A DNA stretch of 19,039 nt, from the NCBI GenBank assembly GCA_019057385.1, contig JAHQJS010000004.1, forward strand, positions 662,508-681,546, given 5' to 3'. Positions 1 through 19,039 of this stretch are shown here, piece by piece. The notes beneath the pieces were generated by a model. It worked only from the letters and a program-made list of their open reading frames with translations. It ran no database searches and was not told the origin of the DNA. Position numbers and translations under genes: made by a program. Source of the DNA: Candidatus Borrarchaeum weybense (GTDB taxonomy: Archaea; Asgardarchaeota; Sifarchaeia; Borrarchaeales; Borrarchaeaceae). Numbering within the stretch: position 1 is the first letter of the stretch; each line of letters opens with the position of its first letter.

Positions 1-143
1 CAAATGTAGTTCACCGAAGTTAGTCTTTTTTTGAGTTGTAGAGTTAGGTAAATTAGGTAAATTTTTAAAGTACTTGGCAATAAATCAGTTAGAATCGTAC
101 ACCAAAGAGAACTATTTATAGGGATCTGGGGGTAGTTTATCAC

Positions 144-797
144 TTGACATACAATCCAAACGCAGATTATTCTACTAGCGAAAGAAAAGCATTAGATATA
201 ATAAATGATCAAATGAGAGAAGTAGTTCTAGCAGTAAAAGAACTACGCGGACTTATAGAAGCTTGGGCAGTGGGTAATACATCAGAAATGGATGAAACTT
301 ACAAGAACTTAAATCAACTAGAGACGTCTGCTGACGAAATTAGGATTTCGTTACTTAGTGAAGTTTCCAGAGCAGGACCAGGCCTTTTATTGAAGGAAGA
401 CATACTTCGTTTTTTAGTCATAGATAAAATAGTGGATACCGCAGTTGGTGGGGCATTCTATATATCCACCTTAAAGGATTGGCAGATTCCATCAGAGCTT
501 TCAGAAAAAATCCTAGATTTAGTAGATATTTGCATTGCAGCGGTAACACATTTGAAATCCGCCATTTATAATGTCATTTCGAACCCAGAAAACGCACTAA
601 ACTTCGCCAGAGAAATTGATATCCTAGAGAAACAAATTGATAAACTCTATAGACCCTTAATAGTTCAGATTACTGAACTAAATGATGATTTATGTATAAT
701 TATGGCTCTAAGAGAGCTCGTTCTTAGAATTGATGAAATCGCAGATATTGGATTAGAAATAGCGGATGCTGTAAGAATGCTAGCCCTCACACGTTAA
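144..797 (+). CDS. DUF47 / PhoU-like helical protein (putative phosphate-transport-associated regulator family)
   Basis: 217-aa ORF with a TTG start and TAA stop. The sequence is all-helical with two repeat halves, each ending in an acidic D/E-x-x-D pattern (ETSADEIRISLL...ILRFLVIDKIVD and ILEKQIDKLYRPL...LRIDEIADIGLEIADAV). This pattern is typical of DUF47/PhoU_div proteins. The family call rests on recalled motifs only. Confidence 0.55.
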   Translation: MTYNPNADYSTSERKALDIINDQMREVVLAVKELRGLIEAWAVGNTSEMDETYKNLNQLETSADEIRISLLSEVSRAGPGLLLKEDILRFLVIDKIVDTAVGGAFYISTLKDWQIPSELSEKILDLVDICIAAVTHLKSAIYNVISNPENALNFAREIDILEKQIDKLYRPLIVQITELNDDLCIIMALRELVLRIDEIADIGLEIADAVRMLALTR

Positions 798-921
798 AAA
801 ATGAGTGTATCTTTGCAGAATTATAAAGAATTTCGCTTTATGTCTAGCATTTCTTGTATTTTGTTAAGCGAACTATTTTAAACTAGATAAGAACAAAATC
901 ACATTTTTAGAGGCGTTTAAA

Positions 922-1548
922 ATGAATGAATCCGAGAATCAAATTGACATTCAAAAAGAAGAAGAAGGAGAAGAAGAAGAAGAAGAAGTTATAACAGAAG
1001 AGGATCTTGAAGCTGAATTACTTGAAGATAGAATAATTGTTTGGAATCCAAAAGTTGGTTCTTGGTTGTACAAGCATGGATATTATGGAAAGCCGGTTGG
1101 AATACGAAAGCCGAAGCATTTCAATTTTACACGACCTCTTGAGTTGTCCTTGCTCGAATCTACTTATCTTTTGTCAATAAATAAATTAAGAATCAAGAGG
1201 GCAATTTCCAACAAACCAATATCATATGAAGAGTTAAAAAGAATTGGTGAACTGCATTACGATCGATTTACTGAGAAATTTCTAGTTTATACTGATCTCA
1301 GGAAGAAAGGTTATGTTGTGCGACCCGGGCTTAAATTCGGTGCAGATTTTGCAATTTACGAACATGGCCCAGGCATTGACCATTCTCCACTTATTGTCCA
1401 TGTTTTGTCAAGAGGTGTTGAACTTTCTCCCATTGAACTTGTTCGAGCAGGTCGTCTTGCCACAACAGTTAGGAAAAAATTTACCATTGCAACAGTCCCG
1501 CCCGACGGTACGCCTAGATACTTTATGTTTTCATGGTTCAAGCCTTGA
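922..1548 (+). CDS. endA: tRNA-splicing (intron) endonuclease, short alpha-type subunit with an acidic N-terminal tail
   Basis: 208-aa ORF with GAGG 8 nt upstream of the ATG and a TGA stop. The C-terminal catalytic domain motifs are present: GYVVRPGLKFGADFAIYEHGPG..HSPLIVHV....RKKFTIATV (Tyr/His/Lys triad context). Confidence 0.85.
   Translation: MNESENQIDIQKEEEGEEEEEEVITEEDLEAELLEDRIIVWNPKVGSWLYKHGYYGKPVGIRKPKHFNFTRPLELSLLESTYLLSINKLRIKRAISNKPISYEELKRIGELHYDRFTEKFLVYTDLRKKGYVVRPGLKFGADFAIYEHGPGIDHSPLIVHVLSRGVELSPIELVRAGRLATTVRKKFTIATVPPDGTPRYFMFSWFKP
958..987 (+). repeat. (GAA)3-GGA-(GAA)6 trinucleotide run encoding EEEGEEEEEE inside endA
   Basis: Read directly: gaagaagaaggagaagaagaagaagaagaa, in frame with the endA ORF. 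Confidence 0.9.
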
Positions 1549-1850
1549 TGTCAATGTTAATTGTTTTTGAGAAATGATCTAATCGTGAGTGCAATATTTT
1601 ATTTACATGCGGTGAAAAATACCATAAGTGTATTAATTTGCAAATCATATTGGTTCCTGACTGATCCACACACATATAAGATATGTTTACTGTGGTGAAA
1701 AACATCACAAAAGAAATATAATTTGGTAATGATAATTTCTCTTTAGCAAATTCCATTAATTAATAAACGAGTTTATTAGGTTTATATTGCCACTTGGAAT
1801 TGCATATGAAACTAATGCGTGTTTAATTATATTCGGCGAGGTTTGAAAAA

Positions 1851-2312
1851 ATGGGTGAATACATAGACGATTTATTTAGTGAGATTCAGACTAGCCCCTC
1901 AAAGATGGAAGAGGTGGTTCAGGCAATTAATACCATTCTTGAGAATTTCATTAACGTTGTGTTCAAGGCTGTTGAGAGTCTTAGTAATGAAGTTGCAGGA
2001 ATTAAATCAGAATTTAGACAATCGCTCAATAATCTGAACACTAAAATGCAATCAATAGAAGGCAGGATGTCGTTAATGAGAACAGCAGGTCCAGCAGCAC
2101 CAATGGGACCAACATCAACTGGTTTACCACCACCTACGACACCAGGTCCTTCAGAGCCTTTTCTCACTCCCCCTCCTACGGCAGCAGGTCCTGGAGGACC
2201 TGGAGGACCAGAATCCCCACCACCGGTAACTGGAGCTACACTACGCATGCAACTCAACTCAGAGTTAAAAAAAGCCTTTTCAAGAATAAAAGGCGGCGGC
2301 GCAGAGGAATAG
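1851..2312 (+). CDS. hypothetical protein: N-terminal coiled-coil region, Pro/Gly-rich low-complexity linker, short basic amphipathic C-terminus
   Basis: 153-aa ORF with GAGGT 9 nt upstream of the ATG. The Pro-rich stretch (GPAAPMGPTSTGLPPPTTPGPSEPFLTPPPTAAGPGGPGGPESPPP) explains the local GC spike and the antisense shadow ORF 1919..2257. I recognised no family. Confidence 0.6.
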   Translation: MGEYIDDLFSEIQTSPSKMEEVVQAINTILENFINVVFKAVESLSNEVAGIKSEFRQSLNNLNTKMQSIEGRMSLMRTAGPAAPMGPTSTGLPPPTTPGPSEPFLTPPPTAAGPGGPGGPESPPPVTGATLRMQLNSELKKAFSRIKGGGAEE

Positions 2313-2327
2313 AATTCCTTTATGAGA

Positions 2328-2957
2328 TCAATTTTCTTTTTTCAATTTCTTAAGTGCAATTTCTACATATGTTGTATCGATACGATCTTTTTCCGAAAAT
2401 CCAAGCCGTTTTGCATAATTCATCAGATCCTTTTCGAGTTCAATAACACTAATATCTTCAGGTAGTTCACTTTCTAAACTAACCTGTAAGAATGATCCCA
2501 TAGGGATTTCTTTGTCTTCATGTAATAATGTTACTTTCTCATCGAACTCAATTTCAATTTCACTTTCAGCAATTCTATATCGTGTTCGCACTTTACGAAA
2601 TGCTACCAGAACTTCATATCCTAATTTTTCTAAAATGGTACGTAAATCTTCTGCTTGATCTACAGGAATATCTATCGAATGATCCTCGCGTAAGTCAGTT
2701 TCTCTAGTTGGTCTAGATCCTTTCCAAGTCCATTGGCAGTAACTTAATTCCTGTAATGGTGTATATTCTAATCTAATTCTTAGCCGTTCATCGTTTGTGT
2801 ACAGTTTTCTTTGTCCGACAACATCGTAGTAATAATCAAATTGTATTACATCTTTTGTTTGCTCAAAACCAAATTTATGAAGTTGTCCCTTTATTTCCTT
2901 AATTTTTCCGTTAGCAGCAAGCTTAATCTCGAATTCTTTGAAAGTCATTTTAATCAC
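2328..2957 (-). CDS. CYTH-domain protein (triphosphate tunnel metalloenzyme / class IV adenylyl cyclase-like)
   Basis: 209-aa ORF with the N-terminal ExExK signature (KEFEIKL). Later acidic/basic beta-strand motifs are present (RLRIRLE, RTRYRI, EIEIEFDE). The start may instead be the ATG at 2948, preceded by GTGAT. Confidence 0.75.
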   Translation of the reverse strand: MIKMTFKEFEIKLAANGKIKEIKGQLHKFGFEQTKDVIQFDYYYDVVGQRKLYTNDERLRIRLEYTPLQELSYCQWTWKGSRPTRETDLREDHSIDIPVDQAEDLRTILEKLGYEVLVAFRKVRTRYRIAESEIEIEFDEKVTLLHEDKEIPMGSFLQVSLESELPEDISVIELEKDLMNYAKRLGFSEKDRIDTTYVEIALKKLKKEN

Positions 2958-3127
2958 TTTGTCAAATAATATTGCAGTTTTTCAACTGATTTTTCTAGTA
3001 TCAAGGTTCTGAAATCAGGATTTCTTTTTTAATGGAGAACGATGACGATATATCTAATAAATATGTATTAAGCACAAGTCTGTATTTGTTTTAAGATGCT
3101 AACCAAAGGATTATTTGGAGGTTTTAT

Positions 3128-4033
3128 ATGTCTAAAAGAAAGGTTCATCGAGTTTCCATAAATGATGTAGTATTTGCTACGGATAAAAATAATCCACCTG
3201 TGCTACATATTTCATCGGGAGACACAGTCATCTTTGAGTGCAAGGACGCATTTAATCAAGGAATACAAAGTTCCACCGATTTACCGACAGATTTGGACTT
3301 CGAAAGGGTAAATCCTGCAACGGGTCCCGTTTATATTGAAGGAGCAGAACCTGGTGACACGTTAGAGGTGCATATAGAGAAAATCGAGATGGCGGCTCAA
3401 GGAGCCTGTTGCATAGTTCCTGGCTTTGGTTTTCTTGCTCCAGAATTTCCTGATGCATGGACAAAGATAATTCCTATTAAAAACGGTTATGCTGAGTTTG
3501 GCAAAGGAATACGAATCCCGATTGATCCCTTTCCAGGAACCTTAGTAGTAGCCCCTCCTGGTGAAGGCGAAGGTACGTTGGTTCCTAAAGATCATGGAGG
3601 AAACATGGATACGAAAGCGATTAAAGAAGGAACTGTGCTTTACTTACCTGTTTTCGTTCCTGGGGCGCTATTCGGAGTTGGGGATGTACATGCCGTACAA
3701 GGAGACGGTGAGATATGTGGTACTGCAGTGGAGGTCGATGCCGAAGTCACGATTAGACTTCTAGTGAACAAACAAAAGAAGATCACACGACCACAAATTG
3801 AGACACCTGACTTCTTTATGACTACTGCTTATGCTGAAACGACAGATGAAGCAGTGAAGATAGCTCTGCGTGATATGATAGACTGGCTTGAAGCAGAAAA
3901 AGGACTTACACGGCAGGAGGCTTATGCACTCTGTAGCTGTGCCGTTGATATGCGGATATCGCAATTGGTAGATATAACCCCTGGAGTTCGTGTAGTTCTT
4001 CCAAAAGTCATATTCATCGAATCAGAATCTTAG
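3128..4033 (+). CDS. acetamidase/formamidase family amidohydrolase (FmdA/AmdA)
   Basis: 301-aa ORF with GGAGGT 6 nt upstream. Family-typical blocks are present: NPATGPVYIEGAEPGDTLEVHIEKIE, GGNMDTKAIKEGTVLYLPVFVPGALFGVGDVHAVQGDGEICGTAVE. Confidence 0.85.
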   Translation: MSKRKVHRVSINDVVFATDKNNPPVLHISSGDTVIFECKDAFNQGIQSSTDLPTDLDFERVNPATGPVYIEGAEPGDTLEVHIEKIEMAAQGACCIVPGFGFLAPEFPDAWTKIIPIKNGYAEFGKGIRIPIDPFPGTLVVAPPGEGEGTLVPKDHGGNMDTKAIKEGTVLYLPVFVPGALFGVGDVHAVQGDGEICGTAVEVDAEVTIRLLVNKQKKITRPQIETPDFFMTTAYAETTDEAVKIALRDMIDWLEAEKGLTRQEAYALCSCAVDMRISQLVDITPGVRVVLPKVIFIESES

Positions 4034-4135
4034 TCGAAAATCCTCGGAGTTAATGAAAAACGACTACAAGAGTAAAGTGCTAGAAATACTAGATTCATTA
4101 TGTAAGAAGACCATTTTCATGAGAGGAGATTTTGC

Positions 4136-5161
4136 ATGGTGAATGTACAAAACCTACGTACATTGAGCCGAGTCGCATTAATTTTGCTGATGGCTGTACA
4201 TGTGGCTACATGGTATCTTTGGGGTATCCATGCTGTGGGTAGCATCGGAATCGAGGCGCTCTTTTCCGGTCTCTCTCGGGGAGTATTCAATGCAGGGTTT
4301 GTTTTCTGGATATTGGTTCTCGTCTCAGCGGTAATCCTTGGGAGGACCTTTTGCGGATGGTTCTGCTGGTTTGGTGGCTATCTGGAATTGGTCGAGTGGG
4401 GGATAGGCAGTCTAAAGATTAAAATTCCGCGCCGGATGCTACTGTATCTAGGAGTTATACCATTTGTTAGCTTGGCGCTGAAAGTGTACAACTCATTGAT
4501 AGTAAACTGGATTCAGGGGTTCCCAACTACGTTCACATTCCAGCTAGCTGATGTTGAGCCTTGGGGTGGACAGCAGACCGGTATTTCTATCCTGATAACA
4601 TTGATCATGTTTGGACCGGTACTCTTCTTTGCTTTTGGTCGAAGGGCTTGGTGCCGCTACCTGTGCCCTATTGGCGCCCTGCTTAAGATTTTCGGCATCG
4701 TGGGCTTGTGTAAGGTACGGTTGGTAAACGATAATTGCAATGGTTGCGGAACCTGCAACCGCACTTGTGATATGCAGGTAGATGTTTTAGGCGAACTCAA
4801 AACTCACGGTGAGGTGCTCAGTTCAAACTGCATCCGCTGTCTCAAATGCACCAACGAATGCCCCACAGGAGCGATTGGCTTTAATTTTAACCGAAAAGAA
4901 ACATCCCTTTCGGATGACGCTTCATCCAAGGCCGAACGGATTTCTCTCAAGAGGAGGCGACTTTCTGCCTTTGATATAGCGATTACCTCGCTGTGGGCTA
5001 GCATAATGATGATCTTTTTCTTCCTTGGTTTTCAAAGCAGCTCACAGGAGATAAAGGTGCTCATGACACCAGGGCTGCTGTTAGTGACCTTTGGCTTAGT
5101 ATGGATAGTTCAAAAGGCTTGGAGTAGAAATAAGATAAGCGAGCCTACGCATTTCCAATAG
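4136..5161 (+). CDS. membrane-bound 4Fe-4S polyferredoxin (NapH/MauN-like, COG0348-type)
   Basis: 341-aa ORF with several predicted TM helices. It carries CGWFCWFG and CRYLCPIG motifs plus two ferredoxin motifs, CNGCGTCNRTCD and CIRCLKCTNECP. Confidence 0.8.
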   Translation: MVNVQNLRTLSRVALILLMAVHVATWYLWGIHAVGSIGIEALFSGLSRGVFNAGFVFWILVLVSAVILGRTFCGWFCWFGGYLELVEWGIGSLKIKIPRRMLLYLGVIPFVSLALKVYNSLIVNWIQGFPTTFTFQLADVEPWGGQQTGISILITLIMFGPVLFFAFGRRAWCRYLCPIGALLKIFGIVGLCKVRLVNDNCNGCGTCNRTCDMQVDVLGELKTHGEVLSSNCIRCLKCTNECPTGAIGFNFNRKETSLSDDASSKAERISLKRRRLSAFDIAITSLWASIMMIFFFLGFQSSSQEIKVLMTPGLLLVTFGLVWIVQKAWSRNKISEPTHFQ

Positions 5162-5183
5162 TCAGAATGCTGAAGCCTTCCCT

Positions 5184-5840
5184 TTAGAGTGGGGTAATTG
5201 CAATAACCCGTGCTGGTGCTGCATCTCTTCCCTTTATTTTTAATGGAAGTGCTATTAGGAGAACCCTCTCTCCTGTAATTTTTTCGAGGTTTGAGGAGAG
5301 AGTTTCAATAAGCGGTATGTTATTACTTAGCAGTGTTTTATGTGTCTCGGGTGCATCTGCTTTGTATTTTTCTACACTTAGACAATCAATCCCTACAATT
5401 GAGACCTTTTTTTCGACTAACCATTGTGCAGCACGAGGATCAATATAAGTGAAATTTCTTAAAATTTTTTCGTTTCCCCAGTGTTTGCTAGTTCCAGTAT
5501 AGAGTAAAACTCCATTTCCTTCACTAATCTTGTCTGAGAATTTTTCAAGGTCATCAACTGTAATCGCAGAACCCATTTCTTTGTAGGAAAGATCTAGGAC
5601 TATTGCTTCTGTCACTAACTTCCTGAAGTCAAGCGCATCAATGGGTTCCCCTCCTTTGATAAAATGAAGTGGTGCATCCATATGTGTGCCTGTATGGGTT
5701 CCTAGCTGCATCTGAGTGACAAGAACGCCATGTTCCTCTAAAGTTCGAATTGCTTTAAAGTCAGGAGTAGGATCACCAGGATAAATTGGCATACCATTTT
5801 CAAGAGATACTGAAAGATCAATTATTTCTTTGATTTTCAT
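5184..5840 (-). CDS. cyclase-family metal hydrolase (kynurenine/aryl-formamidase-like, PF04199-type)
   Basis: Carries the HxGTHxDxPxH signature (GTHTGTHMDAPLHF). I place the start at the ATG at 5840 (MKIKEIIDLS...), with AGGGGT upstream. The track ORF extends to 5906, but those 22 extra residues overlap the upstream gene and look non-coding. Confidence 0.8.
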   Translation of the reverse strand: MKIKEIIDLSVSLENGMPIYPGDPTPDFKAIRTLEEHGVLVTQMQLGTHTGTHMDAPLHFIKGGEPIDALDFRKLVTEAIVLDLSYKEMGSAITVDDLEKFSDKISEGNGVLLYTGTSKHWGNEKILRNFTYIDPRAAQWLVEKKVSIVGIDCLSVEKYKADAPETHKTLLSNNIPLIETLSSNLEKITGERVLLIALPLKIKGRDAAPARVIAITPL

Positions 5841-5898
5841 GTGTAGTCTACCCCTAAGCACCCCAGAGCGGGGCGGGCTGTAAATGTTGATGTAACTT

Positions 5899-6777
5899 TC
5901 ACTCAAGCTGTAAATTTTTGATGAATTCAGAAATCTTTTGTCGTTGTTCTTCAGATAATGGGCTTAGAGGGGGTCTCGGATCTCCCATATCTATACCTAA
6001 CGCTTCCGTGACTAATTGCTTTAAGCCTGCAGGAAACACGCCAATGAAAACGTATCCAATGATTGCAGATAAAGCTACTTGAATTTCGTTAGCTATTTCA
6101 TATTTGCCTGCTCTAGCTAAAACATAAAGTTCAACAACCTTTTTTGGTATGACCATTGAGGTTCCCAAAACACCTCCAACTGCACCATGCATCATTGATG
6201 CTAAAAATATCGTATCAATACCCGGAAAAACAACAAAGTCGCGTGGTGTTTCTCTTATGTATATAATTACCTGATTTAAAACCCCAGATGAATCTTTAAT
6301 TCCAGCAAGTGTCCCCTCTTCCGCCAGTTTTGAAACTATATGGACTGGCATCGTGCTTCCAGTTGCAGACGGAATATTATAAGCTAATATTGGAATATCC
6401 GCCTTAGCAAGTTCTCGATAGTGCCACAATAATCCTTCTTCTGAAGGTTTGAGATACCAAGGGTTTGTTACCATAACACCATCTGCACCAATGTCTTTTG
6501 CGTGTTTAGTAAGCATCAATGTTTCGTTCGTGCTTGGTGCTGCTGTTCCAACAATTAGCTTAGTTCTTCCATTTATATGATCTGCGACGCCTTCTGCGAT
6601 TTTCATTCTTTCATCAGTTGTAAACATAGGAAATTCACCAGCTGTCCCCATCGGAACAACACCATGAAGTCCGCCTTCTATTAACTTGTCTAATAATGCA
6701 CGGAATGCTTCCCAGTTAACTTCATAGTTGGGTAACAATGGTGTAACTAGCGGTGCGAATACGCCCTCAAAGCTCAA
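5899..6777 (-). CDS. DapA/NanA-family class I (Schiff-base) aldolase, probably a 2-keto-3-deoxy-sugar-acid aldolase rather than DHDPS
   Basis: 292-aa ORF with a TTG start after AAGGAGG. Motifs present: GTAGEF, YNIPSATG, and GIKDSSG (Schiff-base Lys). The Arg of the DHDPS YNxPxRTG motif is replaced by Ala here. Confidence 0.8.
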   Translation of the reverse strand: MSFEGVFAPLVTPLLPNYEVNWEAFRALLDKLIEGGLHGVVPMGTAGEFPMFTTDERMKIAEGVADHINGRTKLIVGTAAPSTNETLMLTKHAKDIGADGVMVTNPWYLKPSEEGLLWHYRELAKADIPILAYNIPSATGSTMPVHIVSKLAEEGTLAGIKDSSGVLNQVIIYIRETPRDFVVFPGIDTIFLASMMHGAVGGVLGTSMVIPKKVVELYVLARAGKYEIANEIQVALSAIIGYVFIGVFPAGLKQLVTEALGIDMGDPRPPLSPLSEEQRQKISEFIKNLQLE

Positions 6778-7010
6778 ATTTTATTTCCTCCTTTTGAAAA
6801 ACTCAATGGCTACAGTAAACATATCAATAATTTGTCTTGTTTATAGTACATATAGGGTAATGCGTTCATTCATCTGCAAACATTTCATGAATTTCTGATT
6901 TTAACTATAATTTCCTATTATTAAAAAGTTGAGAATCATTGATTCATTATCGATGTTTTACTTCAGTATTCATCAGTCTACAGTTGTATACAGCTCGTCT
7001 CAGAAGAGTT

Positions 7011-8744
7011 TTACAGCATCATACGCCCGCCTTTACTGGCTGAAGTTGCATGCTGTGTATAGAAAGCTAACATTCCCGTCATAAACTTTCTTGGTGGCGG
7101 TTTCCAAAACTGTTTTCTCTCAACTAATACTTTAGTGATTTCTTCTGATTTAAGAGTTTGATCTTTTACGCCTACCAACTCTAAACGTCTTTTAGGTATG
7201 TCGATTTCTATCAAGTCGCTATTTTCTAACAATGCGATTGTTCCTCCCTCTACAGCTTCGGGAGACACATGACCAACGACAGGTCCTCTTGAGGCTCCAC
7301 TAAAACGTCCGTCTGTAAGCAAAGCAACAGAGATGTTTAGTTTCGGATCAGAAGCGATAGCTTCTGTTGCATAAAATTGCTCTGGCATACCACTTCCCTT
7401 TGGCCCTTCATACCTGATGATTACTGCATCGCCACTTTCGATCTTTTCATCAAAAATTGCTTTTACAGCATCATCTTGTGAATCGAAAACCTTTGCTCTT
7501 CCAGTGAATTTATGCATAGAAGGATCAACTGCGGTAATTTTGACTACAGCACCATCTGGGGCAATATTCCCCTTTAATATCGCAATTGATCCAGTTTCTG
7601 AGAAAGGATTTGATTTAGTTCGAATTACTTCATCTCTTGAAACTTTGTAGTTCTCTAAATATGTCGCTATCTTCTCAAAGTAATTCTCTTTTTCGAGATT
7701 CTTTATGTTTTCTTCAACTGTTGAACCAGTAACAGTTAGTACATTAAGGTGAAGTTTATCGATTAATTGTTTCATGACGTATTGGGTGCCACCCGCGTAC
7801 CAAAAGAAACTACTTGGGTATCTTCCTGATGGTCGAATATTTGTTAGATATGGTATTCTTCTATTGATGAAATCAAAGTCATCATGAGTTATCTCGATAC
7901 CCCTTTCAGCAGCTAGCGCAATAATATGCAATAATGCATTAGTGGATCCAGCTATAGCAGCATGTACCATTATCGCATTTTCAAATGCTTCTTTAGTAAG
8001 TATTTTTCCTGCAGAAAGTCCTTGTTCAATCAGATACAAAACTTGTTTTCCAGCTTTACGTGCGAGCCTAGTTATCTCGAAACCGGTTGAAAGTGCCAAT
8101 GCACTTGTTGGGAGTGCCATCCCTAGTGCTTCACTCATTATCTGCATTGTACAGGCAGTTCCCATAAAGGCACATGCCCCAGGTGTAGGGCACCCGAATT
8201 TAGCCAAGAATTGATATTCTTCTGTACTTAACTTACCTCTTCGCCGCTGAGAGTCATATGTTGCTACCTGTTCCAATGTCATCCCGTGAGGGCCCCAATC
8301 TGCGGTACCACCAGGAACAAGAATGGTCGGTAAATCAAGTCGCGCTGCTGCCATCAAATGACCAGGGATTGATTTATCACAACTACTGATTAATGTCATT
8401 CCATCAAAATGCCCAGTCTTCGCATGCATCTCAACTGCAAATGAAATCAACTCGCGGCTGGGTAGACTGTAGCTCATGCCAGGAGTACCCTGTGAAATTC
8501 CATCGCAGGTATCCGTTATATAATACTTTGCAGGAGTGCCTCCAGCTGATACTATTCCATTGATTACTTCATCTCCGAGAAGTCCGAGCCGGACGCTTCC
8601 TGGATGACTTTGACCTTCAACGGAATCCACAAGAATCCACGGTTTTTTCAAATCATCTTCTGTCCATCCACAACCTAGACGAAGGCTGTCAATTTCTGAA
8701 GCCTTTCTGCGCATTTTTTGACTAGTTAAATTAGAAGTATTCAT
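7011..8744 (-). CDS. IlvD/Edd-family dehydratase (dihydroxy-acid / sugar-acid dehydratase)
   Basis: 577-aa ORF with GTGATC upstream of the ATG. Motifs present: CDGISQG, SSCDKSIPG, GCPTPGACAFMGTACTM, RYEGPKGSGMPE, TDGRFSGASRGP. Confidence 0.9.
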   Translation of the reverse strand: MNTSNLTSQKMRRKASEIDSLRLGCGWTEDDLKKPWILVDSVEGQSHPGSVRLGLLGDEVINGIVSAGGTPAKYYITDTCDGISQGTPGMSYSLPSRELISFAVEMHAKTGHFDGMTLISSCDKSIPGHLMAAARLDLPTILVPGGTADWGPHGMTLEQVATYDSQRRRGKLSTEEYQFLAKFGCPTPGACAFMGTACTMQIMSEALGMALPTSALALSTGFEITRLARKAGKQVLYLIEQGLSAGKILTKEAFENAIMVHAAIAGSTNALLHIIALAAERGIEITHDDFDFINRRIPYLTNIRPSGRYPSSFFWYAGGTQYVMKQLIDKLHLNVLTVTGSTVEENIKNLEKENYFEKIATYLENYKVSRDEVIRTKSNPFSETGSIAILKGNIAPDGAVVKITAVDPSMHKFTGRAKVFDSQDDAVKAIFDEKIESGDAVIIRYEGPKGSGMPEQFYATEAIASDPKLNISVALLTDGRFSGASRGPVVGHVSPEAVEGGTIALLENSDLIEIDIPKRRLELVGVKDQTLKSEEITKVLVERKQFWKPPPRKFMTGMLAFYTQHATSASKGGRMML

Positions 8745-8979
8745 AAGATCACTTTACGTTATTGACTAGTATGAGAATTCTTAATAGTATGGTTTTCTTT
8801 ACATTAATTAACATTGTCCATTCTCCGTTGGTTTTGAAGAAAACAATTCCTTATTCACTTTTATGGCAAAGTTGGATGGATATTTTTAAACTGAAGGTGA
8901 GAATAAGCTAAGATGCAATCAATTAACCAATTGATACTCACTGCTAAAACCACGACATAACACATTTTTGGTGAACTTA

Positions 8980-9849
8980 ATGATTATGGTATTGAAGGGG
9001 CACACTGAGACTGTTTACGACATTGCTATCAAAAATGATGGTCTTATTGCATCAGCGTCTGGTGACAAGACGGTTAGACTCTGGGATTTAAAATCAGGTA
9101 AACAATTAAAGGTACTTAAAGGCGCACATTCAAAACCAGTGTATGGAGTGGCGTTTCACCCCTTTGATGATAATCTACTTGCAACGTGTTCGATGGATAA
9201 CGAGATCGCATTATGGGATATAGCTACAGAAACAAAATTAAAAACATTGAAGGGGCATACGAAATCGATTCGATCGATTAGTTTTTCTCTTGATGGAAAT
9301 GTATTGATATCAGGATCAAATGATAAAACTATAGGATTATGGGATATATATTCTGGCAATCTTCTAAGAACACTAAAAGGGCATCTCGATCAAGTGTGGA
9401 GTGTTGCGATTGGCTATGATATTACCCTTGCCTCCGCTTCTAAAGATAAAACAGCACGTTTGTGGAATCTAGAAACAGGAGAACTTCTGCAGGTTTTTTC
9501 ACATGCCAATTACGTTTCAGATGTAGCGTTCTCGCCACAAATTGACCTTTTAGCATCCGCATGTTTCGATAATAACATCTATTTCTGGCAAAGTGGCTCA
9601 AAATCTCCTGTCAGGCTTATAAAAGCCCATGAACAACCTGTGTTAGGCATAGCTTTTAGCCATAATGGTAAATTTGTTGCATCGAGTTCTGCAGATAATT
9701 CCATAGGTCTATGGGATGTTCGTACTGGTGAATCTATTTTACGATTAACTGGGCATTCCGAGCCAGTTAGAAAGATTTTATTCAATTTAGATGATTCATT
9801 TTTGATTTCTTGTTCAGAAGACAAAACAATTGGTATCTTTGAAATTTAG
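8980..9849 (+). CDS. seven-bladed WD40 beta-propeller protein (propeller only)
   Basis: Seven consecutive GH...WD-type repeats, for example GHTETVYDIAIKNDGLIASASGDKTVRLWDL. The start is ambiguous among TTG 8968, GTG 8971, ATG 8980 and ATG 8986. ATG 8980 has GGTGA 6 nt upstream. Confidence 0.85.
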   Translation: MIMVLKGHTETVYDIAIKNDGLIASASGDKTVRLWDLKSGKQLKVLKGAHSKPVYGVAFHPFDDNLLATCSMDNEIALWDIATETKLKTLKGHTKSIRSISFSLDGNVLISGSNDKTIGLWDIYSGNLLRTLKGHLDQVWSVAIGYDITLASASKDKTARLWNLETGELLQVFSHANYVSDVAFSPQIDLLASACFDNNIYFWQSGSKSPVRLIKAHEQPVLGIAFSHNGKFVASSSADNSIGLWDVRTGESILRLTGHSEPVRKILFNLDDSFLISCSEDKTIGIFEI

Positions 9850-9883
9850 ACTTTTCTTCTTTGAAAATGGAGGCAGAGTATAA

Positions 9884-9935
9884 TTTTTTTGAATTCCCAT
9901 AGAAAGAGGCAGGGTATTTACCCGCTTTTCTATGG
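9884..9935 (+). terminator. oligo-T tract (T7, 9884-9890) followed by a nested hairpin (ccatagaaa 9897-9905 / tttctatgg 9927-9935, inner GGGU/ACCC)
   Basis: Read directly, located 35 nt after the WD40 stop codon. Archaeal termination commonly uses oligo-T tracts. Function is not demonstrated. Confidence 0.3.
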
Positions 9936-9980
9936 TTCAATAGGAAACTTAGAGGAAATAAAAAATGCCTGATTAGGATA

Positions 9981-10157
9981 TTAGAACTTATGTAATACTG
10001 GAACTGGCCCTGTGATTATAATCTTTGAACGACTGATAGTCTTATCACATTCTTCACAGAAGTATTCCTCATATATTTCTCGTCCATTGTCACCATGTAG
10101 TATTATGAAACGAGATGCACACTCTACCCCGCATTTAGGACACATTGTTCCATTCAA
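9981..10157 (-). CDS. small zinc-ribbon protein (58 aa), below the ORF-track length cut-off
   Basis: Hand translation of the minus strand gives (TTG)M-NGTMCPKCGVECASRFIILHGDNGREIYEEYFCEECDKTISRSKIIITGPVPVLHKF, ending at TAA. It has CPxC and CxxC pairs 24 residues apart. GAGGTGG (10170-10164) lies 6 nt upstream of the TTG at 10157. An alternative start is the ATG at 10145. Confidence 0.5.
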   Translation of the reverse strand: MNGTMCPKCGVECASRFIILHGDNGREIYEEYFCEECDKTISRSKIIITGPVPVLHKF

Positions 10158-10667
10158 TAGTTACCACCTCTTCAATAGTTAACATAGACTTTGTAGATTG
10201 TTATATCGAGTTACCGTAATTTACGATATCCTTTTTTTTGGCTATTTGGGCAAAAAATCGATTCAATAGGAGATTTTTTCTTTTATTCCATAGGAAAATG
10301 GGTTTAATTAAGGGTTCATTTTAAAAAATGACCCCCGTCTGGAGGAAAATTCGCCTCTTGACGAAAACCCCTTCTAATTCCAACATTCAATTTTTTGACA
10401 TTTCTTGTTTACTACTTTCATTTATCACCTCTTTATTGAATGTTCAATATTTTTCACAAATATTGTTCATTTGTCTTATTAATTACCTCTAGATCGTTCA
10501 TTTAATAGATCAAATTGAATACCAACATTAAATCGTTCATTTATAAATCTTTCGCTATAGAAGATGATCGAATTATATCAAAAAAGATATTTTTTTACAT
10601 TTCTATTTCAAAAAGAGTTGTATATTTCACTTACGTGTTACAAATAGGCTAAAAAGTTCTAGTAGGC

Positions 10668-10741
10668 GATTTGGTGAACTTTGGCTAAGTTATCAAGAAC
10701 AAGAAATCATCTTTTTTTTCTTTCTTATTCCCTACCAAATC
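10668..10741 (-). promoter_or_regulatory. candidate SECIS-type 3'-UTR RNA element, copy 1
   Basis: Minus-strand RNA folds as follows:
- outer stem GAUUUGGU/ACCAAAUC (8 bp)
- 12-bp helix GGGAAUAAGAAA/UUUCUUGUUCUU, closing a 14-nt A-rich loop GAAAAAAAAGAUGA
- small hairpin AACUU-AGCCA-AAGUU
The block is ~93% identical to the block after the paralogous gene. It starts inside the stop codon and is followed by a T5 tract (plus-strand aaaaa 10651-10655). Confidence 0.55.
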
Positions 10742-11216
10742 ACTTATTTAACTTTTCAAGCACTTCGAATAATGCTTTATTCTTCGGAATGTCGCTCATA
10801 GAATCACTGTAATAAGCATATTGAATGATTCCCTCTTTGTCGACTATAAGTAGCGCCGGCATGCGTCCTAATTTTCGAATTTTGAATTCCTGATGCAGTT
10901 TTTTGGCAACTTCCTTATTGTTATCGTAATATATCGGAAATTTTTCTTTCGCGTACTTTTGTTCCATCTTAATAGCATTTTCAAGCGTGTCTACCAAAAT
11001 TGGATAAATAATCGTGTCTAATTGCTCAAATTGCTCTTTATCTTTAGCAAAACTGCGAACTTGTGCTCTGCAATATGGTCAGTTGATGCTTCTAAGTAAA
11101 GCAACGATAACATTATTCTTTTCGATGAAGTCTTTGATGTTTACGTTTTCTTCCCTTGAATTAGGCAGAGAAAATTCTTCAATTTCCTTCCCTACCATTT
11201 CAAATTTATCCTTCAT
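10740..11216 (-). CDS. thioredoxin-fold Prx-like (AhpC/TSA-redoxin, PRX-like2-type) selenoprotein with a U-P-Y-C redox motif (158 aa, Sec at codon 46)
   Basis: The ATG at 11216 opens a frame running to the TGA at 10742-10740, with a single in-frame TGA at 11081-11079. Hand translation: ...NNVIVALLRSIN-U-PYC-RAQVRSFAKDKEQF...MPALLIVDKEGIIQYAYY.... The ORF track shows only the last 85 aa (10740..10997). Confidence 0.75.
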
Positions 11217-11333
11217 TCGTCTCTCTCTCAAGTTCTCCGTCCTTTGAATTTACTTTGATTCTGTCATTACAGTGTTTTTAATCTTTATTGATGCGGTATA
11301 CGGCCCTTTTGACTTAAAAATAAGAATTCTGGC

Positions 11334-11406
11334 GATTTGGTCAACTTTGGCTAAGTTACGAGAACAAGAAATCATCCTTCTTTTCTTTCTTATTCCCTAC
11401 CAAATC
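11334..11406 (-). promoter_or_regulatory. candidate SECIS-type 3'-UTR RNA element, copy 2
   Basis: Minus-strand RNA reads GAUUUGGU-A-GGGAAUAAGAAA-[GAAAAGAAGGAUGA]-UUUCUUGUUCUC-G-UAACUU-AGCCA-AAGUUG-ACCAAAUC. The architecture matches copy 1. It begins 5 nt after the TAG stop and is followed by a T5 tract (plus-strand aaaaa 11316-11320). Confidence 0.55.
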
Positions 11407-11411
11407 AGTTA

Positions 11412-11891
11412 CTACTGTAGATTTCTAATTGCTTCTAACAATTCCTCAATTTTAGGATTGTCCTTTCCAGAATCACCATAGTAAGCATATTGTATGATTC
11501 CTTCTTTATCTACTATGAGGACGGCTGGCATTCGTCTATATTTGTCATCTACTAATTTAACTTCCTGGCCGAGTATTGTTAGTACTTCTTTCGATTCATC
11601 ATAGTACACAGGAAACTTACCTTTTGCATATTTTTGCTCCATTTCAATGGCATTTTTGAGTACATCCTCCGTAATTGCAATGATGATGGTATTTGACTGA
11701 TCAATCTCATCAAAATGATTAGCTAAGCTCTGGATGTGCTTTCTTCAATGTCCTCAGGCCAGTCCTTTTTTCAATGATATGACTATGTTTTTTCGTCCAA
11801 GAACTTCTTTAATATTTACCGTTTCGCCTCTCGAATTAGGCAGGGAAAACTCCTTGATGTGTTTTCCTATCATATTAAATTTATCTTTCAT
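11412..11891 (-). CDS. thioredoxin-fold Prx-like selenoprotein with a U-G-H-U (double Sec) redox motif (159 aa, Sec at codons 46 and 49)
   Basis: The ATG at 11891 opens a frame running to the TAG at 11414-11412, with in-frame TGAs at 11756-11754 and 11747-11745. Hand translation: ...KNIVISLKKGLA-U-GH-U-RKHIQSLANHFDEIDQ...MPAVLIVDKEGIIQYAYY.... The ORF track shows only the last 76 aa (11412..11642). Confidence 0.75.
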
Positions 11892-11937
11892 AATTCAACC
11901 CGTTCTGGATTTTAATTTTAAAGAAATTGATCAAGTT

Positions 11938-12645
11938 TTATTTATATTCTTCGCCGATCCCTTCTGGAGGATATTTCGCTTTAACGCGTGGAATTGCGAT
12001 AAATTCTCTTATTTCAAGTCCTTCTTCTGGGTCAAAAAATTTCAAACTGGTGGAGGGTTTAATGACAACTGCAGTATCTAGACCCATAGAAGTGCCGGCA
12101 GCAACAACGACTTCCTCTTGGGATTTAATTACATTCGCGTCTGCAGCCATTATTGCAACTTCTACGCACACAATTAACCCACCAGAGATTAACCTCAGCG
12201 CTTCTGTCATCATTTGTTCGAAAGTAACTCCTTTAAATGTTCCAGCGATAGCTGTACCGACTCCATAAAAAGGAATAGTACCCCTAACAACTTTAATCCC
12301 TAACTCTTCAAGCTTATCCTGTATTTCATCAGTCATGTCCATTCTTACCTTCTTTAAGCCTTTTTGTTGCCATTCTCTTAGCTGTGTTTTCAGTTCAGGA
12401 ATATCACTCCAAGGACCATGTAAAGATTCTTTGACCGTCCAATATGCTCCAGGAGGAATGGTAACTGCGATAATTTCCAATTCTTTCCCCATAATCTCAT
12501 GGGCTTTTAAGGCACTATTTCCACGAAGGGTGGCAACAATCACGGTCTTAATGCCGAGTTCATTACTCCTCTCTTTGATTAATTCAAGTGTTCTTAAAGT
12601 GTTACCTGGACCGGGTCTTTCAAAGTATTCTATCCACTTTCGCAT
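11938..12645 (-). CDS. pyruvate kinase C-terminal (alpha/beta) domain-like protein, function unknown
   Basis: 235-aa ORF. The N-terminus YFERPGPGNTLRTLELIKERSNELGIKTVIVAT and the C-terminal block LRLISGGLIVCVEVAIMAADANVI...GLDTAVVIKP...IREFIAIP match my recollection of stand-alone PK_C-like proteins. It lies directly upstream of, and co-oriented with, the Prx-like pair. Confidence 0.6.
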   Translation of the reverse strand: MRKWIEYFERPGPGNTLRTLELIKERSNELGIKTVIVATLRGNSALKAHEIMGKELEIIAVTIPPGAYWTVKESLHGPWSDIPELKTQLREWQQKGLKKVRMDMTDEIQDKLEELGIKVVRGTIPFYGVGTAIAGTFKGVTFEQMMTEALRLISGGLIVCVEVAIMAADANVIKSQEEVVVAAGTSMGLDTAVVIKPSTSLKFFDPEEGLEIREFIAIPRVKAKYPPEGIGEEYK

Positions 12646-12749
12646 TTGTCTCCCCTAATTTCCTATATTGCAGAGAAGGTAAACTAATTATATTCGTTCA
12701 CAAGATCTTACTTTTATAATTAATCGATATTAACTTGGAGGCTAAACTT

Positions 12750-13370
12750 GTGAAAATCGGAATATTGGGCACAGGTAATGTAGGACGTGCTTTGGCGAAA
12801 CCATGGGCAGAAAAAGGTCATGAAATAGTATTTGGTTCTCGTGATCCTAATAAAGCGCTAGAAATTGCGGAATCCATGGGAAAAAACGTATGTAGCTCAA
12901 CATATGAAGAAGCAGCGCAGTGGGCCGAAGTTGTCGTTCTTGCAGTCCCTTATACAGCGGCTCTGGATGTGCTTCGGGATGCAGGTGATTTAACTGGGAA
13001 GATCTTGGTAGATTGTACTAATCCTATTGCTCCAGGTTTGAGTGGTCTTTTGATAGGACTTACCACTTCAGCTGCAGAAGAAATTGCTAAAATGACATCT
13101 GCAAAAGTGGTAAAGGCATTCAATACTATGGGAGTTGGCGTCATGGCAAATGTGCAGTTTGGATCTGAAACAGCTAGTAATTTCATCTGTGGTGATGACG
13201 AGGCAAAATCTGTCGTTAGGAGCCTGGGAGAGGATATAGGCTTTGATGTTATTGATATCGGTCCGCTCTCAAATGCTCGACTGCTCGAACCATTAGCCAT
13301 GCTGTGGATTTACCTAGCGTTTAAGCATGGAATGGGGACGGACATTGCGTTCAAACTGCTTCGACGTTGA
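12750..13370 (+). CDS. NADP-dependent oxidoreductase of the F420_oxidored / NADPH-dependent F420 reductase (NpdG)-like family
   Basis: Rossmann N-terminus VKIGILGTGNVGRALAKPWAEKGHEIVFGSRDP. The GTG at 12750 is preceded by GGAGG (12737-12741) at 8-nt spacing. The track's TTG at 12735 overlaps that SD. Confidence 0.8.
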   Translation: MKIGILGTGNVGRALAKPWAEKGHEIVFGSRDPNKALEIAESMGKNVCSSTYEEAAQWAEVVVLAVPYTAALDVLRDAGDLTGKILVDCTNPIAPGLSGLLIGLTTSAAEEIAKMTSAKVVKAFNTMGVGVMANVQFGSETASNFICGDDEAKSVVRSLGEDIGFDVIDIGPLSNARLLEPLAMLWIYLAFKHGMGTDIAFKLLRR

Positions 13371-13628
13371 ATAAAATCCAAAAGATGAAATCTCTTAATT
13401 AAATCCCATTTTTTTCATTTCCTATTTTTTATCACACATAGATTTTGTGGTATTACGCTTCTTCTTATTTAAGAAACTTTCATTTCTAGTTTTAAACACA
13501 TTACACTCATAATTTAAACTAAACTTAAAGTAAAACAATGGACAGCTACCCCAATAATATCATAACTTATATCTAAAAACACAAGAAAAGTAAAAAGGAT
13601 TAGAAGTTTTTTGTCGGATTGATTTTGA

Positions 13629-14045
13629 ATGAAAGTAGCATCAGTTGTTTTGCAAAGTAATCCAGTAATTTGTAATATTTGCGGAAAGCAATGCAAAAAT
13701 GAAAGAGGATTGAGCATTCATACTGGACACATGCATAATGGAAAAGGGAATGGCCATAATCATCATTTCAACGGTGCCGGTTTGATGAATAATGAAATTC
13801 TGGCAGAACTTTACTCACTTCGCCAAATGATCATCGACCTGTCATATAAAATAGACAATAACGGACACTCAATAAACTATGAACAACACCACGATACTTT
13901 ACCAAAAATACAGAGCTCTCCAAAGGGAGATTCAATTCTTGCTCAACAGCACCTTAAAAATTATCTGGGTTACGGAGGCGATCATTTGACTTTAATGGAC
14001 GAATTAAGATCAGCATTAAAAGAACGGACACTCATATCTGTCTAA
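13629..14045 (+). CDS. small His-rich protein with one classical C2H2 zinc finger
   Basis: 138-aa ORF. ICNICGKQCKNERGLSIHTGHMH fits C-x2-C-x3-X-x5-L-x2-H-x4-H and is followed by NGKGNGHNHHF. The SD is weak and I recognised no family beyond the finger. Confidence 0.5.
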   Translation: MKVASVVLQSNPVICNICGKQCKNERGLSIHTGHMHNGKGNGHNHHFNGAGLMNNEILAELYSLRQMIIDLSYKIDNNGHSINYEQHHDTLPKIQSSPKGDSILAQQHLKNYLGYGGDHLTLMDELRSALKERTLISV

Positions 14046-14219
14046 TAGTACAAAGGTAATTTGACCATCTTTCACAGTCTTGTTTTAAAGAAATGAACTT
14101 AAATTTAAAACCAGAAAGAGAGTATTTTTTCTATATTCAATTAAGAATGAAAATTTGATTATCAACTTAAAGGTAATAATTTTCGCGAGGTTTTGATTTT
14201 TAAGCTCTAAGGAGGACTG

Positions 14220-15824
14220 ATTGCTATTTCGTTTGAAAGCCCCATTGTAATCACTAATGGCACGCTAATTGATGGAACAGGTAAATCACCTATCGAGAAC
14301 AGCGTTGTTGTCACTTTTGGATCCAAAATCCTTGATGTTGGATCTGCCAATGAAATAAATGTTCCAAAGGATGCTAAAGTTATTGATGCCAATGGCAAGA
14401 CTGTAATACCTTGTTTTATTGATTCCCATTCGCATTTCTTTTTAATGGGACTAAAGGTGCTCACTGAACTTGATCTGTCAATGACTAAGTCTATCTCTGA
14501 GGTCATGGAGAAGGTCAAAACAAAGGTAAATGAGTTGCCTGATGGAACCTGGCTCAAAGGTCATGGTTGGGATGAAAGTAACTGGACCGAGAAAAGATAT
14601 CCCACAAAGAAGGATATGGATCCAGTATCTCCTAATCATCCAGTTGTTCTTACACCATATTACTGGCATATGGTTACAGTGAATAGCCGTGCTCTCGAAC
14701 TAGCTAAGATTAATAAACAAACTCCAGATCCTCCTGGAGGAAAGATTGAGAGAGATCTGACAGGTGAAGCCTCTGGAGTGTTGAAAGAGGAAGCAATGAA
14801 GTTAATCGATAAAGCACAACCGCCATTAACTGAAACACTAGCAATGAAGGCTATAGAGAAGGCATGTGAGATCGTGTTACAATGGGGCTGCGCGAGTATT
14901 CACGAGTTAGCCTCAACTTCAAGTGATTTAAACACCTATCAAAAAGCTTTTGAAAAAGACCTTCTAAAGGTACGCTCATATGTCTTACCGGCGACACGGT
15001 ATATTGAGAATCTGTTAGATGGACTGGATACTCTCGGTATCAGAACTGGCTTTGGTAATGAATTTGTCAAACTAGGCTCTGTGAAAATCTGGTTTGACGG
15101 CGCAATGGGATCACATACAGCTGTATTTTCTGAACCCTATGCCGATGATCCGACAACAAGTGGATTATATACGATTTCTCCTGAGCAACTCAACTTAACT
15201 GTAGCAAGGGCACATAAAATAGGAATGCAAGTTGCTATTCATGCCATTGGCGATAAGGCAATCGAGGAGGCTCTTGATGCTATAGAAATAGCGGTTAAGG
15301 ATGAACCAAGAAAAGATCATCGTCACAGGATCGAACACTGTGAAGTCATCAACGAAGATCAAATACGAAGGATGAAGCGGCTAGGAGTCATTGCTGCAGT
15401 ACAGCCCAATTTCGTTGGAGAGTGGGAACATCCTGGAGGAATGTATGAGCAACGATTAGGTTTAGAACGCCTGAAACTCTGCAATCCGTTTAGGAATCTA
15501 ATCGATGAGGGGATTACTGTTACATTTGGAACTGACTGTGGCTATTGTCCACCCTTTCCCTTTAATCCTTTGTATGGTCTATGGTCCGCTATATGCCATC
15601 CTATAGAGGCGCATCGCATCACATTAGAGGAAGCTGTGAAATGTTATACGCTTAATGGTGCATACGCTTCCTTTGAGGAAAAAATAAAGGGATCAATTGA
15701 ACCAGGAAAACTTGCCGATATAGCGATTCTATCGGAGGACTTGACCGCAATAGATGCAGAAAGAATCAAAGATGTAAAGGCAGATCTGACGATGGTAGGT
15801 GGAAAGATTCAATGGCAAGCGTAA
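14220..15824 (+). CDS. Amidohydrolase_3 (YtcJ-like) metal-dependent hydrolase; 5' end uncertain (no canonical start codon)
   Basis: The track ORF 14445..15824 lacks the N-terminal metal site. The same frame is open back to 14211 and encodes ESPIVITNGTLIDGTGKSPIENSVVVTFGSKILDVGSANEINVPKDAKVIDANGKTVIPCFIDSHSHFF (HxH motif). A strong AAGGAGG lies at 14209-14215. The only in-frame initiator candidates are ATT 14220/14226 and CTG 14217. Confidence 0.75.
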   Translation: MAISFESPIVITNGTLIDGTGKSPIENSVVVTFGSKILDVGSANEINVPKDAKVIDANGKTVIPCFIDSHSHFFLMGLKVLTELDLSMTKSISEVMEKVKTKVNELPDGTWLKGHGWDESNWTEKRYPTKKDMDPVSPNHPVVLTPYYWHMVTVNSRALELAKINKQTPDPPGGKIERDLTGEASGVLKEEAMKLIDKAQPPLTETLAMKAIEKACEIVLQWGCASIHELASTSSDLNTYQKAFEKDLLKVRSYVLPATRYIENLLDGLDTLGIRTGFGNEFVKLGSVKIWFDGAMGSHTAVFSEPYADDPTTSGLYTISPEQLNLTVARAHKIGMQVAIHAIGDKAIEEALDAIEIAVKDEPRKDHRHRIEHCEVINEDQIRRMKRLGVIAAVQPNFVGEWEHPGGMYEQRLGLERLKLCNPFRNLIDEGITVTFGTDCGYCPPFPFNPLYGLWSAICHPIEAHRITLEEAVKCYTLNGAYASFEEKIKGSIEPGKLADIAILSEDLTAIDAERIKDVKADLTMVGGKIQWQA

Positions 15825-16265
15825 ATTAATCGGTCTAGTGTAGATAAAAACTGTGTTCACAATGTGACTAGTTCTGTTAAAATTTTGCGCGTGAATTTCA
15901 ATAACGCTCTTCATCGCTGGTCATCTTGCTCGCTAACGATGCGGACGGGCTTGATTGATAATATTTGGACTGTTAAACGGTTACAGATCGCGATTATTGC
16001 TTCTATCATCATCAAATCAAAAGGACTACCCAAAAGTTTACAGACACGAATAGATATATTTCCGGATATATTTGTATGTTTCTGAGTGATAATATATTTT
16101 TCAAAATCATCGAACTATAAGAGGGGTCTGGGAAATTGCAAATATTTCAGAAAGAAGTGAGCTTATTTATCTTAGCTTTCCTTCCCTTCCCCCCTTCTTT
16201 CTTTGAAAATTGTAATTAGTTCGCTTAATTGGAATAATTGGAATGCATTTAAAGGAGTGAAGGAA

Positions 16266-16721
16266 ATGTCTGAAAGACCAAAGGGTTTACGTCTTGTTAG
16301 TACCATACAATTCATTGGAGGAATCGCTGTTGCTGCTAGTTCTTCATTAGCCTTCTTCCTCGCAATATATTTGACACGCCGAATGATGTCAGATGTTTAT
16401 TGGTCCGATTATGACCTTATAGTAACGCCTAGATTTATACGATTTGCAACGATGTTCGGAATTACGCTACTTATTGTAGGCATTCTAGGGTGTATTACGG
16501 CATATGGACTTTGGAAACTCAAGCCTTGGGGCTTTTTTGGGTCAATAACTGCAAACGGTCTTATAATACCTGTATTTCTTTGGATAGGAGACCATTTGTT
16601 TGTAGAGTGGTTTGTTGGTTCGCCACTCCGGCCTTTTATTTGGATTATGATAGCTTCTTTACTCTGGATTCCGATAGTCTTTTTGGTATATCTATTCTTC
16701 ATCAGAGAACATTTCAAGTAA
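16266..16721 (+). CDS. small integral membrane protein (about 4 TM helices), unknown function
   Basis: The ATG at 16266 is preceded by AGGAGTGAAGGA. Hydrophobic segments include IGGIAVAASSSLAFFLAIYL, FGITLLIVGILGCITAYGLW, GFFGSITANGLIIPVFLWI and FIWIMIASLLWIPIVFLVYLFF. The track start at 16203 is probably too early. Confidence 0.6.
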   Translation: MSERPKGLRLVSTIQFIGGIAVAASSSLAFFLAIYLTRRMMSDVYWSDYDLIVTPRFIRFATMFGITLLIVGILGCITAYGLWKLKPWGFFGSITANGLIIPVFLWIGDHLFVEWFVGSPLRPFIWIMIASLLWIPIVFLVYLFFIREHFK

Positions 16722-16779
16722 TAACATAACTTTACCAACTGTTCTGGAGTTTATCTAAACAGACTAGGAGGGAAAATAG

Positions 16780-17448
16780 ATGGTGAGAAAAAAAGCAAAA
16801 GTTCTCATAAGTTTCATTAGTGCACTCATAGTTTTTCTCTTAGCTAGTACCGCAACAACAACAGTTGCGGCTGGAGACTGGGGGAATTTAAAGGTTCGCG
16901 ACGAAATAGAATGGAAAATAGTGCCAGATCCAGTAGACTTCCCTGACTTAGCAGTATATGTGGAATTAAAGATTACGGGTTTTAGGGAGGCAGACATGGC
17001 GTATAGATATAGTATGACTGCAGTTAATGATTCGTCCACCGATGTTATTCATACTGATGCTCAAGGCACGGCCGACGAGGAAGCATGGTATGTATTTTCA
17101 CAGAGTTACCTGCAAAAAATGAAAGCGTATGCAGAAGATGATCCGAATATGACATGGACAGAGACCGATTTTAATTGGAAGGGAACTAATTACAAGGCAT
17201 ACTACTTGAAACGAATTGATGATGGGGGTATCTTTGAAGGTTGGATGGATCAGGGCACGGGAATCTCCTTTGAAATATGGTGGACTATTGGCGGAACAAC
17301 TTATACATATGTTGAACTGGAGAGGACAACCGCCAATCTAACTGAAACTGAGGGATTGTGTCTAGGTACAATCCTTATTGCTTTCGTTTCTGTTTCAACA
17401 CTTGTCTCTTATAGCATTGCACGATATAAGAAAAAGAAAAGGACCTAA
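16780..17448 (+). CDS. type I membrane / surface protein (signal peptide, ectodomain, C-terminal TM anchor with KKKKR tail), unknown function
   Basis: 222-aa ORF with GGAGGG 8 nt upstream. It has an N-terminal KKAKVLISFISALIVFLLASTA and a C-terminal LCLGTILIAFVSVSTLVSYSIARYKKKKRT. Confidence 0.65.
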   Translation: MVRKKAKVLISFISALIVFLLASTATTTVAAGDWGNLKVRDEIEWKIVPDPVDFPDLAVYVELKITGFREADMAYRYSMTAVNDSSTDVIHTDAQGTADEEAWYVFSQSYLQKMKAYAEDDPNMTWTETDFNWKGTNYKAYYLKRIDDGGIFEGWMDQGTGISFEIWWTIGGTTYTYVELERTTANLTETEGLCLGTILIAFVSVSTLVSYSIARYKKKKRT

Positions 17449-17632
17449 GTCCACATTTCTTTTTTTCATCCATTTTAGTTACTCTAGGTATGGATACTGT
17501 CCTTGTTTAATCCAATTCTTCTATTCTAATAATCTCACTGTTGAGGTTGTTGTTGAGGTTTGGTCTAAATGAAGCTGTTTCCAAAGACGGTACAAAAAGA
17601 GAGGAAGTCATTAAAATAACGGAGGTGATCAG

Positions 17633-18466
17633 TTGAGGAAAATAGTTCAAACAATGTTATTAGTAATGTTACTTGCCACAGGCTTTTATTTAATTCCTCC
17701 TGTAAGTGCGTCCACAAGTGAAATAGGATTCAATTATACGTGGGAGGAAGAAACTGGCACTGAAATACACTTTAACTTTGTGTTTGATGTAACAACGACA
17801 AGCCCATCACTGCTGTTTGGTGGGACTGAACGCTTCCACATTGACCTTCAACCATCTCGTACAGAACTTAGTCTTGAGTTGGTAATGAATGGATACGGAT
17901 TCTGGGACGTAACCTTTGAGAGCGAAGCACCAATAGGAGAAGAGACATTTAGAATTGAAACACCAAGTTTGAGAGATCAATACGGAATAGAAGCGTTTTT
18001 GATTGGTGTTGATGGTACTCCTTATGTAAGTTATTCAGATGATGGGAGGCTTAGTGCAAGTGGAACATTAAGTTGGAATGATGCTGGTAGCAAATCATTC
18101 AGTGTAACCGCTCCATCAGGTATTGGTGATGGAGATATAAGAGCAACATGGCAATATGAATGGAAGGTTCGCTTTGGTTTGGATCTTGTAGGAATTGGAG
18201 ACCTTTTCAACGAGTGGAATGAAATGGGTGATTTAAAAAGTCCACGAATGCAAAACTATCATCTATATTACGGATTTGGCTGGCTTGTTGTTGTTCTTGT
18301 AATTATTGTGGCTATTCCAGTAGCACTGGTTATTAGAAGAAAGAGAAAACTCAAGCCAGAACTTGAAGCAGAACCAGAACCTTCAGAAATGTATTGCAGG
18401 TCTTGTGGAAAGCCTATTTCAACGACAAGTGAATATTGTAACTTCTGTGGGACAAAGGTTGAATAA
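17633..18466 (+). CDS. type I membrane protein with a cytoplasmic C-terminal zinc ribbon, unknown function
   Basis: 277-aa ORF with a TTG start 7 nt after GGAGGTG. It has a signal-like N-terminus, the TM segment GWLVVVLVIIVAIPVALVIRRKRK, an acidic PELEAEPEP linker, and then CRSCGKPISTTSEYCNFCG. Confidence 0.7.
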   Translation: MRKIVQTMLLVMLLATGFYLIPPVSASTSEIGFNYTWEEETGTEIHFNFVFDVTTTSPSLLFGGTERFHIDLQPSRTELSLELVMNGYGFWDVTFESEAPIGEETFRIETPSLRDQYGIEAFLIGVDGTPYVSYSDDGRLSASGTLSWNDAGSKSFSVTAPSGIGDGDIRATWQYEWKVRFGLDLVGIGDLFNEWNEMGDLKSPRMQNYHLYYGFGWLVVVLVIIVAIPVALVIRRKRKLKPELEAEPEPSEMYCRSCGKPISTTSEYCNFCGTKVE

Positions 18467-18542
18467 AAGGAGCAGAATTATGAACTGCTGAAGTTTAAGC
18501 CGACTCTTAGGCTCTAAAAATAGAAAAAGGACGGAAAATGAG

Positions 18543-18586
18543 AATCCTAATAGTGGACTCCCTAGAAGTTATGAGGGATTAGGATT
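18543..18586. other. imperfect inverted repeat (AATCCTAAT...ATTAGGATT with inner CCCT/AGGG)
   Basis: Read directly in the 343-bp gap between convergent genes. It has a 9-bp outer and a 4-bp inner stem with an 8-nt bulge. Function is unknown. Confidence 0.3.
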
Positions 18587-18720
18587 TAAAAATGAATCAA
18601 AGCTCTATGGCTCGTTAGATGGATCCCGGCCTGTATGTAAGTTTCACTTTCGTGTTAATACTTATTTCTGTCATTTTGTATACTTCAACACGCATCTAAG
18701 TTGATATTACTCTTTTATCA

Positions 18721-18755
18721 TTCATTTCTTTTCAAATGAAGTTATCTAGTTTTTT
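18721..18755 (+). terminator. A/U hairpin (TTCATTT-cttttc-AAATGAA) followed by a T6 tract
   Basis: Read directly: 18721-18740 hairpin, T6 at 18750-18755. It lies between convergent genes. The stem is weak (A/U only). Confidence 0.25.
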
Positions 18756-18809
18756 AAATTAAATTAGATAAAAAATAAATTCTATATTGGCAAGCACAAA
18801 ACTGATTCT

Positions 18810-19039
18810 CTATCCAAGCATGTACAAGCCTGCAAATGGTCGATGAGATACTGGTTTCACCACAATGAATTCCCCGTCTAATAGTTTTTCCAATGGTATA
18901 CCAAACAAAGTTGAAAACTTCTGTAGAGTAGATTCTACTTTTTTCATATCTTGTTCTTTTGCCACATGCATTTTTGTTCCAACACCGAGTTGGTCTTCAG
19001 TTACTTTTCCTCGAATGAAGATTTTTCCGCCATGCATTC
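18810..19039 (-). CDS. C-terminal end of a GXGXG-domain (glutamate synthase alpha-subunit C-terminal domain / FwdC-like) protein; partial, open at the window edge
   Basis: The frame is open to position 19039. GGKIFIRGKV....EQDMKKVESTLQKFSTLFGIPLEKLLDGEFIVVKP resembles the tail of GltB domain-3-type proteins (GGxIxVxG ... F.KV.P). Confidence 0.5.
   Translation of the reverse strand, partial: MHGGKIFIRGKVTEDQLGVGTKMHVAKEQDMKKVESTLQKFSTLFGIPLEKLLDGEFIVVKPVSHRPFAGLYMLG

Follow-up and report, generated by a model that had tools for sequence, protein, structure and literature searches.

Two tandem paralogous genes in the window, by which the whole 19,039-nt stretch of DNA analysed here is meant, very probably encode PrxL thiol:disulfide oxidoreductases of a Sifarchaeia/Borrarchaeales-type Asgard archaeon whose in-frame UGA codons are decoded as selenocysteine (Sec). 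The evidence consists of two intact reading frames of a recognisable fold family, the placement and conservation of TGA codons at the redox box, purifying selection downstream of them, and an RNA element that is present, specific and covarying at the 3′ end of each gene.

Two reading frames interrupted by TGA only

The original prediction had proposed two minus-strand frames of 159 and 158 codons with TGA as their only interruption, and translation showed its coordinates to be exact (Table 1, genes A and B). The internal stops of gene A are TGA codons at positions 46 and 49 and give a redox box in the context ...KKGLA-U-GH-U; there is no Cys in the whole protein. Gene B is interrupted by a single TGA, at codon 46, in the context ...LRSIN-U-PY-C, and codon 49, which is TGC here and TGA in gene A as had been noted, supplies the sole Cys of the protein. 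The stop of gene B itself is TGA (nt 10742–10740). Alignment likewise reproduced the gap-free colinearity of the two proteins through the redox box.

Table 1. Coordinates of the two predicted selenoprotein genes, their recoded codons and the elements at their 3′ ends.
Feature	Position (nt)	Strand	Description
Gene A, predicted PrxL selenoprotein	11412..11891	minus	159 codons, stop TAG, box U-G-H-U (translation)
Gene A codon 46, UGA as predicted Sec	11754..11756	minus	N-terminal, attacking position of redox box
Gene A codon 49, UGA as predicted second Sec	11745..11747	minus	peroxidatic or resolving position
SECIS A (predicted)	11334..11406	minus	73-nt three-way junction, starts 6 nt past UAG stop
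U5 run	11316..11320	minus	13 nt past SECIS A; read from sequence
Gene B, predicted PrxL selenoprotein	10740..11216	minus	158 sense codons, box U-P-Y-C (translation)
Gene B codon 46, UGA as predicted Sec	11079..11081	minus	
SECIS B (predicted)	10668..10741	minus	74-nt three-way junction
U5 run	10651..10655	minus	12 nt past SECIS B; read from sequence

The list of open reading frames contains just an 85-aa piece (10740..10997) and a 76-aa piece (11412..11642) plus antisense shadows, and public gene calls yield the same two pieces (Logan SRR14802572 contig). The catalytic half of both proteins is missed by standard annotation, as had been anticipated, and the stumps that it leaves are catalytically meaningless. 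When further TGA-split genes were sought in the window, just antisense shadows and trivial extensions were found.

A different explanation would be a genome-wide reassignment of UGA, to Trp or Gly for instance (codes 4 and 25), with a residue other than Sec at these positions. In favour of this, many database entries of homologues are full-length with W at position 46. Nevertheless, of the 17 other long ORFs in the window 4 end in TGA, as does gene B. One of the four is the EndA-like ORF (922..1548), which Pfam confirms as a tRNA-intron endonuclease (PF01974, 6e-28; PF02778), so the earlier claim that TGA is a genuine stop at endA stands. As the end of P0001 (...LNKWFGRE) shows, the W entries also run on through the true stop and into the SECIS, which marks them as code-4 miscalls on short contigs; public protein databases thus contain mistranslations of the PrxL family extending into the SECIS. 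Moreover, Trp is chemically senseless at the nucleophile position of a CxxC, and Cys homologues exist. Stop-codon usage in the window refutes reassignment, whose probability is practically nil.

Redox box, fold and conservation of the TGA codons

Both proteins belong to the AhpC-TSA/Redoxin fold family. Gene B matches Pfam AhpC-TSA at 9.7e-21 and Redoxin at 1.7e-15, and gene A matches them at 1.4e-16 and 1.7e-14, all over the curated cutoffs; for the two proteins the scores are 74.4 and 61.0 bits with PF00578 (cutoff 26) and 57.5 and 54.3 bits with PF08534 (cutoff 26.6). Full-length profile matches to Bcp structures were also obtained (2ywn, E = 5e-12; 2cx3, 3.6e-11). In the profile alignment the Thr of the T-x-x-C motif coincides with codon 46, and its peroxidatic Cys with codon 49. 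The typical Prx/BCP motif P-x-x-x-T/S-x-x-C is therefore absent, the Thr position being the Sec codon TGA in both genes. As is characteristic of PrxL, no Cys lies outside the redox box. The family alignment agrees with the Bcp/PrxQ profile alignment in placing the TGAs on the redox motif: the column of codon 46 contains only TGA (as W in code-4 miscalls), Cys or Asp, with P0017 and P0067 as true Cys homologues, and that of codon 49 is an invariant Cys in the aligned full-length homologues, gene A's TGA aside.

At least 74 of 86 homologous genes, with frames otherwise intact, have TGA as codon 46. The 86 genes come from 80 independent Asgard genome loci of several classes, including those of two cultured organisms, Promethearchaeum syntrophicum and Lokiarchaeum ossiferum, whose orthologues carry UPYC/UPFC boxes, and the observation goes beyond chance. 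The boxes of the 86 genes comprise UxxC (59), UxxA/S/T (13), UxxU (2) and DxxC (2), with 10 unparsed. In this subfamily, termed 'MKDKF', UxxU is seen, among these genes, only in the Sifarchaeia/Borrarchaeales pair.

That pair consists of gene A and its Borrarchaeum orthologue (L001:3326-3805), which has the same UGHU box, retains TGA at codon 49 and is 91% identical in amino acids. Between the two, dN/dS is 0.27 overall and 0.19 over codons 50–159, values that derive from few substitutions (23 in the tested part). The 110 codons past the second UGA are supported as being under purifying selection. Gene B shares 96% identity with its counterpart in Ca. Borrarchaeum yapensis (L001:4001-4477), and its dN/dS test over codons 47–158 had few substitutions to draw on (7).

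These results bear on whether the two genes are decaying pseudogenes with the TGAs as inactivating nonsense mutations. Both are shortened by standard gene callers, and decay does occur in the PrxL family, as a decayed partial copy in Lokiarchaeum ossiferum (L043:6645-6722) illustrates. However, every stop is a TGA lying at one of the two redox positions, TGA recurs at the equivalent codon across several Asgard classes, selection persists downstream of the gene A stops, and a covarying RNA element is kept after each gene. The conservation of the codon-46 TGA together with dN/dS effectively refutes decay, for which we see a minute probability. Each refuting condition of the original prediction that was checked (TGAs off the redox motif, a lineage lacking Sec machinery, decay in orthologues) gave an outcome that supports its selenoprotein reading, as do the Pfam matches and the 3′ element.

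A narrower alternative is that gene B is a functional selenoprotein and gene A stops at the second UGA or is otherwise non-functional. It agrees with the published dataset, in which gene A ends at 'LAXGH', and with the rarity of UxxU in the subfamily; in addition, decoding may be inefficient where two UGAs lie 6 nt apart. On the other side, the codons past the second UGA are open, Pfam-recognisable and constrained relative to the UGHU orthologue, gene A has an intact SECIS of its own, and UxxU is accepted in Lokiarchaeota PrxL.1 and eukaryotic SelL (PMC4989117), with 'UxxC, UxxU' also given in a 2026 review. We regard this alternative as highly improbable and favour decoding of gene A through both UGAs.

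A three-way junction at the 3′ end of each gene

Each gene is followed by a predicted SECIS about 340–350 nt downstream of the UGA. In SECIS A, P1 pairs GAUUUGG with CCAAAUC, P2 is a 12-bp helix with the apex GA-AAAGAAGG-AUGA, and P3 reads AACU-UAGCCAA-AGUU. It scores 74.6 bits (E = 2.5e-14) with the covariance model R1, and its MFE fold has a z of −2.8. SECIS B, the first two bases of which are the GA of gene B's UGA stop, scores 73.1 bits (E = 5.2e-14; z = −3.2). The two elements are about 95% identical across about 80 nt, compared with just 55% for the proteins. The original prediction did not include 3′-UTR SECIS elements.

The element is specific to Sec-type PrxL genes; it follows every one of them and was found only there. 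R1 matches the window exactly twice (E about 1e-14), and the match that ranks after these has an E of 0.48. In 598 kb of loci R1 gave 83 matches, all at PrxL 3′ ends (82 intact genes and one decayed copy), and in the same scan it was not found after the two Asp-type paralogues. Searched against Rfam 15 at E ≤ 1, the window gave no SECIS family, the sole match being mir-365, by chance. With this specificity and no Rfam model available, R1 could aid annotation of the subfamily.

Covariation was assessed on 56 to 83 homologous elements. In an alignment made from sequence only, 87.2% of the cells are paired, against at most 59% when the structure is slid, and compensatory changes occur at 19 of 23 pairs; none of 500 shuffles attained the observed covariation values. 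The model-based alignment gives 91.6% paired and 21 of 23 pairs. RNAalifold returned no structure from the raw 103-nt downstream MAFFT alignment, owing to ragged flanks and 1-nt register slips; for covariation the elements were trimmed and the covariance model was then used. The name SECIS is given on the basis of position, specificity and covariation, not of a published consensus.

The U5 runs past SECIS A and SECIS B are possibly archaeal oligo-U termination signals, and would then mark the putative transcript boundaries. T-rich runs are found 3′ of the element in most related loci.

Decoding and function

Under the preferred reading, Sec-tRNA(Sec) would translate each mRNA through its in-frame UGA or UGAs, directed by the mRNA's own 3′-UTR element and by a putative factor that reads it. 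Gene B would then carry a U-x-x-C box forming a selenenylsulfide on a thioredoxin/AhpC fold, and gene A a U-x-x-U box forming a diselenide, with the N-terminal Sec as the attacking nucleophile in both. This redox chemistry is predicted, and the PrxL family was described as 'never experimentally characterized' by Mariotti et al. (PMC4989117). The terminal UGA of gene B is read as a stop probably because it lies inside the base helix of the SECIS; a ribosome on this codon would need the helix to be unwound.

Sec machinery is on record for the lineage. Sifarchaeia were reported to have tRNA-Sec, SelB, biosynthesis genes and a Prx selenoprotein (PMC9723677), and Sec-containing SelD, FrhA, FrhD (two), HdrA (two) and an AhpF-N homologue are listed for the assembly that contains the two genes (PMC11227280 supplement). 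ARAGORN found no tRNA in the window, hence no tRNA-Sec.

Alternatively, a near-cognate tRNA (for Cys, Trp or Arg) might read the UGAs, or readthrough might be merely inefficient, with no Sec inserted and the 3′ element serving some other end such as mRNA stability or termination. The inserted residue is not identifiable from sequence alone, and the element is without the canonical AUGA/GA quartet, both of which leave room for this. On the other hand, an element that accompanies every Sec-type gene and is absent after the Asp-type paralogues points to Sec, as do the 9-bp helix, A-rich loop, mini-hairpin and lower stem that it has in common with the lokiSECIS of Sec-FrhD genes. The lineage also encodes Sec machinery and other selenoproteins. 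The likelihood of decoding by other than Sec is very slim, and Sec insertion remains our preferred reading.

Comparison with known selenoproteins and SECIS elements

The PrxL family, the UxxU form and both genes have already been published and are not new. PrxL.1 (UxxU) and PrxL.2 (UxxC) selenoproteins were described in Lokiarchaeota by Mariotti et al. in 2016 (PMC4989117), and a Prx-like selenoprotein in Sifarchaeia followed in 2021 (PMC9723677). Both genes are in the dataset of Huang et al. 2024 under GCA_019057385 as 'Prx-like protein' of Asgard archaea (PMC11227280). The proteins of Mariotti et al. and of Huang et al. share with genes A and B the AhpC/Redoxin fold, a CxxC-type box in place of TxxC, Sec at the first (UxxC) or both (UxxU) positions, the lack of Cys beyond the box, and a 3′-UTR SECIS near or overlapping the stop. 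Since UxxC and UxxU Prx-like selenoproteins are established in Asgard and both genes are catalogued, the discovery value is small.

Two small increments remain, namely the full-length UGHU reading and, as a possible addition to the published structures, a three-way-junction SECIS without the canonical AUGA/GA quartet beside the 9-bp helix. In the supplement (PMC11227280), gene B is letter-for-letter the entry Sifarchaeia_GCA_019057385_U_2, whereas the entry Sifarchaeia_GCA_019057385_U corresponds to residues 1–48 of gene A and ends there, at the second UGA ('LAXGH'). A 48-residue record thus stands against the 159-residue UGHU protein described here, so that even the curated record of a two-Sec gene is truncated at its second UGA. 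The UxxU entries in part 1 of 4 of the published file belong to another PrxL subfamily (...FFRGAWXHYXK...), unlike the 'MKDKF' of gene A, and a scan for that other subfamily (DFFRGxWU) found none. With gene A the 'MKDKF' PrxL subfamily would gain its first full-length U-x-x-U (diselenide) protein.

Archaeal Bcp/PrxQ proteins (2ywn/4g2e of Sulfolobus tokodaii, 2cx3 of Aeropyrum pernix) share their fold with genes A and B from end to end. Where true Prx proteins have T-x-x-C, genes A and B have U-x-x-C/U, which makes a thioredoxin-style dithiol/diselenol box. The level of sequence identity is low, and peroxidase activity cannot be assumed. Eukaryotic SelL resembles gene A, by description, in its U-x-x-U on a Prx-like/thioredoxin fold and in one 3′-UTR SECIS serving two close UGAs (PMC4989117), but it is a protein of eukaryotes, where the SECIS is of the canonical eukaryotic type and decoding depends on SBP2.

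Among SECIS elements, the lokiSECIS, or Asgard 'eSECIS-like type I' (Mariotti 2016; Huang 2024), is similarly located in the 3′ UTR, abutting or overlapping the stop. Its 9-bp stem and 11-nt apical loop, A-rich in the first five bases, are matched in part by the PrxL elements, whose loops of 11–14 nt begin A-rich. The canonical lokiSECIS after Sec-FrhD genes has a lower stem, a main hairpin and a 3′ mini-hairpin, a fold common to the PrxL element. The 9-bp core is conserved family-wide in PrxL. Lokiarchaeia-type loci have 11–12-nt loops, and the window elements have a 12-bp helix and a 14-nt loop (GAAAAGAAGGAUGA and GAAAAAAAAGAUGA) with the A-rich start present. The mini-hairpin loop of the PrxL element, UAGCCA(C/A/U), is nearly invariant.

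The difference lies in the kink-turn-like quartet. AUGA on the 5′ side and GA/AA on the 3′ side directly flanking the helix, as in lokiSECIS, were found in none of the 83 PrxL elements; in 71 and 62 of them, respectively, these positions form ordinary base pairs, Watson-Crick or G-U. Searched for the canonical lokiSECIS, the window and the first 80 loci yielded only one weak chance match, and as a positive control the same scan recovered perfect AUGA-9-11-9-GA elements after Sec-FrhD genes (metagenome loci L081 and L083-L086), which shows that it works. Fitting of this published pattern to the two genes was tried and rejected: after gene A the spacing of AUGA and GA is exactly 29 nt, yet only 5 of 9 positions pair, and after gene B, CA stands in place of the required GA, with covariation favouring P2/P3. 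The window loops end in ...AUGA followed by a helix U, not the 'ultraconserved' G (usually AG) of lokiSECIS, and Lokiarchaeia-type PrxL loops end in ...GAG. The euryarchaeal SECIS (Methanococcus type, with a GAA_A bulge and three G-C pairs) shares the 3′-UTR location with the window elements; unlike it, they have no GAA_A internal bulge, no G+C-rich upper stem and no Rfam match.

A doubtful suggestion is that the SECIS of the PrxL 'MKDKF' subfamily is a distinct, undescribed Asgard SECIS variant with its quartet relocated to the apex. In 31 of 83 elements, both window copies among them, the helix has GA...AUGA at its apex instead of its base. In this roughly one third of elements the quartet would reappear as 5′-helix-GA...AUGA-helix-3′, followed by an A-rich linker and the UAGCCA mini-hairpin. 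The order along the strand (helix strand, GA, loop, AUGA, helix strand, A-rich stretch, mini-stem) would amount to the type II eukaryote-like SECIS in circularly permuted form, with a new basal helix closing it. Were this real, the putative Asgard SECIS reader would recognise a three-dimensional arrangement and tolerate permuted connectivity, and the quartet-less or apex-quartet element, if upheld, would be a natural variant that could bear on SBP2-free SECIS recognition in Asgard.

Reading frames and redox box

Re-reading of the minus strand reproduces exactly the coordinates, frames and internal TGAs originally predicted for two tandem Prx-like (PrxL) genes, A and B. With U for selenocysteine (Sec), the redox regions translate as ...KKGLA-U-GH-U-RKH... 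in gene A and ...LRSIN-U-PY-C-RAQ... in gene B, and codon 49 is, as had been noted, TGA in the former and TGC in the latter. The reported truncation was also found: the mechanical ORF list holds only C-terminal pieces of 76 aa and 85 aa, and public gene calls on identical DNA give the same pieces (Logan contig, SRR14802572). A gene neighbouring the pair is also present in NCBI GCA_019058475.1. No further TGA-split gene was found within the window. Two other ORFs there fit an Asgard origin: a 153-aa ORF at 1851-2312 (+), whose C-terminal half is rich in Pro and Gly and which has a long antisense shadow ORF, and a seven-bladed WD40 protein at 8968-9849 (+), scoring highly against many eukaryotic beta-propeller families.

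Coordinates and structure of the two PrxL genes and their 3′ elements
Feature	Position	Strand	Description
Gene A	11891..11412	minus	159 codons; internal stops only TGA at codons 46 and 49
Gene A codon 46 TGA	11756-11754	minus	direct reading
Gene A codon 49 TGA	11747-11745	minus	direct reading
Gene B	11216..10740	minus	158 codons; internal stop only TGA at codon 46
Gene B codon 46 TGA	11081-11079	minus	direct reading
SECIS A	11334-11406	minus	covariance model, E about 1e-14
SECIS B	10668-10741	minus	covariance model, E about 1e-14
P1 (helix of the element)			GAUUUGG/CCAAAUC
P2 (helix of the element)			conserved 9-bp core, 12 bp in the window; A-rich loop
P3 (helix of the element)			4-5-bp hairpin; loop UAGCCA(C/A/U), nearly invariant

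With U replaced by C, both proteins, 55% identical in amino acids, score above the curated cutoffs of the Pfam families AhpC-TSA and Redoxin, which had been proposed for them. The family profile matches archaeal Bcp/PrxQ structures over its whole length; within the Prx T-x-x-C motif, the Thr falls at codon 46 and the peroxidatic Cys at codon 49. In the family alignment the codon 46 column holds only TGA, Cys or Asp, and that of codon 49 an invariant Cys. The alignment and the profile match bear out the location of the TGAs on the redox motif. It is the redox box at codons 46/49 that defines Prx-like proteins and sets them apart from true peroxiredoxins (T-x-x-C).

Database relatives are of three kinds: entries of about 157 aa with W at position 46; C-terminal fragments of about 90-113 aa, many labelled Lokiarchaeota or Promethearchaeota, which are truncated Sec genes; and a few genuine Cys (CPFC, CPVC) and Asp (DPFC) forms. 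The W entries in public protein collections (matches P0001-P0013, P0024 and P0027) are "full-length" versions in which Trp occupies the place of Sec. A number of them pass the true UGA stop into the SECIS (…LNKWFGRE; …LPHWFGKRKIEKYMTF…), as in P0001, where the real stop is read as W and translation extends into the 3′ UTR (...LNKWFGRE). These entries appear to be miscalls that arose when short contigs were translated under genetic code 4 or 25.

Probable recoding of the internal TGAs

The internal TGAs are very probably recoded, reflecting neither decay nor reassignment of the code. TGA terminates four of the 17 other long ORFs in the window, one a bona fide tRNA-intron endonuclease, confirming its use as a genuine stop; gene B itself ends in TGA. 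Against its Borrarchaeum orthologue, gene A shows a dN/dS of 0.27 overall and 0.19 over codons 50-159, after both TGAs; few substitutions underlie these values (12.5 synonymous, 10.5 non-synonymous), but the direction is clear. A homologue scan with one genome per species gave 80 loci with 86 genes. Asgard MAGs account for nearly all of them, and the cultured Promethearchaeum syntrophicum and Lokiarchaeum ossiferum are also represented. Nearest, at 96% identity, is Ca. Borrarchaeum yapensis, which carries the same UGHU and UPYC tandem. Redox boxes are UxxC in 59 genes, UxxA/S/T in 13, UxxU in two and DxxC in two, the search pattern leaving 10 of the 86 unparsed. Genes A and B are very probably Sec-decoded PrxL genes, and the predicted selenoproteins are supported with high confidence.

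The 13 UxxA/S/T genes (U-P-Y-A/S/T; L035 (3266-3368 region), L063, L065, L067, L068, L070, L071, L074, L075 and L077-L080 among the homologous loci) keep the Sec codon and have lost the second redox Cys. All retain the 3′ element, and they appear to be single-Sec forms; a published dataset holds at least one such sequence (…SKSXPYAKAH…). Asp-type paralogues (D-L-F-C) occur at L029:885-1358 and L021:4643-5119, the latter directly behind a Sec-type gene, so that mixed tandem pairs exist.

A three-way-junction element in the 3′ UTR

The original prediction mentioned no SECIS; one was found after each gene. The approximately 80 nt behind each stop are about 95% identical between genes A and B and fold into branched structures (z about -3). 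This identity, set against 55% in protein, suggests very strong constraint or gene conversion between the two 3′ UTRs. An element of this kind lies behind all Sec-type homologues, and most elements, folded individually, form a three-way junction. When 56 elements are aligned by MAFFT on sequence alone, in-register pairing reaches 87.2% of cells versus at most 59% when slid, and compensatory changes occur in 19 of 23 pairs, values reached by none of 500 shuffles. With 83 elements aligned to the model, the corresponding values are 91.6% and 21 of 23. The covariance model finds exactly two matches in the window (next best E = 0.48). Across 598 kb of loci it finds 83, each of them at a PrxL 3′ end. 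No SECIS-like element lies downstream of the Asp-type paralogues (L029; second gene in L021).

The sole apparent outlier among the 83 (L043:6645-6722, Lokiarchaeum ossiferum CP104013.1) lies behind a partial PrxL copy in decay (…RLGQIPDMIIVTKQGTIQYAYYSDSMHDIPKNADLLELFASLEKI), some 2 kb downstream of an intact PrxL gene; its SECIS-like element is still recognisable (29.7 bits with R1, the covariance model). The copy seems to be left over from a tandem duplication akin to the intact pair of the window.

Behind gene B, P1 opens with the GA of the UGA stop codon as its first two bases. Because of this placement, the terminal UGA may end translation while the UGA 340 nt upstream would be recoded. 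Overlap with the stop codon is common to SECIS B and the published lokiSECIS.

Comparison with known selenoproteins and SECIS elements

Asgard PrxL selenoproteins are already known. Mariotti et al. 2016 (PMC4989117) described in Lokiarchaeota PrxL.2, with one Sec at the first redox position, and PrxL.1, with two (UxxU, proposed diselenide), the proteins having no other Cys residues. For Sifarchaeia, Sun et al. 2021 (PMC9723677) described a Prx selenoprotein together with tRNA-Sec and SelB. Huang et al. 2024 (PMC11227280) found that 43% of the Asgard archaea using Sec have Prx-like selenoproteins; a 2024 paper adds Atabey- and Freyarchaeia, and a 2026 review lists the family as "UxxC, UxxU, 1-2 Sec". 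From the present assembly, Sec-containing SelD, FrhA, FrhD (two), HdrA (two) and an AhpF-N homologue are recorded (PMC11227280). In the supplementary FASTA of that study, gene B is identical to Sifarchaeia_GCA_019057385_U_2, and Sifarchaeia_GCA_019057385_U (MKDKFNMIGKHIKEFSLPNSRGETVNIKEVLGRKNIVISLKKGLAXGH) is gene A ending at the second UGA. Added here is gene A read at full length with two Sec, where the published record is truncated; within the "MKDKF" subfamily of genes A and B, this UxxU form is confined to the Sif/Borr lineage.

In the lokiSECIS of Mariotti et al., AUGA on the 5′ side and GA on the 3′ side flank a 9-bp stem, whose 11-nt loop is A-rich at its start and ends in AG (PMC4989117); the model of Huang et al. 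is looser, with a GA_[G/A]A quartet (PMC11227280). Scanning for AUGA-9-11-9-GA behind PrxL genes gave no convincing match. This is no failure of the method, since the identical scan behind Sec-containing FrhD genes in metagenomes recovers textbook elements, e.g. AUGA-GUUUUGUAU-AAAAAUUAUAG-GUACAAAAG-GA in L083. None of the 83 PrxL elements has AUGA/GA beside the 9-bp helix; ordinary pairs occupy those positions instead. At the P2 apex, NGA...[AG]UGA(N) occurs in 31 of 83 elements, including both window copies, the Borrarchaeum pair and Jord-, Frey- and Atabeyarchaeia loci, and could form tandem sheared G.A pairs; [AG]UGA closes the loop on its 3′ side in 46 of 83. The resulting order of strands may be read as that of a type II SECIS after circular permutation, and a permuted or quartet-less SECIS in the subfamily is considered improbable.

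Downstream of Sec-containing FrhD/VhuD in L081 and L083-L086, AUGA-9 bp-11 nt-9 bp-GA lies inside a three-way junction, with mini-hairpin loops (UAGCGU, AGCA, GCGA, UGCAAU) parallel to the P3 of PrxL. In the paper texts read, the 3′ mini-hairpin of canonical lokiSECIS is not mentioned, nor is a three-way junction in the searched texts of the Asgard SECIS papers. Canonical FrhD elements fold as a lower stem, main hairpin and 3′ mini-hairpin, and since the folds match, they share their architecture with the PrxL element. The second addition is a well-supported three-way-junction model for the SECIS of the "MKDKF" subfamily, one that departs from the published AUGA/GA criterion.

Follow-up and report, generated by a model that had tools for sequence, protein, structure and literature searches.

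The window analysed in this study, a stretch of 19,039 nucleotides, comes from a Sifarchaeia/Borrarchaeales genome (GCA_019057385) and not from the Lokiarchaeota, whose eukaryote-like SECIS elements a first-pass annotation of the sequence had cited. The genome is on record as that of a Sec user that has the selenoproteins SelD, HdrA and FrhD (Huang 2024 supplement, PMC11227280). Two neighbouring genes on the minus strand of the window form a tandem pair that encodes AhpC/TSA-type "Prx-like" selenoproteins with UxxC and UxxU redox boxes. Gene 1 (10740..11216) translates into a protein of 158 aa with the redox box U-P-Y-C; its Sec codon is at 11079-11081, its UGA stop is at 10740-10742, and the product matches Pfam AhpC-TSA (9.7e-21) and also Redoxin. 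Gene 2 (11412..11891) translates into 159 aa with the redox box U-G-H-U, with Sec codons at 11754-11756 and 11745-11747, a UAG stop at 11412-11414 and a match to AhpC-TSA (1.4e-16). The in-frame UGA at the first redox-box position, and in the UxxU protein at the second as well, aligns with Cys of the homologues P0017 and P0067. That both genes encode selenoproteins is already known, as both are in a published catalogue: the product of gene 1 is identical to Sifarchaeia_GCA_019057385_U_2 (Huang 2024, supplement file 79; PMC11227280), and the entry for gene 2 stops at the second Sec (Huang 2024, PMC11227280). The two proteins are 54% identical and their coding DNA 65%. The Asgard Prx-like subfamily to which they belong, with the protein start MKDKF, is here called PrxL-B.

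Two copies of a structured element

Each gene is followed by a copy of the same short element, also on the minus strand. Copy 1, after the UxxC gene, occupies 10668..10741 (74 nt; covariance-model match of 74.0 bits, E 7e-13) and copy 2, after the UxxU gene, occupies 11334..11406 (73 nt; 75.0 bits, E 4e-13). The first-pass annotation had located both minus-strand blocks correctly, but its limits take in three extra bases (GCC) that lie outside the structured unit. It had also described the blocks as conserved far better than the coding sequence, and they are: 72 of 77 block positions are shared (93.5%), whereas no 75-nt window of the coding sequences exceeds 79% identity and the 80 nt flanking the blocks on the far side are 55% identical. 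The five differences between the copies are two substitutions in the apical loop, a change from G-C to G-U at the base of the long helix, a 1-nt indel where the long arm is linked to the small hairpin, and a substitution in the linker preceding the outer stem, which agrees with the earlier statement that about five changes fall in loops or linkers or convert G-C to G-U.

The placement of the copies relative to their genes is similar. Copy 2 begins 5 nt past the UAG stop of gene 2, within the range of 0-5 nt after the stop given earlier, but copy 1 overlaps the UGA stop of gene 1 by 2 nt, so that the GA of this stop codon opens the element. Measured upstream from the element starts, the distances to the Sec codons are 340, 341 and 350 nt (about 340 nt had been estimated). 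On the minus strand, a T5 tract follows 12 nt past copy 1 (10651-10655) and another 13 nt past copy 2 (11316..11320), both within the 15 nt or so reported before; the latter is the probable transcript end.

When the minus-strand RNAs of both blocks were folded with RNAfold, the same three-way junction was obtained, with energies of -19.0 kcal/mol for copy 1 and -23.0 kcal/mol for copy 2 (calculated on the 76-nt block of the first-pass annotation). The z scores were -3.35 and -3.94, respectively, and 0 of 200 shuffles folded as well, while the folds of plus-strand transcripts of the blocks were unremarkable (z about -1.4). The 8-bp outer stem P1 is formed in copy 2 by the 5' strand GAUUUGGU (11399..11406) and the 3' strand ACCAAAUC (11334-11341), and in copy 1 by 10734-10741 paired with 10668-10675. 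The long arm P2 (11360..11397 in copy 2, 10695-10732 in copy 1) consists of a 12-bp helix, A/G-rich and reading GGGAAUAAGAAA/UUUCUUGUUCUC in copy 2, and a 14-nt apical loop at 11372-11385 in copy 2 and 10707-10720 in copy 1. The loops of the two copies read GAAAAGAAGGAUGA or GAAAAAAAAGAUGA, the former in copy 2. The small hairpin P3 is found at 11342..11358 in copy 2 (UAACUU-AGCCA-AAGUUG) and at 10677-10691 in copy 1, where the loop is again AGCCA. The outer stem, 12-bp helix, 14-nt loop and small hairpin given in the first-pass annotation were all confirmed by these predictions.

Conservation and covariation across copies

A metagenome collection was scanned with a sequence pattern, and about 459 kb of fetched loci were searched with a covariance model. 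In total, 68 distinct element sequences were gathered from genomes and metagenomes. The carriers are Lokiarchaeia-type and Sifarchaeia/Borrarchaeales genomes. The search pattern itself required P1 and the P3 loop to be invariant in the 99 metagenome loci, and the independent evidence on these parts comes from 17 unconstrained copies. The plan of the element across copies is a closing stem P1 of near-invariant sequence (GAUUUGG/CCAAAUC), a P2 arm of 10-12 bp with an A-rich loop of 11-17 nt that starts with (G)AAAA and ends with UG(A), and a short P3 hairpin with the loop UUAGCCA.

The first-pass annotation had named covariation in a wider alignment as a test of its proposal, and such covariation is present. 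When 60 distinct copies were simply aligned with MAFFT, 90.9% of cells were paired and 16 of 25 pairs changed on both sides; none of 500 shuffles equalled this, and the signal collapsed when the partners were slid by 1-3 columns. A model-based alignment of the 68 distinct copies gave the same result (15-16 of 25 pairs overall), and RNAalifold predicted P2 and P3 unaided. Compensatory changes occur in 10 of the 11 modelled pairs of P2, and the central pair of P3 is GC in 42 sequences and CG in 26. Seven pairs of P1 are near-invariant and the eighth covaries (UA in 37, AU in 15). Among the 17 unconstrained copies, GAUUUGG was found in 16 and CCAAAUC in 15, and the P3 loop was UUAGCCA in 13 and UUCGCCA in 4. 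The P2 loop, as counted in 60 copies, starts with RAAA in 42, ends with UGA(N0-2) in 48 and with GA(N0-2) in 54, and measures 11-17 nt between modelled pairs in 59. Tandem sheared G-A pairs within this loop, which had been raised as a possibility, fit many copies but not all: the GA...UGA motif pair is absent from L008, L002, L005, L024 and most loops of the UxxA group, and the loop AUGA is likewise not universal, being missing in the same four loci.

The position of the element is also conserved. In 57 of 60 genes the gap between stop codon and element falls in the range -2 to +5 nt, and the Sec codon lies a median of 343 nt upstream. Oligo-T tracts terminate archaeal transcription; a run of T5 or longer was found within 80 nt of 53 of 69 copies (median distance 10 nt), and 48 of 69 have an oligo-T tract within about 20 nt downstream. 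The terminal stop codon is itself UGA in 8 of 60 genes.

These data bear on the idea that the blocks are a mobile or repeated sequence, such as a miniature inverted-repeat element with GATTTGG/CCAAATC ends, or an independent small RNA gene. The ends are indeed inverted repeats, two copies are present in the window, and there are weak Rfam matches to C/D-box snoRNA-like families (E about 6). However, those matches are far under the gathering scores (22.7 vs 51 bits), the interior covaries as RNA helices, and neither the rest of the roughly 459 kb of Asgard loci nor the remaining window contained a copy. In addition, the orientation is uniform in all 75 copies for which the upstream gene could be read, and 57 of the 60 for which a stop could be placed start no more than 5 nt from it. 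The positional data effectively refute such an origin, and its probability is negligible.

Linkage to selenocysteine-encoding genes

For 69 copies the upstream gene was readable through the redox box, and in all 69 it is a PrxL-B gene whose first redox position is TGA. The redox boxes of these genes comprise 38 UxxC, 15 UxxA, 12 UxxU, 3 UxxS and 1 UxxT, with no Cys at the first position. Six further copies, found by protein look-up or with the covariance model, likewise follow Sec PrxL-B genes. Genes arranged in tandem pairs each have their own copy, and the same element is kept in a UxxU paralogue group whose proteins are 31-36% identical to the window protein. Conversely, no element was found at three Cys/Asp homologues of similar protein identity, where the covariance model with filters off also returned nothing; at two of these loci (L009 and L010) a convergent gene runs over the stop codon. 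At the third (L113), a Sec gene with the element lies directly upstream of the Cys paralogue without it.

Finding the motif after ordinary genes had been named as an outcome that would speak against a role in Sec insertion. When the approximately 459 kb of Asgard loci and the remaining window were searched with the covariance model, no copies were detected except directly after Sec-encoding Prx-like genes, and the pattern scan of the metagenome collection likewise gave genuine copies at such sites only. True copies scored 54-90 bits and everything else 34 bits or less. Other matches to the sequence pattern were rejected as chance occurrences in higher-GC contigs with no common fold.

Absence from other selenoprotein genes of the lineage had been named in the same way, and the element is indeed missing from the borrarchaeal HdrA-VhuD gene, which has a canonical AUGA...GA hairpin (AUGA-C-UCUUGAAAC-GUAAACAUUGUG-GUUUCAAGA-A-GA). 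This means that the element is specific to a gene family and is not the general SECIS of the organism. However, the case for a SECIS is only slightly weakened by this, because a SECIS shape peculiar to one family is already recognized in the case of SPS/SelD (PMC4989117) and the Cys/Asp homologues are without the element. One caveat is that the linkage to Sec could partly reflect shared descent, as all carriers belong to one protein subfamily and the Cys/Asp controls number only three.

The same family specificity would fit a cis-regulatory or mRNA-stability/termination element, for example a redox- or selenium-responsive one, that has no recoding role, with the real SECIS located elsewhere or not needed. 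The place of the element at the extreme 3' end next to an oligo-T tract and the missing canonical SECIS core are consistent with this as well. However, Cys/Asp members of the family never carry the element, each gene of the tandem pairs has its own copy, and the loop resembles those of accepted Asgard SECIS elements. Moreover, no other conserved structure was seen nearby, and canonical-pattern matches downstream were scattered and no commoner than in shuffled sequences. A purely regulatory or stabilizing function is thus considered quite improbable.

The first-pass annotation proposed that the blocks serve the three in-frame UGA codons as SECIS elements, and on comparative grounds this is supported by the linkage to Sec, the covariation and the lack of copies after ordinary genes. 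Direct observations are the conserved, covarying structure, the fact that it accompanies Sec-encoding genes exclusively, and where it is placed. They suggest, with a probability of roughly 75% on the evidence of sequence comparison, that the element is the SECIS of the Asgard PrxL-B selenoprotein subfamily in a three-way-junction form.

Comparison with known SECIS elements

The element is most likely a SECIS, and its three-way-junction shape was not found described in the accessible SECIS literature. It shares with the lokiSECIS/type I eSECIS-like elements its place in the 3' UTR, directly after or overlapping the stop codon (Mariotti et al. 2016, PMC4989117; Huang et al. 2024, PMC11227280), as well as a helix of about 9-12 bp, a loop of 11-17 nt with adenines first and a G at or near the 3' end, and a probable transcript end that follows the element. 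P2 falls within the type I ranges for the upper stem (7-15 bp) and the apical loop (8-20 nt), and the A-rich loop start and the proximity to the stop codon are type I features as well. However, the AUGA before and GA/AA after the helix that define a lokiSECIS are missing. A search of the 68 distinct copies for the quartet of [A/G]UGA and GA/AA, allowing one spacer nucleotide and one mismatch, gave four sporadic matches, none of them in the register of P2. The base of the P2 helix is paired canonically (Watson-Crick) and runs straight into the three-way junction. Conversely, the canonical Asgard elements have no counterpart of the near-invariant P1 (GAUUUGG/CCAAAUC) or of the P3 loop UUAGCCA.

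Several attempts to fit a known shape were rejected. When the lokiSECIS shape (AUGA, 9 bp, 11 nt, 9 bp, GA) was forced on the element the strands could not pair; in copy 2 the loop AUGA and a GA downstream of it are by chance spaced as in a lokiSECIS, and copy 1 has CA in place of this GA. A pattern scan of all low-GC loci for an AUGA/9-bp/11-nt/GA hairpin found none adjoining PrxL-B genes. An NUGA at the 5' edge of P1, which is GUGA or CUGA in the window and AUGA in 16 of 60 genes, was considered as a SECIS core, but its partner strand ends in UC and not in GA/AA, and its GA pairs canonically; in L002 GG stands opposite the UC. Nothing was found in support of the GCCA of the P3 loop as a mimic of a tRNA 3' end or of P3 as a T-loop.

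The likeness to type I elements raises the question of whether P2 alone is an ordinary type I eSECIS-like stem-loop, with P1 and P3 an unrelated add-on such as a 3'-end stabilizer or terminator hairpin. Its stem length and A-rich loop match published Asgard elements (PMC4989117; PMC11227280), an oligo-T tract lies past the element, and the subset of copies with A at position 8 fits the loose published type I pattern NNGAN-stem-loop-stem-NAANN at P2 (offsets 4-8, 23 loci). However, this pattern is unspecific and therefore uninformative, since it matched 49 of 55 loci vs 39 of 55 shuffled sequences, at inconsistent positions. Position 8 also covaries as a Watson-Crick pair, unlike a sheared G-A. 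Finally, nothing else in the 3' region is as conserved in sequence as P1 and the P3 loop, which are kept at 31% protein identity, and this is unexpected for a generic stabilizer. It is therefore unlikely that P2 alone is the SECIS.

A further comparison is with PrxL-A, the other Prx-like subfamily (PrxL.1/PrxL.2 of Lokiarchaeum GC14_75; FFRGxW-U-xx-U/C proteins), which has the protein superfamily and the Sec positions in the redox box in common with PrxL-B. Its SECIS is canonical (AUGA-UUUAUGUGC-AUAAAGGAUAG-GUACAUAAU-GA), and its minimum free energy topology resembles that of the PrxL-B element, with an outer helix CCCAG/CUGGG, a long hairpin with an A-rich loop and a small 3' hairpin. This three-way fold is only suggestive, since just three sequences were used and the z scores of their MFE folds are weak (-0.4 to -0.7). 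The apical loops are alike, and some PrxL-B loops, e.g. ACAGUAAAUGAUUGA, hold nearly the whole 11-nt PrxL-A loop AUAAAUGAUUG. However, PrxL-A has single-stranded AUGA and GA by the long hairpin, with junction strands of about 10 and 4 nt, whereas those of PrxL-B have 0-2 nt and no GA pairs, and the P1 and P3 sequences of the two are unrelated. The PrxL-B covariance model did not detect the canonical SECIS elements of PrxL-A or HdrA-VhuD (best 10 bits, E about 3).

With eukaryotic SECIS elements (forms 1 and 2; RF00031 and relatives) the common features are the 3' UTR location, the proposed action on a UGA at a distance and an A-rich apical motif, but the kink-turn quartet at the helix base and the arrangement of helix I and internal loop are missing in PrxL-B. 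The eukaryote-like core normally lies at the base of the helix, whereas the AUGA of PrxL-B is in the apical loop and so does not correspond to it in position. The euryarchaeal SECIS (the GAA_A hairpin of Methanococcus/Methanopyrus) is similarly located in the 3' UTR of archaeal selenoprotein mRNAs, but none of the 68 copies combines its GAA_A bulge with a run of three G-C pairs in the upper stem. The earlier judgement that the shape is neither the methanogen hairpin nor canonically eukaryote-like therefore stands. Rfam searches of the whole window and of an 801-nt part of it, at E up to 10, returned no SECIS, ribozyme or riboswitch family, and the chance-level matches (snoRNA, Y RNA and similar) were far under gathering scores.

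Two further likenesses are of sequence only. In the archaeal box C'/D' K-loop a D'-like GA is followed by a C'-like RUGA, and many P2 loops read stem-(N)GA...AUGA(N)-stem in the same strand order. The strand order of a k-junction, a kink-turn extended to a three-way junction, is shared by the PrxL-A element, but the tandem G-A pairs of a kink-turn are impossible at the PrxL-B junction. In kink-turn and K-loop RNAs such sheared pairs produce the kink, and proteins of the L7Ae family bind there.

Discussion

The mechanism suggested by these comparisons is as follows. The mRNA would end with the element as its last ~75 nt, folded as a three-way junction. With a ribosome at the redox-box UGA some 340 nt upstream, the folded element may recruit the archaeal Sec-specific elongation factor with Sec-tRNASec, either directly or through an adaptor, and the UGA would then be decoded as Sec. 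Recognition common to both kinds of element probably involves P2 and its loop, since these are the part shared with the canonical Asgard eSECIS-like elements. The junction, with its sequence-invariant P1 and P3, may substitute for the AUGA_GA kink-turn quartet at the helix base. With the start of the element only -2 to +5 nt away from the stop codon, P1 must be unwound by a ribosome that reaches the true stop, and this unwinding would turn the signal off at the terminal codon. A point against the proposal is that the same lineage has a canonical AUGA...GA hairpin for HdrA-VhuD, so that one decoding machinery would need to accept two shapes.

The element may thus represent a second, structurally distinct class of Asgard SECIS, a quartet-less three-way junction confined to one Prx-like subfamily and coexisting in the same genomes with canonical hairpins, a proposition for which the odds appear to be about even. 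If it is true, the helix with its A-rich apical loop would be the feature common to all Asgard SECIS elements. That feature, and not the kink-turn, would then be the candidate determinant for a machinery that works without SBP2, and a junction contacted sequence-specifically at P1 and the UUAGCCA loop would be able to take the place of the kink-turn. SBP2 is not known in Asgard archaea (PMC4989117; PMC11227280).

Asgard SECIS elements serve as an evolutionary bridge from archaeal to eukaryotic Sec decoding, and that argument rests on the AUGA_GA kink-turn core. In eukaryotes this core is the docking site of SBP2. In the element of the widespread PrxL-B subfamily (68 distinct sequences), the apical part is kept and the core is replaced by a sequence-invariant three-way junction, so that it may serve as a natural experiment on the features that are actually read by the Asgard machinery. 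The clean separation of covariance-model scores also means that the model can be used to find truncated or mistranslated Prx-like selenoprotein genes and to extend them correctly. Many database entries translate TGA as Trp, and gene callers truncate or mistranslate Prx-like selenoproteins.

Results

The two selenoprotein genes

The two genes lie in tandem on the minus strand. Gene 1 (10740-11216, minus) encodes 158 aa with one in-frame TGA and the redox box U-P-Y-C (U, Sec), and gene 2 (11412-11891, minus), with two TGA codons in frame and the redox box U-G-H-U, encodes 159 aa and ends at UAG. The proteins are 54% identical, both match Pfam AhpC/TSA and Redoxin, and the TGA codons map onto the CxxC redox box; a diselenide redox box is possible in the gene 2 product with its two Sec residues. 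Among genome records the nearest, with 96% protein identity, is that of Candidatus Borrarchaeum yapensis. Huang et al. 2024 include both proteins in their selenoprotein catalogue, as Sifarchaeia_GCA_019057385_U_2 and _U, and the sequences are identical over the listed parts; of the 159-aa frame of gene 2, the sequence file gives only 48 residues, up to the second Sec. Both genes were thus already on record as selenoprotein genes, in an Asgard archaeon documented as a Sec user, and the question is the RNA behind them. The window also encodes a WD40 beta-propeller protein of seven repeats (8968-9849, plus) and an archaeal tRNA-intron endonuclease (922-1548, plus), which are consistent with an Asgard archaeal origin.

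Conservation and fold of the two blocks

The first-pass annotation had noted a block behind each gene, better conserved than the coding DNA and folding into the same three-way junction on the minus strand, and this observation was confirmed as real. The blocks share 72 of 77 positions, whereas the coding sequences are 65% identical at the DNA level (at most 79% in the best 75-nt window inside them) and the DNA beyond the blocks 55%. Both minus-strand RNAs (copy 1, 10668-10741; copy 2, 11334-11406) form the identical junction, at -19.0 and -23.0 kcal/mol (z = -3.35 and -3.94), a fold energy equalled by 0 of 200 shuffles for either block; the opposite, plus-strand RNAs fold unremarkably. The junction consists of a closing stem, P1 (GAUUUGG/CCAAAUC), a long arm with an A-rich apical loop, P2, and a small hairpin, P3, with the loop UUAGCCA. 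In line with the earlier description, the five differences are two in the apical loop, one G-C/G-U pair and two in linkers, and a T5 tract follows each block, at 12-13 nt. A start 0-5 nt past the stop codon holds for copy 2, five bases after UAG, but not for copy 1, which overlaps its UGA by two. Downstream of gene 1, a gene-free AT-rich stretch of about 480 nt holds four copies, two of them exact, of a TCGTTCATTTA-like motif, 31-49 nt apart (10414-10543, plus); its window-wide count is no higher than chance.

Distribution and link to selenocysteine

A protein-guided scan with one genome per species yielded seven loci from Borrarchaeota and other Asgard MAGs. A homologous element was present immediately 3' of every complete Sec-encoding homologue in them, with one element apiece for tandem paralogues, and its conserved frame was GAUUUGG ... 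UUAGCCA ... CCAAAUC around a variable long arm. A metagenome scan with the pattern GATTTGG-N30-60-STTAGCCA-N5-9-CCAAATC, which left the neighbouring genes free, returned 99 loci, and in 64 of these a homologue of the window protein ends at the element. The remaining 35 were chance matches in higher-GC contigs without the common fold, or copies clipped by a contig end, two of which (loci L049 and L093) are clearly genuine. From 60 distinct copies a covariance model was built and run on the window and on fetched loci totalling about 459 kb. True copies scored 54-90 bits and everything else 34 bits or less, the low scores belonging mostly to reverse strands of true copies. The model brought in four further tandem copies outside the exact pattern (UUCGCCA loops or a CCAAAUU end), all after Sec-encoding paralogues, and found no copies in the window besides copies 1 and 2. 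One weak match (25 bits, E 0.03) at L104:1397-1468 (minus), about 400 nt downstream of that locus's true element, looks like a decayed copy (GAUUAGAU...GUUAGCCACACUAUCCCUUAUU).

Whether the element also follows ordinary genes had been put forward as a test of the SECIS reading. Of the 69 copies with an upstream gene alignable over the redox box, all have TGA at the first redox position (38 UxxC, 15 UxxA, 12 UxxU, 3 UxxS, 1 UxxT and no Cys), and six copies obtained by other routes likewise follow Sec-encoding genes. Homologues with Cys or Asp at this position exist at similar protein identity; in P0017 and P0038, two such proteins, the element is absent and a convergent gene overlaps the stop codon. 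Locus L113 provides a control on a single contig, where a Sec gene with its element is directly followed by a Cys paralogue (P0067) without one. For these three Cys or Asp homologues the covariance model gave no match even with filters off. The element is also kept in a UxxU paralogue group, at 31-36% protein identity.

The UxxA, UxxS and UxxT genes form a sizeable subset of the element-bearing subfamily (PrxL-B, proteins beginning MKDKF) in which Sec comes first and the resolving Cys is replaced by Ala, Ser or Thr; their element is the same, but its loop is of a separate 15-nt type that ends in UUGA (L004:2272-2342, L016:9037-9107, L058:3010-3080, L087:1776-1846 and others). Public gene calls on short metagenome contigs decode the PrxL-B Sec codon as Trp (INWPYCR; P0001-P0016 and many others), and some read on beyond the UGA stop, which adds element-encoded tails such as ...NKWFGRE and ...PHWFGKRKIEKY... 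These seemingly full-length 'Trp' proteins are mis-decoded selenoproteins.

Covariation and position

Covariation in a wider alignment, also proposed earlier as a test, was found: in an unfitted MAFFT alignment 16 of 25 pairs change on both sides and 90.9% of cells pair. None of five measures was reached by any of 500 shuffles, and sliding the partners by 1-3 columns lowered pairing to 31-60%. The model-based alignment of 68 distinct copies gave 92.2% paired, with 15 of 25 pairs changed on both sides. Covariation is mostly in P2 (10 of 11 pairs); in P3 the central pair occurs as GC 42 times and as CG 26 times, in P1 the eighth pair occurs as UA 37 times and as AU 15 times, and RNAalifold predicted P2 and P3 unaided. 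One caveat is that the metagenome search pattern itself dictated the P3 loop and the seven P1 pairs that are invariant. However, the 17 pattern-independent copies retain GAUUUGG in 16, CCAAAUC in 15 and UUAGCCA in 13 (UUCGCCA in the other 4), so the conservation of P1 and the P3 loop is real, on fewer sequences.

Relative to the stop codon, the element starts at -2 to +5 nt in 57 of 60 genes, and the Sec codon lies a median of 343 nt upstream. A run of at least five T follows within 80 nt in 53 of 69 copies, at a median distance of 10 nt. Archaeal transcription is known to terminate at oligo-T tracts, which probably places the element at the extreme 3' end of the mRNA.

Discussion

The earlier proposal that the blocks are SECIS elements for the three in-frame UGA codons is supported by the standard comparative criteria for SECIS elements, and on these comparisons SECIS is the best reading of the element. 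The published Asgard SECIS is a hairpin in which AUGA precedes and GA or AA follows a stem of about 9 bp, capped by an 11-nt loop with adenines first and G last (PMC4989117); Huang et al. widened this to NNGAN-stem(7-15)-loop(8-20)-stem-N[G/A]A and added a type II that contains a mini-stem (PMC11227280). A 2026 review has only the published Asgard forms and the methanogen GAA_A form, and a full-text literature search for SECIS with 'three-way junction' returned nothing relevant. The element agrees with the canonical Asgard form in position, P2 dimensions and loop signature (RAAA at the start in 42 of 60 copies, UGA(N0-2) at the end in 48 of 60). It differs in that the AUGA/GA quartet flanks the helix in the canonical form, whereas around P2 it gave sporadic matches in only 4 of 68 copies, in other registers. 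The methanogen GAA_A motif with G-C pairs occurs in none of the 68, no Rfam SECIS model matches the element, and its covariance model did not detect canonical Asgard SECIS elements. Membership in the published eSECIS-like type I was rejected because the defining core is absent. Among Asgard SECIS elements it is best classed as a putative new structural variant that is restricted to a single Prx-like subfamily.

The Lokiarchaeum GC14_75 Prx-like genes analysed by Mariotti et al. belong to a different subfamily (PrxL-A, FFRGxW-U-xx-U/C), whose relatives carry AUGA-UUUAUGUGC-AUAAAGGAUAG-GUACAUAAU-GA, exactly the published form, and some PrxL-B P2 loops contain nearly the whole PrxL-A loop. Minimum free energy folds place the PrxL-A SECIS (AUGA-9 bp-11 nt-9 bp-GA) between a CCCAG/CUGGG outer helix and a small 3' hairpin, a predicted arrangement with the strand order of a k-junction, in three sequences with weak z-scores (L115:1554-1650, L116:1515-1610, L117:1527-1625). 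As a lead from these folds, Prx-like SECIS elements may descend from a three-armed ancestral form; in that case PrxL-B would have dropped the single-stranded AUGA and GA, and its junction sequences would have become fixed.

The folded 3' end would recruit the Sec-specific elongation factor, with Sec-tRNASec, to ribosomes positioned at the UGA codons upstream. PrxL-B would have P2 and its loop in common with other Asgard SECIS elements as a shared surface, and the kink-turn would be replaced by the junction with its invariant P1 and P3. The element is tightly coupled to the stop codon, so that P1 would be melted by the terminating ribosome and Sec insertion at a terminal UGA prevented. The earlier idea that GA...AUGA in the loop forms tandem sheared G-A pairs, a putative K-loop-like arrangement, fits many copies but not L008, L002, L005, L024 or most loops of the UxxA group.

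Canonical elements also occur in this lineage. The borrarchaeal HdrA-VhuD pair ends in AUGA-C-UCUUGAAAC-GUAAACAUUGUG-GUUUCAAGA-A-GA with the stop codon inside AUGA; the VhuD UGA stop is part of the hairpin's AUGA (L110:3820-3880), and the next gene begins only about 66 nt past that stop, the same being seen in L111 and L112. Two more hairpins fit the canonical pattern, at L039 (minus) 83 and L016 (plus) 2382, for example ATGA-TGATCAGGAAATT-AAAATATCCAAAC-GATTTCTTGGTTG-AA with 13 of 13 pairs, and may serve further selenoprotein genes of the same contigs.
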